From contig OZ253462.1 in assembly GCA_965261395.1 (NCBI GenBank), positions 960,001 to 1,024,000 on the forward strand: a DNA stretch of 64,000 bases. Direction: 5' to 3'. Below the pieces are notes generated by a model. It ran no database searches, was not told where the DNA came from, and saw only the letters and a program-made list of their open reading frames with translations. The stretch is from Candidatus Latescibacterota bacterium. Its GTDB lineage: Bacteria > Latescibacterota > UBA2968 > UBA8231. Position numbers and translations under genes: made by a program. Positions 1 through 64,000 of this stretch are shown piece by piece; positions within the stretch are counted from its first letter, which is position 1; the number at the start of each line of letters is the position of its first letter.

Positions 1-1937
1 TCGCTCCCCTGCTGTTGGACGTGGTCGTCGATGGCCAACAGCGCAAGGTCGTCGCCCAGCTAACCAAACAAGCCTTTTGCTTTGTCTTTGATCGCGTGAC
101 CGGCGAGCCGATCTGGCCGATCGTCGAAAAGCCCGTTCCCCAATCGCAAGTGCCCAGCGAAAAGACCTCGCCGACGCAGCCTTTTCCGACCAAGCCGGCC
201 CCTTTCGAGCGCCAAGGCATCAGTGAAGACGATCTTATTGACTTTACGCCCGAGTTGCGCGAGGAAGCCAAGGCCATTCTCGCTGAATACGATTATGGTC
301 CGCTCTACACGCCACCGACGGAGAAGGGCGTCTTGTCGGTTCCAGGCCAATGGGGTGGTGCTGACTGGGCGGGGGGTGCGGCGGATCCTAGTACGGGCGT
401 GCTCTACGTGCCATCGCACATGGCCATCACCACCGTGCAGTTGCATCCGGTAGATGACCCGGAGGCGCACTCGGAGTTTTCTGCTAACAACAACATGCAC
501 GTCGTCGGCCCCCGAGGTCTGCCGCTGGTCAAGCCCCCGTACGGCAGTATCACGGCGATTGACCTCAACAGCGGTGAGCATATATGGCGGACGACGGTGG
601 GCAAGGGCCCGGTCAATCACCCGGCGCTCAAGGGCCTCGACCTGCCGGATATGGGCTGGGACAACCGCACCTTCGTCTTGGCTACGCCGAACCTCCTGTT
701 GGCCACTTCGCAGGACCCGCACGGCCTAGCCGACGCCGGCGAGGATTACTTCGTCGATCGCGATGCCTATCTGCGGGCGTACGAGCTATCGTCGGGTCGG
801 GAGATTGACCGCGTCGAACTGCCTAGCAATGCCTATGGCGCGCCGATGAGCTATATGGCCGACGGGCGTCAATACGTGGTCGTGCCGCTGGGCAACTATC
901 TAGGTGAGTCAGGTCGCCCGCCCGAATTGATCGCCTTGGCCATTCCACACGAGGGTGAGGAACTGCCGCCCCAAGGGCGCGACCGGAGCGACGCCGACCA
1001 CCGGGCCTTCTACGAGGCCGTAAAAGCCATCGATGCCGGAGACCGCGAGACGCTACAGAAACTGCTCGCGGAGTACCCCGAGCTAACGACGGCGCGTGGC
1101 TATTTCGATGAGTACTACGAATATCCTTACTTTCGTGGAGCTACTCTCTTGCACCATGCGGCTGGCGAGCCACAACGAGTGCCGCTGCCTGAGAATGCGG
1201 TTGAATTAGCCGCTGCCCTGCTCGCCGCCGGTGCCGACCCCAACGCCGCCACGTATGACTCGGTCGCCGTGCTGGACTTGGTGATAAGCAGTGCCCAGCT
1301 CGGTTGGGCTGGGAATAAGGACGAGATGGTTCAGCTCTTGGCCGCCGAGGGCGTGGACTTAGGGCGCAACCGAGGTCGGGTGCTGTGGGATGCACTTATC
1401 GAGGGAGAATTGGAGCTAGCTCGCATGTTGATTGCGGCGGGTGCGCCCGTGGATTTGCGCTTTGCTGCCGGGGTCAACCGCGTTGATCTGATGGCGGAGT
1501 TCTTCGACTCGGAGGGCAAGTTGAAAGAGGGAACCGGCCACCTGTACCATCCCAACCCGGACACCTTGCTAACCGCCGAGCAGATTGTGGTGGAAGCGCT
1601 TAACTTTGCGGCTTATAGCGGCGCGTTGGAAGCGGCGGAATTCTTGCTGGATCGCGGTGCGGATATCGACGGCTTTGCCGGTGAGTTTCACCGCTACGAC
1701 CACGGCAGTACGCCTCTGCACAAAGCCGCCATGGCCAACCAGCTAGAGATGGCCCGCCTGCTCTTGGCGCGGGGCGCGAACTCGCTCCTGGGGGACCGGG
1801 CCTACGACACCACGCCTTATGGGTGGACCAACTACTTGGACACCTCTAAGGCCTTCGACGAGCTGCTCAAAGAGCACTATGAGGCCGCCGTAGAGCAGGC
1901 GGGTCCCCGAACGGAAGAGGAGAAATCCGATGAATAA
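1..1937 (+). CDS. PQQ-dependent dehydrogenase (glucose/quinate/shikimate-type beta-propeller) fused to C-terminal ankyrin repeats; 5'-truncated by the window edge
   Basis: Frame is open from base 3 (APLLLDVVVDG, same as the paralog). Propeller motifs FVFDRVTGEPIWP, GGADWAGGAADP, KPPYGSITAIDLNSGE, GAPMSY; ankyrin motifs GATLLHHAA, GADPNA, GSTPLHKAA. Confidence 0.85.
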   Translation, partial: APLLLDVVVDGQQRKVVAQLTKQAFCFVFDRVTGEPIWPIVEKPVPQSQVPSEKTSPTQPFPTKPAPFERQGISEDDLIDFTPELREEAKAILAEYDYGPLYTPPTEKGVLSVPGQWGGADWAGGAADPSTGVLYVPSHMAITTVQLHPVDDPEAHSEFSANNNMHVVGPRGLPLVKPPYGSITAIDLNSGEHIWRTTVGKGPVNHPALKGLDLPDMGWDNRTFVLATPNLLLATSQDPHGLADAGEDYFVDRDAYLRAYELSSGREIDRVELPSNAYGAPMSYMADGRQYVVVPLGNYLGESGRPPELIALAIPHEGEELPPQGRDRSDADHRAFYEAVKAIDAGDRETLQKLLAEYPELTTARGYFDEYYEYPYFRGATLLHHAAGEPQRVPLPENAVELAAALLAAGADPNAATYDSVAVLDLVISSAQLGWAGNKDEMVQLLAAEGVDLGRNRGRVLWDALIEGELELARMLIAAGAPVDLRFAAGVNRVDLMAEFFDSEGKLKEGTGHLYHPNPDTLLTAEQIVVEALNFAAYSGALEAAEFLLDRGADIDGFAGEFHRYDHGSTPLHKAAMANQLEMARLLLARGANSLLGDRAYDTTPYGWTNYLDTSKAFDELLKEHYEAAVEQAGPRTEEEKSDE

Positions 1938-4878
1938 ACGCGCCTGCCGGCCCTTAGCGATCGCATTGTCGCTTTCGCTCGCGTCTGCGGCGTTTGCCGA
2001 CGATGTCGATTGGCCGTACTACGGGGCCGATCAGGGCGGCACCCGCTACACCCCCGCCGACCAGATCAACCGCGACAACTTCGATCAATTGCGCGTGGTT
2101 TGGCGCTACCGGCCCCGCGACGTACAGATCTACGAGACGGCGAGAGCTAACCGAAGCCAGGAACGGGGTCGCGGTCGGGGCGGTTGGGGGCGCGGTGGTC
2201 TCCGCTTTGACAACAACCGAGGCACGCCGGTCGCCATTAACGGCGTGCTTTACTATGGCTCGCCCTACAACATCCTCTCGGCCATTGACGGCCAAAGCGG
2301 CGAGGAATTATGGGCGTTCGACCCGGAGTCTTGGCAGGCCAGTTCCGCTTTCGTGGGCAATTCGCGCGGGGTGAGCTATTGGACCGATGGCGAGGTGGAG
2401 CGGGTGTTTATCGCGACATCAACCGCCCATCTGTACTCCATAGACGCCAAGACCGGCCTCCCCGACTCGACTTTTGGCGAGGGCGGGCGCGTCGATTTGG
2501 GAGCCTTACTGCGCCGGCCGTTGAGCGAACGGGAGCGCAGGGGCTACGGAGTCTCGGCCCCACCCGTGGTGTGCCGGGGCGTGGTCGCCGTTGGCTCGGC
2601 GATTGTGGATGTGCGTGGCCGACCGCCAGCTGAGTACATACCGCCGGGTGATGTGCAGGCCTTTGACGCGCGTACCGGCGAGAAAGTATGGGAATTCCAC
2701 ACGATCCCGCAGGAAGGCGAGTACGGCAACGAGACGTGGGGGTACGAGGCGTGGAAGACCTACGGCGCGGCCAATGTGTGGGCTACGATGACGGCCGACG
2801 ACGAGTTGGGCTATCTCTACCTGCCAGTGAGTACGGCCAGCCACGACTACTACGGCGGCGAGCGCCCCGGCGACAACCTGTTCAGCGAGTCGGTGGTCTG
2901 TCTAAAGGCCGAGACCGGCGAGCGGGTTTGGCACTATCAGCTCGTCCACCACGGCCTGTGGGACTACGACCCGCCGGTCGCTCCCCTGCTGTTGGACGTG
3001 GTCGTCGATGGCCAAGAGCGCAAGGTCGTCGCTCAGCTAACCAAACAGGCCTTTTGCTTTGTCTTTGACCGCATAACCGGCGAGCCGATCTGGCCAATCG
3101 AGGAAAAGTCGGTGCCCCAATCTCAAGTGCCAGGTGAAAAGACCTCGCCGACGCAGCCGTTTCCGACCAAACCAGCGGCCTTCGAGCGCCAAGGCATCAG
3201 TGAAGACGACCTGATTGACTTCACGCCTGAGTTGCGCGAAGAAGCCGAGGCCATTCTCGCCGAGTACGACTACGGTCCGCTCTACGCGCCGCCGACCGAG
3301 AAGGGCGTTTTGTCGGTTCCGGGCCAAGTCGGCGGTGCCGACTGGGCTGGGGGCGCGGCGGATCCGCGCACGGGCGTGCTGTATGTGCCGTCGCACATGA
3401 TCATCACCAACGTGGAACTGCGGCCGGTGCGCGACCTAGATGCGTATTCGGCATTTTCTGCCAGCGCCGGACGGCAGATCCTCGGCCCGCGCGGTCTGCC
3501 GCTGGTCAAGCCCCCGTACGGCAGCATCACGGCGATTGACCTGAATAGCGGCGAGCATATATGGCGGACGACGGTGGGCAAAGGTCCGGTCAATCACCCG
3601 GCACTCAAGGGCCTCGACCTGCCAGATATGGGCTGGAACAACCGCACCTTTATCTTGGCCACGCCGAATCTCCTGTTGGCTACTTCCGATGACCCGCACG
3701 ACCTAGCCGACGCTGGCAGGGACTACTTTGTCGATCGCGACGCATACCTGCGGGCGTACGAACTGGCGTCGGGCGCGGGAATCGGCCGCGTTGAATTGCC
3801 CAGCAACGCCTATGGCGCGCCGATGAGCTATACGGCCGGCGGTCGCCAATACGTGGTCGTGCCGCTGGGCAACGGAGAGCGCCCGCCCGAATTGGTCGCC
3901 TTGGCCATTCCGCACGAAGACGAGGAACTGCCGCCCCAGGGCCGCGACCGCAGCGACGCCGGCCACAAAGCCTTTTACGAGGCGGTAGAAGCTATCGACG
4001 CCGGCGACAGCGAGACGCTACAGAAACTACTCGCGGAGTACTCCGAGCTAGCGACGGCGCGCGGCTATTTCGACGAGTACTACGAATACCCCCATTTTCG
4101 CGGGGCCACGCTCTTGCACCACCTCGCCGGCGAGCCGCAACGAGTGCCGCTGCCCGAAAACGCGGTTGAACTAGCCGCGGCCCTGATCTCAGCCGGTGCC
4201 GACCCCAACGCCGCCACGTACGACTCGATCAGCGTGTTGGATATGTTCATAGAAAGCGACCAGCTCGAATGGGCCGAGAGCAAGCCCGAAATGATCCAAC
4301 TCCTAGTGACCAACGGCGTGGACGTGAACCGCAACCGGGGCCAAATTTTATGGAACGCGCTGAGAGAGAGGGATATAGAGCTGGCGCGCATGTTGGTCGC
4401 CGAGGGGGCGACCGTGGATTTGCGATTTGCCGCTGGTGTCAACCGCGTTGATCTGATGGCCGAGTTCTTCGACTCCGAGGGCCAGCTAAAAGAGGGGATC
4501 GGCCACCTCTATCACCCGGATCCTGACATGGTGCTGACCGCCGAGCAGATTATGGTGGAAGCACTCAATCTTGCGGCCTATAGCGGCGCGCTGGAAGCGG
4601 CGGAATTTTTGCTGGATCGCGGCGCGGACGTCAACGGGTATGCCCGTGGGTTTAGCCGGTACGACCGCGGCAGTACGCCCCTACATAAAACCGTCATGGC
4701 CGACCAGCTAGAGATCGCCCAGTTGCTCTTGGCGCGAGGCGCTGACCCCCTGTTGGGAGATTGGCGCTTTGAGATCACGCCTTATGAGTGGTCCAGCTAC
4801 ATGAATACCTCTAAGGCCCTCGACGAGCTGCTCAAAGAGCACCATGAGGCCGCCTTAGAGCGGGCGGACGCGGACTAG
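1930..4878 (+). CDS. Secreted PQQ-dependent dehydrogenase fused to C-terminal ankyrin repeats
   Basis: Signal peptide (ASAAFA|DD); DWPYYGADQGGTRYTP, GTPVAINGVLY, DYYGGERPGDNLFSES, HHGLWDYDPP; ankyrin C-terminus; start overlaps the upstream paralog's stop. Confidence 0.88.
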   Translation: MNKRACRPLAIALSLSLASAAFADDVDWPYYGADQGGTRYTPADQINRDNFDQLRVVWRYRPRDVQIYETARANRSQERGRGRGGWGRGGLRFDNNRGTPVAINGVLYYGSPYNILSAIDGQSGEELWAFDPESWQASSAFVGNSRGVSYWTDGEVERVFIATSTAHLYSIDAKTGLPDSTFGEGGRVDLGALLRRPLSERERRGYGVSAPPVVCRGVVAVGSAIVDVRGRPPAEYIPPGDVQAFDARTGEKVWEFHTIPQEGEYGNETWGYEAWKTYGAANVWATMTADDELGYLYLPVSTASHDYYGGERPGDNLFSESVVCLKAETGERVWHYQLVHHGLWDYDPPVAPLLLDVVVDGQERKVVAQLTKQAFCFVFDRITGEPIWPIEEKSVPQSQVPGEKTSPTQPFPTKPAAFERQGISEDDLIDFTPELREEAEAILAEYDYGPLYAPPTEKGVLSVPGQVGGADWAGGAADPRTGVLYVPSHMIITNVELRPVRDLDAYSAFSASAGRQILGPRGLPLVKPPYGSITAIDLNSGEHIWRTTVGKGPVNHPALKGLDLPDMGWNNRTFILATPNLLLATSDDPHDLADAGRDYFVDRDAYLRAYELASGAGIGRVELPSNAYGAPMSYTAGGRQYVVVPLGNGERPPELVALAIPHEDEELPPQGRDRSDAGHKAFYEAVEAIDAGDSETLQKLLAEYSELATARGYFDEYYEYPHFRGATLLHHLAGEPQRVPLPENAVELAAALISAGADPNAATYDSISVLDMFIESDQLEWAESKPEMIQLLVTNGVDVNRNRGQILWNALRERDIELARMLVAEGATVDLRFAAGVNRVDLMAEFFDSEGQLKEGIGHLYHPDPDMVLTAEQIMVEALNLAAYSGALEAAEFLLDRGADVNGYARGFSRYDRGSTPLHKTVMADQLEIAQLLLARGADPLLGDWRFEITPYEWSSYMNTSKALDELLKEHHEAALERADAD

Positions 4879-4993
4879 GCACCGCACCTTTGAGGATTCG
4901 CCGGGTGAAATGTGCTTGGCAAATTCAAGGCGCAAAGATAAAAGTGCATAGACGAGCCTCTCGGATCGCTGTGGGCATAAAAGATGGAGCATC

Positions 4994-6196
4994 ATGGGCC
5001 AAAAGACAGAACCGTTAGATGAAAGGCTGCGCGAGTTGTTCGGCTCGGACGCCCACAGCGAGGGCCCACTGGCTGCCAGCGGTGCCGGGCGGCGCTTTAC
5101 CGGCATAGATCTGTGCCGCCCGCTCAATCCCGAGCAGGTCTCCTTCCTGCTGGACGCCCTGAGCCAGTTTCGTATCGTCAGCATTGCCGGGCAGGACTTG
5201 GAAGCCTTTTCTCTAGCCCACTTCGAGCGCTTCGCCAACCACTGGGGCGCGCCGGTACCGCACCCCAACAACTTCATGCGCGGGGGTAAACCGGCTCAGC
5301 AAGATGGCGACAGCGACGGTCCCTTTGAGCTAATTCCCTTTGAGCGCCGCTCGGCCGCTGCGGTCAACGCCGCCTTCCCCGGCCAACTGCAATGCCTGCC
5401 GCACGAGTCGCCTGCGGTGCTGGTCGTATCCAACTTTCGGGGGGAACTCAGTGCGGCTCCCGTCGGAGTGACCGGGGGCGGCTCGTGGCACACGGACATT
5501 GAGTACGAGCCCTTGCCGATCTACGTCTCGATGTTTCTCGCCCACAAGTCGCCGGTCGATGCCCCAGGCGGGAACTGGGTGCAAGCACCAGAGGACGACA
5601 AGGTTCATCCGTACTACGAAGGCTCGGATAGCGAACTCATGCGGTTGCGCAAGCGCCTGCCGTTGAACGGCGAGACGGCCTTTGCCGACACCGCAGCAGC
5701 CTTTGCCGCACTGCCGCCGACAGAACAGGCAACTCTGGAGCAAATTCAGTTGCGGCGGCGGTTGAACGAGGGAGACGAAGGCTGGCTCGCCCCGCTGGTG
5801 CGCACCAACCCGCGTTCTGGCATCAAGTCCCTGCACAGTCCAATCTGGGCGTCGCGGCCAAGGGTGCGGCCGGCGGTCGAGGTGGAAGGGATGTCCGCGG
5901 AAGCATCGCGCGCGTTTCTCGACCGGCTCGAAGCGCATGTGCTGCAGCCGCAGTTCCGCTACGACCACCCGCACGCGTTAGGCGATGTGACGCTGTGGGA
6001 CAACTACATGACCCTGCACAATTCGCCGCCGATCAAGTCGAATATCAACTCGCTTGACGATGCCCGGCTGCTGTACCGCTTGAGCTGCAAGGGCGAGCCG
6101 GCCCTGTCACTGCCGCGACGCGATGCGCCGGAGTGGAGCGCCGCCCATATCCCCGGCGGCTACGCCACGCCTTTGGAGATTCTCTGCATCGCTTAA
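4994..6196 (+). CDS. TauD/TfdA-family Fe(II)/2-oxoglutarate dioxygenase
   Basis: WHTD motif, GETAFAD, PLVRTNPRSG, GDVTLWDNYMTLH, RLLYR. Confidence 0.85.
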   Translation: MGQKTEPLDERLRELFGSDAHSEGPLAASGAGRRFTGIDLCRPLNPEQVSFLLDALSQFRIVSIAGQDLEAFSLAHFERFANHWGAPVPHPNNFMRGGKPAQQDGDSDGPFELIPFERRSAAAVNAAFPGQLQCLPHESPAVLVVSNFRGELSAAPVGVTGGGSWHTDIEYEPLPIYVSMFLAHKSPVDAPGGNWVQAPEDDKVHPYYEGSDSELMRLRKRLPLNGETAFADTAAAFAALPPTEQATLEQIQLRRRLNEGDEGWLAPLVRTNPRSGIKSLHSPIWASRPRVRPAVEVEGMSAEASRAFLDRLEAHVLQPQFRYDHPHALGDVTLWDNYMTLHNSPPIKSNINSLDDARLLYRLSCKGEPALSLPRRDAPEWSAAHIPGGYATPLEILCIA

Positions 6197-6221
6197 AAAT
6201 CTCGATGCGGCTAGCCTCGGA

Positions 6222-7175
6222 TTAGTCGAGATTGGCTTCGACGATTTCGGCATGAACCCGGAAGATATGGCTGTCGGCCGGATCGACAATTACCCGCAGC
6301 CAGTGGATATCGGGCGTGCCGAAGGGTTCGATGCGCGTGAAGCGCACCAAGCGCCGTCCCGTGGTTGCTTGGCGCAGCGGCTTGTCCACGCGGAAATAGT
6401 GGGAGTCGCCGTGGGCTAGGGCCACCGGCCGGCCAAAGCGGACGACCTCTTCTTCTAGAGCCTGCAAAAAAGTGGCGTACGGCCCGTCCGGCTCGTCTTC
6501 GCGTTTCTCAAAGCGCGGATTGGCGTGAATGATGAGGAAAATGGCGCGATGGTCTTGTTCTGTGGCTTGGACGAATGTTTCGCGCATCCAGGCAATGGCG
6601 GCGGCGGTGCGGCTTTTGACTTCATCATCATTGGCCTGAGTGCGGCCTTTAAACTTGGCGGTGGCATTGTGACTGCCAACGATGTGCAGCACCGCAAAGC
6701 TCGTCCGCCCGTGGGTCCAGCGCACGTGCTCGGGGAAGGTGCCCCCTTGGGTGCCGACGCGCATGGGTTGCTGGCCCAGAGTCCAACCCGGGCGCGAAAA
6801 AAAGAGCGCCCGCACGTGTGCCAGCCGATCCAGCGGCTGGTATCCGCTCCGGTGGCAGTCGGTCCAGTCGTTGTCGCCTGGCACCAAAACAAAAGGGCGT
6901 GCAAATTGCTGGAACCACTCGAAGCGGTTCTGTAGCAGGCCATCGCTACAGGGACTACTGCCGCCCTTGATGTCGCCCACGTGGACGACCCATTCCAAAC
7001 TCTCGGCGCGGTTAATGTCCTCGACGAGCCGACCAAAGCGGACGCTGTCGGTCGGGGAGTATGGCATGTCCCCAATCAGGGCGAAGGCGAAGGGACCATC
7101 GGCGGGTGGGTTTTGGGCGCTGGCGGCGTCTAGCAGTGCGAGAATTAGGGATAGACTCAGAAGATACCGGGCCAT
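6222..7175 (-). CDS. Secreted calcineurin-like metallophosphoesterase
   Basis: IGDMPY, HVGDIK, PGDNDW, HGDSH. Start re-called at ATG 7175 (MARYLL signal peptide, GGAGG upstream). Confidence 0.8.
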   Translation of the reverse strand: MARYLLSLSLILALLDAASAQNPPADGPFAFALIGDMPYSPTDSVRFGRLVEDINRAESLEWVVHVGDIKGGSSPCSDGLLQNRFEWFQQFARPFVLVPGDNDWTDCHRSGYQPLDRLAHVRALFFSRPGWTLGQQPMRVGTQGGTFPEHVRWTHGRTSFAVLHIVGSHNATAKFKGRTQANDDEVKSRTAAAIAWMRETFVQATEQDHRAIFLIIHANPRFEKREDEPDGPYATFLQALEEEVVRFGRPVALAHGDSHYFRVDKPLRQATTGRRLVRFTRIEPFGTPDIHWLRVIVDPADSHIFRVHAEIVEANLD

Positions 7176-7331
7176 ACATTTCCTCCATCTATTTGTCAGT
7201 GCGTTGCCTGATGTCGGTTTTCTTAGGCGTAAGCGAACTAAAAATAAAGGTAGTTTTGGTAACAATGTTAAGGATCGGCTGTTCCACCTGATTAGCGAAA
7301 TCGACCACTTTCAAGGGAAGACCGCAAAGCC

Positions 7332-7928
7332 ATGAATACACTCGTAGATCCCTCCCTAGCCAGAGAATTGGCCCAAGGCACGCCGACCCAAAAAGTCGAT
7401 GCTTTATTCGCGTACATGGAGCGGCGGGGCCAGTCCTTTTACGACGAAATCGTGACCCAACTCGAGCACGCCCTGCAATGCGCTCACCAAGCCCAACAGG
7501 CCGGGGCTGGTTCGGTGCAAGTGGCCGCGGCCCTGCTGCACGATCTGGGTCATTTCCTAGCTGACGAGCACAACGAAGAGGCCGATTTCCTGACCGAGGA
7601 TTTCCTGCACGAAAAAGTGGGAGCCGAGTATCTGGAGCCCTTTTTTATTGACGCAGTGACCGAGCCGGTCGAGCTGCACGTGCCGGCCAAGCGCTATATC
7701 TGCACTGTGGATAGGTCCTATTACCAGACCTTGTCTCGGGCTTCCAAGCGGAGTTTCGAGTTGCAGGGCGGCTTTATGTCGGGCGAAGAAAAGGCGGCCT
7801 TTGAACGGAATCCCCATTGGGAAAGTGCCGTGCAGTTGCGCAAGTGGGACGACTTGGCCAAGGAAAAGGACCTAAAGACGCCGGGCTTGGAGAGCCATCG
7901 GGCGGCCGTGCAGGGCTGTTTGAAGTGA
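7332..7928 (+). CDS. PhnZ/TmpB-like HD-domain di-iron oxygenase (phosphonate-degradation associated HD family)
   Basis: VTQLEHALQCA, AALLHDLGH, HEKVGA, HVPAKRY, LSRASKRSFELQGG, LRKWDDLAK. Confidence 0.8.
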   Translation: MNTLVDPSLARELAQGTPTQKVDALFAYMERRGQSFYDEIVTQLEHALQCAHQAQQAGAGSVQVAAALLHDLGHFLADEHNEEADFLTEDFLHEKVGAEYLEPFFIDAVTEPVELHVPAKRYICTVDRSYYQTLSRASKRSFELQGGFMSGEEKAAFERNPHWESAVQLRKWDDLAKEKDLKTPGLESHRAAVQGCLK

Positions 7929-7955
7929 TCGCGGCCCTCCGCTTCATGCTCTAGC

Positions 7956-10900
7956 TCACTTGATCAACGACACCTTGCGCTCCTGCACAATATCGCCCGT
8001 TTGCAAGCGCACAAGGTACACCCCGCTAGCGAGCCCCTCCGCATCCCAGCGCACCCGGTAAGTCCCTGGTTTGTGCCACGCCGCTACCAGCGTTTTCACC
8101 CGCTGTCCAGTCGGGCCGAAAACCTCTAGCCGCACCTTTCCGGCCTGCCCGACGCTGAAGTCGATATGCACTCGGCTGTTGAATGGGTTGGGATAAGGCG
8201 GCTGTAGATGCGTTTTTTGCGGCGTGCTCTCCACGGCCTGTACCGCGGTGGCAGCGGCCTCCCCCATGTACGCCTTTACATAGCCGTCCGTGGTCGTTAC
8301 CACCGCATCCAAAAAGCTGTCCCCATCCACATCGGCTAGGGCGATATCGCTGCTGCGCCCCTCCACCTCGAGGGTCCAGGCCCGGCGCAGGGTGCCTTCC
8401 TCCTGTTCCACGCAGATCAACTTGGTGCCACTGCCAAACAGGAACTCGTCGCGCCCATCGCCGTCCACATCGCCGGAGACCACATCCGTGTGGGCCCGCA
8501 CCCCATCGTCGAACTCCAGCAAAACCGCGCCGTCCGCCGCTTGAAACAGGCGCACCCCGTCCGCAGTCGAAGCCAGCAACTCCACGCTCCCATCGCCATT
8601 GCTGTCGCCCACTCCCATCAGCGATTGCACCTCGGTATTGTTGCGGTACGGGGTCTGCCATATTCGCTGGCCATCGCCGGCCAGCACGGCGTTCAAATAG
8701 CCACAGTGCCCCCAAAGGAGTTCGGGCAGGCCGTCGCCGAACAAATCGACCACCGCCGGAAACGCATAGCCGACAAAGGAATCGCTTTCAAACAGCGGAT
8801 TGAGTCCGTTGGTATATCCATAGGCTTGACGCACCACCTGTGCCGTGCCCGTGACCCCGTCGATAATGTGCAGCCGATCGGGCCACATCACCACGATCTC
8901 TTCCAGGCCGTCGCCGTCCACATCCCCCGCAGCGCTGGGATGCCCGCCCAGACTGCGGCCGCTGCCGTTCTCGGGCAGGATGAAACCCTTGGATTCCCAG
9001 ACGATTTCGCCGCTGCGCCCATCGATTAAAAAGCCCACTTCGCTGCCCAGCTTGCCGCGCCGCAAGCTGGCGAATACATCCATGTTCTCTTCGCTGCGGA
9101 AATACCCGACGCTCCAGTAGGACAGGCCGCTGAAGTTCCAGATAGGCATACTGCCGTCAAAGCCGACGAACTCGGTCTGCCAGCGGATGGAGCCATCGGC
9201 CGCGAGCGCCACCAAGCTGGCGTTGCCGCTGGCCGCCTCGCGCGCTGCCAGCACTTCCCGGCGGCCGTCGCCATCCACGTCGGCGGCGACCAGCCCCCAG
9301 TGATAGGGCGCGTTATTGGTCTGGCCGTAGCCCGGCACTTGCCACCGCAGTCGGGGATCGCCCCCGCCCTCCCCCGGAGCTTGCAGACACAGCACTTCCC
9401 GAGTCGCGGTCTGCACGACCACTTCCACTCGGCCATCGCCTTCCAAATCGGCCACTACCGGCGTGCCGGCCGGGGTAAATGCCTGGCGACTCCACTGGTG
9501 CAGCACTCCCGAGGCCCGCTCCAGCGTCAGCACCTGACTGGGAAGCCCACTCCCCTTGAGATACAGCAAAGCCGCCACCCCATCGTCCGCCACTGCGGCT
9601 GTCTCCAGAGCCATTCCGGCCGGACCGCGCACCGACCAGCGCGGTCCGATGCGTCCCGCGCTGTCGCTGCCCAAAGCGACAAACACTTCACCGGCCCCAT
9701 CCGGTGCGAGTGCAAAGAAATCGCGCCGCCCATCGCCATCCACATCGCCGGTCGAAACTGTGCGCAAGCCGTCGGCGGCCCCGGTGCTCACCGTCAAGGG
9801 CAACTGATTTAGCAATACCGTGCTGAAGCGCCCCCGCTCGTGGCTCCAACGCACGGTTGCCGCCCCCGCCTCCAAGGACCAGACCGCCAGCGGCGCATAG
9901 GTCGGCAGGGCCTCACCGCTCGTGGCCGAGACGAATAGCTCCAAGCTCCCATCGCCATCCACATCGGCCATACCGTGCAAATGGTGCTGTGGGAAATCAA
10001 AGCGGGTCTCGCCGCTGAGCGCATCCACGCCGACGATGTGCCACTGGCCGTCGCCTTGGTCGTTGTAAATGCTGTACACCAGCTCGAAGCTCCCATCGCC
10101 GTCCACATCGACTAGGGCCTGCGGTTTGGGCCGCACCACTTTGGTCGATTGCGATGGATCGGGCTGAATGTCGCGCAGCCAGCGCAGCGTCAGTTTTGTG
10201 CCGTCGTTGTCAATGACCTCGGAGTGCATGCTGAAATCGGCCACCACGCCGAATTCGGGATACGGATCGTCGTCGATGTTGGCGGCCCCGAACCAGCCGT
10301 AGTTGCGGTACCCGTGGTACTGCAACTGCATCTTGGCTTCCCCGGTGGCCCCGTCGAAGACGAGGATGCGGTAGTGGGTGGCCACGACTATATCAAGCTG
10401 GCCATCGACATCGACATCGACCACGAGGACATTGGGATCCCAGGTATTGGTAAAGAACTCGGTCTCCCACACCACCCGAGGCTCGCCGCTATCGTACGCG
10501 AGCAGCCGGCCCTGCTTGGGCTCGGCCCCGCCGTCACTGAACGAATTTCCCATCTCAAAGCGCTGTAAGCCCGCCTCCCTAGGCAGGATCTGGGCCACTT
10601 TGAAGACATTGTCCACCGACATGACCACCTCGACGCCGCCGAGGTCAAAAATCTGTGGTCCAATCCCCCAATCCCGCCCGTGGGTGCCGATGTACCCGGG
10701 ATCTACCGGCGCGGCAAAGGGCAATTCCACCGCGCCGCTCCCCTCGCGTTGGGCCACTTCCACATAGCCCTCCCAGGCGGCGATGTCGTAGCGCCAGCGC
10801 TCTTGCGGCGGGTCACGGTGCATTTGACCGATCCCCGAGGCCCGGCCGCTCATGTGGCGGTCGCCGCGCAATTGCAACCATTCGCTCGTTTGCCCGTGCG

Positions 10901-10979
10901 CCCCTCCCGCCAGCATCGCCAGTAGCAAAACCACCGCCGCAATTGCTATACTGTCTTTGGAAAGCCTATCATTGGGCAT
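7956..10979 (-). CDS. Secreted FG-GAP/VCBS-repeat protein with C-terminal FlgD-Ig/T9SS-sorting-like domain
   Basis: Many D-[VL]-D-G-D-G repeats; signal peptide; C-terminus PYPNPFNS...LASGVYLVRL. Start re-called at ATG 10979 (GAGG upstream). Confidence 0.8.
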   Translation of the reverse strand: MPNDRLSKDSIAIAAVVLLLAMLAGGAHGQTSEWLQLRGDRHMSGRASGIGQMHRDPPQERWRYDIAAWEGYVEVAQREGSGAVELPFAAPVDPGYIGTHGRDWGIGPQIFDLGGVEVVMSVDNVFKVAQILPREAGLQRFEMGNSFSDGGAEPKQGRLLAYDSGEPRVVWETEFFTNTWDPNVLVVDVDVDGQLDIVVATHYRILVFDGATGEAKMQLQYHGYRNYGWFGAANIDDDPYPEFGVVADFSMHSEVIDNDGTKLTLRWLRDIQPDPSQSTKVVRPKPQALVDVDGDGSFELVYSIYNDQGDGQWHIVGVDALSGETRFDFPQHHLHGMADVDGDGSLELFVSATSGEALPTYAPLAVWSLEAGAATVRWSHERGRFSTVLLNQLPLTVSTGAADGLRTVSTGDVDGDGRRDFFALAPDGAGEVFVALGSDSAGRIGPRWSVRGPAGMALETAAVADDGVAALLYLKGSGLPSQVLTLERASGVLHQWSRQAFTPAGTPVVADLEGDGRVEVVVQTATREVLCLQAPGEGGGDPRLRWQVPGYGQTNNAPYHWGLVAADVDGDGRREVLAAREAASGNASLVALAADGSIRWQTEFVGFDGSMPIWNFSGLSYWSVGYFRSEENMDVFASLRRGKLGSEVGFLIDGRSGEIVWESKGFILPENGSGRSLGGHPSAAGDVDGDGLEEIVVMWPDRLHIIDGVTGTAQVVRQAYGYTNGLNPLFESDSFVGYAFPAVVDLFGDGLPELLWGHCGYLNAVLAGDGQRIWQTPYRNNTEVQSLMGVGDSNGDGSVELLASTADGVRLFQAADGAVLLEFDDGVRAHTDVVSGDVDGDGRDEFLFGSGTKLICVEQEEGTLRRAWTLEVEGRSSDIALADVDGDSFLDAVVTTTDGYVKAYMGEAAATAVQAVESTPQKTHLQPPYPNPFNSRVHIDFSVGQAGKVRLEVFGPTGQRVKTLVAAWHKPGTYRVRWDAEGLASGVYLVRLQTGDIVQERKVSLIK

Positions 10980-11141
10980 CGCTTTTTCCTCGGTATCGCC
11001 ATAAAACTGCAATTATGGAGACCAGAAACCATGCAAGTCAATCTGCAACGGTTTCGTCGCGATGGCTACTTTAAATCGCGATATACCCGCCAATTTTGGC
11101 GTCGATTAATTTATTGCTAACTGAGGAGCCTAGAAAAGCAT

Positions 11142-11888
11142 ATGGATCCGCAACCACTGAAGGGAAAAAGCGCCATTGTCACCGGTGCAGCTCGCGGCAT
11201 AGGCCGCTCCATTGCCCAGCGTCTTGCCGCCGAGGGCGGCCAAGTGGCCATTCTCGATATCGACGCCGACGGCGCGCAACAGGCGGCTGCTGAAATAGGT
11301 GGTTCGACCATCGGCCTTGCCGTCGATGTGAGTCAGGTCGTTTCGGTTGACCGGGCCTTTGCCCAAGTTGCCGACCAGTTGGGTGGCCTCGACATCTTGG
11401 TCAACAACGCCGGCATTGTCGGCACGGACACGCCGGTCAAAGATCTGGCCGAAGACGACTGGGACCGCGTCCTCGACATCAATCTCAAGGGAACCTTTCT
11501 GTGCTCGCGGGCGGCTTTGCGCTACATGCTGCCGCAACAGAGTGGGGTCATCTGCTCGCTGGCCTCTATCTCCGGCAAAGAGGGCAACGCCAATATGGCA
11601 CCCTACTCCGTATCCAAGGCGGGCATCATCTGCTTTACCAAGACGCTGGCCAAAGAGGTTTTGGACTGCGGCATCCGCGTCAATTGCGTGGCGCCGGCCC
11701 TGATTGACTCGCCGTTGTTGCAGGGCATGGATCAAGACCGCGTCGATTTTTTGACCGCCAAAATCCCCCTCGGCCGCTTGGGCCGCCCCGAAGAAGTAGC
11801 GGCGACCATTTTATTCCTAGTATCGGACGAATCGACCTTTGCCACGGGCCAGTGCTTTGACGTGAGCGGTGGTCGGGCGACCTATTGA
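11142..11888 (+). CDS. Short-chain dehydrogenase/reductase (FabG-like)
   Basis: TGAARGIG, NNAG, YSVSK catalytic motif; GAGGAG upstream. Confidence 0.9.
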   Translation: MDPQPLKGKSAIVTGAARGIGRSIAQRLAAEGGQVAILDIDADGAQQAAAEIGGSTIGLAVDVSQVVSVDRAFAQVADQLGGLDILVNNAGIVGTDTPVKDLAEDDWDRVLDINLKGTFLCSRAALRYMLPQQSGVICSLASISGKEGNANMAPYSVSKAGIICFTKTLAKEVLDCGIRVNCVAPALIDSPLLQGMDQDRVDFLTAKIPLGRLGRPEEVAATILFLVSDESTFATGQCFDVSGGRATY

Positions 11889-11927
11889 GTGGAGGAAGGA
11901 TTGCCAACGCTGGCTGAATCGAGCGAT

Positions 11928-13529
11928 TCAATCGGCCAGGTAGCGGCGGAGGGCGTTTGCCGTGATTTTGGACACGGCCTCGTCCACCAAAATGGAAGCC
12001 GGCCAGCAGATGGAGCCCACCGAAAAGACGGCACCGCCGCTGGCGGTCGTGTGCTCGACGATTTCGGCACCGCCGTCATCTGGGTTGAGCCCCTTGGCCA
12101 ACAGTCGCGTATTGGCTGGAGACTGCGGCGACATCTTGTCGGTTTCGTGGCCCGAGGCCCCGCCCGGCCCGCGCTGATGCAGGCTTTTTTCGCCGAATAC
12201 ATCGCCGTTTTTCAGGCCCGTCCCCGCAAAACACCAGTGGGCATCGTCTAATACCCGATACGGTGCGGCGGTCATTATGCCGCTATAGGAAAAGACCACG
12301 CCCAATAAATTGGCCTCTGATTCCACCCGTCGGTCAAAGCGGCTCTCGTACTCCTGCCCGTCCGCGGCGATCTGGGGCTCGGAATGGCTCCAGTTGGTGT
12401 TGTGGTACACGATGCGGTGGTCGTCGAGGAATTCGACCTCGCAGTTGAGTCCGTTGCCGCCCAAGTACAGCAAGCGCCCGCCGCGCTCGAAGACCCAGTG
12501 CTTGAGCCGAAAGTACATCTCCTTGGACCAGTACTCGGGGTGGGTGCTGATCACCAGCACTTTGTACTGGTCGAGTGGCACTTGGTCAAAGTGGAATTGC
12601 GTCTCCCCGTACAAGTCGTAATCAATGCCTTGGCGCTCCATCCAGCCGAACAAACGCCATTCGGCCGCAGCCATGTGGCAGCCCTGGCGGCCGGCAATGG
12701 GATCGGTCAGCCTCTCGTCCTCGTCGATGTGGTTGTACGGGTCGGGCCGCTCTAGGGAAAGCGGCGCGTACGCTTCCGCATTGTACGTGCGGTGCTCTTT
12801 TTCGGTATAGCGCTTTAGTTCAAGGCGCGCGTTGATGGTCGGCGTTGCGGGGAAGCAATCGGCGTGGATGTAGTTGCTGCGGCCGCCAAAGCTATTGTAC
12901 GCGTTCCAGTTGATATCCGAGGCTAGCACTGCCACCGGTGCCGTGGGTTGGCTCGGTGCCACGACCCAAGGGAAGGAAAAGAAGCGTTCCTCCTTGTCGC
13001 GGGCGTGCATGTAGTACAGGCCCGAGCGCTCGGGAGCCTCGACGAATTGGCCCAGCGCTTTGCTGTGGTACCCGTGCTTATTCCACTGCACGCCAGCCTG
13101 GGTGTAATCGCCGTCGGGCGTGATCTGCATATTGGCCCGCGGCCCGTGCTCGTCAAAAGTGCCGATGCGGCGGATGAACTCCTTTTCGATCCCGTAGCGC
13201 CACAGTTCCAGTTCGTACTCGACCACCCCGTGCACCCGGAATTCGGCCCGTTCCCCGCCGCGCACGCATTTGGGCCACATATAGCCCAGCAGCCCGTCCG
13301 ACAGTAGGCGAAACTGGTATGGTTGGTCTTGGCGAGCCTCCATGTGCACGATCTTTGAACCGTGGCCCGGTCCGCCTAGGACGACCTCGTACTCCCCAGG
13401 TTCGATGTCCGCGTACACGGCGCCCGCAATGGTCGAGTGCGCCGTTGCAACCCGGCCGTCGCGGCGAAACTCAAACAGCATATCGGCCAGGGCGACATAG
13501 CGTTCATTGCTGACGTATCCGACGAGCAT
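11928..13529 (-). CDS. N,N-dimethylformamidase large (beta) subunit family protein
   Basis: WNAYNSFGGRSNY, LSLERP, HPEYWS, GGRLLYLGGN, GHETDK, GGAVFSVGSI. Confidence 0.75.
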   Translation of the reverse strand: MLVGYVSNERYVALADMLFEFRRDGRVATAHSTIAGAVYADIEPGEYEVVLGGPGHGSKIVHMEARQDQPYQFRLLSDGLLGYMWPKCVRGGERAEFRVHGVVEYELELWRYGIEKEFIRRIGTFDEHGPRANMQITPDGDYTQAGVQWNKHGYHSKALGQFVEAPERSGLYYMHARDKEERFFSFPWVVAPSQPTAPVAVLASDINWNAYNSFGGRSNYIHADCFPATPTINARLELKRYTEKEHRTYNAEAYAPLSLERPDPYNHIDEDERLTDPIAGRQGCHMAAAEWRLFGWMERQGIDYDLYGETQFHFDQVPLDQYKVLVISTHPEYWSKEMYFRLKHWVFERGGRLLYLGGNGLNCEVEFLDDHRIVYHNTNWSHSEPQIAADGQEYESRFDRRVESEANLLGVVFSYSGIMTAAPYRVLDDAHWCFAGTGLKNGDVFGEKSLHQRGPGGASGHETDKMSPQSPANTRLLAKGLNPDDGGAEIVEHTTASGGAVFSVGSICWPASILVDEAVSKITANALRRYLAD

Positions 13530-13569
13530 GTCCGTCCCTCCAATTGAGTGTGAATCGTTGCGTTGCTTC

Positions 13570-14742
13570 TCAACCCGCCCCTTCGTCGTGCCACGACATG
13601 GCTTCGCCGCGCACGATGCGCGAGCGGATCTCGTGGCGTCCGGGCCATTCGACCGGCAAGTCGCCGTTTTCGACCATGTAGTTCAAGGGGTTCACCCGCG
13701 TCTTCAACGGCATGTGGATCCGCTGCCTTTTGCGCGCCGATTCGAACAGGGCCATCATCACTTCTTGCACGGCGCGGCCGCGCTCGCCGCTGCTGATGGG
13801 ATGGTCGATCTTGCCTTCGACCCAGTCGATAGTCTCCTGACATTGATGCGCCCAACAGTCGTGCCACTCGGCCTCGACTTGTTGCCAGCCTGCAGACGAG
13901 GCATTGAGATAACGCGCCGTGCCCAATTCGTAATTGTAGCGCGCTGATGGTCCTTCGGGCATGTACATGGGCGCGTCCGAGGGAATTTCGCTGTCGGGTC
14001 GGCGGCTCGTGCCCAACTCCATGATCCCATCTGTGCCGATCACCCGACAACCTTGCCCCAACCCGGACACCAAATTGCCCACGATCAACATCGTAGCGCC
14101 GTTGTCGCACCCGGCTAGCCCCATGCACGACTCCTCGGCTGGCAAGCCGCGTTCGCACTGGTCGATGGTGCGCTCGACCGCGCCCACTACCCACTCGACC
14201 TTTGGCTCGTCCATCAGGAACAGGGCTAAGCGGATATTGTGCGAATTGGTGTTGAGGATATTGCCGCCGCATTCCAACTGCACTTGGGTCACCTTGCCGA
14301 TAATGCCTTGGCGGATCAGCTCGCGCGCCTTGAGCCAAGTGGCGTGATGCGGTCGCTGGTACGCGATGACTAGCTTGACATCGTTGCGCAGGCAGGCCAT
14401 CAGCATTTCGTCGGCCTCGCGCAAATCGACCGCCATTGGCTTTTGGCAGAGGATGGCCTTGGGCCGGCGGGCTGCCGCGGCAATGACCATTTCGGCGTGC
14501 TGCTGATGCCAAGAGCACACATCGACGAAATCGGGCCTTTCTTGGTCGAGCATTTCGCGGTAATCGGCGTAGCGGTGTTCCTCATCTACGCCGAAAAAAT
14601 CGCCGAATTCGGCTCGGGCATCGGGGTTGGTATCGGCCAAAGCGGCGATTTGGGTCGGCTGTCCGGCGACGCCGAGCCAGCCGCGAGTATGCACCCGGGC
14701 GATGGTGCCACAGGCGACGATGGCAGTGCGGTATGGGGCCAT
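13570..14742 (-). CDS. Gfo/Idh/MocA-family oxidoreductase
   Basis: ACGTIA Rossmann start, CQKPMA (EKP variant), NTNSH. Confidence 0.85.
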   Translation of the reverse strand: MAPYRTAIVACGTIARVHTRGWLGVAGQPTQIAALADTNPDARAEFGDFFGVDEEHRYADYREMLDQERPDFVDVCSWHQQHAEMVIAAAARRPKAILCQKPMAVDLREADEMLMACLRNDVKLVIAYQRPHHATWLKARELIRQGIIGKVTQVQLECGGNILNTNSHNIRLALFLMDEPKVEWVVGAVERTIDQCERGLPAEESCMGLAGCDNGATMLIVGNLVSGLGQGCRVIGTDGIMELGTSRRPDSEIPSDAPMYMPEGPSARYNYELGTARYLNASSAGWQQVEAEWHDCWAHQCQETIDWVEGKIDHPISSGERGRAVQEVMMALFESARKRQRIHMPLKTRVNPLNYMVENGDLPVEWPGRHEIRSRIVRGEAMSWHDEGAG

Positions 14743-14856
14743 GAAGAACTCCTGTCGTTTTAGACGAATATTCGCGCTAAGGTGAAAACACCCAAAATTG
14801 ACGGTATTGGTCAGTGCCTAGTCCATTTTTCCACAGGGCACGGACCACTTCGTTTC

Positions 14857-15621
14857 TCAATTCCAATCGAGTGCTAAACCCGTTGTTAGGCTAAAATCGC
14901 TTCCAGCCACTCCATTGAGCGGATCGCTATCGCGCTGGAAAGCCACGGACGTAGTCGAGGATAGCGCTTCGGTGATCGACACTTTCAAGACCACGTCCCA
15001 TAAAACGCGATAGTCGTCGAATTGCCGCACCGCGGGTTGCACGTAGGCCGTTCCCGCTAGCTGGGCCGTTTCACCGAGCTTGATATCCGCCGACAAGTAG
15101 TTGCTCCAGCGGACAAGAGAGATCCGAGCCGCATGGTCGTCTGCTGGTGTGAGCTCATTTCGCTCGTGCTCAAACATCAACGACGAGCCTAGCCAAAAAG
15201 ACGACTCGCCCGGTGCGATGAGAGCCCAACGGATGCCGCCGCCGACAAGGCCGCGAAACTCCAAGCGCCGGGATTGGTCGTAATTAACTTGTCCGAAGGC
15301 TTCTCCATGCAGCCGCGAGCCCAAGGCTCGGACATAGCGCAGATGCGCCAACGCTTCATTGGAAAAGCGCTCCTTACCCTCCCAGCCGGCGTCGCCTGAG
15401 CCGATAAAAATAAATGTGTCCTCGGCGCGGCCGTAACTGAGGGAAAGCTCGGGGCCGCATTCGAATAACTCGACATTGCCGGCCCGCAACGTCAGGTCAA
15501 TCGCCACGGAACCGAAAAAACCCGCTTGATTGTCCCGGCGTAGGCTTTCGATATCGACTTGTGCCCACAGGGGATTCGCCAGCCAGACTAGGGCCGCTAG
15601 TAAGAGCCAATAAGGCTTCAT
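14857..15621 (-). CDS. DUF481/YdiY-like outer-membrane beta-barrel protein
   Basis: Signal peptide, amphipathic strands, AGN and FGQVNYD motifs, aromatic residue near the C-terminus (LDWN). Confidence 0.65.
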   Translation of the reverse strand: MKPYWLLLAALVWLANPLWAQVDIESLRRDNQAGFFGSVAIDLTLRAGNVELFECGPELSLSYGRAEDTFIFIGSGDAGWEGKERFSNEALAHLRYVRALGSRLHGEAFGQVNYDQSRRLEFRGLVGGGIRWALIAPGESSFWLGSSLMFEHERNELTPADDHAARISLVRWSNYLSADIKLGETAQLAGTAYVQPAVRQFDDYRVLWDVVLKVSITEALSSTTSVAFQRDSDPLNGVAGSDFSLTTGLALDWN

Positions 15622-15632
15622 TGTATTGGGGA

Positions 15633-16697
15633 TTAATTCATGAACTTGTTAAAATCGATGTTGGGCTGACCCTGACGGGCATAATATGAGGAAAAACGCG
15701 CCACAACATCTTTCACGAAGGGCGGCGAGATTTGTATTTTAGGAGGCAGGTGAAATTTTTCCTTGAAGTGCCCAATTTCCAGCGAGGAGAGTTTTCTGAA
15801 GTTGAGAAACCCTCCTTCAAAGAAATCCGTCTCAGGAAGCCAGTGATGATAGGCGGAATTATTGTTCCCGAACGCTCGTTTCAACTGTCCTTTTTTGGAG
15901 TTACTCAGATTTGTATCATTAGACCACGAAAATAACTCCGTTATAGAATCAATCTCGACAACAAGAATCCTGTCAGTATTACGACTTCCATCTTCCCTGA
16001 CGGCAAGGTCGCAGGCCGGATTCAAGACAGCAAACCACTTGCCACTTTTCTTCTCTTTCACAATGCTGCCGGTCCGAATTTTTTTGGTAAGCGGTGGAAA
16101 CAAATAGACCTCTTCGGGAAAGCAACTATCTTCGTCATCGTCAAGAAGCTGGATCAGATGATTCAGTGTGTGCCGAAGAAGGGCCTTTTCGGTTCTGGAA
16201 GAATCAATCTTGCCGTATTTTATCCATATATCTTTTTGTACAAGAAGATTCTTTCGGAACACTTTGTTTAAGGTTTTTTCGATAATGCCCCTGCCCCCCA
16301 TAATACGAGTCAGCCCGGTGTTATAAATATCCCAGAATCCATCCAATAAATCATCGTACCCTGCTCCAGAATCCCCTTTTTTAAAAACTTTTATATGTGT
16401 AAAATCTGTGTCGACAGGATTAGGGGTTCCGGTAAGAATGAAGACCGGAATTCGAAAATGTGATTCTTCGATTTCATATATAACCTGATTGCCTTCGTCA
16501 CCCTGATTTCCAAGCTTCAGGTCAATAATTGCACCGTCGAAAGAATTATCGAGCTTTCCCAGAGCTTCTTCGACGTTTTTGCATTCGACAAGGTCGACTT
16601 TCCGACCCGTTTGATCTTCATACCGGGCGACAGTAGCCTTGCAAGTATTAAGATCCCGTTCATCGTCCTCAACAATAAGCAGTCGCAATTCACTCAC
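15633..16697 (-). CDS. Response-regulator receiver domain fused to an uncharacterised C-terminal effector domain
   Basis: LLIVEDD, AIIDLKL (phospho-Asp), ILTG, K. C-terminal motifs TGSIV...LNPACDL...YYARQGQP. Start overlaps the kinase gene stop; AT-rich. Confidence 0.75.
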   Translation of the reverse strand: MSELRLLIVEDDERDLNTCKATVARYEDQTGRKVDLVECKNVEEALGKLDNSFDGAIIDLKLGNQGDEGNQVIYEIEESHFRIPVFILTGTPNPVDTDFTHIKVFKKGDSGAGYDDLLDGFWDIYNTGLTRIMGGRGIIEKTLNKVFRKNLLVQKDIWIKYGKIDSSRTEKALLRHTLNHLIQLLDDDEDSCFPEEVYLFPPLTKKIRTGSIVKEKKSGKWFAVLNPACDLAVREDGSRNTDRILVVEIDSITELFSWSNDTNLSNSKKGQLKRAFGNNNSAYHHWLPETDFFEGGFLNFRKLSSLEIGHFKEKFHLPPKIQISPPFVKDVVARFSSYYARQGQPNIDFNKFMN

Positions 16698-18850
16698 TCC
16701 TCATCCCCCGTTCTCGGTTGCAGTCTAAACCAAGCTCCCTGTTCAGATTCAAAGGCTTTCAGTTCAAGACCGTTCCGAGCGGCGGCTTCACCCGCGATTG
16801 CCAGTCCTAGCCCTGTACCGAATGGTTTAGTGGAAAACTCGGGTTCAAAAATCACTTCGCTTCCAATGAGTTCTGGTTCAATCCCCGGCCCGGTGTCGTG
16901 ATAATCAACATAAAGCAGAGAGCTACCGTCCGTTACAAGCTTAATAATGATTTTCCGATTGGATGTTTTCTTCTCGTTCATCCAATACAGGCTGTTGTCC
17001 ACGAGATTTGTGAAAATCGCATAAATATCCTGACGCCAAGAAGAAAATCTGAAGTCTTTAGGTCCTATAATTTCAGCTACTACCTTCTGAGACTTCATTT
17101 CTTGTGCGAAGACGGCAAGCACATTTGTTACTTCTTCCTTTAGTACAAGAGGTTTTTTTGCAGATCGTCTTCCGGCTGCCAAAGGATCAAGCCTTCTAAA
17201 GAGTTTCACAAAGACCTCTGCATTCTGACCGATACCCTCGGCAATCGGCATGAATTTTTCAAGTCTCTCCGAATTCCTAGTTTTCTGAAATGATTCGTAC
17301 CAATACTGGAGGTTTGGTATCTGGTTTCGGAAGTAATTGAGCGGTCGTCTACCTTCATGGAGGACTACGTTAATGATTTTCCCTAGGGTAGCCTGACCCT
17401 GATAAACAGCGACGGCTTGGCGAATTCCATCGGTAATTTTATTTTTTTCTTCCTCTTCCCGATTGATGATATCAATAATCGTATCGGATGTTTTTCGGTC
17501 AATTTCAGAACTGGTAAGTTTTGCTAAGACATCCCTTTTCAGTTCATCGAATGAAAAGAGCCGTTCCAACTCACGTTCGACTTTGATAACAGGCCTGCTC
17601 AAACCGGCCTTTCTTCTGTAATTGAACCGTCGTGTTTCGAGTTCGGCGATGACCTTCGTGGTGATTTCTTTCAGCCGACTAAAGGCCGTATTTTCTCTCA
17701 GTCCATCTCTTGCGCTTTTCTCGATCAGATGGGATAGCTCTTCCGACTGAATTTGTACATATCCGATTGCTTGGTTACTGCCGATCCGGAGCGATGGATT
17801 CTGGACACGCTGCTCGTTTAGTTTCAGCCAGTCAAAGTCGGGATCGCCCAGCGGCCGGATACGGAACCCGTTTAGGTAAACACCGATGCCGTTGGATTCA
17901 TTAAGAAGCTGCCTAGCTTGGAGTTTTCCGACATAGTTGCCAGATTCATCCTTGAGACCGCGTCCTATCAAAGAATCAATAGCATCTTTATCACGGTCGT
18001 ACACCCGGATATCTATGTCGAGTTCACCGCAATCGGTAGGTCCGCTGGCGTCGAACTGGATAATCTCTTCGATGGTGTTGCGGGCTTTCTGCGATGAATA
18101 CGTCAAAGTGCCTTTTCCGTCGGTGCTGATTTTGCCGGCTATCTTGTAATCAAAAAGATCGAAGATGAGAAACGGCTCGATAGTTTCAGCGACGTCCTCT
18201 ACATCGGGAAAGCCATTAACCGTCAGGTTTATACGGAAGTCATCATCTCTAAGAGCAGCACTCACAGGCGATTTTAGCTTTTTCAGTTCAAACCGGAGCT
18301 TGTCGAATTGTTTCTGGTTCCATTCGGCAAAAAGTTCATCATCTCCGGTCATAGTCAGTTGGGTACCCGGCGGTTCGGATACCTCAGCAGTTTCAATGAG
18401 GATTTCCACCTCATCCAGATATTCGGCATCCTCGAAATTCCCCCACTTGACATAGACCGTTGTTTTCTCGCCTTCAGCGGTGACTGTTTCGAGAAGCAGG
18501 TCTATGCCGAGAATGGATGCGGCATAACGCCCCACTCCTTTACGTCCTTGCATAATTCTTCCAGAAGGACTTTTGCGTCTGTCGAATTTGTCTCGGGTTG
18601 ACGGCACCATCCACTTGTTAATGACGGTGTCTCTGGACATGCCGTGACCATGGTCGGAGATGATGATGGAATAGCCGCTGTGGTCAGGGGCTACCATAAA
18701 ATTGATATTTACATCAGGAGAATCGGCGTCATAAGCGTTCTTCACCAGTTCCATGACCGCCGCATAGGCATCCTGAATCAGGTCTCGGCCGATGGTTAGG
18801 ATATGCCGACCTGACGGTCTTATCTTGTATGTTCCAGTTGCGTTCACCAC
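16694..18850 (-). CDS. MORC/MutL-like GHKL ATPase fused to a C-terminal histidine kinase module
   Basis: N-terminal ELVKNAYDAD, DHGHGM, GRKGVGRYA, GT; S5-like GVYLNGFRI, EKSARDGL; coiled coil; H-box LHEGRRPL; second ATPase domain NLVDNS, DTGPGI, FSTK, GTGLGL. Confidence 0.85.
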   Translation of the reverse strand: MVNATGTYKIRPSGRHILTIGRDLIQDAYAAVMELVKNAYDADSPDVNINFMVAPDHSGYSIIISDHGHGMSRDTVINKWMVPSTRDKFDRRKSPSGRIMQGRKGVGRYAASILGIDLLLETVTAEGEKTTVYVKWGNFEDAEYLDEVEILIETAEVSEPPGTQLTMTGDDELFAEWNQKQFDKLRFELKKLKSPVSAALRDDDFRINLTVNGFPDVEDVAETIEPFLIFDLFDYKIAGKISTDGKGTLTYSSQKARNTIEEIIQFDASGPTDCGELDIDIRVYDRDKDAIDSLIGRGLKDESGNYVGKLQARQLLNESNGIGVYLNGFRIRPLGDPDFDWLKLNEQRVQNPSLRIGSNQAIGYVQIQSEELSHLIEKSARDGLRENTAFSRLKEITTKVIAELETRRFNYRRKAGLSRPVIKVERELERLFSFDELKRDVLAKLTSSEIDRKTSDTIIDIINREEEEKNKITDGIRQAVAVYQGQATLGKIINVVLHEGRRPLNYFRNQIPNLQYWYESFQKTRNSERLEKFMPIAEGIGQNAEVFVKLFRRLDPLAAGRRSAKKPLVLKEEVTNVLAVFAQEMKSQKVVAEIIGPKDFRFSSWRQDIYAIFTNLVDNSLYWMNEKKTSNRKIIIKLVTDGSSLLYVDYHDTGPGIEPELIGSEVIFEPEFSTKPFGTGLGLAIAGEAAARNGLELKAFESEQGAWFRLQPRTGDEE

Positions 18851-18868
18851 CAGACCTCTTTCAGCATA

Positions 18869-19648
18869 TCAGCGATTTTCCATGAATATATTTTGACGGT
18901 GATATGCAAGAAAGTCCTCCTGTGGCTGAAACTTATCAGGTAAAGCTATCGATTTTCCATCATAGCTTTTTAAAGCAGTCACAAAAAACTTATCTCCCAC
19001 ACTAAATTCCTTCTGTGATACCCGAACAGTCATATCATCATGTATCGTGATCATTCCAAGATCAAACGCCTTGTCGTGGAGTATTGACAAGGCCAACCCA
19101 TTACTTGGGTTGAGTCTATTCGCCGGATCATCACGCCACGGTACGATATGACTGGCTACCAAAAGTTTCGGAATGGCAAGTCCAGTGATACAGCATCTAT
19201 ATGTATAAGCACTCAGCACCGACTTCCTGAAAAAACTCTGGCCAATCCGTGTTTTGGTTAGAACAATCTTATCCTTACCAGTGTAATCTTGGTATTCAGA
19301 TGCGCTTTCATTGTCCGAATCGTACGACTCACTGCCTCGCAGAATAGAATTGATAGTGTCTTCTGAATTTATTGCAAAATTCTCCCAATCATTTTTCATT
19401 TCTTTCCACATTTCTCTATCCGCATTAGATGCACCCGACAACCCTTTGCGACCAGTCGAGGTTATCGCCGGATCAAGGCTTGCAATATTCGTTAATTTCA
19501 TTGCCAATGAGTTCGGCGTTCTACCAATGAGTTCGGCAATCTTAATAATCTCTGGATTTCGTGCATGTAATTTGCCGAATGGCATTTGACAGTAAAGTCC
19601 AAACGCTACAAGCAACTCCTGTCGTGTCCATCTTTTTCTGTTAGACAT
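18869..19648 (-). CDS. HNH endonuclease, putative (possibly modification-dependent) restriction nuclease
   Basis: RIGQSFFRKSVL, CCITG, ASHIVPW, NGLALSILHDKAFDLG, YHRQNIF; N-terminal WTRQE...GRTPNSLAMKLTN domain. Confidence 0.85.
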   Translation of the reverse strand: MSNRKRWTRQELLVAFGLYCQMPFGKLHARNPEIIKIAELIGRTPNSLAMKLTNIASLDPAITSTGRKGLSGASNADREMWKEMKNDWENFAINSEDTINSILRGSESYDSDNESASEYQDYTGKDKIVLTKTRIGQSFFRKSVLSAYTYRCCITGLAIPKLLVASHIVPWRDDPANRLNPSNGLALSILHDKAFDLGMITIHDDMTVRVSQKEFSVGDKFFVTALKSYDGKSIALPDKFQPQEDFLAYHRQNIFMENR

Positions 19649-19650
19649 TG

Positions 19651-19941
19651 CTATCCCTGCGACTTGCTTGATTTACTTCTTCTAAAATAGGAGAGCATAT
19701 TTCTCGACACTTCCGCTTCGTAGAAGTCTGGATGCCTCAGTTTTCCATTCAGATAGTCTGCATACAGTTCTATCCGGTTACGATTCTTCAACCAGTGGTA
19801 TGCCATCCGGGTGCGTAAAGTAAAACATGCCGCTTTATTTGACTCAATGTGTGCGACAGGCTCGAATCCCGCTTGGATGAATCCTTCGGACAGCCCTCCA
19901 GCCCCGGCGAAAAGGTCCAGAAATTTTAGGCTCCCGTTCAT
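19651..19941 (-). pseudogene. dcm: Truncated DNA (cytosine-5)-methyltransferase, N-terminal 96 aa only
   Basis: Motif I DLFAGAGGLSEGF and motif II/III AHIE...ACFTL are present. Stop comes before the catalytic PC (IV) and ENV (VI) motifs, and no remainder was found nearby. Confidence 0.8.
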
Positions 19942-20109
19942 GCTGTGGTTTCCGTTTTCCCTTTAGTTGTTCTCAAGAGGAGAGTCATCGACTCCAATAT
20001 AATAAATCTATTCCATTCGTGACGCCGAGCCTATCAAGTGTGTCGAGCGATTCACAGTACGCTCTGACGGGCTTGTACATGGATTTGAGGTTGAGCGGTT
20101 GCCGGCTCT

Positions 20110-21282
20110 CTATAACAGTCTATCGGCATCGACGTCCACCGAGTAGTCGATGCCCGCAAAGCCAAAGCCGAAAAGCCCCAGAAATTCCGCGCGATAGCTC
20201 TCGATATCCGACAGGGCTTCGAGGTTGTCGGTGTTGACTTGCTCCCACAGCGCAGCGACTTCCCGCTGCACGTCTTCGCGCATTTCCCGGTCGTCGATGC
20301 GAATGCGCCCCTCGGCGTCGGTGGGGGCCTCTGCATAGAGACAGCCGGCGAAGAGGCGGTGCATCTGCTCGATGCAGCTTTCGTGGCAGCCTTTTTCCTT
20401 CATCACTTTGTAGAGCAGCGAGATGTAGAGCGGCACGACGGGGATGGCGGCACTCGATTGGGTCACCATGGCCTTGTTGACGGAGATGTGGGCACGGCCG
20501 CTTCTCGCTTGCAGAAATTCGTCGAGCGCCTTGGCCGTCTTTTCCAGATGATTCTTGGCCTGGCCGATGGTCCCGTCGCGATAGACCGGGTGGGTAATTT
20601 CAGGGCCGATGTAGGTATAGGCGACGGTGCGAACGCCGTCGGCGAGCACACCCGCTTTGTCGAGTGCTTCGATCCACATCTGCCAGTCTTCCCCGCCCAT
20701 GACCGCGATGGTGTGGGCGATCTCTTCTTCGCTCGCCGGGTCGATGGCGATGTCGGAAACCTCGCCGGTCTGGACGTGGACGGTCTTGTTGGTATAGGTG
20801 CTGCCGATGGGCTTGAGGACGGAGCTAAAATTTTCGTCGGTGCGCGGATGAGTTCGCCGCGGCGAAGCTAAGCTGTAAACGACCAAATCGACTTCTTGCA
20901 GGTCCTCGCGGATGGCGGCGATTGTCTCGGCCTTGATCTCGTCGGAGAAGGCATCGCCGTTGATGCTACGGGCGTAGTAGCCGTCGTTGCGTGCAGCCTC
21001 GTGAAAAGCCGCGCTATTGTACCATCCGGCCGTTGCCGTGCGCTTGCCGGCTGCTGGCCGCTCGAAGAAGACTCCGAGCGTGGCCGCACCCGCGCCAAAG
21101 CAGGTGGCGATGCGCGACGCCAGCCCATAGCCGGTCGAAGCGCCGACGACGAGGACTTTCTTGGGGCCGTCAAAGGGGGGTTGGCGTTTGACCCAATCGA
21201 TCTGGTCTTGGACCGCACGGGCGCAGCCGTTGGGATGGGCCGTAGTGCATATAAAGCCGCGAACTTTGGGTTGGATGATCAT
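20110..21282 (-). CDS. fabV: Enoyl-ACP reductase FabV / trans-2-enoyl-CoA reductase
   Basis: MIIQPKVRGFICTTAHPNGC, GASTGYGLASRI, TAGWYN, YSLASPRR, VMGGEDW, YRDGTIGQAK. Confidence 0.95.
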   Translation of the reverse strand: MIIQPKVRGFICTTAHPNGCARAVQDQIDWVKRQPPFDGPKKVLVVGASTGYGLASRIATCFGAGAATLGVFFERPAAGKRTATAGWYNSAAFHEAARNDGYYARSINGDAFSDEIKAETIAAIREDLQEVDLVVYSLASPRRTHPRTDENFSSVLKPIGSTYTNKTVHVQTGEVSDIAIDPASEEEIAHTIAVMGGEDWQMWIEALDKAGVLADGVRTVAYTYIGPEITHPVYRDGTIGQAKNHLEKTAKALDEFLQARSGRAHISVNKAMVTQSSAAIPVVPLYISLLYKVMKEKGCHESCIEQMHRLFAGCLYAEAPTDAEGRIRIDDREMREDVQREVAALWEQVNTDNLEALSDIESYRAEFLGLFGFGFAGIDYSVDVDADRLL

Positions 21283-21435
21283 GGGATTCCCTTGGGTTAA
21301 GCAAATTATTGAATAATGACTCGGGCTGCTGTCGGCGCAAATAATCCGCTTGGCTGCCCTGTTTTGGCAAAATAGTTATACTTGCCGTTTAAGCAACTGC
21401 CGCTGCCAAACTCAGCCATTGCAAAGAAGGCGAAC

Positions 21436-22221
21436 ATGAATATAGGCCGACTCGGTCTTTTGCTCGTGCCGCAGATGCTTTGCGCGGCCCCAAGTGCGGC
21501 GCAAGACACAGCACCTGCGGCGCAGGCCCTATTGGAACAGTTCGATGATATGTACCGCTCTACGGGCACGGCGGCGCGGATCGAGATTAAGATCGAACGC
21601 CCGAAAAAGGTGCGGACGATGCAGATGCGCTCTTGGAGCCAAGGCGAAGACAAGGCGCTGGTGGTCATTGACGCGCCCGCCCGCGACGCGGGCACAGCCA
21701 CGCTCCGGGTCGGCAGTAATCTGTGGAACTATCTGCCCAAAATCTCGCGCACGATCCGCGTACCTCCCGCGCTGATGATGGGCGCGTGGATGGGCAGCGA
21801 CCTGACCAACGACGACTTAGTGCGCGAGTCGTCATACGCCCACGACTACGAGATCACAGGGGTCGGCCCGAGCGAAGAGCCACCCGGCTGGCAGGTAAGT
21901 ACCGAGGCCAAGCCCGAGGTGCCGGGTTTGTGGGAGCGGGTGGAGATCGTCTTTGCGTCGCCAATGCTGGCGACGGACAGCACGCATGCAGAGCAGCTAC
22001 CCATACTCGTGCGCTACTACGACCGCAAGGGGCGGCTCTCGCGCACGATGCAGCTCGAAGAGATCAAAAAGATGGGGGACCGGCTGATACCCTCCCGGAT
22101 TGTGATCTCGCCCGAGCGCGAGGAGGGCCGGCGCACGGTATTGACCTATTTACACGTGGAATTCGACGTCGAGCTGGACGAGAGCCTCTTTAGCTTGGCG
22201 CAGTTGGAGCGCAGGCGCTAG
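21436..22221 (+). CDS. Outer-membrane lipoprotein-sorting (LolA-like) periplasmic protein
   Basis: Signal peptide; PARDAGTATL, LWNYLPKISRTIRV, WMGSDLTNDDL, FSLAQL. Start re-called at ATG 21436. Confidence 0.75.
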   Translation: MNIGRLGLLLVPQMLCAAPSAAQDTAPAAQALLEQFDDMYRSTGTAARIEIKIERPKKVRTMQMRSWSQGEDKALVVIDAPARDAGTATLRVGSNLWNYLPKISRTIRVPPALMMGAWMGSDLTNDDLVRESSYAHDYEITGVGPSEEPPGWQVSTEAKPEVPGLWERVEIVFASPMLATDSTHAEQLPILVRYYDRKGRLSRTMQLEEIKKMGDRLIPSRIVISPEREEGRRTVLTYLHVEFDVELDESLFSLAQLERRR

Positions 22222-23460
22222 ATGGCCGAAAACAGCACGTTGCGCCTAGCTTGGCGCGGCTTGGGTCGCAACCGCAAGCGCTCGGCCTTGGCGATAGCGG
22301 CGATAGGGCTGGGGCAGTTTGCCTTCTTGGCCACGGCTGGGATCATGCGAGGCTATGCCGACCATTACTTCGATTCGGTGACCGGCCCTTTGGTGGGGCA
22401 CGTGCAGATCGTGGCACCGGGCTGGCGCGAGGAGCGAGCCGTCGATCAGACGCTGGACAACGTCGAGGCCATGCTAGCGGCGATTCGGGGGCAGTCGCAA
22501 GTGGAGCGGGCCGTGCCGAGGATTTACGCGCCAGTGTTGGCCGCGCTGGAAGAGGAAGGTTTTGTGGGGATGGTCGTCGGCACCGATCCGGCACTAGAGG
22601 GGGTCGCGGACGGCCTGTTGGGCAGCGAAGAGCTGGCCGGCCTATTGGGAGACGGCCGAGTGCTGGTGGGGAGGGGCTTGGCGCGGCAGCACGGGATTGA
22701 GGCCGGTGCCGAGTTGGCCGTGGTGGGCCAAGACATTGACGGCTCCATTGCCAGCGCGCTATACGAGGTCGCGGCGGTCGTCGAATCGCCGGTCGAGCTC
22801 GTCAACAGCACCGGAATCGTCGCCGGGCTACAAGACGCGCGGGAGCTTTTGAGGATGGATGACCAAGCGCACGAGATTGTCGTCCGCTTGCACGAGGCCG
22901 AGCAGCTAGATCAGGCCGCCGCCGCGCTCGGCGCGCAGCCCGCCCTGCAAGGGGCGGAAATCAAGCGCTGGCACGAGGTCGTACCGCAGCTAGCCGGGAT
23001 CATCCGAATGATGGACATGTATTCGCTCGTAGTTTTGGGGATCGTCTGCTTGGCGTCCATAGCCGGCATTGCCAATACCATGATGATGTCCACCTTTGAG
23101 CGCCGCCGCGAGTTGGGGATGTTGTTGGCGCTGGGCGCGAATCCGGGCCGACTCTTTCGGATGGTGGCGACCGAGGCCGTGCTGTTGGGTGCGTTGGGGG
23201 TGTTGCTGGGAACTGCGCTGGGCGCGTGTTTTGCGGCATTGACGGCTGGATCGGGCTTTGACCTCGCCGAGTTGGGCGGTGAGGAGTCGTTTGAAATGGG
23301 CTTCCAAGGCGTGCAGATCGCCTCGCGGGTCTATCCCGAAATGCGCGGAGCCGACGTATTGGTCGGCGTGTCGGCCGTGCTGGTGACGGCCCTTTCCGCC
23401 TGCGTCTGGCCGCTGCTGCACGTCGCGCGGCTGGAGCCGGTGGAGGCCATGCGGACATGA
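22222..23460 (+). CDS. ABC transporter permease, LolC/E-MacB-FtsX family
   Basis: LAWRGLGRNRKRS, GHVQI, ERRRELGMLLALG, C-terminal LEPVEAMR. Confidence 0.9.
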   Translation: MAENSTLRLAWRGLGRNRKRSALAIAAIGLGQFAFLATAGIMRGYADHYFDSVTGPLVGHVQIVAPGWREERAVDQTLDNVEAMLAAIRGQSQVERAVPRIYAPVLAALEEEGFVGMVVGTDPALEGVADGLLGSEELAGLLGDGRVLVGRGLARQHGIEAGAELAVVGQDIDGSIASALYEVAAVVESPVELVNSTGIVAGLQDARELLRMDDQAHEIVVRLHEAEQLDQAAAALGAQPALQGAEIKRWHEVVPQLAGIIRMMDMYSLVVLGIVCLASIAGIANTMMMSTFERRRELGMLLALGANPGRLFRMVATEAVLLGALGVLLGTALGACFAALTAGSGFDLAELGGEESFEMGFQGVQIASRVYPEMRGADVLVGVSAVLVTALSACVWPLLHVARLEPVEAMRT

Positions 23461-24695
23461 GCGGCAATTTGTCGCTTCAATACGCCTTGCGCTCGCTGGG
23501 GCGCAGTCGCCGCCGGACGAGCCTGTCCGTCTTGGGCGTGGGGCTAGGGTGCGCCATTGCGCTCTTTGCCACGGCCTTTATGCGCGGCGGCGAGAACATG
23601 CGGGTGCATGCCATTGCCGAGAGCGGATACGGCCACCTGCGGATCGCGCCCAAAGGCTGGGAGCAGAGTCGGCGCGACGATCTGCGCTTGCAGGACTCGG
23701 CGGCCGCGCTCGCAGCCGCGCGCGGCCTCGAAGGCGTAGCCGTAGTGGCCGCCCACGTGCGGGTGCAGGGCCTGTTGGCCTTTGGCACGCGGGTGGCCGG
23801 CGTCCAGCTTTTGGGCGTGGATCCAGCCGCTGAGCCGCGGCTCAACAGACTGGTGCGCACCATCGACGAGGGGCGTTACTTGCAAGCCGGCGACGAAGGC
23901 GCAGTGGTCGTCGGCAAGGCCCTCGTCGAGCGCTTGGACGTAGAGTTGGGGGACGATTTGTTGTTGACGCTGACAAGCGCCGACGGGGAGATGGAGTACG
24001 CGATGTTGCGGATCGTCGGGATCGTATCTACTGGCAGCCGCACGATTGACGAGACCATCTGCCACGCGATGCTCGCCGATGTCGAGAAAATGACGGGCTT
24101 GCAGGGCGTGGCCGAGGTGTCGGTAGCCTTTGCAGACCCGCAACAGGTGGCGGCGCTCTCAGCCGAGCTGGCGCAGCGAGTACAGGGCGACGAAGTGCTC
24201 TCTTGGCGCGAGATCCTGCCGGCGATGAGCGGCGACGCGGCGGCCGACCAAGCCTTTTCCAGCTTTTTTATTGTGGTCGTAGCCGCGGTGGTAATTTTGG
24301 GCGTGACGAGCGCCCAACTGACGGCCATGCTGGAAAGGAGGCGCGAATTTGCCGTGCTAATGGCGCTGGGACTCAGGGAATTCAAGCTGGTGGGATTGGT
24401 GCTTTTCGAGGCCGTGTTCATGGGCGCGTTCGGTGCGCTCTTGGGCCTGTTGCTGGCGTTGCCGCTCGTTTGGCACACGGCGACGGCGGGGGTTGATTTT
24501 TCCGCGATGATGGGAGACGATATGACGGTCATGGGGGTCTTCTTCGACCCGATAATCTACGCGGACATGGGGCTGTGGATGCTGCCCTACGCCTTTGGCT
24601 TGGGGCTTTGTGCGACGCTTTTGGCCGCGCTTTATCCGGCTTGGTCTGCCACGCGCTTGGATCCGGCGGCAGCCTTGAGCCAGCGGGATGCGTGA
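23457..24695 (+). CDS. ABC transporter permease, LolC/E-MacB-FtsX family
   Basis: ALRSLGRSRRRT, GHLRI, ERRREFAVLMALG, YPAWSATRLDPAAAL. Confidence 0.9.
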   Translation: MSGNLSLQYALRSLGRSRRRTSLSVLGVGLGCAIALFATAFMRGGENMRVHAIAESGYGHLRIAPKGWEQSRRDDLRLQDSAAALAAARGLEGVAVVAAHVRVQGLLAFGTRVAGVQLLGVDPAAEPRLNRLVRTIDEGRYLQAGDEGAVVVGKALVERLDVELGDDLLLTLTSADGEMEYAMLRIVGIVSTGSRTIDETICHAMLADVEKMTGLQGVAEVSVAFADPQQVAALSAELAQRVQGDEVLSWREILPAMSGDAAADQAFSSFFIVVVAAVVILGVTSAQLTAMLERRREFAVLMALGLREFKLVGLVLFEAVFMGAFGALLGLLLALPLVWHTATAGVDFSAMMGDDMTVMGVFFDPIIYADMGLWMLPYAFGLGLCATLLAALYPAWSATRLDPAAALSQRDA

Positions 24696-25398
24696 TATGG
24701 ACGAGGTGCTAGTAGCCGCTCAAGGCGTGAAAAAGGTATTCCGGGCGGGCGATATTGCCGTGGAAGCCCTGCGCGGAATCGACCTCGAAATCGGCAGCGG
24801 GGAGTTTATGGCCATCGTCGGGCCGAGCGGCAGCGGCAAGACGACGCTGCTCAATCTAATCGGCGCGCTCGACGTGCCCACCAGCGGGCGCATTACGGTC
24901 TTTGGCCGCGACTTGGGGCCGCTGAGTCGCAGCGAGCGGGCCGAATTGCGGCTTCGATCTTTAGGCTTTGTGTTCCAAGCCTACAACTTGGTGCCGGTGT
25001 TGACGGTGCGCGAAAACGTGGAGTTTGTGCTAGAGTTGCAGGGCATGGACCCCAAAAAGCGTCGGGCGCGAGCAGAGGAGACGCTGGCTGAACTGGGGCT
25101 AAGCGAGCTCGCCCACCGGCGGCCCAGCCAGATGTCGGGCGGCCAGCAGCAGCGGGTGGCCGTGTCGCGGGCCGTAGCTTCGCGGCCGGGCTTGGTGCTC
25201 GCCGACGAGCCGACGGCCAACCTCGACAGCGACAACGCGCAGGCTCTCTTGCAGATGATGCGGCGGCTCCGCGACGAGATGGGCATGACCTTTGTCTTTT
25301 CGACGCACGACCCCTTGGTGGTTTCTTATGCCTCGCGGGTGGTTACTTTGCGCGATGGCGAGGTGCTGAGCGACGAACGCAAGGGGGCATGCGACTGA
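24688..25398 (+). CDS. ABC transporter ATP-binding protein, LolD-like
   Basis: Walker A GPSGSGKT, MSGGQQQR, LADEPTANLD, STHD. Confidence 0.95.
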   Translation: MRDMDEVLVAAQGVKKVFRAGDIAVEALRGIDLEIGSGEFMAIVGPSGSGKTTLLNLIGALDVPTSGRITVFGRDLGPLSRSERAELRLRSLGFVFQAYNLVPVLTVRENVEFVLELQGMDPKKRRARAEETLAELGLSELAHRRPSQMSGGQQQRVAVSRAVASRPGLVLADEPTANLDSDNAQALLQMMRRLRDEMGMTFVFSTHDPLVVSYASRVVTLRDGEVLSDERKGACD

Positions 25399-26606
25399 CG
25401 CTGGCAGTTCTCTTGGCAGCGCAGCCCGCGTTTGGCATCAGCTTGTGGTCGAGTGCTGACGGGAGTCGCTACTGGGCGCTGGATGCCGCGCTGAAGTGGA
25501 CCGCGCTCTCGTCGTACGCACCCGACGCGCCGCTACTGTATCCCAAGAGTTGGAGCGCAGCCGCACTGGGAAGGGGGCGGCTCGCGCTGAGAGGCCAAGC
25601 CGCGACGGATCTGCACGTGCGCTTGGCCTACGAGCAACGGGCGCGGGCGGTGTCCACAGGTGCTGGCGCTGGCGGGGGCGCAGGTATCTTGGTGCCGGAG
25701 AGCCACGCGCCGTATCGGCTCAAACAGTTCGATGACGCGCTGGCGATGGGCGAGAACATCGCCTATCGGCACGAGCTAGACCGCGCGTTCGTCGCTTGGC
25801 ACCTAGGACGTGGCGAGCTACAAATCGGCCGCCAAGCCATTGGGTGGGGGCGTGGCGTGCTCTTTGGCGCAGTGGATATTTTCGCGCCGTTTAATCCCTT
25901 AGAAAGCGATCGCGAATGGCGGCGTGGCGTGGATGCGCTGCGCGTTTCCGTGCCGCTGGCGGATCGCTTTTCGTTGGACGCGGTAGCGGCTGGCGGTTCA
26001 TCGGTTGACGAATCGGCCTTTGTGGGGCGGCTCTACGGCTATATCGGCGCGCTCGACGGAGAGTTGCTGTTGGGGCGTCGCCGCGGCGATGGCTTTGTGG
26101 GCATAGCTATGTCCATGCGGGTCAAAGGCGCTGAGATCCACGGCGAGTTAGCATCGTTCAAGACGCCCGCCACAGCAGGGGGCGAGGTGGTGCTCAAGGC
26201 CCTTGTGGGCGGTTCGTACGCGTGGGACACACAGGGCGGCTTGTTGCTCGTGAGCGAATATCACTTCTCGGGCTTTGGCGTCAGCGACCTTGCCGAGCTA
26301 TATAAGGTCCCGTATCAGGAGCGCCTGATCCAAGGAGACGCGCAGATCTTGGGGCGGCACGCCGGTGCCTTGCAGCTATCGCAGGGGATCACGGGCACTC
26401 TGCCGAGGACGTTGGGTTGGCTCTTTTCCCCGATAGATGGCTCCGGGGTGCTAACGGGCGTGGTGACGTGGATTTTCTCCGACGCGCTGACGCTAGCGGC
26501 CAGTGCGTACTGGCCCTATGGGGAGAGGCCGAGCGGATATGCCTTGAGAAGCGAGTATGGGGGAGGGGCAAAGAGTGGGTTGGTGCAGATTAGTTTTTAC
26601 TATTGA
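25389..26606 (+). CDS. Putative outer-membrane beta-barrel associated with the Lol-like ABC operon
   Basis: Signal peptide; LDRAFV, IGRQAIGWGRG, DIFAPF, GVDALR; terminal ISFYY. Confidence 0.65.
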   Translation: MRLTLAVLLAAQPAFGISLWSSADGSRYWALDAALKWTALSSYAPDAPLLYPKSWSAAALGRGRLALRGQAATDLHVRLAYEQRARAVSTGAGAGGGAGILVPESHAPYRLKQFDDALAMGENIAYRHELDRAFVAWHLGRGELQIGRQAIGWGRGVLFGAVDIFAPFNPLESDREWRRGVDALRVSVPLADRFSLDAVAAGGSSVDESAFVGRLYGYIGALDGELLLGRRRGDGFVGIAMSMRVKGAEIHGELASFKTPATAGGEVVLKALVGGSYAWDTQGGLLLVSEYHFSGFGVSDLAELYKVPYQERLIQGDAQILGRHAGALQLSQGITGTLPRTLGWLFSPIDGSGVLTGVVTWIFSDALTLAASAYWPYGERPSGYALRSEYGGGAKSGLVQISFYY

Positions 26607-26655
26607 TGGGGCCGTTGTAAGAACAGGCCGGTAACTCCTCCCGGTGCGCTAAGCG

Positions 26656-28002
26656 TCAGGTGCGGCTTTGCAAAAGCGCGGCGATTTCGACGTGGCCCTG
26701 TTGCTCGGCCCAAGCCAGCGGGGCCGTCCATGGCGCACCCGCCAGCGGCTCGACCGAAGCCCCGTGCTCCAAGAGCAAAGCGGCCAGCTTGGCCAAGCCG
26801 TAGCGGCAGGCGTGGCCCAGAGGCGTGGACTGGAGTTCGTCGTCGCGGGTTTCCAAGTCGGCACCATAGTCTATGAGCAACTCGGCGAACGGGAGCTTTT
26901 CTGCGTCGGCCCAGTGCGAAGTCTCGCCGGCCAAGCGGTGTAGGAGGGTCATGTTCTTGGCGTCTGTGGCCTTGGGGTCGGCCCCTTGGGCGAGCATCAG
27001 GCGCAGGATTTCGACTTTGTCGGCGTGTTCGTCGCCTTGGTCATTAGCGTAGCGGTGCATGGCCTGTCCGCGCCGGCCGCGCAATGGCTGATAAAGCGTC
27101 CTGAACGAATCCATGCCCGACATATCGTAGCGGTAACACAGCCGCACCAGGGCGACGTTGCCGCTGAGGGCCGCCCCCCAGAGGATTTCGCTGGCCAGCT
27201 CGGGCTTGAGGTGCATGACTTCGGCGGGTACGGCCATGCGCCCGCAGAGCGCGGCGGCGATGGCAAAGCTGTGGCCACCATAGCTGTAGATCAGGTCGAG
27301 AATCGCGTCGTTGTCGTTTTCCATGGCACGCTCGGCGGCCGGACCGCTGGCAAAGACGTAGGCGTTGGGATCGGCCCCGGCGGCCAAGAGCCGCTGGCAG
27401 ACCTCGTAGTGATTGCCTTTGGCGGCTCGCCACAGCGGGATGCCGGCGTTGTTATAGATGCCTTCGTCGCCGTGGTCGAGGTCTTCGGGGGCATCTGGGT
27501 CGGCCCCGTGGTCGAGGAGTAGGGCTACCATCTCGGCAAAGCCTTTTTCCGCGGCGACGGTAAGCGGATGAGACGGGTGGTCGGCGAGGGTTGGATCGGT
27601 GGCCAACAGGGCGCGGGCTTGGTCGAGGTCGTTGGCCGCGGCAGCCGCAAAGAGCGCTGGTCCCGGCCCGGTGGCCGGCTCGGCGGCTGGTTGCCGAGCG
27701 AGGAAGTCCTCGATCAGGGCCACGACCTTGGGGTAGCCGCGGGCGCGGACGTAGGCGAGGGCACTGGTGGCGCGGCGGTTGGGGTACACGCCGCGCCGGG
27801 GGTCGGCCCCGGCAGCTAAGAGTGCGGCCACGATCTCGGCGTACCCCTCGCGGGCAGCGAACTGGATCGCCAACTGGCCGTTTTGGGTGATGGGCTGGCG
27901 GGCGAGCAGGGCGTTTTGGGCGAGTATCTCCTCGACTTGGGCCAGATCGCCGGCTTGGGCGGCGTCACACAACTGTTGCACGGTCGGCGTTTGCCCGGCC
28001 AT
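26656..28002 (-). CDS. Ankyrin-repeat protein
   Basis: Repeated AAxxG...LLxxGADP units; TPLGHAC, APLAWA. Confidence 0.9.
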   Translation of the reverse strand: MAGQTPTVQQLCDAAQAGDLAQVEEILAQNALLARQPITQNGQLAIQFAAREGYAEIVAALLAAGADPRRGVYPNRRATSALAYVRARGYPKVVALIEDFLARQPAAEPATGPGPALFAAAAANDLDQARALLATDPTLADHPSHPLTVAAEKGFAEMVALLLDHGADPDAPEDLDHGDEGIYNNAGIPLWRAAKGNHYEVCQRLLAAGADPNAYVFASGPAAERAMENDNDAILDLIYSYGGHSFAIAAALCGRMAVPAEVMHLKPELASEILWGAALSGNVALVRLCYRYDMSGMDSFRTLYQPLRGRRGQAMHRYANDQGDEHADKVEILRLMLAQGADPKATDAKNMTLLHRLAGETSHWADAEKLPFAELLIDYGADLETRDDELQSTPLGHACRYGLAKLAALLLEHGASVEPLAGAPWTAPLAWAEQQGHVEIAALLQSRT

Positions 28003-28093
28003 GGTGCGTTCCTTTCTTTTAAAGGTTTCTGGCGATACTAGCCGGTCGATATAACCGCCGCAAGCGTTTTTTCTACCCTAAGCAGAGGTGTTG

Positions 28094-28819
28094 ATGTCGA
28101 TAATCACCGTCATTGGCCGCGGTCACTCGGGCACGCGCGCCATAGCCCACACCCTCTATGCCAGCGGCGTTTTTATGGGCCATACGCTCAATCGCTCGGG
28201 CGACAAGGTGCCGCCCCACGCGCTCTACGCCGCCTGTCGGGTCATGGCCAAATACGTCAAGTGGAAGGGTGGCCTAGAGTGGGATTTCGACGACTTGCAC
28301 AGCGCAAAAATCGACCCAGAATTTGAGGACTTGATCGGCGAATACCTGCAAGACATTGCATCCGACCGCTCGGAGCACAAGGGTTGGAAGCTGCCTGAGA
28401 CGACGTTGATTTACCCGTGGATTGTGCGGATGTTTCCCGACATCCACTACATCCACTGGATCCGCGATCCGCGCGACAGCATTATCGGCGGCCACAAGAC
28501 CGATGACCTAGCGGACTTCGGCGTCGAGTACGAGCGCACGGACGACATCCGGCGGCGGCGGGCCATTTCGTGGAAATACCAATACGAACTGATGAAGGCC
28601 ACGCCCAAACCAAAGAAGTGGATGTTGGTGCGATTCGAGGATTTTGTGCTGAAGCAGGAGGAAGTGTTGCGGGAGTTGGAAGCGTTTTTGGGATTTGAGT
28701 TGGGCCGGATCGTGGTGCGGCCGGAGTCGCTTGGGCGGTGGAAAACGGACCGGGAGCAGCACATGTTTGACTTTTTTAGAGATGCCATGGACGAAAACGG
28801 ATACGGAGAGATATCATGA
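28094..28819 (+). CDS. Sulfotransferase family protein
   Basis: 5'-PSB loop GRGHSGT, GWKLP, 3'-PB IRDPRD, VRFEDF, SLGRWK. Confidence 0.8.
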   Translation: MSIITVIGRGHSGTRAIAHTLYASGVFMGHTLNRSGDKVPPHALYAACRVMAKYVKWKGGLEWDFDDLHSAKIDPEFEDLIGEYLQDIASDRSEHKGWKLPETTLIYPWIVRMFPDIHYIHWIRDPRDSIIGGHKTDDLADFGVEYERTDDIRRRRAISWKYQYELMKATPKPKKWMLVRFEDFVLKQEEVLRELEAFLGFELGRIVVRPESLGRWKTDREQHMFDFFRDAMDENGYGEIS

Positions 28820-29643
28820 AAATCAGCTTTACGACGTTGGGCTGTCCAGATTGGGACTTGGATACCATTTGCCGCAGGGGCCGCGAATACGGCTACGAAG
28901 GCGTCGATTTCCGCGGGTTGCAGGAGACGATGGATATTACCCAATTGCCGGCCTTCACCAGCGGAGTCGTCCAGACTCGACGCCAGCTAGCAGACGCTGG
29001 CATGGAGGTGTCGGGGATCAGCTCCAGCATCCGGGTCTGCGTGCCGGAGAAGTTAGAGGAGAACGTAGAGGAGGCGCGGCGCTCGGTCCCGGTGGCCAAT
29101 GCATTGGGCTGCGGAGCGATCCGAGTTTTTGGCGGCGGCGACTCCAGGACCTGTTCCAAGGAGGAGCTAGCCGACATCGGGCGGGAGACGATGGAACAGA
29201 TCCTCGAATTGGACGGAGCCTGCCAGCTCAAGTGGCTTTTTGAGACCCACGACGAGTGGATCAAGGCGGTAGAGTGCAAGCTGCTGCTCGACCGCATTCC
29301 GAATGAAGCGTTCGGCGTCCTCTGGGACATGGGCCACACGGCGCGGGTGGGGGAGGAGTCGCCGGAGCAGACCTATCAGGCGGTGGGGCCGCGCATAGGC
29401 TATACCCACGTCAAAGACGCCGTCTATGCGCCCGGTCACGTCGAGGCGATGAAGGACGGTTGGCGCTACGTGCCGCCGGGTGCGGGCCAGTTGCCCTTAG
29501 AAGAGGCGATAGCCCTGCTCAAGGGGCATGGGTACGACGGCTGGATCATGTTTGAGCACGAGAAGCGCTGGCACCGCGAACTGGAGTCGCCGGAGGAGAT
29601 ATTCCCGATTTTTTCGGCTTGGGTCAGACCGTTGCTCGGTTAG
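28816..29643 (+). CDS. Sugar-phosphate isomerase/epimerase (AP endonuclease 2 TIM barrel)
   Basis: FETHD, WDMGH, THVKD, GYDGWIMFEHEKRW. Confidence 0.85.
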   Translation: MKISFTTLGCPDWDLDTICRRGREYGYEGVDFRGLQETMDITQLPAFTSGVVQTRRQLADAGMEVSGISSSIRVCVPEKLEENVEEARRSVPVANALGCGAIRVFGGGDSRTCSKEELADIGRETMEQILELDGACQLKWLFETHDEWIKAVECKLLLDRIPNEAFGVLWDMGHTARVGEESPEQTYQAVGPRIGYTHVKDAVYAPGHVEAMKDGWRYVPPGAGQLPLEEAIALLKGHGYDGWIMFEHEKRWHRELESPEEIFPIFSAWVRPLLG

Positions 29644-29646
29644 CCG

Positions 29647-30960
29647 ATGACGCAGCTACACTATCCCAAGGTCGCCCTGCACGTGCCGACCTTGCTCCTA
29701 CCGCGAGCAGACATTCCCCTCGAAACTTGGTCAGTCATTGCCTGCGACCAGTACACCTCGCAGCCCGAATACTGGGAGGAAGTGCGGCGGATTGTCGGAG
29801 CCGACCCTTCGACACTACATCTGGTTTTTCCCGAAGCATATCTCGGGTTAGCTGACCGCAAACAGGCCATCGCCGGCATTAACCAGCGGATGCAGGCATA
29901 TCTCAAAAGCGGCGTACTAGTGGAGCAGCGACCCGGGTTTATGCTGGTGGAGCGCGAAGTGGGACGCGCTGCGCCGCGCAAGGGGCTGGTCGTCGCCTTG
30001 GACTTGGAGCAGTACGACTACCGAGACGGAGCGCAACAGCTAATCCGCACGACCGAGGGCACCGATCAGAGTCGGCTGCCGCCCAGAATCCAAGTGCGGG
30101 AGAAGGCGTCGCTAGAAACGCCGCATATCATGGTGCTGATCGACGACCCGCAGCAGACGGTGATTGAGCCGCTTGGCGAAAAAGACGTAGAGCTGACCTA
30201 CGATTTTGAGCTGATGTTAGGAGGCGGCAGACTTAGAGGCTGGCACATTGACGATGGGGCGTTGATCGACGAGATCGCCGGGCGCCTTGCCCGCCTCGCG
30301 TGCGGCGAGCCGTCGCTGATCTACGCGTTGGGCGATGGCAATCACTCCTTCGCCACAGCGCGCGCCGTCTGGGAGCGGCTCAAGGCGGAGGCAGAGGACG
30401 AGCGCCAGATAATGCATCACCCAGCGCGCTATGCCTTGGCCGAACTCGTCAATGTCCACGACGAGGGGTTGGAGTTTGCGCCAATCCATCGAGTGGTTTT
30501 TGGAGTAGATGCGGCCGATCTCTTGCGGTCAATGGAGACGCACTGCATAGAGTGGGGATTTAGTCGTCGGATCTTTACTGATCGGGATGGATGGGAGGCC
30601 GCCTGTCGCGAAGCGGCCGTCGGCCCGGGGCACCACATTCCCTATATAAGCGAGACAGAGCGCGGCCTGTTGAGTATCGCCAGACCCAACTTCCAGCTCG
30701 AAGTAGCGTCGTTGCAGGCCTTTTTGGACCGCTATCTCGACGCGCATCCCCGCGCCCGCCTCGACTATATCCACGGCGATGATGTGCTAGAGAAGCTGGC
30801 CGCGATGCCGGACAGCATCGGCTTCTTGCTGCCGGCGATGGACAAGCGCGATTTGTTCAAGACGATCATCATGGACGGGGCTACGCCGCGCAAGACGTTC
30901 TCGCTGGGCGAGGCTGAAGAGAAGCGCTACTACTTGGAATGTCGGCGGCTGGTGCCGTGA
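29647..30960 (+). CDS. DUF1015 family protein
   Basis: WSVIACDQYTS, IRTTEGT, RLPPRI, GDGNHSFATA, PRKTFSLGEAEEKRYYLECR. Confidence 0.85.
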   Translation: MTQLHYPKVALHVPTLLLPRADIPLETWSVIACDQYTSQPEYWEEVRRIVGADPSTLHLVFPEAYLGLADRKQAIAGINQRMQAYLKSGVLVEQRPGFMLVEREVGRAAPRKGLVVALDLEQYDYRDGAQQLIRTTEGTDQSRLPPRIQVREKASLETPHIMVLIDDPQQTVIEPLGEKDVELTYDFELMLGGGRLRGWHIDDGALIDEIAGRLARLACGEPSLIYALGDGNHSFATARAVWERLKAEAEDERQIMHHPARYALAELVNVHDEGLEFAPIHRVVFGVDAADLLRSMETHCIEWGFSRRIFTDRDGWEAACREAAVGPGHHIPYISETERGLLSIARPNFQLEVASLQAFLDRYLDAHPRARLDYIHGDDVLEKLAAMPDSIGFLLPAMDKRDLFKTIIMDGATPRKTFSLGEAEEKRYYLECRRLVP

Positions 30961-30970
30961 GCGTCTCGCC

Positions 30971-31825
30971 CTACTCGGAGTAATCGTATTTCCGATTGCG
31001 GCTGATATAGTCGATCGGCCCATCGACAAATTCAGCTACCGTCTCCAACGCACTATCTGCAAACAGTTCTTCTGTCCCCTTGGGAAACAACAGCGGCTTC
31101 CCCGTGTGCCACCAGCGCACCCAGTGGATCATGGCGATCATCGGGCGGGGCTGGTCGGTGAGGTTGGGCATGCCGCGATGCCAGAGGCGCATGTCGCGGA
31201 TCAGCACGCTGCCGGCGGGCACGTTCGGTTGCAGGGGTTTGCACTCGTCGCGGAGGCGTTCTTCGACTGCGGGTGGCAGCTTGATGTCGCCGTCGTTGAG
31301 GGCGCGGGTGGTGTCTAGGTGGGTGCCGGGCCACAGTTCGGTGCTGCCGTTTGCGGGTGTGGCATCGACGACGGGCACGTTGACGACCATGCCATAGGCC
31401 GGCGTCGCCACCTCGAGATTCGGCCAGAGCTGACCCGCGTCAACGTGGAGGGGCTGCTGAGTGGTGTTGGGCAGGCAGGTGTTGCCGCTGTAGAAGGCGT
31501 TTTTGACGCCCTCGCCGAGTACTGCGTGAGTTACTTCGACGACGAGGTCGTTGGCCAGCACGTCGCGAAAGAGGTAGGGCGGGAAGGGCGGTGGGTCCTG
31601 CTGCAGGTGGCCGTCGTTAAACTGGTAGGGGACGTCGGCGAGGTCGAGGATCTCTTCGACGTCGCCGAGCATGCGCTCGCGCAACATTTCGATATGCGCG
31701 GGATCAATGGCGCGATGGAGGACGACGAAGCCAGCGTCGTGCAGGGCGGCGACGGCTTGTTGCAGGTGCTCCGGTTTTAGCTTGCGCGCGCTGTGCTCGG
31801 CCGCGCTCAATTCCAATTCGACCAT
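30971..31825 (-). CDS. Phytanoyl-CoA dioxygenase (PhyH)-family protein, KanJ-like
   Basis: QPLHVD, NGSTELWPGTH, RDMRLWHRG, PRPM. Start re-called at ATG 31825 (MVELEL). Confidence 0.85.
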   Translation of the reverse strand: MVELELSAAEHSARKLKPEHLQQAVAALHDAGFVVLHRAIDPAHIEMLRERMLGDVEEILDLADVPYQFNDGHLQQDPPPFPPYLFRDVLANDLVVEVTHAVLGEGVKNAFYSGNTCLPNTTQQPLHVDAGQLWPNLEVATPAYGMVVNVPVVDATPANGSTELWPGTHLDTTRALNDGDIKLPPAVEERLRDECKPLQPNVPAGSVLIRDMRLWHRGMPNLTDQPRPMIAMIHWVRWWHTGKPLLFPKGTEELFADSALETVAEFVDGPIDYISRNRKYDYSE

Positions 31826-31830
31826 AGCGT

Positions 31831-32820
31831 TCAGGCGCAGGTGGGGTCTTCGAACGGCCAGCGGTTGAAGGAAGGCAAGTTTTCTCCGGTCAGTCTTTCG
31901 CGTGCGTCGTACCACGATTGAGCCCAAGCCTCTGGGTCGCGCAGTTCGCTTTGGGGATCTTTGCGGCTGCGGGCGACGAAGCCGGGAAAGAGCGGCCGGC
32001 CGGTGGGCTGGCCGGTGGGGCTGTAGCGGAGGTCGAAGCTGATCCGCACCTGCTCGCTGACGTTGGGCAGCGACGAATGGCAAGTCCGCCGGTGCATGAA
32101 GAGCACATCGCCGCGCTTCGTTTCGGCGGTGACGACGCGGTCGAGGGCTAGATCTTGGTCGCGGATAAAGTGGCCGACGCCCTTGAATAAGCAGTGGTGC
32201 AACAGTCCGTCGCGATGGCTGCCGGCGACGACTTCGATGCAGCCGTGTTCGCGGAAAGCGTTGGTCAGCGGCACCCACACGGTGAGCATGTCGGTCTCGT
32301 CGGCTTCGGGCAGGACCACGCCGTTATCTTGGTGCCAAGGCGTGGCTCCGACGGCGAAGCCAGCGATGCGGTCGTGGTGGTCTTTGGGTATGCCGGGCAG
32401 GTACTGCTCGGGTGGTTTGATGCGGATGTGCTGGACGGGGTTGGAGTAGATTTCCGGGCCAATGAGGTTCTCGATGATGTCGAGAAGCTTTTCGTTGCGC
32501 AGCATCGAGAAGGTGGCGGGGCTAACCGCGATGGGCGAGTCTGGGCAGATGCCGCCTTGGGGCAGCGAGATGTCGAAGTGCTGGGCGTGAACTTGGCCGG
32601 TTTCGTTGTAGATCTGGCAGAGGCGCTCATCAAAGCCGAGGTCGGCGTAGGTGGAGGCGATCTGACCCGCGGCAAAAAGCTCGTTGGCGAGCTCGTCGAG
32701 GATTTCGTCGTACTCGGCCAAAACGGGATCGATGTCGGTGGCGGGGTCGAGGAGGTCTTCGACGAGGACGAAGCCGTACTCGTGGTATTGGTCGAGTTGG
32801 GATGGGGTTAGCTGGGGCAT
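31831..32820 (-). CDS. PhyH-family dioxygenase
   Basis: TPWHQD, TVWVPL, GCIEVVAGSH, GDVLFMHRRTCH, RISFDLRY. Start at ATG 32820 or 32847. Confidence 0.85.
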   Translation of the reverse strand: MPQLTPSQLDQYHEYGFVLVEDLLDPATDIDPVLAEYDEILDELANELFAAGQIASTYADLGFDERLCQIYNETGQVHAQHFDISLPQGGICPDSPIAVSPATFSMLRNEKLLDIIENLIGPEIYSNPVQHIRIKPPEQYLPGIPKDHHDRIAGFAVGATPWHQDNGVVLPEADETDMLTVWVPLTNAFREHGCIEVVAGSHRDGLLHHCLFKGVGHFIRDQDLALDRVVTAETKRGDVLFMHRRTCHSSLPNVSEQVRISFDLRYSPTGQPTGRPLFPGFVARSRKDPQSELRDPEAWAQSWYDARERLTGENLPSFNRWPFEDPTCA

Positions 32821-33077
32821 AGATTGGATTCCTGTTTGATGCGTCATCGCGCCCTCGGCGTATTGGACGAAGGCGACATCGCGTGGTTGTGGATTGGTTC
32901 ACACTACGAGTACGATTAACTTCTCAAACGAATATGATGCAGGTGCCGTAACGGGTCAATCAATACAAATGTGTGGTTCGATAGAAAAAAAAGAAACATC
33001 TTCTAACACTGTACTCCTTGGGAGCCGTATGTCCCTTCCAAGCAAACCATTCCTTTACCTCCTGATAGGAGTCCGCC

Positions 33078-34301
33078 ATGAAACTCAACCGCGACGAATT
33101 TCTGGAAACCGGCTACCTCATCATCAAGGAAGCCGTGCCGCGCGACAAACTTGAAAGCGTCCGGCAGGCGTACGAGACGCTCGTCAACCGCCAGCGCGAG
33201 AACTGGAAGGCCGAGCGTGCGGCAAGTGATCCACCCGGGGGCGTCTGGGAGGCCTCGCCGCAGCCTCGCCTACAACTCTCAAGGCCGCCGCTCGTCGATC
33301 AGATCGACCGAGAGACCGCGCCGGCGGTCGAGATGTGGCTTGAAGAAAACATTCATGGGGTCAGCACAGAGCTTCTCAATATAGCGGACGGGGCCGTCAC
33401 AGAAATGATGATGATGTGCAATCCCGCCAGAGATCACGGCCCGGCAAGATGGCATCGCGATCTCCATCCGATCGACACCGCGCCACTTCAGGGCTATATC
33501 GACGACATCCTCGAAGGAGGCCCGCGCTACGTCCAATGGAACATCTCGCTTTACGACGACAGCGTCCTTTGGGTGGTGCCGGGTAGCCATCTGCGGCTGA
33601 ACACACCCGAAGAGAACGAGGTCATGTTGGCAGATCCCCGCTGCCCGCTGCCCAATGGCGTGCAGACCCATCTCGAAGCTGGTGACGGCGTCGTCTATAT
33701 CCTCCCGATCCTCCACTGGGGCAGCAATTACAGCCCCAAAATGCGGCGAACCGTGCACGGTGGTTTCTCGACCTATACTTCAATTGATGAACTCTCGTTT
33801 ACCGACCATCTCTCCCCAGACGCACAGGCGGCGTTCGCGCGCTGGAACGACCGCAGCGAGAAGATGAAGCAGCATGCGGAATCGGCGCTGCGGGCCGTGA
33901 TCGCGGGAGATGGTGCCGCGTATCTGAGTGCCTTGGACAGCCTCCATCCGGAGCGGGCCGAGAAGGGTAGGATTCTATCGACAGTCTTTCTCTGCAAGGC
34001 AGCACTGGCGATTCGGCTGCACAAGGATCCCCCGCTTAGTGGAATCGCCGAAGACCTCCGAGGTCGCGTTCTGGGGAAGCACCCCATCACGCTCAACTGG
34101 GGGCCGAAGTTCGCCGATCAATTCACCCCGGATGAGGCGCACTTGCTTTGGGATCGCTTCAGCCCGCTCGAAGCCTTGCTCCAAGCGGACGAGGAACACT
34201 TTGTGCCGGGGTTCCAGGCCATCCCAATGAAGCACTACTTCAACGAGATGCCCGCGGACTACAGCACGGCGGACTTCATCACCAGTTGGACGGCCACATG
34301 A
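33078..34301 (+). CDS. PhyH-family dioxygenase with C-terminal extension
   Basis: WHRD, WVVPGSH, GDGVVY, LHWGSNY, RRTVH; AGGAG upstream. Confidence 0.8.
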   Translation: MKLNRDEFLETGYLIIKEAVPRDKLESVRQAYETLVNRQRENWKAERAASDPPGGVWEASPQPRLQLSRPPLVDQIDRETAPAVEMWLEENIHGVSTELLNIADGAVTEMMMMCNPARDHGPARWHRDLHPIDTAPLQGYIDDILEGGPRYVQWNISLYDDSVLWVVPGSHLRLNTPEENEVMLADPRCPLPNGVQTHLEAGDGVVYILPILHWGSNYSPKMRRTVHGGFSTYTSIDELSFTDHLSPDAQAAFARWNDRSEKMKQHAESALRAVIAGDGAAYLSALDSLHPERAEKGRILSTVFLCKAALAIRLHKDPPLSGIAEDLRGRVLGKHPITLNWGPKFADQFTPDEAHLLWDRFSPLEALLQADEEHFVPGFQAIPMKHYFNEMPADYSTADFITSWTAT

Positions 34302-34357
34302 TCCGACCGTAGTTCCGCCGATAGAGACCAGCAACTTCAACCGGGAGATAAACAAAA

Positions 34358-35377
34358 ATGAGCCAACTCAGCATCGGCGTCGCCGGACTTGGTCACGGCA
34401 GAACGCTGCTTGGTGCCAACCAGCCGGAAAACAGCGCTTTGCCGGTCCGCGTCACCGCTCTGTGCGACAAGCAGCAGGACAAGCTCGAAGCGCTTGGCCG
34501 CGAATTTGGAATCGACGCCCTTACCTCTGATTTCGACGAACTAGTCGCGCGAAGCGACCTCGACATCATCGGCATTTACACGCCCGGACCGCTCCACGCG
34601 CAGCAGATCCTGACCGCGCTCGACGCGGGCAAGCACGTGATGGTCACCAAGTCGATGGTGTACACGATGGAAGAAGTGGAGCAGGTTGTGGAAGCTGTTG
34701 ACCGATCCGGCAAGGTGCTACTCGTCACGCAGAGTCTGCGCGGGAGGTATGACTTCATCGAAGCGAAGCGCGCCTGCGATGCCGGAGAAATCGGCGAACT
34801 CTTCATGGCCGAAGCCCACTACGTTCACGATCTCCGCCCGGTCTATACCTACTCCCCTTGGCGGGTTGAGATGCCGCAAGATCTGATCTTGGGCGGTGCC
34901 TGCCACCCGATTGATCTTTTGCGCTGGTTCATGGGCGACATCGACGAAGTCCACTGTTACGGGCTGCGCAGCGGCGTCGCACCGGACTATCCCCAGGAGG
35001 ACAACTTCGTCATCAACGCGAAGTTCACATCCGGCAAGATCGGACGTATTGCGAACTTCCTTGGAATCGTACACCCGCACGATGTCCCGACGAACAGTCT
35101 GACCGTTTACGGTACCCGTGGCACAATTCTCAATGGCATAAAAAGCCTCGATCCAACCGGCGACCTGCCCTCGCGCAAGGTCACCGCCGAGTTTTCATCC
35201 ATGCGGGGCCACGCCAGCGAGATGATCGTCATGCTGCGGCACATGGCAGATTGTGTCCTCAACGGCACGAAGCCCTGGGTCGGCGTTCGAGAAGGGGCCA
35301 AGGTCGTCGCCACAGGACTTGCGTGTTGGGCCTCCGTTAGATCGGGGATGCCGGAGAAAGTGCGGAATGCTTTCTGA
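34358..35377 (+). CDS. Gfo/Idh/MocA-family oxidoreductase
   Basis: GVAGLGHG, HAQQILTALDAGKHVMVTKS, GACHPID. Confidence 0.85.
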   Translation: MSQLSIGVAGLGHGRTLLGANQPENSALPVRVTALCDKQQDKLEALGREFGIDALTSDFDELVARSDLDIIGIYTPGPLHAQQILTALDAGKHVMVTKSMVYTMEEVEQVVEAVDRSGKVLLVTQSLRGRYDFIEAKRACDAGEIGELFMAEAHYVHDLRPVYTYSPWRVEMPQDLILGGACHPIDLLRWFMGDIDEVHCYGLRSGVAPDYPQEDNFVINAKFTSGKIGRIANFLGIVHPHDVPTNSLTVYGTRGTILNGIKSLDPTGDLPSRKVTAEFSSMRGHASEMIVMLRHMADCVLNGTKPWVGVREGAKVVATGLACWASVRSGMPEKVRNAF

Positions 35378-35421
35378 AAGGTTGAGGTTTTCACGCTCAC
35401 GACTGTAGATGGGAGGCTTGC

Positions 35422-35561
35422 ATGCCCGTTTGTATTCCCCAAGACGCCAAGCGCATCATGCCGGATCTGTTGCGCGATGTATCCCACTGACCGAAGAACA
35501 TCTCGACCTGTTGCAGCGCATTGCCACAGAGATCAATGTCTCCGTTCCTTGGGAGTCATAA
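35422..35561 (+). pseudogene. Collapsed gene remnant: N-terminus and C-terminus only, possibly Ldh_2/YbiC-type oxidoreductase
   Basis: GGGAGG then ATG gives MPVCIPQDAKRIMPDLLRD. A shifted frame gives IPLTEEHLDLLQRIATEINVSVPWES*, which resembles Ldh_2 C-termini. Confidence 0.4.
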
Positions 35562-35595
35562 ACGGACAATAACACGGCGATACGGGGGAAAGTGG

Positions 35596-36031
35596 TTAAA
35601 GGCCGTACCACTCTCTCGGGGCCGTAGGATGGAAGTCATAGCGATCGACGCCGAGCGCCTGAAGAACGCCGCGCTCGACGAGAGAAAAGTCGGCAGGATC
35701 CTCGCGGTTGAAGTTTAGGGGTTCTTTGAGGGCGACGGGGGGATTGGTCATGAAGCGGGGGCGACCCGATGGATTGGGGGAGGAGGCGTGGAGGGTAAGC
35801 GGAAGTTGATGATGAAAGCGTCGGACCAGTGGAAGGATTCGACCGAAGAGGAGTGTGGTCTAAGTAGCGGATCGGCTCGGTCCAGGTGGTGGGATCGTCG
35901 GGGTCGTAGCCGAGGCGCTCATAGGCGTGGTCCATGAGCGGCTGGGCCAAGTCATGGGTGAAGCAGCCGGGGATGGTGACGTAGCCCTTGGCGAGGAAAT
36001 GGTCGGCTTCGGCGGGAGTGAGGGTTTGCAT
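35596..36031 (-). pseudogene. Internally deleted and frameshifted PhyH-like dioxygenase
   Basis: Three protein-like fragments in different frames: MQTLTPAEADHFLAKGYV...RYLDH, FHWSDAFIINFRL, and LHASSPNPSGRPRFMTNPP...REWYGL*. The central HxD region is missing. Confidence 0.7.
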
Positions 36032-36064
36032 GGCCAACGGCGGGAATCTCCAGCGCGGACCGAT

Positions 36065-36730
36065 CTACCCTTCAAAAGCGAGTACGCGCAGTGGGATAGC
36101 GTCGGTTTCGGCGGCCGGCAGCGGCTGGGCGAAAAGGTAAACGCGAGGTTGTCTCAGGTCGCCTAAGCGGTCCAGGCTCTCGATTAGGGGAATGCCGTGC
36201 GCGAAGAGTAGGTGGTGGTTGGGCAGGCTGCGGTCGCCCGGAATATCTAAGCCGGGCGTGTCGATGCCGACCAGTTTGACGCCTGCTTCGACGAGCCAGC
36301 GCAAGGCTGCGGTCGTGGGGTAAGGCGGATAGGAACCAGTGGTAGCCCGTTGATCCCAATCAAAGCGAAAGAGTGCAATGTCCCCCGGGCGGATACCTCC
36401 ACCTGGGTCGGCGACCCGTTGGAATTGCTCCGGCGAAAGCGGCTCGCCCAGCGGAGCATCGCTAAAGTCGAAGACGATCGCCTCGCCAAAAAAGCGCTCC
36501 ACATCGAGGTCGGCGATGGCCGGGCCGTCTTGGACGGCGTGCAAAGGCCCTTCGACATGGGTGCCGGTGTGGCCGCCCATTTCGATGCTGGTGGTGATAT
36601 ACCAGCGATCGGTCGGTGGATCATCGACGGGTACGCGTGCCGTGCGGTAGTGGATGAGGCGACCCTCCGACGGACTGATGGTCCGCGAGAGGTCCACCAT
36701 GCGGCTGTAGGCGAAGGAGGGAACCTTCAC
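36065..36730 (-). CDS. Cyclase / kynurenine formamidase family protein
   Basis: DLSRTI, HTGTHVEGPLH, VGIDT, HHLLF, IESL, P-x-R. Confidence 0.85.
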   Translation of the reverse strand: MKVPSFAYSRMVDLSRTISPSEGRLIHYRTARVPVDDPPTDRWYITTSIEMGGHTGTHVEGPLHAVQDGPAIADLDVERFFGEAIVFDFSDAPLGEPLSPEQFQRVADPGGGIRPGDIALFRFDWDQRATTGSYPPYPTTAALRWLVEAGVKLVGIDTPGLDIPGDRSLPNHHLLFAHGIPLIESLDRLGDLRQPRVYLFAQPLPAAETDAIPLRVLAFEG

Positions 36731-37509
36731 GCGATAGCTTTCTTGAGGGCGATCGCGGTCTCGCCGTCGTCGGCATAGGCCGGCAGGGCGCCGCTCAGCG
36801 TTACGCGCCCATCGTAGCCGGATGTGCGCAATGCGTGTAGAAAGAGCGCGTGGTCGGCTGGCGTGGTTTGCGGTCGCCCGCGCCCCGGCTCGGCAATGTG
36901 GGCGTGGATCAGGTGCGGCCCGGCTTCTTCGAGCGCGTCGAAGGACTCGCCGTTGAGCTTCATGTGAAAGAAGTCGGCCATCAGCTTGGCATGCGAGCGG
37001 TCAACTTCCTTTATGAACTCGGTCGCTTCGGAGACGGTATTGAGCAGGTTGGCGTCGTCGCGGTTATAGGGCTCAAGCGCGACCTTGACGCCCCTCGGTT
37101 CGCCGAGGTCGGCGCACAGGTGCAAGAAGTCGGCGACCTGTTGGCGAGCTTTGTTGCGGTCGAAACCCTCGGGCACCCAACGCGAGCCACCGCTCCCGTA
37201 GCCGATGACCTCGACTCCAGCCCGTTGCATAAGGTCGAAGACCCGCGTGACAAAAGTACGCAGCCGATCCAAGCTCACGTCGGGGCCGACGACCATCAGC
37301 CCGCGCCCCTGCGGGTCGCCAATAAAGCCGCACATCGTCTTCATCTGTAGTGGGTGTTTTTCTAAAAGCGCTGAGTACTCGCGCTCGGCCGCTTGTGGAT
37401 CGTCGGCATCGATACCGAGCAGACCGGGGGAGCCTTCGAGATAGTCGAAATCCCAGTCGGCGGACTCTTCAAGCTCTTGACGATTGGTAACTAAGAGGCC
37501 GATCTGCAT
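36727..37509 (-). CDS. Sugar-phosphate isomerase / ketose 3-epimerase-like TIM barrel
   Basis: GSGGSR, LEPYN, DFFHM, HAHIAE, GYDG. Start re-called at ATG 37509. Confidence 0.8.
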   Translation of the reverse strand: MQIGLLVTNRQELEESADWDFDYLEGSPGLLGIDADDPQAAEREYSALLEKHPLQMKTMCGFIGDPQGRGLMVVGPDVSLDRLRTFVTRVFDLMQRAGVEVIGYGSGGSRWVPEGFDRNKARQQVADFLHLCADLGEPRGVKVALEPYNRDDANLLNTVSEATEFIKEVDRSHAKLMADFFHMKLNGESFDALEEAGPHLIHAHIAEPGRGRPQTTPADHALFLHALRTSGYDGRVTLSGALPAYADDGETAIALKKAIA

Positions 37510-37511
37510 GG

Positions 37512-38597
37512 CTATTTGTCCCTGACCCAGCTCATGCCCTCGCCGCGCACCAGAAAGGAGCGCTCGTCCCAATGGCCGGGTCGGGTGACGGGGATACGGC
37601 CCTCCTCGACGGCGACGTCGAGCGGGTTCGCGCGGGTTTGCAGCGGCAGGGCCACGCGCTCGTGCAGCCTAGCCGACTCATAGACGCCCATCATGATCTC
37701 GGTGGCGGCTTTGCCGTGCTCGGCCTTGCCATAGTAGTCCTCAAAATCGCCCTCGATCCAGCGGCAGATCCCGTAGGCCTGATCGACGAAGGCGTTGCCG
37801 TAGCCGCTGGCTTTGTCGGTAGGCGCGAAGTCCTGCCAGCCGCCGGAGCTGGTCGTCATGTAGCGCAGGCTGTTGTCGCTGACGACCATCATGCCGTCTT
37901 CGCCGTAGATGGTAGCACCCACCTGATAAATATCGTTCATCTCGTTTTCGATCACGCCTTCGACCCCGTTGGGATAGCCGATGATCCCGACGCAGCGATC
38001 TTCGACCCGGTGGCCGAAGACAAAGTGATCGGTGTGGCGCTCGACCGAGCCCATGACCCACTCGGCCTGCGGGTCGCCGAGGGCGTAGAGCTGGAAGTCG
38101 ATGCAGTGGGTGCCGGTGTTCATCATCCCGGCCTTAACCGCCGACCACAGCCGCTGCGGCTTGCCGATGGCTCCATCGGCAAGCCGCAGCGCCTCGCGCC
38201 AACAAAAGTAAAAGCGGCGCTGGTGGCCGATAGCCAGTTTGACGTTGTTGCGCTGAGCAGCAATGACCATGGCCTCGGCCTCGCCCAAGGAGACGGCCAT
38301 GGGCTTTTCGCAGAGCACGGCTTTGGGTCGGCGGGCGCAGGCGGCAATGGACATTTCCGCGTGTTGGGGGTCCCAAGAGCAGACGCTGACGATGTCGAGG
38401 TTTTCCACGTCGAGCATCTCTCGGTAGTCGAGATACTGCTTTTCGACGTTGAAGTCCGCGGCGTAGCTAGCCAAGGCTTCGGGATGCGCGTCGGCGATGG
38501 CGGCTATTTCAGTGTGTTCGCACTCGGCCCAGCCGCGGCCGTGCTCGCGGGCAATGCGGCCGGAGGCAATGACGCCAACGCGATATTTGGCAGGCAT
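37512..38597 (-). CDS. Gfo/Idh/MocA-family oxidoreductase (paralog of 13570-14742)
   Basis: CEKPMA, GHQRRF, GTHCID; shared C-terminal motif VRGExMSW. Confidence 0.88.
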   Translation of the reverse strand: MPAKYRVGVIASGRIAREHGRGWAECEHTEIAAIADAHPEALASYAADFNVEKQYLDYREMLDVENLDIVSVCSWDPQHAEMSIAACARRPKAVLCEKPMAVSLGEAEAMVIAAQRNNVKLAIGHQRRFYFCWREALRLADGAIGKPQRLWSAVKAGMMNTGTHCIDFQLYALGDPQAEWVMGSVERHTDHFVFGHRVEDRCVGIIGYPNGVEGVIENEMNDIYQVGATIYGEDGMMVVSDNSLRYMTTSSGGWQDFAPTDKASGYGNAFVDQAYGICRWIEGDFEDYYGKAEHGKAATEIMMGVYESARLHERVALPLQTRANPLDVAVEEGRIPVTRPGHWDERSFLVRGEGMSWVRDK

Positions 38598-38659
38598 AGA
38601 GTCCTTTCGGCTTGAATGCGAAGTCGCCTTCCGTCCGGTTCGTTTCTATGGCCAACTTC

Positions 38660-38684
38660 GGGCAACCACAGGGGTTGCCCCTAC
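38660..38684 (-). repeat. GTAG-type REP palindrome
   Basis: Minus strand reads GTAGGGGCAACCCCTGTGGTTGCCC; its TAG is the stop of the SPFH gene. Confidence 0.7.
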
Positions 38685-39595
38685 TTGACGTCGCCTAGGT
38701 GCATCAGCGGCAGCGGTGACGGGCTATCGCCGTTGAGGAAGTAAATCTTGGCGGCCGGGTCTTTGGAGATGGCTTGCAGGGCTTCGAGTGCCTGGAGCTT
38801 GACGTAGTTGGGATTTTTGCCGATGGCCTCGTTGATCGTGGTGATCTCGTAGGCCCGGGCGTCAGCGAGCAGGCGACGCTTCTCGGCTTCGGCTGAGGCG
38901 GCGTCCTTTTCGGCTATGGCTAGGGCGATTTTTTGCTGCTGCTCGGTGTCGTAGCGCTCGAGCTCGGCCTTTTGTTTTTCGACCTCCTGCTCGCGCTCCT
39001 TCTTGGACTCAATGGCCTTAGTGATAAAGGGCGGCAATGTGATATCGCGGATCAGCACGGCCTCTACCGCGACCCCCTTGGTACCCAGATAGTCCTTCAA
39101 CCCTTCGAGTAGCGCTATCTGCAGGGTGTTCTGGGTCTCTTCGAGGAAGAAGTCCTCGGCGCGCTTGATGGTCTTGCCCTGTTCGCGGATCTGCGAGCGC
39201 AGCTTAGGCACGATGTGTACGGCGAGCACATCGTTGATAGAGCCGGTCTCTTTTAAGATACTTGGCGTTTGGTGGCCGACGATGCGATACTGGACGCTGA
39301 CGTCGATTCTGGTCTGTAGCTGGTCCTGGCTGGGGACGTTGGAGGTTTCGGAGTGGGTCTTCTGGCGCACGTCGTATAAGTACCATTGGTAGAGCGGGTT
39401 GACCGGGATTCTCAAGCCCTCGCTAAAGTGTTTGGGCTGGACTTCGCCGAAGAGGGTGGCGACGCCCACGTGGCCGGCCGGGATGCTTTGGTAGAAGCGC
39501 GGGGTGATGAGGAAGACGAGGAAGACGCCGACGATGATGGCGATGATGGACTTAGGGAGCTGGATCATGGGGGGCCTCCTTACGGGCTGGGACAT
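38681..39595 (-). CDS. SPFH/band-7/prohibitin family membrane protein
   Basis: N-terminal TM helix; IPAGHVGVATLFG, EGL, VLIRDITLP, AIESK, coiled coil. Confidence 0.9.
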   Translation of the reverse strand: MSQPVRRPPMIQLPKSIIAIIVGVFLVFLITPRFYQSIPAGHVGVATLFGEVQPKHFSEGLRIPVNPLYQWYLYDVRQKTHSETSNVPSQDQLQTRIDVSVQYRIVGHQTPSILKETGSINDVLAVHIVPKLRSQIREQGKTIKRAEDFFLEETQNTLQIALLEGLKDYLGTKGVAVEAVLIRDITLPPFITKAIESKKEREQEVEKQKAELERYDTEQQQKIALAIAEKDAASAEAEKRRLLADARAYEITTINEAIGKNPNYVKLQALEALQAISKDPAAKIYFLNGDSPSPLPLMHLGDVK

Positions 39596-39714
39596 TTCTT
39601 CCTACCTTTAATCGGGTGGGGGGGAGATCAGTAGCCTAGAAGGTAAATCCTTCACCTATAAATGTCCATTAAAACACCCAAGACTATATACTCGGCTGCA
39701 AACGGGCGGACCTC

Positions 39715-41094
39715 GTGCTCCTGACCATAAGTACGGTCCATCAGCCCGCCACGGACTTAGGCTATCTCCTGCACAAGCACCCGGGCCGCGCCCAAGCCCT
39801 TGAATTGCCCTTTGGGACGGCACACGTCTTCTATCCAGAAGCCTCGTCTGAGCGATGCACGGCCGCGTTGCTCCTCGACGTAGATCCAACCGCGCTCAAG
39901 CGGAGTTCGGCATCTCCCGACTTCGCGCTGGCGTCTTATGTCAACGACCGACCCTACGCGGCCTCGTCTTTTACCAGCGTAGCCATTGCCCGAGTGTTTA
40001 CCTCGGCCTTGAACGGACAGTGCCGCGAACGGGCCGAGCTAGTAGAAAAAGCCCTGCCGCTGCGAGTGGGAGTTAGCGCGCTGCCCTGCCGGGGGGGCGA
40101 GGACTTGTTGCGCAGCCTCTTTGAGCCGTTGGGATATGCGGTGGAGGCTAGCGGCTCCTTACTCGACGAGCATTTTCCAGCGTGGGGAAATGGCCCCTAT
40201 TACGAGGTCGAGCTACAGTGCGTGCGGCCATTAAAAGAAGTGCTGGCGCATTTGTATGTGCTGATACCGGTGCTCGACGACGAGAAGCACTACTACGTGG
40301 GGGAGGAAGAGATCGACAAGCTGATGAGGCGAGGCGGGGAATGGCTGGCAGGCCACCCGCTGCGCGACCTAGTTGTTGAGCGCTACTTAAAGCACCAGCG
40401 AGGTCTGAAGCAGGCCGCGCTGTCGCGGCTTTTGGTAGAGGAAGCAGGGGAGGCCGAAAACCACGCGGGCGAAGAGGCACTCGAAGCGGAGCTGAGCTTG
40501 AACCAACAGCGCTTGGCCGCGGTGTTCGAGGAGCTCAAGGCGAGCGGCGCCCGGCGGGTGCTGGACCTCGGCTGTGGGGAGGGGCGACTGCTCGCGCTGT
40601 TGGCGGCGGAAGTGCAGTTCACCGAAGTGGCGGGGATGGATGTGTCGCCGCAAGCCCTGTCGCGTGCTCACAGGCGGCTAGAGAGGCTGCCACGCGGCGA
40701 ACAGGTCTCGGTTTTTCAGGGGTCGCTGGCCTATCGCGATGCCCGGTTGAGCGGGTACGACGCCGCGGCGCTGGTGGAAGTCATCGAGCATTTGGATCCG
40801 CCGCAGCTACGGGCCTGCGAGCGGGCTGTGTTTGAGTTCGCCCGTCCCGCTACGGTAGTGATAACCACTCCCAACGCCGACTACAATGCCCATTGGGACG
40901 CGCTGCCAGCCGGTGCATTCCGCCATCCCGACCACCGCTTTGAATGGCGGCGAGCGGAATTCGGGGCGTGGGCAGAGCAGGTGGGGAACCGCTATGGATA
41001 TGCCGTGCGCATGGTGCCCGTCGGCCCGGAGGACCCCGAGCTAGGCGCGCCGACGCAGATGGCGATTTTCTCTGCGGAGGGCACTGGTGGCTGA
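39715..41094 (+). CDS. hen1: Bacterial Hen1 3'-terminal RNA 2'-O-methyltransferase
   Basis: PATDLGYLLHKHP, YVNDRPYAASS, HLYVLIPVLDDEKHY, LDLGCGEG, EVIEH, FRHPDHRFEW. Confidence 0.95.
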   Translation: MLLTISTVHQPATDLGYLLHKHPGRAQALELPFGTAHVFYPEASSERCTAALLLDVDPTALKRSSASPDFALASYVNDRPYAASSFTSVAIARVFTSALNGQCRERAELVEKALPLRVGVSALPCRGGEDLLRSLFEPLGYAVEASGSLLDEHFPAWGNGPYYEVELQCVRPLKEVLAHLYVLIPVLDDEKHYYVGEEEIDKLMRRGGEWLAGHPLRDLVVERYLKHQRGLKQAALSRLLVEEAGEAENHAGEEALEAELSLNQQRLAAVFEELKASGARRVLDLGCGEGRLLALLAAEVQFTEVAGMDVSPQALSRAHRRLERLPRGEQVSVFQGSLAYRDARLSGYDAAALVEVIEHLDPPQLRACERAVFEFARPATVVITTPNADYNAHWDALPAGAFRHPDHRFEWRRAEFGAWAEQVGNRYGYAVRMVPVGPEDPELGAPTQMAIFSAEGTGG

Positions 41095-43612
41095 CGAGAA
41101 AAGTCGCCTCTCGATACCCGACCTCTCGCTGGTGGTGCTAATCGGCGTCTCTAGCTCAGGCAAATCGATCTTTGCCCGCGAGCACTTCCTCCCGACCGAA
41201 GTGCTTTCCGCGGACTTTTTTCGCGGAGTGGTCGCAGACGACGAAAACAGCCTAGAGGCTACGGACGATGCGTTTGCCGCCCTGCACTTTGTCGCCGCCC
41301 GCCGCTTGGCACGGGGCCTTTTGACCGTGGTAGACGCGACTAACGTGCAGCCCGAGGCGCGGAAGCCGCTGGTGGCGCTGGCCAAGCGCTATCACGCCCA
41401 GCCGGTGGCCATCGTCTTCGACCTGCCTCGGGCGCTCTGCGAGGAGCGCGCGGCCGGGCGTACAGACCGCGACTTGCCTCCCCACGTGATCCCCCGGCAA
41501 CACAGTCAGCTACGCCGCGGCCTCAAGGGCCTCAAGCGCGAGGGCTTTCGCCGCTCCTTTGCGCTGCGCTCGCCCGCAGACGTGGCGCGGGTCGAAGTGG
41601 TGCGAGAGAAACTGTGGCCCGACCGCCGCGAGGAGCGCGGTCCGTTTGACATCATCGGCGATGTCCACGGGTGTTGCGCCGAACTTGAAGCCCTGCTCGA
41701 CCGGCTGGGGTATTGCATCGCAGAGGGAAAGGTGGAGCCGCCGCCAGGGCGCAAGGCCGTCTTTGTCGGCGATCTGGTGGACCGTGGACCCAATGCCCCC
41801 AGCGTTCTCGCGCTGGTCATGCGCATGGTGGAGTCGGGCGCGGCCCTGTGCGTGCCGGGCAACCACGACGCGCGCTTGGTTCGGGCCTTGCAGGGCAGAA
41901 AGGTCCAACGCACCCACGGCTTAGAGGAGACGCTCGCCCAACTCGCCGACGAGACGGCGGAGTTCAAGAAAAAAGTCGAGACCTTTCTCGGCGGCCTAGT
42001 CAGTCACTACGTCCTCGACGGAGGTGCGCTGGTGGTAGCGCACGCTGGCATGAAGGAGGAAATGGCCGGCCGCGCCTCTGGGGCCGTACGGGCGTTTGCC
42101 CTGTACGGGGACCCGACGGGCGAGGATGACGAATTTGGCTTGCCGGTGCGCCGCGATTGGGCGGCCGAGTATCGGGGCCGCGCCCGCGTCGTCTATGGCC
42201 ACACGCCTGTGGCGCAGTCTGAATGGGTCAACAACGCGATCAACATCGACACCGGCTGCGTCTTTGGCGGCGCGCTGACGGCGCTGCGCTATCCCGAGCT
42301 GGAGCTCGTATCCGTCCCGGCCAAGGCGCAGTACGCCGAGCCGGTTCGCCCCTTGGCGGTGCAACAGACGCGCGACGATGTGCTCGACTTGGCGGATGTG
42401 GCCGGAGGCCGGCGGGTGGAGACGCGGTTGATGGGCCGAGTTACCGTCCATGCAGAGCGGGCGGTCGCGGCGCTGGAGGTGATGAGCCGCTTTGCCGTTG
42501 ATCACCGGTGGCTGATCTATCTGCCGCCGACGATGGCTCCGCCCCAAACCAGCACCCGCCCCGACTTGCTCGAACACCCGGACGAGGTCTTGGCGTACTA
42601 TCGCCGCTGCGGCGTGCGCGAGCTCATCTGCGAAGAGAAGCAAATGGGCTCGCGGGCCGTGTTGGTCGTTTGCCGCGACCCGGCGACAGCGCAGCGGCGC
42701 TTTGGGGTCGAGGACGGCAGCGCGGGCATCTGCTACACGCGCACGGGCCGCCGTTTTTTCACGGATACAGGCTTGGAGGCGGGGCTCTTGGACCACGTGC
42801 GCCGGGCCTTTGAGCGCAGCGAGCTGTGGAGTGCGCTGGCGACGGACTGGGCGGTACTCGACGCCGAGATCATGCCTTGGTCGGCCAAGGCGCAGCAGCT
42901 ACTCGAAGACCAGTACGCAGCAGTGGGCGCGGCGGCGCGAATGTCGCTGGCAGCGGCCGTGGGCGCGCTGGAGCAGGCGGCAGCGCGGGGCATAGCCGTC
43001 GGCGAGCTGTTGAGCCGTTGTCGCGGCCGGGCCGAGTCCGTGGCGCGCTACGCAGCGGCCTATCGCCCCTATTGCTGGCCGGTGCACTCGCTCGAGGACC
43101 TCAAATTGGCTCCTTTTCACCTCTTGGCCACGGAGGGACAGGTCCACGTCAACCAGACCCACGCGTGGCATCTGGAGACCTTGGACAAACTCTGCGCGGC
43201 CGAGCCGGATTTGCTGTGCGCGATAGATCGCCGGCGGGTGGTTTTAGACGATATGCACAGCAGCAGCGCAGCGGTCCAGTGGTGGGAGGAACTGACCGCA
43301 AGCGGCAGCGAGGGCTTGGTCGCCAAGCCCTTGGACTTCGTCTGCACAGGCGTGCGCGGTCTCGTCCAGCCGGCGCTTAAGTGCCGGGGCCGCACGTATC
43401 TGCGGCTGATCTACGGGCCTGAGTACACGGAGCGCCTAGAGCTGTTGCGCCGCCGCAATCTCAAGGGCAAGCAGGCGTTGGCCCTGCGGGAATTCGCGCT
43501 GGGAGTGGAGGGCTTGGAGCGGTTTGTCGCCGGGCAGCCCTTGCGCCGGGTACACGAATGCGTCTTTGGGGTCTTGGCGTTGGAAAGCGAGCCGGTTGAC
43601 CCTCGGTTTTAG
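41087..43612 (+). CDS. pnkp: Polynucleotide kinase-phosphatase-ligase Pnkp
   Basis: Kinase GVSSSGKS and DATN; phosphoesterase GDVHG, GDLVDRG, GNHD, YGHTP, IDTG; ligase EEKQMGSR, EGLVAKP, KCRGR, ESEPVDPR. Confidence 0.95.
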   Translation: MADEKSRLSIPDLSLVVLIGVSSSGKSIFAREHFLPTEVLSADFFRGVVADDENSLEATDDAFAALHFVAARRLARGLLTVVDATNVQPEARKPLVALAKRYHAQPVAIVFDLPRALCEERAAGRTDRDLPPHVIPRQHSQLRRGLKGLKREGFRRSFALRSPADVARVEVVREKLWPDRREERGPFDIIGDVHGCCAELEALLDRLGYCIAEGKVEPPPGRKAVFVGDLVDRGPNAPSVLALVMRMVESGAALCVPGNHDARLVRALQGRKVQRTHGLEETLAQLADETAEFKKKVETFLGGLVSHYVLDGGALVVAHAGMKEEMAGRASGAVRAFALYGDPTGEDDEFGLPVRRDWAAEYRGRARVVYGHTPVAQSEWVNNAINIDTGCVFGGALTALRYPELELVSVPAKAQYAEPVRPLAVQQTRDDVLDLADVAGGRRVETRLMGRVTVHAERAVAALEVMSRFAVDHRWLIYLPPTMAPPQTSTRPDLLEHPDEVLAYYRRCGVRELICEEKQMGSRAVLVVCRDPATAQRRFGVEDGSAGICYTRTGRRFFTDTGLEAGLLDHVRRAFERSELWSALATDWAVLDAEIMPWSAKAQQLLEDQYAAVGAAARMSLAAAVGALEQAAARGIAVGELLSRCRGRAESVARYAAAYRPYCWPVHSLEDLKLAPFHLLATEGQVHVNQTHAWHLETLDKLCAAEPDLLCAIDRRRVVLDDMHSSSAAVQWWEELTASGSEGLVAKPLDFVCTGVRGLVQPALKCRGRTYLRLIYGPEYTERLELLRRRNLKGKQALALREFALGVEGLERFVAGQPLRRVHECVFGVLALESEPVDPRF

Positions 43613-43684
43613 CAATGGGCCGCTTGCGCCGCAGCCCACTGTCTCGGTATTATCAAACAGTACGCCTCTTATGGAGAATAGACC

Positions 43685-44254
43685 ATGATTACCATTACCG
43701 CAGCAGCAGAACAGAAAATTGCCAACCTAGTCGCCGCGAGCGAAAAGCCGGTCAAGGGCCTGCGCATCGGCGCTCGCCTCGATCCCGCCAAGCAGGTTGA
43801 CTACAAGCTGGCCTTCGTATCCGACCAGCAGGTAGGCAGCGACGATCAGGTCGCCCACTTTGGGGGCTTTGACGTGTACATAGATCCCGAAAGTGCCGAT
43901 CTGTTGGCGGAAGCCAAGGTGGATTACGTAGATGGGCTTATGGGTTCGGGCTTTAAGATCGAAGGCCCGCGCAAGATGCCCGCGCATCTGAGCGGCCCGG
44001 TGGCCGAGGCCGTCCACCGCGTCATCGAAACCCAAATTAACCCAGGCGTGGCCTCGCACGGCGGCGTGGTGACCTTAGTGGACATCAAGGGCAACACGGT
44101 CTTCGTGCAGATGGGCGGAGGCTGTCAGGGCTGTGGCCAAGCCGATGTGACGCTTAAACAGGGCATCATTCGCATGATTAAGGAAGCGGTGCCCGAGGTG
44201 GAGGCCGTAGAGGACGCGACGGATCACGCCTCGGGAGAAAACCCGTACTATTAG
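43685..44254 (+). CDS. nfuA: Fe/S biogenesis protein NfuA-like (degenerate A-type carrier plus NifU-C domain)
   Basis: MITITAAA, VDYVDGLMGSGF, INPGVASHGG, GGGCQGC, DATDHASGENPYY. Confidence 0.85.
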   Translation: MITITAAAEQKIANLVAASEKPVKGLRIGARLDPAKQVDYKLAFVSDQQVGSDDQVAHFGGFDVYIDPESADLLAEAKVDYVDGLMGSGFKIEGPRKMPAHLSGPVAEAVHRVIETQINPGVASHGGVVTLVDIKGNTVFVQMGGGCQGCGQADVTLKQGIIRMIKEAVPEVEAVEDATDHASGENPYY

Positions 44255-44271
44255 TTCCGAGGAGAGGAGCT

Positions 44272-45075
44272 ATGACAACGGCGTTGCCGCTGGTGGCGCG
44301 GCCCGATCTCGAGGGCTATGTGCAGGCGATGAAGGACGACGGGTATGCCTATTTTCCCCAGGTGCTCAACGAGCTAGAGATCGCCGAGTTGCGCCACGCC
44401 ATGGATGAGCTGACCGCGCTGGAGGAAAGCTACGACCGCCACACCGACCCGGCCGTACACGGCTTTCTCAACAAGAGCATCAACAATGCGTTCAACCGCG
44501 CGCCGGTCTTCACCCAGTACCTGGACCGGCCCGAAATCATCGACCTAGTCGAGGCGATACACGGCGACGACTGCCACTGCATCGGCATGACGGCTTGGAT
44601 AACTGGCCCAGGTCGCCCTGACCAAACCCTGCACGCCGACTGGCAACCGCTGACCCTGCCCGAAGAAGTCATGGGTCACCCAGAGGTAGAGATTCCGATC
44701 TTTATCACCACGGCCCATTACTATCTCGACGGTCTGACAGAGGAGCTGGGGCCGACTTGCTTCGTGCCGGGCAGCCACCGCGCGGGTCGGCGGCCCCGAG
44801 CGGGCGAAACCAGCTTTAAGGGCGTCGAGGAGCAGAGCATCTTGTGCAAGGCCGGCGACTGCGTGTTGTTTCGCTGCGAGGTTTGGCACCGAGGCACGGC
44901 CAATACGAGCACGCAGACGCGCTACCTGCTGCAAGTACACTACGCCCAGCGCATTATCACCCAAAAGTACCCACCCTATCTGAACAAATTCCAATTCGAC
45001 GCGGCCCTGTTGGCGCAGGCCACGCCACGGCAGCAGCGGCTTTTGGGCGACCACGTGCCGAGCAATTACGACTAG
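44272..45075 (+). CDS. PhyH-family dioxygenase
   Basis: LHAD, GPTCFVPGSH, GDCVLF, WHRG, RYLLQVHY. Confidence 0.85.
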   Translation: MTTALPLVARPDLEGYVQAMKDDGYAYFPQVLNELEIAELRHAMDELTALEESYDRHTDPAVHGFLNKSINNAFNRAPVFTQYLDRPEIIDLVEAIHGDDCHCIGMTAWITGPGRPDQTLHADWQPLTLPEEVMGHPEVEIPIFITTAHYYLDGLTEELGPTCFVPGSHRAGRRPRAGETSFKGVEEQSILCKAGDCVLFRCEVWHRGTANTSTQTRYLLQVHYAQRIITQKYPPYLNKFQFDAALLAQATPRQQRLLGDHVPSNYD

Positions 45076-45078
45076 AAA

Positions 45079-45101
45079 GGCGACCGGCCGGTCGCCCCTA
45101 C
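45079..45101 (-). repeat. GTAG-type REP palindrome
   Basis: Minus strand reads GTAGGGGCGACCGGCCGGTCGCC; intergenic. Confidence 0.7.
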
Positions 45102-45143
45102 CACCCGGATTACGGCTCCCGCCGAATGGATGAATAACACACT

Positions 45144-45515
45144 ATGGCTAATTCTCCCATATCCGTTCTGCTCTTCGAAGACAATCCCATTCACGCTCGC
45201 CTGTTGCAGAACTTGCTGAAACCGGAATTTGCCGTGGAAGCGGTCGATCATTTAGCGGCTGGCTTGGCGCGGTTAGAAGCCGGCGGCATCGACGCAATCC
45301 TCCTCGACTTGGTACTGCCCGACAGTCAAGAGCTGGCCACCTTCGAGCGCGTCAAAGCAACCGTCCCGAACATCCCCGTACTGGTCCTGACTGGCCTTGA
45401 TGACGAAGTGCTCGCCGAAGAGGCCGTAGCGGCCGGCGCCCGCGATTACCTAATCAAAACGCAGATTGACGGCGAGAGTTTGGCCCGGTCTATCCGGGCG
45501 GCCGTAGCAGGTTAG
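45144..45515 (+). CDS. Single-domain response regulator
   Basis: [23 protein letters not shown]. Confidence 0.9.
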
Positions 45516-45517
45516 CG

Positions 45518-48415
45518 ATGGGGAGCGATCCCCGCTTCCTGCGCAGGACCGGCTGGCTGGCGCGATTGGCAGCCTCCACGAGCGTACTCTCGGGTGCGCT
45601 GGTGCTGTGGGGCTGGAACGCTGGCGACGAATATCTCAAAAGCTTCATGCACATCAGTTGGGTGGCGACGCATCCGCTCGTGGCGATGCAGTTTATCTTG
45701 GCTGGCGCGGCGCTTTTGTTGTTGCGAGCCGAGCCGCTGAGCCGCTGGCGGCGGTATGCGGGCGTGGTGCTGGGGGCGACCGTGGTGCTGATCGCCGTGT
45801 TCAAGTTGATCGGCTACCAGTACAACTGGGAGCGGGGAGTCGATACATACCTTTTTTACTTCAAGCTGGGCGGCTACCGGATGTCGCCCAATGCGGCTTT
45901 TTCCTTTTTGCTGATAGGCTTGGCGCTGGTGTTGATGGACGTGCGGGTGAGGGGCCACGCCTATCTGCCGCAGACCTGCGTGCTCGCGGCAACGGCCATT
46001 GGGCTTTTGTCGATGAGCAGCTACTTCCACAACGTGCTCCTGCTCTACGGGATAGCTGGGTATGTGCCGGTCGTCCCAGACACGGCGACTGAATTTCTCA
46101 TCCTCTGCGCTGGCCTGCTCTGTGCCCGGCCGCACCGCGAGCCGATCACCACCATCATCAGCACTACGGAGGGCGGCTCCGTAGCGCGCCGCCTCTTGCC
46201 GGCCGCCTTTGCCATTCCCCTCGTACTCGACTGGATCCGCACGCAGGGCGAGAGTCTCTATGGCTACGAATTTGGCCTCTCGCTCTTTACGCTGCTCAAC
46301 ATCTTGGCCTTTGCCCTGCTCATTTGGTGGAACGCCGCATCGCTGTCGCGGGTCGATGCGGAAAGGCGGCGCTCGGAAGAGCAGCTACAAGAGCAATACC
46401 GCCTGACCGCGGCGACGGCGCAATCCGAGCACGAGGCCCTGTTGGCACTCGAAGAGTCGCAGGAGGCTCTGCGCGACGCCAAGGAGCAGGCCGAAGCGGC
46501 CAACCACGCCAAGAGCGCGTTCTTGGCCAATATGAGCCACGAGATCCGCACCCCAATGAACGGCATCATCGGCATGACCGAGCTGTTGGGGCGCACCCGG
46601 CTCGAATCTCAGCAGCGCAACTACTTGACCTTGGTGCAGCAGTCGGCTGAAGCCCTGCTATCCCTGCTCAACGACATCCTCGACTTCTCCAAAGTCGAAG
46701 CAGGCCGCTTGGCGCTGGAGGAAATCGAGTTTGGCCTGCGCGACGAGGTGGGTAATGCCGTGCAGGCCCTGGCTATGCACGCGGCGAGCAAAAACATAGA
46801 GCTCGTGTGCCACATCCCCGCAGACGTTCCCGACCGCTTGGTCGGCGACCCGCGCCGCTTGCGCCAAGTGGTGATCAACTTGGTGGGCAATGCGATTAAG
46901 TTTACCGAAGAGGGCGAGGTGGAAGTTGGCATCGCCGTGGAAGAGGCCTTGCCGGATGCCGTGGGTCTGCGCCTGTGGGTGCGCGACACCGGGATCGGCA
47001 TCGCGCCGGAGAAACAGGCGCGGATCTTCGACTCTTTCAGCCAAGTCGATAGCTCGACCTCGCGGCGCTTTGGCGGCAGCGGCTTGGGCTTGGCCATTTC
47101 GCAGCAGCTAGTCGAACTGATGGGAGGCCGCATCTGGGTCGAGAGCGAGGAGGGCAAAGGCAGCACCTTTTACTGCACGGTCCGCTTAGGGCTGGGGACG
47201 CCGGAGACCAAGCGCACCGATCTGATCTCGCTGCGGGGGCTAAAGGTCTTGGTTGTTGACGACCATGCAACTAACCGGCGGATCCTCGAAGAGATCCTCA
47301 AAAGCTGGGCGATGGAGGCCGAGCTGGTGGAGAGCGGCTCTGCTGCGATAGCAGCCATAGAGGCTGCGCCGCAGCCTTTCGACTTAGTGCTGATGGATCT
47401 GATGATGCCGGGGATGGACGGCCTAGAAACGGTAGCGAGGATCCGCGAGAACGTAGCGTTTGCCCAAGTGCCGGTGCTGCTGCTTTCCTCGGCCGACCGA
47501 GCCGAATACAGCACGCGGTCGCGCTCCTTGGGCATTGCCCGCAGCCTGATTAAGCCGGTCAAGCAGTCCGACCTGCTAGAGGCCATTGGCGAGGCCCTTG
47601 AAGCCGCCCCGCCGGTGTATACGCATGGTCCCTCAAGGAGCGGTGAAGTGCTTGGGGACGAGCCGGTGGCTGTCGAGAGGTGCCGCATCCTCTTGGCCGA
47701 GGATGGGGTGATCAACCAGCAAGTAGCCGTGCGGCTATTGGAAGAGCGCGGCCACTCCGTAGTGATAGTGAACAATGGCCGCGCAGCCGTGGAGCAGGTG
47801 GCGGCACAGTCCTTTGACGTGGTGCTGATGGATGTGCAAATGCCGAATATGGACGGTCTAGAGGCCACGGCTGCCATTCGCCAAGCAGAGACATCGACTG
47901 GTGGGCACATCCCAATCGTCGCCATGACCGCCCACGCCATGAAAGGTGACCGCGACCGCTTCTTAGCGGCGGGCATGGACGGTTATGTCGCCAAGCCCGT
48001 GCGCCCGCACGAGCTGTACGCGGCCGTGGAGGGACTTCACCGCGCCTTGAGGCGTGAATTCGCGCCTGCGGATGTGTTCTTTGAGTGGGATGCCGCGCTC
48101 GAGCGCGTCGGCGGCGACGAGGCCATGCTGCGCGACCTAGCGGAGATGTTCTTTGCCGAGTGCCCCAAGCTGATGCAGCAGATCCGCAAGCATATCGCCG
48201 GCGCGGACGGCCCCGAGTTGCGGCGGGCCGCGCATACGCTCAAGGGATCGGCGCAGGTTTTCGGAGCGGAGGAGACGGCCGAGGCCGCGCATCGGTTGGA
48301 GGAAATCGGACGCGAGGAAGCGTTTGCCGACGCTAGAGAGGCACTAGCGTTGTTGGACGATGAAGTGGCGCGGTTGCTGCCGGCCTTGCGGGAGCGGGTT
48401 GCGGCCAGCGCGTAA
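45518..48415 (+). CDS. Multi-pass membrane hybrid sensor histidine kinase with two receiver domains and an Hpt domain
   Basis: Several N-terminal TM helices; [31 protein letters not shown]; DLMMP and DVQMP receivers; AHTLKGS Hpt. Confidence 0.93.
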
Positions 48416-48435
48416 CGCCGAAGGAGAAACAGACG

Positions 48436-48765
48436 ATGGAACGCGTGTACACCACTCAGGACTTGGCCATGCTCAGCCACCTCAAAAATGCGCTAGCCGC
48501 GCAGGGCATTGAATGCGTTTTGCGCGGTCAGCACCTGCTCGGCGGAGTGGGCGAATTGCCCCCGATCGAGTGCTGGCCGGAGTTGTGGGTCTTGGACGAC
48601 AAGCAGGTCGCGGCGGCGAGATCGCATATCGACACCCTGTTTGCAACGGCTGCTAAAGACGAGGCACCTTGGACTTGCGCCGCGTGCGGCGAGGAGTGCC
48701 CGGGAGCGTTTACGGACTGTTGGAGCTGCGGCGCAGCTAGGGCCGAAAAGAGCGAAACTCCCTGA
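48436..48765 (+). CDS. DUF2007-like signal-transducing protein with a C-terminal Zn ribbon
   Basis: LAAQGIEC, GELP, PELWV; WTCAACGE...FTDCWSCG. Confidence 0.75.
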   Translation: MERVYTTQDLAMLSHLKNALAAQGIECVLRGQHLLGGVGELPPIECWPELWVLDDKQVAAARSHIDTLFATAAKDEAPWTCAACGEECPGAFTDCWSCGAARAEKSETP

Positions 48766-48828
48766 CACACCCCACTGGCGCGCCTTTGGCTTGCCGACTC
48801 CCCGAATTAGAAAAAACCGCTAAGACGC

Positions 48829-50229
48829 ATGAACAAGACAGAAAATAGCACGCCCAATATCGTCCTGATCGTCACCGACCAGCAGCGCTGGGACACGCTC
48901 GGCTGCTTGGGCTACGACCACGTAATCACTCCGCACATTGACCGCTTGGCCGCCCGGGGCGTAGCGTTCAGTCGCGCCTTTGTGCAAGGGGCCGTTTGCG
49001 GCCCGTCGCGCAATAGCATCGTCTCGGGCCAGTACGTCCACACCCACGGCATTGACCGCAACGAGGCGTGGCTGACGCCCGAACAGCCCAACTGGATCGA
49101 GCAGCTCAAGGACGGCGGCTACCACACAGTCAACATCGGCAAAATGCACACCGCGCCCATCCGCCTGCCGTGCGGCTTCCGCCACCGCACGGTCGTCGAA
49201 AACAAGAACTATCGGCAGGGACACCACGGCCCAGACCCGGACGACTACGACTTGTACCTGATGCAATTCGGGCTTAGACGACCGGCGCTGACCTACTACC
49301 GCGACGTGCCCAATTGGCCGGATTATTTGGGCGCGGCCGTGTGGCCGCACGACGAAGCCTTGTTTATCGACAACTGCATTGGGCGCTGGAGCGTGGAGGC
49401 TATTCGCACGCACGACTTTGCCAAGCCGCTTTTCCTGTGGAGTGGTTTTGCCGGGCCGCACGATCCCTTTGACGCGCCCGAATCTTCGCTGGCGCGCTAC
49501 GAAGGCGTGGACATTCCCGACCCCGTGGGGATCCCCAACGAACTGGACACCAAGCCGCCGCCACAGCGCCAAGCCATGAAGGGCATGGACGGCAAACACG
49601 CACCCGCGGCGATCTGGTGGAGCCGAGCGACCCCGGAGCGCATTCGCCGCATGCGCCGGCACTACTACGCCAACATCACCGCCATTGACGATTGGGTCGG
49701 CTCGATGGTTGCGGCCATTGACGAGCGGGGCGAGCTGGACAACACGATTTTTGTATTTACCTCGGACCACGGCGACTGCCTCGGCGACCATCACCAAGTC
49801 TATAAGTTCTCGTCCCACTACGACTCAGTGGCGCGAGTGCCGCTGGTTTTTGCCGGTCCCAGAGTCGAGCGGCTGGGGGTGCGCGATCCGCTAGTAGAGT
49901 TGATTGATCTAGGCCCGACCCTGTTGGAAATGGCGGGGTTGGGGCCGTTGGCCGAGGCGGCGGGGCTTTCTTTGGGGCCGCTGTTGCACGGGGAAGAGGT
50001 CGTATTGCACGAGACCGTGTTTTCCGAGTACGGCCCGCGCATCATGGCGCGAACCGAGGCGTGGAAATTGGTTTTTTACCCGGGGGAACCCTACGGGGAG
50101 TTGTATCATTTAGAAGAGGACCTGGACGAACTGTACAACCTGTACGACGATCCGGCTCATGCGGGAGCGCGGGGAGCGATGGTGGAGCGGATGATGGATT
50201 GGTACGGCAAGACGCGGATGCAGCGCTAG
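48829..50229 (+). CDS. Formylglycine-dependent sulfatase
   Basis: PNIVLIVTDQQR, CGPSR (CxPxR), GKMH, PHDP, SDHG, ELYHL...ELYNL. Confidence 0.93.
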   Translation: MNKTENSTPNIVLIVTDQQRWDTLGCLGYDHVITPHIDRLAARGVAFSRAFVQGAVCGPSRNSIVSGQYVHTHGIDRNEAWLTPEQPNWIEQLKDGGYHTVNIGKMHTAPIRLPCGFRHRTVVENKNYRQGHHGPDPDDYDLYLMQFGLRRPALTYYRDVPNWPDYLGAAVWPHDEALFIDNCIGRWSVEAIRTHDFAKPLFLWSGFAGPHDPFDAPESSLARYEGVDIPDPVGIPNELDTKPPPQRQAMKGMDGKHAPAAIWWSRATPERIRRMRRHYYANITAIDDWVGSMVAAIDERGELDNTIFVFTSDHGDCLGDHHQVYKFSSHYDSVARVPLVFAGPRVERLGVRDPLVELIDLGPTLLEMAGLGPLAEAAGLSLGPLLHGEEVVLHETVFSEYGPRIMARTEAWKLVFYPGEPYGELYHLEEDLDELYNLYDDPAHAGARGAMVERMMDWYGKTRMQR

Positions 50230-50267
50230 CCGAGAAGATAGACGCTGATTAGAGAAAGGACGCGAGG

Positions 50268-51722
50268 TTGGTGATTCCCATCGACATGCCAGACGCGGTC
50301 AAGCGCGCAGACGGCAGTGCGCGCTTTGCGTACGTCACTTTTGTGATGATGAACGACAGCTACGTGCCCGGTGCGCTCCTGCTGGCCTACGGACTGCGCC
50401 GGCAGTGGACCGAGGCGGATATAGTCTGCTTGGTCACACCCGAAGTCACGGCCGACGCCCGCGACGCGCTCGCAGTGCTCTACGATCACGTGGTTGAGGT
50501 CGAGACCGTGTGCGTGCCACACAAGCGCAGCCACCAGCGGCGGGACCGCCCCTTTTGGTTTACCCGGCAGAATGCCTTCCGCCTCGGAGCCGACGGGGAC
50601 TTGGGCCTATCCTACGAGAAGATCGTGGTCCTCGACGCCGATGTGCTGCCGATGAAGTGGTTCGATCACCTCTTTACGCTCGACGCGCCTTCCGGGGTCT
50701 TAAACGAGAGCAAGGAGCACTGCATTGAGGAGGACGAGCAGGGCCAGTACATCGTCCCGCAAAACTTGCACGTCGGCACCGAGTGGAGGTGGCACCGCCT
50801 GTACGCGGCTTGTCCCCACGGCCAAGCCATTCCCCGAGAAATTACCGATCGGGTCGCAGCCGACCCCGGCAACAACACCGGCATCAGCGGTTCGCTCTAC
50901 GTGTGGGAACCTTCTATGCGGGAGTTTCTCGACATTTGCGAGACGATTGCCAAGCCTCCGGTGGTCGAATACGTCACGGACCTATTCGACTACCCGGACA
51001 TGCAGTACATGACGATGCGCTATTCCGGCAGTTGGAAGAGCATCGACTTGCGCTTTATAGGCTTCAAGGGCTACCCAGGGCTAAAGGCGCTCTTCGGCAC
51101 CCACTACGCGGGCTTCAAGCCTTGGTATTTCAAGCAGCCGCAACTGCTCAAGCGCTATAGTCAGTACGAGGATTTCGCATACTGGTATCGGGAGTACTTG
51201 GCCATGGTGTGGGTGGATTATCCCGATTTGCGGAAAATCAAACGGCTTGCGAGACTCGACGAGGATATCCGGGCACTGACCGGCATCCAAATCGGCGAGA
51301 TGCAAGACAGACCCTCGGAGAAAAACAATCCGCGCCAGCGAAAGGAGCACACTGTGAACATACACGTGGGTAATTTGGCAAAGACGACCAAAAAGGAGGC
51401 GCTGATCGAGCTCTTCCAACCGTATGGGAAGGTCGTGGCCGCCACCATCGCCCGAGACAAGAAGAACGGTGCCTCGCGCGGCTTCGGTTACGTGGAGATG
51501 GCTACCCGGCACGAAGGCGAAGAGGCCATCGCCCATCTCAACGACAAGGAGTTCGAGGGGCAGAAGTTGCACCTCAGCGAAGCGCACGAGAGCAAGGGCA
51601 AGGGCGGGCGCGGGTCGGGCAAGGGCGACCGCGCTGACCAGCAGCACAGTAGTTTTTTCTCTGCCCGTGGCGACCAGCACAACGCGGGAAATATGCGGCG
51701 GAGCGGACGGCGGGGTTCCTAG
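50268..51722 (+). CDS. Glycogenin-like GT8 glycosyltransferase fused in frame to an RRM RNA-binding domain with a Gly/Arg-rich tail
   Basis: AYVT...DSYVPGAL, YEKIVVLDAD, HYAGFKPW; then RNP2 IHVGNL and RNP1 RGFGYVEM. Confidence 0.8.
   Translation: MVIPIDMPDAVKRADGSARFAYVTFVMMNDSYVPGALLLAYGLRRQWTEADIVCLVTPEVTADARDALAVLYDHVVEVETVCVPHKRSHQRRDRPFWFTRQNAFRLGADGDLGLSYEKIVVLDADVLPMKWFDHLFTLDAPSGVLNESKEHCIEEDEQGQYIVPQNLHVGTEWRWHRLYAACPHGQAIPREITDRVAADPGNNTGISGSLYVWEPSMREFLDICETIAKPPVVEYVTDLFDYPDMQYMTMRYSGSWKSIDLRFIGFKGYPGLKALFGTHYAGFKPWYFKQPQLLKRYSQYEDFAYWYREYLAMVWVDYPDLRKIKRLARLDEDIRALTGIQIGEMQDRPSEKNNPRQRKEHTVNIHVGNLAKTTKKEALIELFQPYGKVVAATIARDKKNGASRGFGYVEMATRHEGEEAIAHLNDKEFEGQKLHLSEAHESKGKGGRGSGKGDRADQQHSSFFSARGDQHNAGNMRRSGRRGS
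51341..51356 (+). promoter_or_regulatory. Internal Shine-Dalgarno and in-frame GTG start for a stand-alone 122-aa RRM protein (51354-51722)
   Basis: AAAGGAG-cacact-GTG giving (M)NIHVGNL, the usual N-terminus of bacterial RRM proteins. Confidence 0.65.
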
Positions 51723-54064
51723 TCTGGGCGATCATAAAGCAGCAACCGCGCGAGGATGGGGTCGTGGTCGCTGGCTTGGTTGGGGAACTCGGTGTTGACG
51801 TGGACATGGTCGAACTCGGGCTGGAGCGCGATCAGAGCCGAGCTGACCAGCAGGTGATCGAGCTGCTGGGAAATTCCCTGAAAGTTATAGGAATAGGCCA
51901 AATCTCCATCCATCGCGTCGCCGAGATTGAAGAGGAGCGGCGGAGTGCCGGCGAGCGTTTGCAGGACATCGCCCGGCGGCGGTTGTACTGGGTCGAGCGG
52001 AAACGGGCACTCGTTGAAATCCCCGAGCACGACGATGTTGGCGTTGGGATCGGCGGCCAGCAGCTCGGCGACGAGGTCGTGGATGAACGCGGCCTGCGCG
52101 AGGCGCTTGGCAAGCCCGCCATTCGTCGGCGGCTGGATTCGACCGAAGAGGGGTGGACTGCCAGACTTGGACGAGAAGTGGCAGTTGATCACCGTCAGCT
52201 TGGTTCCCTTGAAATCGAACGCGGCCTTGAGCGGTTTGCGGCTGTTGCGGAAGGCATCGTCGCCATCGGTGTCTTCAATGCGTTCCACCGAACCAATCAG
52301 GGCCACCCGACCGGGCTGGTAGAGGTACGCAACGCGGATATTGCCGCCCGGCTGGCCGCCGTCGGCCCCATCTGGGGGCGCGACATCCGCGTACTCATAC
52401 CTCGGACCACTGGCCGCAGCAATGGCGGCAATGAGCGTTTGCGCCGTCTGGTCCGCTGAAGTGGTGCCGTCGTTGACCGCGCCGCTGTTGTCCTGCACTT
52501 CCTGCAGGGCCAGCACGTCTGGTGCGCCCAAGCGATGGACAATTTGGTCGGCAATGGCCGCGAATTGACCGTCCGCTAGGTCCGCACTTTTGTCGTCGTC
52601 ATTGGGATCGAGATTGAACACGTTGAAACTGCCCACCGTCAGATGCTGGGCCGTGCCGACGAGGGTGGTCATTTCCGGCACCAAGCCAGCGCTCTCCACC
52701 ACCGGCTCGGTCAGGACGAGCACCTCAAAGTTGCCAAAGCGGTAGCTAACCGGGCCGCGCACATAGCCGAGTGCATCGCCGACCTGCGCGGCCGGCATGG
52801 CACCGGGTAGCAGACTGTCGTCGAGCTGGATGCGCTGCGGATGCAGGGTCTCCGACGTCAGATTCAACCCGCCCCGTGAGTTGAGCTGCTGCCTCGCACC
52901 AGCATCGGCGAGGACGACAATCTCGCCAAAGCGGTTGGTCGGACTAATGGCGACCGCGTCCTGCACCTCCACGAGCATGCCTTCTAGCGACTCGTAGAAG
53001 TCAATGCCGTCTTCCGCTGGGTCGAAAATTGCGAAGTTGTCGTTGTCGATCACCCTCGTCGGCGGTCGGCGGCCGGCCGCGCCAATGGCCACTGGAGCCG
53101 GTATGGGGTTGCCGGTTGACACGATCTGAATGCGGTCGGGCTGCGAGAATTCGGTTATCGACAGATTGTTGGTAGCCGCGCCGCCGGGAATGTATTCGAT
53201 CACAGTGCCGGTCACTTGTACCTCGTCGCCGATGGAGACCTTCGGGGCATTTTTGGTAAAGACGAACATCCCGTCGGATGTGCGCTCATCGCCGTCTCCG
53301 GTTGCGTCTTGGAAGTAGAAGCCATTGCGAGAGACAGCCGTTACAATGCCCCGCGTCGAGACTTGCTCGCCCTCGTGCGGCGAGGTGTGGCCAGCCCCTT
53401 GGATTTCGCAGATTCTGAGTACCGGGGGAGACGCCAGAGGGGCCGCGCTTGGGGTGTTGGCGACGATTGCCGAGTCCGTGCCGAAGACTTGGTCGGCATT
53501 TACAGCACCAAAGCTGGCCCGGGTCGGTACGCTCCAGAAAAAATCACCCGGCGCGGTGCCAGTGCCCTTGAGTTGCAGAGAAAATTCCACCGGCGTGGAA
53601 TTGGATTCGGCAACCCTGATGTCGGTGCTGGTCATGCCGTCAGCGGGTCCACCTGCTGCCGTGAAGGTCCCTTCGTAACTGAGGAACTGGACGACCTTGC
53701 CGTTGGCGACTAGGGCGATCCCGTCGGGGGCACCGTTCTGGATGCTTTTTGCAAAGCCGAAGGCGATCGTTCCGAACCCGTTGGCCTGATCCGGTATGAT
53801 CCCGCTTAAGTGCTTAGTACGGTATAAGGTGCCATTCCTCCCATTGTAGAGTGCCAGTGCCCAGCCGGAAAGATTGGTCCCGGCTGGCCCAGCGACCTCA
53901 ATGGCTTCGCCGGTATCCTTGCCGATGTTGTCGTAGTGAATTTCGTTGATGAATGCAGTTTGCCCCAGCAACGGCCCAGCCCCAATCGAGAGTAGCGAGG
54001 CGCAAAAAGCGGATCGGCGAAGCCAGCCGTGTTGGGGCTTGGAGCGTGTGTCGAACATGGTCAA
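51719..54064 (-). CDS. Extracellular nuclease, ExeM/NucH-like (lamin-tail domain, OB fold, EEP domain)
   Basis: FINEIHYDN; EIQG...GIVTAV...GFYFQD...SDG; FNVFNL, LQE, NCHFSSK, GDFN, LDH, SDHDP. Confidence 0.88.
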   Translation of the reverse strand: MTMFDTRSKPQHGWLRRSAFCASLLSIGAGPLLGQTAFINEIHYDNIGKDTGEAIEVAGPAGTNLSGWALALYNGRNGTLYRTKHLSGIIPDQANGFGTIAFGFAKSIQNGAPDGIALVANGKVVQFLSYEGTFTAAGGPADGMTSTDIRVAESNSTPVEFSLQLKGTGTAPGDFFWSVPTRASFGAVNADQVFGTDSAIVANTPSAAPLASPPVLRICEIQGAGHTSPHEGEQVSTRGIVTAVSRNGFYFQDATGDGDERTSDGMFVFTKNAPKVSIGDEVQVTGTVIEYIPGGAATNNLSITEFSQPDRIQIVSTGNPIPAPVAIGAAGRRPPTRVIDNDNFAIFDPAEDGIDFYESLEGMLVEVQDAVAISPTNRFGEIVVLADAGARQQLNSRGGLNLTSETLHPQRIQLDDSLLPGAMPAAQVGDALGYVRGPVSYRFGNFEVLVLTEPVVESAGLVPEMTTLVGTAQHLTVGSFNVFNLDPNDDDKSADLADGQFAAIADQIVHRLGAPDVLALQEVQDNSGAVNDGTTSADQTAQTLIAAIAAASGPRYEYADVAPPDGADGGQPGGNIRVAYLYQPGRVALIGSVERIEDTDGDDAFRNSRKPLKAAFDFKGTKLTVINCHFSSKSGSPPLFGRIQPPTNGGLAKRLAQAAFIHDLVAELLAADPNANIVVLGDFNECPFPLDPVQPPPGDVLQTLAGTPPLLFNLGDAMDGDLAYSYNFQGISQQLDHLLVSSALIALQPEFDHVHVNTEFPNQASDHDPILARLLLYDRPD

Positions 54065-54171
54065 CGTTCTTGGTTGGCGGCAAGCAGGAGCTGCGACGGG
54101 AGTGTTCTCAGCCGCGTTCCCGACGCAACAGCATCAATAATTCGGCGTGGCTTTGAACGCGGAGCTAAGCG

Positions 54172-54365
54172 CAATACGGTTTAGTTACGGGAACAAAGTG
54201 CGCCGACCCGAACCTGTTGCTCGTCCCCTTTTGTATCGTCATTCCGGCGAAAGCCGGAATCCAGCGGGGCGGGGGACTGGACTCCCTTCGCAGGAGTGAC
54301 ACCCCATGCAACTCCAAAAAATGAAACGGGTTAGACAATCATATCATGCTAACTAAACCGTATTG
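54172..54365. mobile_element. 194-bp MITE with perfect 16-bp terminal inverted repeats and a 10-bp target-site duplication
   Basis: TIRs CAATACGGTTTAGTTA (54172-54187) and TAACTAAACCGTATTG (54350-54365); GAGCTAAGCG at 54162-54171 and 54366-54375. Confidence 0.85.
54238..54300. repeat. Composite palindromic repeat inside the MITE
   Basis: ATTCCGGC-GAAA-GCCGGAAT hairpin, CCAG/CTGG, ACTCC/GGAGT, outer GTCA/TGAC. Confidence 0.7.
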
Positions 54366-54540
54366 GAGCTAAGCGGCTTGGCGTCTGCCTGATTCCAAGT
54401 GCCTGCGACGAGACTCTACCCGGTTCTATCCGCAGACGGTCCTTTACGACGGGTTGACCCATCTGTTTGCCATCGGCCCGTACGGGGTGAGATAAATTCT
54501 GCTGATCACCAACCGAACCTACCTCAAGTAGGGGCAGGCT

Positions 54541-56256
54541 CTATATGGCAAAGTCTGATTCACCCGTTTCGCTTGTACCTACTGATGGACCTGCTGGCTT
54601 GAACCCTTCTGTGGGCGTGTGGGAGCTGCTAGTGGGCGAGCGTTCTTCTCTGCATTTTTCACAACAAAAGCCACAGTCTGGGCAGATTAACTTGCTGCAA
54701 CGTTCACATAGCTCTGATTCACCTTCACCTAAAACTAAGGGATTCTTACCGCAGCGGGCTTTGTTTAACCATCCACCACAATAGGCAATTAATGTTGTCC
54801 ATGAATTCTCATTTGGGTCAGATTTTCCCCGTAAAATGTTAAAGCTCATTAATTGGAATACACGGAATCTGCGAATCAACTCATTTTCAGCAGTCCATAA
54901 AGTCCCTAACGCCTCGATAAGTGCATCTATGGTTTCCAGAGGATCATAAAGACCTAAAGGGTTATTACTTCCTTTGTAGAAAAGGAATTTTCTATAGTTC
55001 TCTGGCTTGAAATCAGAAACTGTTTTGGAGCAAGCAGCCATATCGAGAAAATGCTCCAATATCGTAAGAAATAGAAAAGGTAGTGAGAGTCCGTATTCTT
55101 TTATTCGGTTACACAACTGATTAAGGAAACACCATTTCCAGCGGTCAGCCTCTTTGTCTAAAATTTTCTTTAAGCCTATACCAGCCGCAATGGCTACTGG
55201 AATCAGGTCGGGCTTGTCTTTTAGCAAAGCAAGATCGGAAAAGTCTTTTAGTTCCTTTAGTGCGTTATCTCGTTCTGTGTAAACATATTCGGGATAGTCA
55301 AACACCCATGGTGGCAAAAGATAATCAATTGTCGGATTAGGATTTTTAAAATGAACCAAGCTACCAAATTCCTTCTTCAATATCTGTTGCTTTTCTAGAG
55401 TAGTTTCTCCAAGAAATAGGATTTTGGCATATTTGTGGTGTTCTGTAGGTTCCAGTAATTCAGGTGCCCGTATATAAGGAGAAAAAACACCAGAAATTAT
55501 CACGTTTTGGCCTTCTCTACTGCTCTTGAATTGTGGAATACAGTGTTCGGTATATCTATCTTTACTTTTCTGAGATCGACGCGAGTTTTTGACATCAATA
55601 GGATATCCATCAACTTTTAGGTCATAATCCCTCCAGTCGGAGTTGTTGTTTTCGTCGATCTGCGTAATCGAAATGTCTTCTACCGTTTTGGTTTTGTCTT
55701 GATTTTGATAAAAGTACATAGCTGTTTTTTCTGCAAATCTTGCGGAGAGTAAGCGGCCTAAGTGTCCTGCAGTCTTGCTGTCAGTTTTCATTAATTCTAC
55801 TAACGACATCCTATTGAGATTATTCATAGGAGTATTACACCACTTACCGACAAGCTGTATATCGTCCTCATTCAGTTCCGGAAGTGAAAAGTGTGCTCTT
55901 ACATCAGGATTCATAGCCTTTTCAGACAGATCAGAGAACCGCTTTCTGGCCATCGATTTTTGCTGGTATTCATTTGTTTTTTGAATAGTCTGCTCTGGAA
56001 TTATTCGCTTCTGATTCACCCTTGAGTCCGCACTCTCTCCCGTCACGAGGGCGATACGCCCCTCGGCAAAGTCCAGCATGGCACTGGCCGACGAGTTGGG
56101 CAGTTCTTCTTCGGGGATTTCGTCTTCGGCTTCTCTCAATTTACGCTCTGTGTTAATGTCTCGTGCGCGCTGCGACAGACTGCGACAGACTTGGAAGGCG
56201 TCGATTTCGCCTTCCAGCTTGAGGGCGACTTCCCGAGAAAACATCGACTTAGCCAT
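54541..56256 (-). CDS. RNA polymerase omega (RpoZ)-like N-terminal domain fused to an AT-rich PD-(D/E)XK-like nuclease and a Cys-rich Zn-binding domain
   Basis: aa 1-75 read FQVCRSLSQRARDIN...NSSASAMLDFAEGRI, matching the omega pattern. Then AEK...DYDLKVDGYPIDVKNS and CGG...CGKNP...CERCSKLICPDCGFCCEKC. Confidence 0.65.
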   Translation of the reverse strand: MAKSMFSREVALKLEGEIDAFQVCRSLSQRARDINTERKLREAEDEIPEEELPNSSASAMLDFAEGRIALVTGESADSRVNQKRIIPEQTIQKTNEYQQKSMARKRFSDLSEKAMNPDVRAHFSLPELNEDDIQLVGKWCNTPMNNLNRMSLVELMKTDSKTAGHLGRLLSARFAEKTAMYFYQNQDKTKTVEDISITQIDENNNSDWRDYDLKVDGYPIDVKNSRRSQKSKDRYTEHCIPQFKSSREGQNVIISGVFSPYIRAPELLEPTEHHKYAKILFLGETTLEKQQILKKEFGSLVHFKNPNPTIDYLLPPWVFDYPEYVYTERDNALKELKDFSDLALLKDKPDLIPVAIAAGIGLKKILDKEADRWKWCFLNQLCNRIKEYGLSLPFLFLTILEHFLDMAACSKTVSDFKPENYRKFLFYKGSNNPLGLYDPLETIDALIEALGTLWTAENELIRRFRVFQLMSFNILRGKSDPNENSWTTLIAYCGGWLNKARCGKNPLVLGEGESELCERCSKLICPDCGFCCEKCREERSPTSSSHTPTEGFKPAGPSVGTSETGESDFAI

Positions 56257-56345
56257 TATAGCTCCCAGATATCAAAGGTGGATGCATAGTTCTATATCCT
56301 CCGTGGACTGTTCATCTTGAACCACACCAAATCGTCGCGTCTTAT

Positions 56346-56939
56346 TTAACTCATCCCAGACAATAGCGCGAGCAGTTCGGCGTGGCTTTGGACGCGGAAG
56401 TCGGCCTCGGCAGTCCACAGGTCCTGACCTGCAGAGTCGTAGTAGATGGTGGTGACCTCGGCGCGGCGGCCGGCCTCTAGGTCGTAGCGGAAGTCGCCGA
56501 CCATTACGGCTGTTTCCGGCGCGGCATCCCAAGCGACAAGTAGCTTGCGAATGCCATCGGGATCGGGCTTGGGGGCGGCTTCGTCGCGGCCTAAGACGTG
56601 GACGGGATCGAAGAATTTGGCGAGCTCGCAGACGGCGAGCGTCTGCAACGCATTGGCGCGGTTGTTGCGGGTGAGGATGCCGAGTCGGGCACCGCGTTGG
56701 ACCAGTGAGGTCAGCAGCGCGTGGACGCCGGGTAGGGGCTGGGCGCGGAGGGCGTACTCGCGTTCGAGCGCGGCAAGGCGGCTTCTGAGCACGGCTGCTT
56801 CGGCGGCGGGGCGAGCGTCAATCTCTTCGAGCATCCCCTTGCCCAAAGGCAGGCCCAACTTCTGGCGCATATCGCCGAAGTCAATGGCGCTATCGGCCAG
56901 GGTGTTATCGAGATCGAAAATCCAGTGGGTGAAGTTCAT
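56346..56939 (-). CDS. HAD-superfamily hydrolase (phosphoglycolate phosphatase-like)
   Basis: FDLDNTL, LTRN, KPDPDG, MVGDFRYD. Confidence 0.9.
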   Translation of the reverse strand: MNFTHWIFDLDNTLADSAIDFGDMRQKLGLPLGKGMLEEIDARPAAEAAVLRSRLAALEREYALRAQPLPGVHALLTSLVQRGARLGILTRNNRANALQTLAVCELAKFFDPVHVLGRDEAAPKPDPDGIRKLLVAWDAAPETAVMVGDFRYDLEAGRRAEVTTIYYDSAGQDLWTAEADFRVQSHAELLALLSGMS

Positions 56940-57940
56940 ACCCCCAGAACTTCTCGTGCGGCCTGTGTAGTCTCGCGGACTTGGCCTAGGGTGCCCATCC
57001 CAAACATCGAGGCCGAGACGCCTATCTCCTTAAAGACATATTCGAATGCCTTGTGGCCAAGGTAGCGACCGCCGGCCAGCGGCTTGATGGCGATGACGGG
57101 TTTGCTGGCGTTTTTGATCGCGTCGATGGCCATATCGCGGGTGGGGAACATGAAGGTGCCCGGGGCGTTGACGGTGGTCAGGTAGCCATCGACGGGGATG
57201 TTTTCGGCCTCGAGGAGCGGTAGGGTGACACCGGCGTGGTGGACGCTGGTGATAACCGTGTCAAAGCGCTGGCGCAGAAAGCCCAAGTACTCGCGGATCA
57301 GGTCGAAGCGGCCAGTCATCGCCAGCAGGTCGATCTCAGCACCGGGGTCGGCAATGAGGATATCGCAGCCGGCGAAGAATCCCAAATATTGTTCGAGGAT
57401 GCCGTAGTCGATCTCGAAGCGGGCGGCGTCTTCTTCTGTGTAAGGTGGCACGGTCTCTGGGGTGACGATGCCGTTGAAGGTGTCGCCTAGGTTGTAGCGG
57501 ATGATGTCGTCGCGGTGGAAGTGCTCGCGGAAGGCCGCACCGCCGAGGGCTTCGTTGCAGCCATAGAAGGTCGAGTGGGCGCGCTCGGAGTAAGAGACGA
57601 TTTCGCCGTCCAAAGTCACCGGGATCAGGATATAGGCCACCATGCCGAGTTGGGTGTTGGTCTGTTGCTCGGTTTCCCAGATCGCTTGCAGGTGCAGGCG
57701 GTCGAGTTCGGGCAGCATGTGGTCCACTTGGACGGCGGTGATGCCGCCCTCTTCGACCGCGCAACGCAGAACGTCGGCTACGGATTGGACGCGGTTAAAG
57801 GCGCGAAAATTTTCGGCGTCGCGTTCCTTGTTCTGGTAGGAACAGCCATCGTAGGGATGGATGCCCATAATCAGGCGGGGAATTTCGGCTTGGCCGATCT
57901 GGGTGGTAGGGACGCTGCAACCTTCGAGATAGGTTTTCAT
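56936..57940 (-). CDS. Hypothetical protein, distant aldo/keto-reductase-like TIM barrel
   Basis: IPRLIMG, TTVNAPG, KPVIAIKPLAGGR, GMGTLGQVRE. Confidence 0.5.
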   Translation of the reverse strand: MKTYLEGCSVPTTQIGQAEIPRLIMGIHPYDGCSYQNKERDAENFRAFNRVQSVADVLRCAVEEGGITAVQVDHMLPELDRLHLQAIWETEQQTNTQLGMVAYILIPVTLDGEIVSYSERAHSTFYGCNEALGGAAFREHFHRDDIIRYNLGDTFNGIVTPETVPPYTEEDAARFEIDYGILEQYLGFFAGCDILIADPGAEIDLLAMTGRFDLIREYLGFLRQRFDTVITSVHHAGVTLPLLEAENIPVDGYLTTVNAPGTFMFPTRDMAIDAIKNASKPVIAIKPLAGGRYLGHKAFEYVFKEIGVSASMFGMGTLGQVRETTQAAREVLGV

Positions 57941-57957
57941 CGCGTTGTTCCTGTTGA

Positions 57958-58959
57958 TTAGGCTTGGCGCTCGGCAAAAGGGGTCCAGCTACGGCCGGGT
58001 TTGTGGACGGGGGTCCGTTCGTAGCGGGTGCGGATTTCCTTGAATTCGGCGATGTCGGTGACTTCGCGCTGTGGATTTTCCGCGTTTTTGATGACAAAGT
58101 CGCCCTCCGTGGGCAAGCAGGCCATAGTGACCGGGTCGCGTTCTGGGTTGAAGTCTGCGGGGTCTTCGTCAATGTTATTCGGGATCTCGGCGTCTTGGTA
58201 GCGGAGATCGACGCTCCAGCGGACGATGTTGGTGTTGTTCTCAAAGGAGGCGTGCGGGGTGAGGTTGGTCATAAAGAGTACCGAGCCGGCGCGCATTGGG
58301 CAGGCCACAGGCTCGGGGGCGGGCAGGTCTTCGCGGGCGATTTCGAGATACCCGCCTTGCCCGCCGGTGTAGTGGCGGTAAACGCCGCGGCGATGCGATT
58401 TGGGGAGGACGTATAGGCAGCCGTTTTCAATGGTGGCATCGACGAGGGGAATCCAGCAGGTCACGATCAAGCTCCCGTCGCAGTGAGGCATGAAGTAACC
58501 CGAGTCTTGATGCCAAGGCACGGCACCGCGCGAGTAGCGAGGAGCCTTGGGGCGGATGCGGTACACGGACGAGCCAATGATGTCCGGGCCGACGAGGCTT
58601 TCGATGCAGGAGACGAGCGGCGGATGGCGCAAAAAGTCGAGAATGGCCTGTTCCTTGAAGCCGCCGCCGCCGTGCCCCATGATCGCTCGGGTCACGCGCT
58701 CGCCGACTGCGACATTGGCTTTGAAAAGGGAGCCGAGCCGGGTTTCAAAGGGTTCGGCGGCAAAGGTCTCTGCGCCGAGTAGCCCTTCTTTTTGCAAGGT
58801 GGTACACGTCTGGTCAATGACGGCGGTGAGGCCGTCATTGAGGGGTTGCAGATCGGCTTGGGAGTAGATTTCTTCTTTGACTACGTAGCCGAGATCGTGG
58901 AATTGCTGGCGTTCGGCAGTGGTTAGGCCCATAACATGCTCCGGGTGAAAGGTCGTCAA
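57958..58959 (-). CDS. PhyH-family dioxygenase
   Basis: VPWHQDSGY, TCWIPL, NGCLYVLPKSH, TPHAS, RWSVDLRY. Start TTG 58959 or ATG 58932. Confidence 0.85.
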   Translation of the reverse strand: MTTFHPEHVMGLTTAERQQFHDLGYVVKEEIYSQADLQPLNDGLTAVIDQTCTTLQKEGLLGAETFAAEPFETRLGSLFKANVAVGERVTRAIMGHGGGGFKEQAILDFLRHPPLVSCIESLVGPDIIGSSVYRIRPKAPRYSRGAVPWHQDSGYFMPHCDGSLIVTCWIPLVDATIENGCLYVLPKSHRRGVYRHYTGGQGGYLEIAREDLPAPEPVACPMRAGSVLFMTNLTPHASFENNTNIVRWSVDLRYQDAEIPNNIDEDPADFNPERDPVTMACLPTEGDFVIKNAENPQREVTDIAEFKEIRTRYERTPVHKPGRSWTPFAERQA

Positions 58960-58980
58960 AGGGTATCCCCTCTGTCCGCG

Positions 58981-60198
58981 CTAGTCAATGGCACCCCGGA
59001 ACAGCAATTTCCTCGCGGCCTCATTCTCAGACGCGAACAGAAGTGCCGCTGCGCTGTCGAGGTGTACGCCCGCCCGCCCGTCCGCTGCTGCTTGCTGGCG
59101 AAGCTGGTATAGGGCGATGGGCAGCCGCAGATCTTCTGGGCTGTACGGAAAGGTTTTGCCGGCCTGCTTTTTGCGGTAGTCCTGTAGCACTTCGAGATAG
59201 CGATAGCCGAATTCTGTCGTCGGCTCGATTATGGTGCCCTCGCCGAAATCGTTCCAAGTAACGATCTGGATCAGCGACGCGCGCTCCCCGGCGCGTTCTA
59301 GCGTCTCGTCAAAAACCGCACCCTCTTGGTCGTCTAGGTACCCGTAGCTTTCGCGCACACCGGCTTGCTCGTAGATGTCGTGGAACTTGGGGAACGCCGT
59401 GCCGACGCCGCCCTTCTCGTAGAGCTGGCTTAGATATGTACGCCAAGCGGCCGGAGGCACGACGCGGCCGTCGTGTACTGGAGGCCAGCCGAACACCCCA
59501 TCAGCTCCTTCTTGCAGTGAGTTCAGGGTGTAGAAGTACGGAGGTTGCGGCAAGCCCGAAAATAGCTCCTTCCACTCCGCCCCTTTGAAATACTGCGGGC
59601 CGAATACGAGAAGCAGGGGCCGACCCGCGATTTTGGCGTATTCGTCGGCGACAAACCAGTGGTCCTGCATCCAGCGCAAGACCTCCTGGCCGTGGCTAAG
59701 GGCTTGGTTTTCGCGGATAATCCCGCCGTTGACGAGGTGCTTTACCGTTTGGTCTTCGTAACAAATGGCAAAGCTCAATCCGGCCTTTTTGATGTAGGTG
59801 ATTAGGTGGTTTGTATTGCGGTGGATCGCGGCGTAATCGTAGTGATCTTTGGTGCCGTACCAGTCGATGATCGCGCCGCCAATGCCCGCGAATTTCATAA
59901 GCAATACATGACATTCCAATGCGTGTGGATCGTTTGAATCGTACGGCCCGATCAATGGGTAGTAATGAGAGGCTATTTCGCGGCGGCCATCGTCGGCGAT
60001 GGTGTCGGGATCAAAGTGATTCATCGTCCAGTGCCAGCCCCACTCGCCGCTGACCGGTTTCGACGCATACCAGGGCATGTAGTGGACCATTATTTGGGGG
60101 CTTGCCGCAGACAGCGGCTGAATGTCCGGATCAACGAGGCTTTTGACGCAGGAGTACAGCGACACACAGCAGAAGGCGATGAGCGGGAGGCGTTTCAT
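58981..60198 (-). CDS. GH99/GH71-like glycoside hydrolase, probable lipoprotein
   Basis: Lipobox-like LYSC; HYMPWY, HW, IASHYYPLIGPYDSND, TWNDFGEGTIIEP. Confidence 0.75.
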   Translation of the reverse strand: MKRLPLIAFCCVSLYSCVKSLVDPDIQPLSAASPQIMVHYMPWYASKPVSGEWGWHWTMNHFDPDTIADDGRREIASHYYPLIGPYDSNDPHALECHVLLMKFAGIGGAIIDWYGTKDHYDYAAIHRNTNHLITYIKKAGLSFAICYEDQTVKHLVNGGIIRENQALSHGQEVLRWMQDHWFVADEYAKIAGRPLLLVFGPQYFKGAEWKELFSGLPQPPYFYTLNSLQEGADGVFGWPPVHDGRVVPPAAWRTYLSQLYEKGGVGTAFPKFHDIYEQAGVRESYGYLDDQEGAVFDETLERAGERASLIQIVTWNDFGEGTIIEPTTEFGYRYLEVLQDYRKKQAGKTFPYSPEDLRLPIALYQLRQQAAADGRAGVHLDSAAALLFASENEAARKLLFRGAID

Positions 60199-60210
60199 TC
60201 AATAATTATC

Positions 60211-60247
60211 CGCAGATGGACGCAGATGGACGCACAAGACGATCTGC
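60211..60247. repeat. Short tandem repeat (CGCAGATGGA)x2 plus a partial copy and an inverted ATCTGC
   Basis: Direct inspection of the intergenic spacer. Confidence 0.5.
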
Positions 60248-60268
60248 ATCTCGAATCGTTCAAGTTAT

Positions 60269-63200
60269 TCAGTCTTCTCTGGGCAGCACGACGACAGAAT
60301 GTACCAGCTTGGTCTTCTCGTCGCCTTGGGCGAGGTGCACCACCAGTTTTTTGCGGCCGTTGTCCTCGCTGGCCGAGAGGTCGGCTTCCAAGCGATAGGT
60401 CTGGTCGTCTATTTGTTGCAACGGCAATGCCTCCGGGCCGCCCAGCGCAGCCAGATTAGCCGTTAGCTGAGCTGGCTCTGCGCCTGCTACCTGCCGCCGG
60501 AGGCGAATCGTCGAGCGCAGGGATAGCGTTGCGCCGGCGAACAAGGTGTCGGGCGGGGGATTTCCCCACGTGCCCTGGAGGGGGCTGGCCTCAATGCGGA
60601 AGATGGCTTGGGTGTTTTCGTCGCTGGTCATGTAGAGGCGGCCAGCCTCGTCAGTAGTCAGCCCAACGGGCTTACCCCACATGTTACTGGAATTAAAAGA
60701 GAAAAAACCGGAGAACAGACCCCTGCCGGGATCCTCGTCGGAGTCGGGCCGGAAGCCGGTGAGAAAATCGGCGACGCGGGCGTTGGAGCCGTCGGGTTCG
60801 GCAAAGAGTGCCATGACCTTGTAGCCGGGGTCGCTGCCCAAGGCACCCGCGCGGCAGGCGACAAACGCGGCGTGTTTGTACTGAGGGGGAAACTGGTCGT
60901 GCGTGTAGAAATGCAGCGCCATCAGCGCCAAGTGGGCGGGAACGAGGACGGCTGGAGGTTCCATGTTGGCGACCAACAGCGAATCGGCGCGAGTCAGTGG
61001 AAAGATCGACCTGCGGTAGGAGCGAATGGAGAAATCGGTCCAGACCCGGTCGGCATAAGCCAACGGCCAGCCATAGAAGCCGCCATCGCGGAGGGGGGTG
61101 ATCCACTCTGGCGGCAAGTCCCGTCCCTCGCGGTCGTGCCCAGTGTTGGCACCCCACAGCTCGCCGGTAATCGGGTGCAAGGTGAGGCCGATGGCATTGC
61201 GCAGGCCAGAGGCAAAGATCCGCCGACCCGTGCCGTCGGTGTTCATCTGGATGATCGCGGACCGTTCCGGGTCGTCTTCGCGGCAGATGTCGCAACCCGC
61301 GCCAACGTGGAAGTAGAGCTTGTCGTTGGATTCGTCGAAAACCAGCGTGTGCGTCACGTGTTCATAGGCTAGGCCCATAATGCCGGGTACTTCAGCGAAG
61401 ACGGTGCGCTCCTCGTAGAAGCCGTCCGCATTCCGGTCTTCGAGGCGGTAGATCGCATCGTCGTCAGCGACGAAGAGTGCGCCTTGGTAGAAGGCGATGC
61501 TGTGGGGCCAACGCAGGTCATCGGCGGCCTTGTACACGGTGTCGGCGCGGCCATCGCCGTCTTTGTCGGGCAAGGCCAACACCGTGCTTTGGCGGCCAGA
61601 GGCCGGGCTCCATGTATTGCCCCTCTGCGGCTTCATGTTGGCCACGTGTAGGACGCCTTGGTCGTCCCAGGCCATAAAGCGGGCTTTATCTACTTGGTCG
61701 GAAAAGAGTTTGACCTTAAAGCCGGGCGGGAGATTGAGCGTGCGATCGGGGAGCCCCTCAACAGGGGTTGGTTCGAGGTGGAGGTCAACCTTGGGCGTTA
61801 AGCGGATCTGATCGGGAGACTCCTCGCCGCGGAGCGTGGCGAGATACTCGTCGAACCCTTCGCGCGAGCCGTGCCGGCGCTCGTACAGCGCGACTAGGGC
61901 CGCCTGGCAGGGGTTGGTCCCCCAGGTTCGGACCTCGAGGCCGGCGATGTAGGCGTCCGCCGCCTTGTCGAGCCAAGTGCGGGCTGCCTCGACGGCGTCC
62001 CGAGCCTCGGCCTCGGTCGCCATGTGCTCGAACACCTGGCCTAAGTGATAGTGAGCACGGGTGTTTCTCTGCGAAAACTCCAGTGCCCGCTCGATCTCGT
62101 TGCGGCCTTCCTCGATACGGCCCGCTTTGTAGCTAGCCCACCCGAGGGCGTCGTGGACGAGACCCAAGTAGTAGTCTAGCCGACCCTCCCCCCATGCTTC
62201 CTCTTCGGCCCTATCGAGCATGGCTTGTATGACGCCCTGGGCGATTTCTGCCGCCTCCTCGGCGTACGGCGTGTCAGCCATCAAGATAAGGGCGCTGCAC
62301 GTTAGGCGCGGGTTGAGCCACTCCTCGTACCGGACCAAGTCGCGAACCGCCTCGGCGAGTTCCTCGGCCGGAACCGGATTCATGGCGCTTAGGGCACTGA
62401 AGAGCGCTCGGTACGCCCGCTCGCGGAAGCTATCGTCGTAGAGGGGTTTTTCGAGGAACTGATAGGCCGCGTCGCAGATGAGGCGAAGCTGATTTTGGTA
62501 CTCCGGCGCGTCCTTGCGACCGATGCGGTCCAACTCGGACTGTAATCGTCGGTATTCCTGTTGGAACTTCTCTTGGTGGATCCGCGACGCATGTCGGCCC
62601 GCGGGAGCCCGCGCCAGCAGCTTCGCCTCGAACGCCGCCGCCTGCTGTTCGTCCTCGAGTATGTTCCTATAAGCCGTGGTGAGCAGGGCGAGGCCACGTA
62701 CGGTCTCCGGCACGGCCTGCCGGTACTCGGCGATGCCGGCCTCGATAGCGGGGCGTCGCTCCTCGGCGGGGAGCTGATCCGTCTCGTTGAGAATCTGCCA
62801 GTGCAAATAGCGCACATCGGCGGAGCCCGGCGCGAGACGCACCGCCTCTTCGATCAGCGCGCGCGCCTCCTGCGGCTTCTCTTGGTATAGATATTCCGCG
62901 GCGCGAAAGTAGCCGCTGACGTGGTCGGGCCAACGCGCTCGAAGTGTGGCCAAGGTAGCGAGGCTCGTGTCCACATAGGCGGGATCCTCCAGCATGTACT
63001 GTGCCCTGTACTCGAGTTCCGCGCGGGCATGGAGGACCTCGGGATGCTGAAGTGTTGCCGCATCCACTGAGTCCAGAAATGCCATCCCCGCTTCCGCGTT
63101 TCTGAACCGAAGCGCCTGAAGATGTGCTGCGGCAAACTCCGGTCGGGGCTGCTGCATCCAGGCGCGCAGGCTGGACTCGGCCGCCTCCTCGGAATACTGC

Positions 63201-63538
63201 CAGTCCCCCAGAAACGCGAGTGCTTGCGCGTAGAGTCCCCACGGGTTGTCCGGCTCCCGTTCCAAGATCGCGTCAGCTTGCTCTTGGATCTCTCGGTGCC
63301 CGTACAACTGCCCGTGTAGCTGACGCGCGTAGAGTGCTCGCAGCTCAGCGTCCTCTGGCGCGCGGCTCGTCCATTCTCGGCCGAGTACGGCTCCCGCCTC
63401 GAACGTCCACAACCGATTGTGCGCGCGCAGTTCCGCTTTCGCCGCTTCCAGCTCTTGGGGCGAGTAGTGTTGCTCGGTTCCGCTCGCGGTGCAGACGCTC
63501 AACAGCAATCCGATGAGACTGCCGATCAAAGACTTCAT
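60269..63538 (-). CDS. Secreted TPR-repeat protein fused to a glucose/sorbosone dehydrogenase-like beta-propeller
   Basis: Signal peptide MKSLIGSL (start re-called at 63538); TPR motifs DALGWASYKAG, AHYHLGQVF; LPPGFKVKLF, ARFMAWD, GLRNAIGLTLHP, GFYGWP, GKPVGL. Confidence 0.8.
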   Translation of the reverse strand: MKSLIGSLIGLLLSVCTASGTEQHYSPQELEAAKAELRAHNRLWTFEAGAVLGREWTSRAPEDAELRALYARQLHGQLYGHREIQEQADAILEREPDNPWGLYAQALAFLGDWQYSEEAAESSLRAWMQQPRPEFAAAHLQALRFRNAEAGMAFLDSVDAATLQHPEVLHARAELEYRAQYMLEDPAYVDTSLATLATLRARWPDHVSGYFRAAEYLYQEKPQEARALIEEAVRLAPGSADVRYLHWQILNETDQLPAEERRPAIEAGIAEYRQAVPETVRGLALLTTAYRNILEDEQQAAAFEAKLLARAPAGRHASRIHQEKFQQEYRRLQSELDRIGRKDAPEYQNQLRLICDAAYQFLEKPLYDDSFRERAYRALFSALSAMNPVPAEELAEAVRDLVRYEEWLNPRLTCSALILMADTPYAEEAAEIAQGVIQAMLDRAEEEAWGEGRLDYYLGLVHDALGWASYKAGRIEEGRNEIERALEFSQRNTRAHYHLGQVFEHMATEAEARDAVEAARTWLDKAADAYIAGLEVRTWGTNPCQAALVALYERRHGSREGFDEYLATLRGEESPDQIRLTPKVDLHLEPTPVEGLPDRTLNLPPGFKVKLFSDQVDKARFMAWDDQGVLHVANMKPQRGNTWSPASGRQSTVLALPDKDGDGRADTVYKAADDLRWPHSIAFYQGALFVADDDAIYRLEDRNADGFYEERTVFAEVPGIMGLAYEHVTHTLVFDESNDKLYFHVGAGCDICREDDPERSAIIQMNTDGTGRRIFASGLRNAIGLTLHPITGELWGANTGHDREGRDLPPEWITPLRDGGFYGWPLAYADRVWTDFSIRSYRRSIFPLTRADSLLVANMEPPAVLVPAHLALMALHFYTHDQFPPQYKHAAFVACRAGALGSDPGYKVMALFAEPDGSNARVADFLTGFRPDSDEDPGRGLFSGFFSFNSSNMWGKPVGLTTDEAGRLYMTSDENTQAIFRIEASPLQGTWGNPPPDTLFAGATLSLRSTIRLRRQVAGAEPAQLTANLAALGGPEALPLQQIDDQTYRLEADLSASEDNGRKKLVVHLAQGDEKTKLVHSVVVLPRED

Positions 63539-63681
63539 GAGGCAAATACCTTTAGAAAGGGTTTTGAGACGGCTCTTCCCAGAGACGATGCGTGAGTAGG
63601 CTGGACAGACACGGAAACTCCGCTGGTTTGAGGTCGTGCTGTTCAAACATAAGGGAAACGGGATTTTGACGTTCAAACGCA

Positions 63682-63737
63682 TAAAAGCAAAAGCGGCGGA
63701 CGGCATTGGGTCAATTCGTCCGCCGCTTTTGCTTTTA
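63682..63737. terminator. Perfect 21-bp inverted repeat, likely bidirectional intrinsic terminator
   Basis: TAAAAGCAAAAGCGGCGGACG / CGTCCGCCGCTTTTGCTTTTA with a 14-nt loop and A/T tracts on both sides. Confidence 0.8.
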
Positions 63738-63832
63738 CAGCCCTAGTTAATCAGGGGTCAGTCGGCGTGGGAGTGATTGGAACCGGTGCTGTAGGACAAC
63801 CCCGGTGATCGTCCACGCCACGGGGCTGGCAT

Positions 63833-64000
63833 TTACGAGGTGGCGTTTGGTCGTTTTAACCCATATTTGCGCATGCGATACCGCAGCTTCTCCGGGCCTA
63901 TGCCCAACAACCGAGCCGCTCCTCGTGATCCATAGATCCGCCAGTTGGTGGCTTGGAGGGCCGCCAAAATTTGCCGCTTTTCGGCCTCTGGTAGTGTCAT
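63833..64000 (-). CDS. C-terminal Fis-type HTH of a sigma54-dependent (NtrC/FhlA-like) activator, partial
   Basis: Manual translation gives TLPEAEKRQILAALQATNWRIYGSRGAARLLGIGPEKLRYRMRKYGL; runs off the window. Confidence 0.8.
   Translation of the reverse strand: MTLPEAEKRQILAALQATNWRIYGSRGAARLLGIGPEKLRYRMRKYGLKRPNATS

Follow-up and report, generated by a model that had tools for sequence, protein, structure and literature searches.

How does a glycogenin-like GT8 glycosyltransferase come to share one reading frame with an RRM RNA-binding protein, and which proteins would such a frame give? This question is raised by positions 50268..51722 (+) of the window, the whole 64,000-nucleotide stretch of a Candidatus Latescibacterota bacterium (contig OZ253462.1) that was analysed. 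The list of open reading frames gives the locus as one frame of 484 amino acids, in which the GT8 part passes into the RRM part without an intervening stop. The original prediction had described this uninterrupted frame, and the list, the sequence and Pfam matches to both domains bear it out. Its length of 484 amino acids is right as to the single frame and doubtful as to the first codon: TTG 50268 is not conserved, being TTC or TTT in two other fused genomes, whereas GTG 50271 aligns with ATG or GTG starts in all homologues, so a long product of 483 amino acids is more likely. The coordinates of the locus are collected in Table 1.

Table 1. Features of the fused locus and its flanks, in window coordinates
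Feature	Position	Strand	Remarks
Sulfatase, upstream neighbour, synteny anchor	48829..50229	+	Pfam Sulfatase, 150.7 bits
Relic: final codons and stop of a CopG-type antitoxin gene	50230..50252	+	Alignment to antitoxin ORFs
Shine-Dalgarno-like GAAAGGA 5' of the GT8 start	50254..50260	+	Read from sequence; putative function
Fused ORF, GT8-linker-RRM-tail	50271..51722	+	483 codons and stop; likely start GTG 50271
GT8 (GT-A) catalytic domain and helical C-terminal extension	50271..51287	+	Residues 2-340; glycogenin-like
Linker, disordered	51288..51353	+	Residues 341-362 (22 residues)
Internal translation-initiation site	51341..51356	+	SD AAAGGAG 51341-51347, 6-nt spacer, GTG 51354-51356
RRM domain	51354..51581	+	Residues 363-438; Pfam RRM_1, AF2 fold
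Arg/Gly-rich disordered C-terminal tail and TAG stop	51582..51722	+	Residues 439-484
Exo_endo_phos protein with weak LTD match, convergent downstream neighbour, synteny anchor	51719..54064	-	Pfam

The two parts of the fused protein

Both domains are confidently folded in the AF2 model, with a disordered linker between them. The GT8 part is matched by Pfam Glyco_transf_8 (PF01501) at residues 25-150, with 27.3 bits against a cut-off of 24.3 and over the N-terminal half only, and the same label is precomputed on many homologues. Its DAD (residues 123-125, 50634-50642) and HYAGFKPW (residues 279-286, 51102-51125) segments align to the DAD and HFLG..KPW of glycogenin, and D123, D125, H279, G282, K284, P285 and W286 are invariant among 22 homologues. 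The triplet G268-Y269-P270, ten residues before H279, is also invariant, and Y269 is only a candidate for the acceptor tyrosine of glycogenin, as the HMMER alignment to glycogenin misses that loop. A sequence profile compared with the PDB finds glycogenin at E ~1e-14, and Foldseek finds glycogenin (TM 0.70-0.78, E ~2e-14), Skp1 alpha-GalT (4e-9) and LgtC (6e-8); pLDDT in the AF2 model is mostly above 90 over the GT8 domain. The GT8 part is probably an active metal- and UDP-sugar-dependent GT-A enzyme. The dN/dS of the GT8 core is 0.057-0.068 at dS 0.15-0.37 among the fused genomes and 0.05-0.10 in the unfused clade; these ratios indicate strong purifying selection on GT8 where it is fused. The GC content of its 3' half is slightly low (0.55-0.58 vs ~0.62), and no clear foreign signature was seen in base composition at GT8.

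Glycogenin-1/2, the eukaryotic GT8 that primes glycogen by self-glucosylation, shares with this protein the GT-A fold, the DxD and the H-x-x-G-x-K-P-W segment, and among solved structures it is the best match both by profile and by fold. Identity is only 16-20%, however; the bacterial domain carries additional insertions as well as a long C-terminal extension of helical structure, and the protein ends in a linker and an RRM, with no glycogen-synthase-binding tail seen. The GT8 part is not classed as glycogenin proper. The closest structural relatives found are GT8 proteins of giant viruses (Klosneuvirus, Catovirus, Edafosvirus; the mimivirus “p13-like” protein), including the glycosyltransferases of Klosneuvirus KNV1 (E 1.4e-34, TM 0.78, rmsd 2.9, 32% identity) and Catovirus (E 5e-38). 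These viral proteins are without an RRM and carry long C-terminal extensions without a Pfam match. Proteins of 840-860 amino acids with 36-40% identity, found in an exhaustive search, resemble the giant-virus group. The remark in the original prediction that glycogenin-type GT8 proteins are best known from eukaryotes and large DNA viruses is fair for characterised proteins, yet the bacterial family is widespread: relatives are encoded in 227 of the 599 stretches that matched the pattern in species-representative genomes.

In the collections searched, no second protein with both GT8 and RRM was found, no RRM occurs among 12 scanned proteins from the long GT8 relatives (700-860 aa), and the nearest ESM Atlas clusters, with scores of 0.84-0.86 that serve as leads only, are GT8-only and include none with an RRM. 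No report of the architecture was found in the open-access literature searched. The database cluster of the fused protein holds 288 member sequences, which is the size of the cluster and not a count of fusions. Outside the genus an RRM stands beside GT8 at 0 of 73 loci, a set in which the nearest outgroup types (P0011, P0012) are not covered. A 122-aa “ORF” 3' of GT8 in other lineages was rejected as 23S rRNA sequence.

The RRM part matches RRM_1 (PF00076) at residues 366-435 with 61-63 bits against a cut-off of 20.7, and its AF2 fold is beta-alpha-beta-beta-alpha-beta (residues 363-438). At its two RNP positions stand IHVGNL and RGFGYVEM, which we take to be RNP2 and RNP1. The dN/dS of the domain is ~0.035, and NCBIfam NF058537 (Rbp_regulator) scores 72 bits, under its cut-off of 100. 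The C-terminal tail has a dN/dS of 0.08-0.40 and pLDDT below 50 for residues 441-484. In the linker pLDDT is below 50 at residues 345-359, and the dN/dS of ~0.35 comes from very few changes (5 non-synonymous, 3 synonymous).

Stand-alone bacterial RRM-1 proteins likewise have a single RRM of ~80 aa, a short Gly/Arg-rich tail and a start of their own, whereas the RRM gene described here at the same time forms the 3' portion of a longer ORF. Examples of the stand-alone type are Bacteroides RbpA/B/C and the cyanobacterial Rbp proteins (literature: PMC11697453; PMC13370968), and the control genomes with RRM_1 matches were from Synechococcus and Bacteroides. A bacterial RRM that is not stand-alone occurs in RtmR of Vibrio fischeri, where it is reported to be joined to a membrane module (PMC12265689). 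There the partner of the RRM is a membrane-embedded region, not an enzyme, and a term search of the text met with none of the words “glycosyltransferase”, “architecture”, “fused”, “stand-alone” and “single-domain”.

Origin of the fusion in one clade

Three genomes out of the 31 in the genus carry the fusion without stops: G000, G022 (98% amino acid identity) and G004 (93%). They are distinct at species level and form a clade with 100% support in the rpoB tree. In other samples, contigs from one DNA run and, across two studies, from three RNA-library runs span the junction and show no indels; the RNA-library contigs prove neither transcription nor a single transcript. The fusion is real and inherited. 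An assembly or sequencing artefact, that is, a stop missed or an indel introduced in one long-read assembly, could appeal to P0002, one database sequence of 96% identity that is frameshifted within the RRM part, which means that indel errors or variants do occur. The open junction is, however, common to three separate species-level assemblies with dS up to 0.37, it is crossed intact by contigs of four runs from three studies, and the ancestral stop and spacer are missing as DNA and not misread; the artefact reading is refuted on these grounds and keeps a negligible probability. The original prediction would have given way if in relatives GT8 ended in a stop, with RRM as a gene of its own, and if the fusion were an error of a single genome. 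Such relatives exist, but the fusion is not an error of that kind, given the three species-level genomes, the independent contigs and the purifying selection on GT8.

GT8 and RRM are still separate genes in the genomes of five further species of the genus and at 7 of 7 loci from metagenomes, the latter from a scan with P0011 that was aimed at the nearest outgroup and returned only same-lineage loci. In this ancestral layout GT8 has 388-393 aa and ends in a Lys/Arg-rich tail and a stop, a spacer of 90-250 nt follows, and the separate RRM gene starts with ATG. In the junction alignment EKNNPRQR (51318-51341) lines up with the codons that end the ancestral stand-alone GT8 and is their relic, and the fused form lacks tail codons, stop and spacer. 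A GT8 phylogeny places the fused sequences nested among unfused ones. Taken at the level of sequence comparison, the layout of the relatives and the junction alignment show that the fusion arose via deletion, in agreement with the suggestion that a deletion had joined two neighbouring genes. With both parts encoded by separate neighbours in the relatives, it is a gene fusion of the Rosetta-stone type. P0153 (156 aa, query residues 259-373), a candidate for a second fusion, was rejected as an ancestral-type GT8 fragment with a basic tail.

The flanks of the locus carry further traces of rearrangement. The antitoxin relic upstream of GT8 was recognised by alignment with G001, G041, G013 and G043, where it corresponds to the 3' end of an antitoxin ORF, and the intact toxin-antitoxin pair in L017 is BrnT_toxin and CopG_antitoxin by Pfam; by this alignment the relic marks an earlier deletion upstream of GT8. 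The GT8 5' UTR stretch 50225-50265, including GAAAGGA, is retained in genomes whose deletion spared it. The sulfatase gene, outside the fusion, is kept upstream across the GTG clade, and the Exo_endo_phos gene is kept downstream in most GTG-clade genomes; the TAG of the fused ORF overlaps the stop of this convergent gene. Scans found no sigma-70-type promoter-like site in 49900-52000, no terminator between GT8 and RRM, and neither promoter nor terminator in the spacers of ancestral type in L005 and L007, and such scans are uninformative for this lineage.

The internal start and the loss of GT8 in sister genomes

The AAAGGAG and the in-frame GTG at 51354 are present as the original prediction had them, with 122 codons from the GTG to the stop. 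By itself this motif is not significant: the window has one match to AAAGGAG-N5-8-GTG where 0.45 are expected, and at least one match arises in 33 of 100 shuffles. The site carries weight because an identical SD, spacer and GTG start the orthologous RRM gene in sister genomes, GTG 51354 being the start of a stand-alone RRM gene in 21 of the 24 genomes of the GTG clade. Within this clade the SD does not vary, nor do positions -5, -4 and -1 (24/24 genomes), and positions -3 and -2 are the same in 23/24. From ~51309 onwards the linker is at the same time the conserved leader that precedes the RRM gene; across 17 genomes, 14 of them without GT8, the mean pairwise identity of positions -25 to -1 is 0.934, compared with 0.935 at non-synonymous sites and 0.764 at third positions. 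No significant RNA fold was found in the leader (z +0.42). Conservation across the clade shows the internal start to be under constraint, and within the fused genomes (n=3) conservation of the SD is not separable from coding constraint. The two products once proposed as possible gain strong support from this comparison, in which the stand-alone start is kept in 21 genomes. The internal GTG would be used in the fused mRNA as well, and both the long and the short protein are probably made from one gene.

Internal initiation is classically known from ClpB, IF2, CheA and CcmM. Genes of this kind likewise have a strong SD and an in-frame start and give long and short proteins with a common C-terminus. 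The start described here differs in being the relic of a once-separate gene, with a history that is legible in the sister genomes and with products that are predicted. Genome-wide examples of two bacterial proteoforms from in-frame internal initiation are reported in an earlier study (10.1101/520783).

Twenty-one sister genomes have GT8 deleted and RRM kept with an identical start region. In the genus as a whole RRM is stand-alone in 26 of the 29 genomes with a match, and GT8 adjoins RRM in 8/8 GT8-bearing genomes. Sister genomes with GT8 remnants carry differing, partly non-nested deletions, at least two to three in number, a structural minimum for non-nested deletions and not a tree-based count. 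The breakpoint classes of GT8 loss conflict with both the rpoB tree and the local flank tree, and recombination is therefore indicated. Because GT8 was deleted and RRM kept in the 21 sisters, the enzyme, and hence the fusion, is dispensable in most of the clade.

Readings of the fusion and their meaning

The best explanation, with a probability of roughly 0.6, is a young lineage-specific fusion with two products, in which the RRM and its Arg/Gly tail replace a lost polycationic tail. In the ancestor of one clade, deletions would have taken the Lys/Arg-rich tail codons of GT8, its stop and the whole spacer up to the SD of RRM, and the GT8 frame would then read through ~22 linker codons into the RRM gene. 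Ribosomes starting from GTG 50271 would produce the 483-aa protein of GT8, linker, RRM and Arg/Gly tail, and ribosomes loading at the retained AAAGGAG/GTG would produce the ordinary 122-aa RRM protein from the same mRNA. In the long form the RRM and the Arg/Gly tail stand in the place of the ancestral polycationic tail and probably take over its function, as an appendage that would bind polyanions or RNA. Tails of at least 15 aa occur in 22 of 118 GT8-only homologues and 16 of these 22 are strongly basic; the family repeatedly shows tails of basic or Arg-Gly type, and a strongly basic tail is conserved in the nearest GT8 proteins. An obligatory functional coupling of GT8 and RRM is not favoured, because their adjacency is genus-specific and GT8 was repeatedly lost with RRM kept. 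A complex prediction for the GT8 domain with the RRM protein scored 0.01 and gives no verdict either way.

The chance deletion might also have been a tolerated accident, with the RRM as a passenger on a long form that was kept in three species only since GT8 is still useful there and the appendage meets no counter-selection. This tentative alternative accords with an adjacency and fusion limited to one genus, with repeated loss of GT8 in sisters that always keep RRM, with a linker that is disordered and fast-evolving, and with a locus that is a hot spot of deletion and recombination with a toxin-antitoxin relic. It sits less easily with a lost tail that is conserved and strongly basic: an unreplaced loss might matter, yet selection on GT8 is equally strong in the fused genomes.

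An RNA- or RNP-directed glycosyltransferase, in which the RRM, and earlier the polycationic tail, would recruit GT8 to its acceptor, be it RNA, the ribosome or a protein bound to RNA, is unlikely. The recurrent basic and Arg-Gly tails and the strict adjacency of GT8 and RRM in the GT8-bearing genomes of the genus point towards it, as do translation- and RNA-linked neighbours of the family: an EF-G paralogue upstream of GT8 in 7 loci, 5S/23S rRNA downstream in 6/6 scanned, and RuvX/YqgF, YebC/TACO1 and rRNA-methyltransferase-like genes as neighbours in 7, 5 and 3 loci, respectively. However, EF-G and rRNA lie in divergent or convergent orientation to GT8 and so are not operon partners. Elsewhere in the family, genes of sugar metabolism are common beside GT8 (GalE-like epimerase, GH1, sugar kinases), which a sugar or small-molecule acceptor unrelated to RNA would fit, and the 21 genomes with RRM and no GT8, together with the 73 loci elsewhere that have no RRM near GT8, also argue against RNA targeting. 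The same adjacency could instead reflect an enzyme tethered to its substrate, loosely as in glycogenin, with the Arg/Gly/Ser-rich tail or a Tyr of the RRM protein as the target of GT8. Glycogenin and Skp1 alpha-galactosyltransferase, the nearest characterised relatives, act on proteins or protein-linked glycans. Such a substrate would nevertheless be hard to reconcile with an RRM protein that is unchanged (dN/dS ~0.035) in the 21 GT8-less genomes and with a family that has no RRM neighbour elsewhere, and this reading is highly improbable.

The fusion illustrates a known route to two proteins from one gene, namely a fusion that retains the downstream start. It is rare in that one genus preserves the states before, during and after: separate genes, the fusion, and genomes in which the upstream part is gone and the start region still intact. 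Annotation pipelines call the long ORF alone at such a locus and miss the conserved short RRM protein. If the RRM does not target RNA, the locus is still a clean and datable case of a tolerated fusion, whose gained appendage resembles the lost tail. Should the RRM target RNA or RNPs, in the way of the relatives' polycationic tails, the locus would offer a simple bacterial model for the glycosylation of RNA-bound targets. A broader proposal, that the whole bacterial and giant-virus family of glycogenin-like GT8 proteins acts on RNA-associated targets with its polycationic or Arg-Gly tails as targeting elements, is a long shot. If it were true, ribosomal or translation-factor proteins or RNA itself would be modified, and the GT8-RRM fusion would be the clearest natural instance and a tractable bacterial entry to RNP and RNA glycosylation.

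Fused frame and kind of enzyme

A single open frame spans both domains, as the ORF listing and the sequence agree, and the catalytic motifs, the Shine-Dalgarno (SD) sequence and the in-frame GTG of the RNA-binding (RRM) part lie where the original prediction placed them. Across 22 aligned homologues the key residues of both catalytic motifs do not vary. Pfam assigns 27.3 bits to Glyco_transf_8 (cut-off 24.3) and 61 bits to RRM_1; the NCBIfam model Rbp_regulator reaches 72 bits, under its cut-off of 100. The predicted single frame thus holds, but probably not its start, since the TTG is replaced by TTC or TTT in the two other fused genomes, G022 and G004. The next codon, a GTG, is aligned with the ATG or GTG start of every homologue, so the long product probably has 483 aa. 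The SD-GTG pattern occurs once in the window against 0.45 expected, which alone is not beyond chance; it is homology, not motif statistics, that gives it meaning.

Features discussed in the text (window coordinates unless stated otherwise)
Feature	Location	Strand	Remarks
CopG-type antitoxin last codons (relic)	50230-50252		23 bases after sulfatase stop; by alignment
Fused open frame	50268..51722	+	484 aa from TTG 50268
Aligned start	50271	+	GTG
Glyco_transf_8	residues 25-150
DAD	residues 123-125
G268-Y269-P270 loop	51072-51080		ten residues before His279
HYAGFKPW	residues 279-286
Linker	51288-51353		residues 341-362
SD of RRM part	51341-51347		AAAGGAG
RRM start	51354		GTG
RRM_1	residues 366-435
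Intact BrnT/CopG pair	L017:914-1463
RuvX/YqgF-GT8-epimerase loci	L082, L083, L084, L088, L093, L095, L100
Second rpoB-like frame in G000	G000:C1:719772-720803	-	outside the window

Among solved structures, the glycosyltransferase (GT8) part most closely resembles glycogenin. The family profile matches 20 distinct PDB sequences at E <= 0.01, namely the Skp1 alpha-galactosyltransferase and 19 entries for glycogenin-1 or -2, the latter at E about 1e-14. An AlphaFold2 model built on 37 aligned sequences (mean pLDDT 85.6, pTM 0.71) has high confidence over residues 1-340 and 363-438 and predicts disorder at 345-359 and 441-484. Glycogenin is also the top Foldseek match in the PDB (TM 0.70-0.78 by target length), followed by the UGGT catalytic domain, Skp1 alpha-GalT and LgtC. 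Predicted viral structures outscore the PDB, namely a Catovirus GT (E 5e-38) and a Klosneuvirus GT (E 1.4e-34; TM 0.78, rmsd 2.9, 32% identity); the Mimivirus 'p13-like' protein is found at E 2e-20. No N-terminal hydrophobic segment was seen by eye in the sequence. The G268-Y269-P270 loop is invariant in all 22 aligned homologues, and Y269 is presumably a candidate self-glycosylation site, by analogy with the acceptor tyrosine of glycogenin.

Distribution and origin of the fusion

The genus comprises 31 species-level genomes, of which 29 have a protein match; the two others are 77% and 87% complete. A full-length frame without stops is present in three: G000, whose contig C1 gives the window at 960001-1024000, and at aa identities of 98% and 93%, respectively, G022 and G004. 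Both flanks differ in G004, with the upstream sulfatase in fragments and a HAD hydrolase downstream, so the gene was maintained while its surroundings changed. The fragments of that sulfatase (L003, about 1084-1450) are of low identity beside the intact GT8-RRM gene, and in G020 (L019) the upstream sulfatase has an internal deletion. Among database proteins, cluster P0001 (478 aa, 98% identical) has both Pfam domains, and the single sequence P0002 has an identical junction followed by a frameshift within the RRM. The stretch is wholly or partly present in 20 of 24 listed sequencing runs, and at least half of its sampled words in 13; these come from 10 studies, with six runs recorded as RNA. 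The junction was examined in a DNA-like run that carries no label and in three metatranscriptome libraries of two studies; all four yielded a contig spanning 51288-51356 with no insertions or deletions reported. Contigs from RNA libraries prove neither transcription nor that the two parts share one transcript. The fusion is not an assembly artefact, given the open frame shared by three genomes and the contigs that cross the junction without indels.

The two genes are separate in five genomes of this genus (G014, G015, G016, G017, G023). There the GT8 protein has 388-392 aa and ends in a Lys/Arg-rich tail of ~50 residues and a TGA stop; a spacer of about 90-250 nt separates it from the RRM gene, which has an ATG start behind GAAAGGA. 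All seven metagenome loci with sufficient downstream sequence, which belong to the same lineage, are laid out in this way too. All other 24 matched genomes (the GTG clade) carry AAAGGAG, six bases and GTG. In the junction alignment, linker codons 51318-51341 (EKNNPRQR) align to the ancestral GT8 end (GKKPRQRG, then stop), and the basic-tail codons, the stop and the entire spacer as far as the RRM SD are absent from the GTG clade. A quick IQ-TREE search nests the fused GT8 sequences among unfused ones (SH-aLRT 100 for the genus clade and 100 for the fused clade), and outside the genus its nearest relatives P0011 and P0012 are stand-alone GT8 proteins with a tail. The fusion is therefore a derived state produced by deletion. 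A deletion joining two neighbouring genes had been one of the alternatives proposed, and it agrees with relatives that keep the genes separate and with the loss of stop and spacer. Relatives with a stop and a separate RRM gene, together with a fusion that is a single-genome frameshift or assembly error, would have told against the original prediction; such relatives exist, but the fusion is common to three genomes.

The proposed architecture search found no second Glyco_transf_8 and RRM_1 protein beyond P0001 in the listed matches. In a word-indexed search both domains occurred only in P0001 among 120 of 137 passing proteins, and in an exhaustive search the pair was in none of the best 150 of 21,074 matches, 12 long or odd ones being examined with Pfam. 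When proteins of 266-847 aa were searched with the RRM part, P0001 alone was recovered, and ESM Atlas neighbours are GT8-only. In species-representative genomes, 227 of 599 pattern-matched stretches encode a relative; around the best 80 of these loci (tblastn of the fetched flanks, E <= 1), an RRM was found at seven, all of this genus and partly in genomes already counted, and at none of the 73 outside it. The architecture was not found in the open-access literature searched, and the preprint on RtmR, a Vibrio fischeri RRM protein joined to a membrane module, has no mention of 'glycosyltransferase' or 'architecture' on text search. Within the collections searched, the combination is therefore confined to this lineage.

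Internal start, selection and later losses

The leader of the RRM gene was compared in 17 GTG-clade genomes that retain it, 14 of them without GT8. Mean pairwise identity of positions -25 to -1 is 0.934, next to 0.935 at codon positions 1+2 of the RRM gene and 0.764 at third positions. All 24 genomes share the SD and the bases at -5, -4 and -1, while -3 and -2 vary in one genome each; no significant RNA structure was found at the internal start region (z +0.42). On this conservation, the internal start is a constrained, functional initiation region, and because it is unaltered in the fused genomes, the fused mRNA very likely also yields the 122-aa RRM protein. G000 has just one further RRM_1 match genome-wide, and it is weaker.

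Between the three fused genomes, dN/dS of the GT8 core is 0.057-0.068 (dS 0.15-0.37), and pairs involving unfused ATG-type genomes give 0.05-0.10; such low values in the fused genomes indicate that the GT8 part is a working, non-decaying gene under selection. The RRM domain has 0-0.036 and the Arg/Gly tail 0.08-0.40; both pairs that include G004 give about 0.035 for the RRM domain and about 0.35 for the linker (five non-synonymous and three synonymous changes).

In an rpoB tree of 30 genomes, which omits G017 for want of an rpoB match, the split between ATG-type genomes and the GTG clade has 100% support, as does the clade of fused genomes, to which the GT8-less G006 is sister (83%). Besides the normal rpoB, most genomes of the genus have a second rpoB-like frame of about 1050 aa, whose match to the rpoB model is limited to positions ~444-1144. 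The RRM gene is retained in each of the 21 GT8-less genomes, and GT8 3' remnants that continue through the fusion-type linker are present in many, so the junction is older than the losses. Deletions end at about 51193-8, 51226, 51293, 51309, 51319-25 and 51334. One class (G001, G013, G041, G043) keeps the GT8 5' UTR and start (50225-50265) with nearly the whole ORF gone, another lacks 50225-50265 and keeps codons from about 310 to 362, and G044 keeps an additional fragment (50472-50495). These classes match neither the rpoB tree nor the local-flank tree, which argues for interspecies recombination at the locus; the non-nested deletions are accordingly counted only as a minimum of two or three.

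The local-flank tree (RRM and downstream flank, 17 genomes) itself conflicts with the rpoB tree, for example in placing G009 with G013, a conflict that suggests interspecies homologous recombination around the locus. Codon Q357 (51336-51338), six codons ahead of the RRM GTG, is changed from CAG to TAG in five of the 21 GT8-less genomes (G001, G008, G012, G043, G046), scattered on the rpoB tree, and in G011 an in-frame TAA precedes this codon by a few codons; the three fused genomes have no stop. These stops could be due to recombination, to mutation that recurred, or to selection against upstream read-in. At the position of the antitoxin relic G001 has an intact BrnT toxin/CopG antitoxin pair, as by alignment do G041, G013 and G043, and an RNA-library contig comes from a strain with the antitoxin tail immediately ahead of an intact GT8 5' end.

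Possible roles of the fused protein

Among the 118 GT8-only homologues whose core is complete, 22 have C-terminal extensions of at least 15 residues, and 16 of these extensions, from several lineages, are strongly basic. The RRM and its own Arg/Gly tail occupy the exact place of the former basic tail. In the most economical reading, to which as a whole we give a probability of roughly 0.6, the fusion is tolerated and the lost polycationic tail of GT8 would be replaced by the RRM with its tail. Ranked next, and rather doubtful, is that the RRM is a pure passenger without a role for the enzyme.

RNA- or RNP-directed glycosylation is improbable. The survey of neighbours (57 loci, 114 flanking ORFs, six loci also scanned with Rfam) gave a mixture of sugar metabolism and translation- or RNA-linked genes outside the genus. 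On the sugar side are a GalE-like epimerase immediately behind GT8 (7-8 loci), GH1 immediately in front (about 8), sugar kinases, and Bmp/PnrA binding proteins (about 13). The others are a divergent EF-G paralogue (7 loci), convergent 5S/23S rRNA (6/6 loci scanned with Rfam), RuvX/YqgF (7), YebC/TACO1 (5) and rRNA-methyltransferase-like genes (3). Neither the EF-G paralogue nor the rRNA is an operon partner of GT8, and the neighbourhood is a weak hint, not evidence, that the family works near RNA. At L053, L062, L073, L079, L089 and L103, in other lineages labelled Latescibacterota, GT8 lies between the EF-G paralogue and the rRNA operon end, with 5S starting about 50 nt past the GT8 stop (about 4050-4170 onward). 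Delongbacteria-type genomes have the genes for RuvX/YqgF, GT8 and a GalE-like NAD-dependent epimerase on a single strand, about 10-30 nt apart, and this packing hints at a UDP-hexose 4-epimer as sugar donor.

The known fused genomes number three. Gene fusion and in-frame internal initiation are known in kind; glycosylation directed at RNA or RNPs, if true, would be of high interest. On comparative sequence data, this is a genuine, inherited in-frame fusion of formerly adjacent genes that preserved the downstream start and most likely gives two products, and it is young, lineage-specific and dispensable in most relatives.
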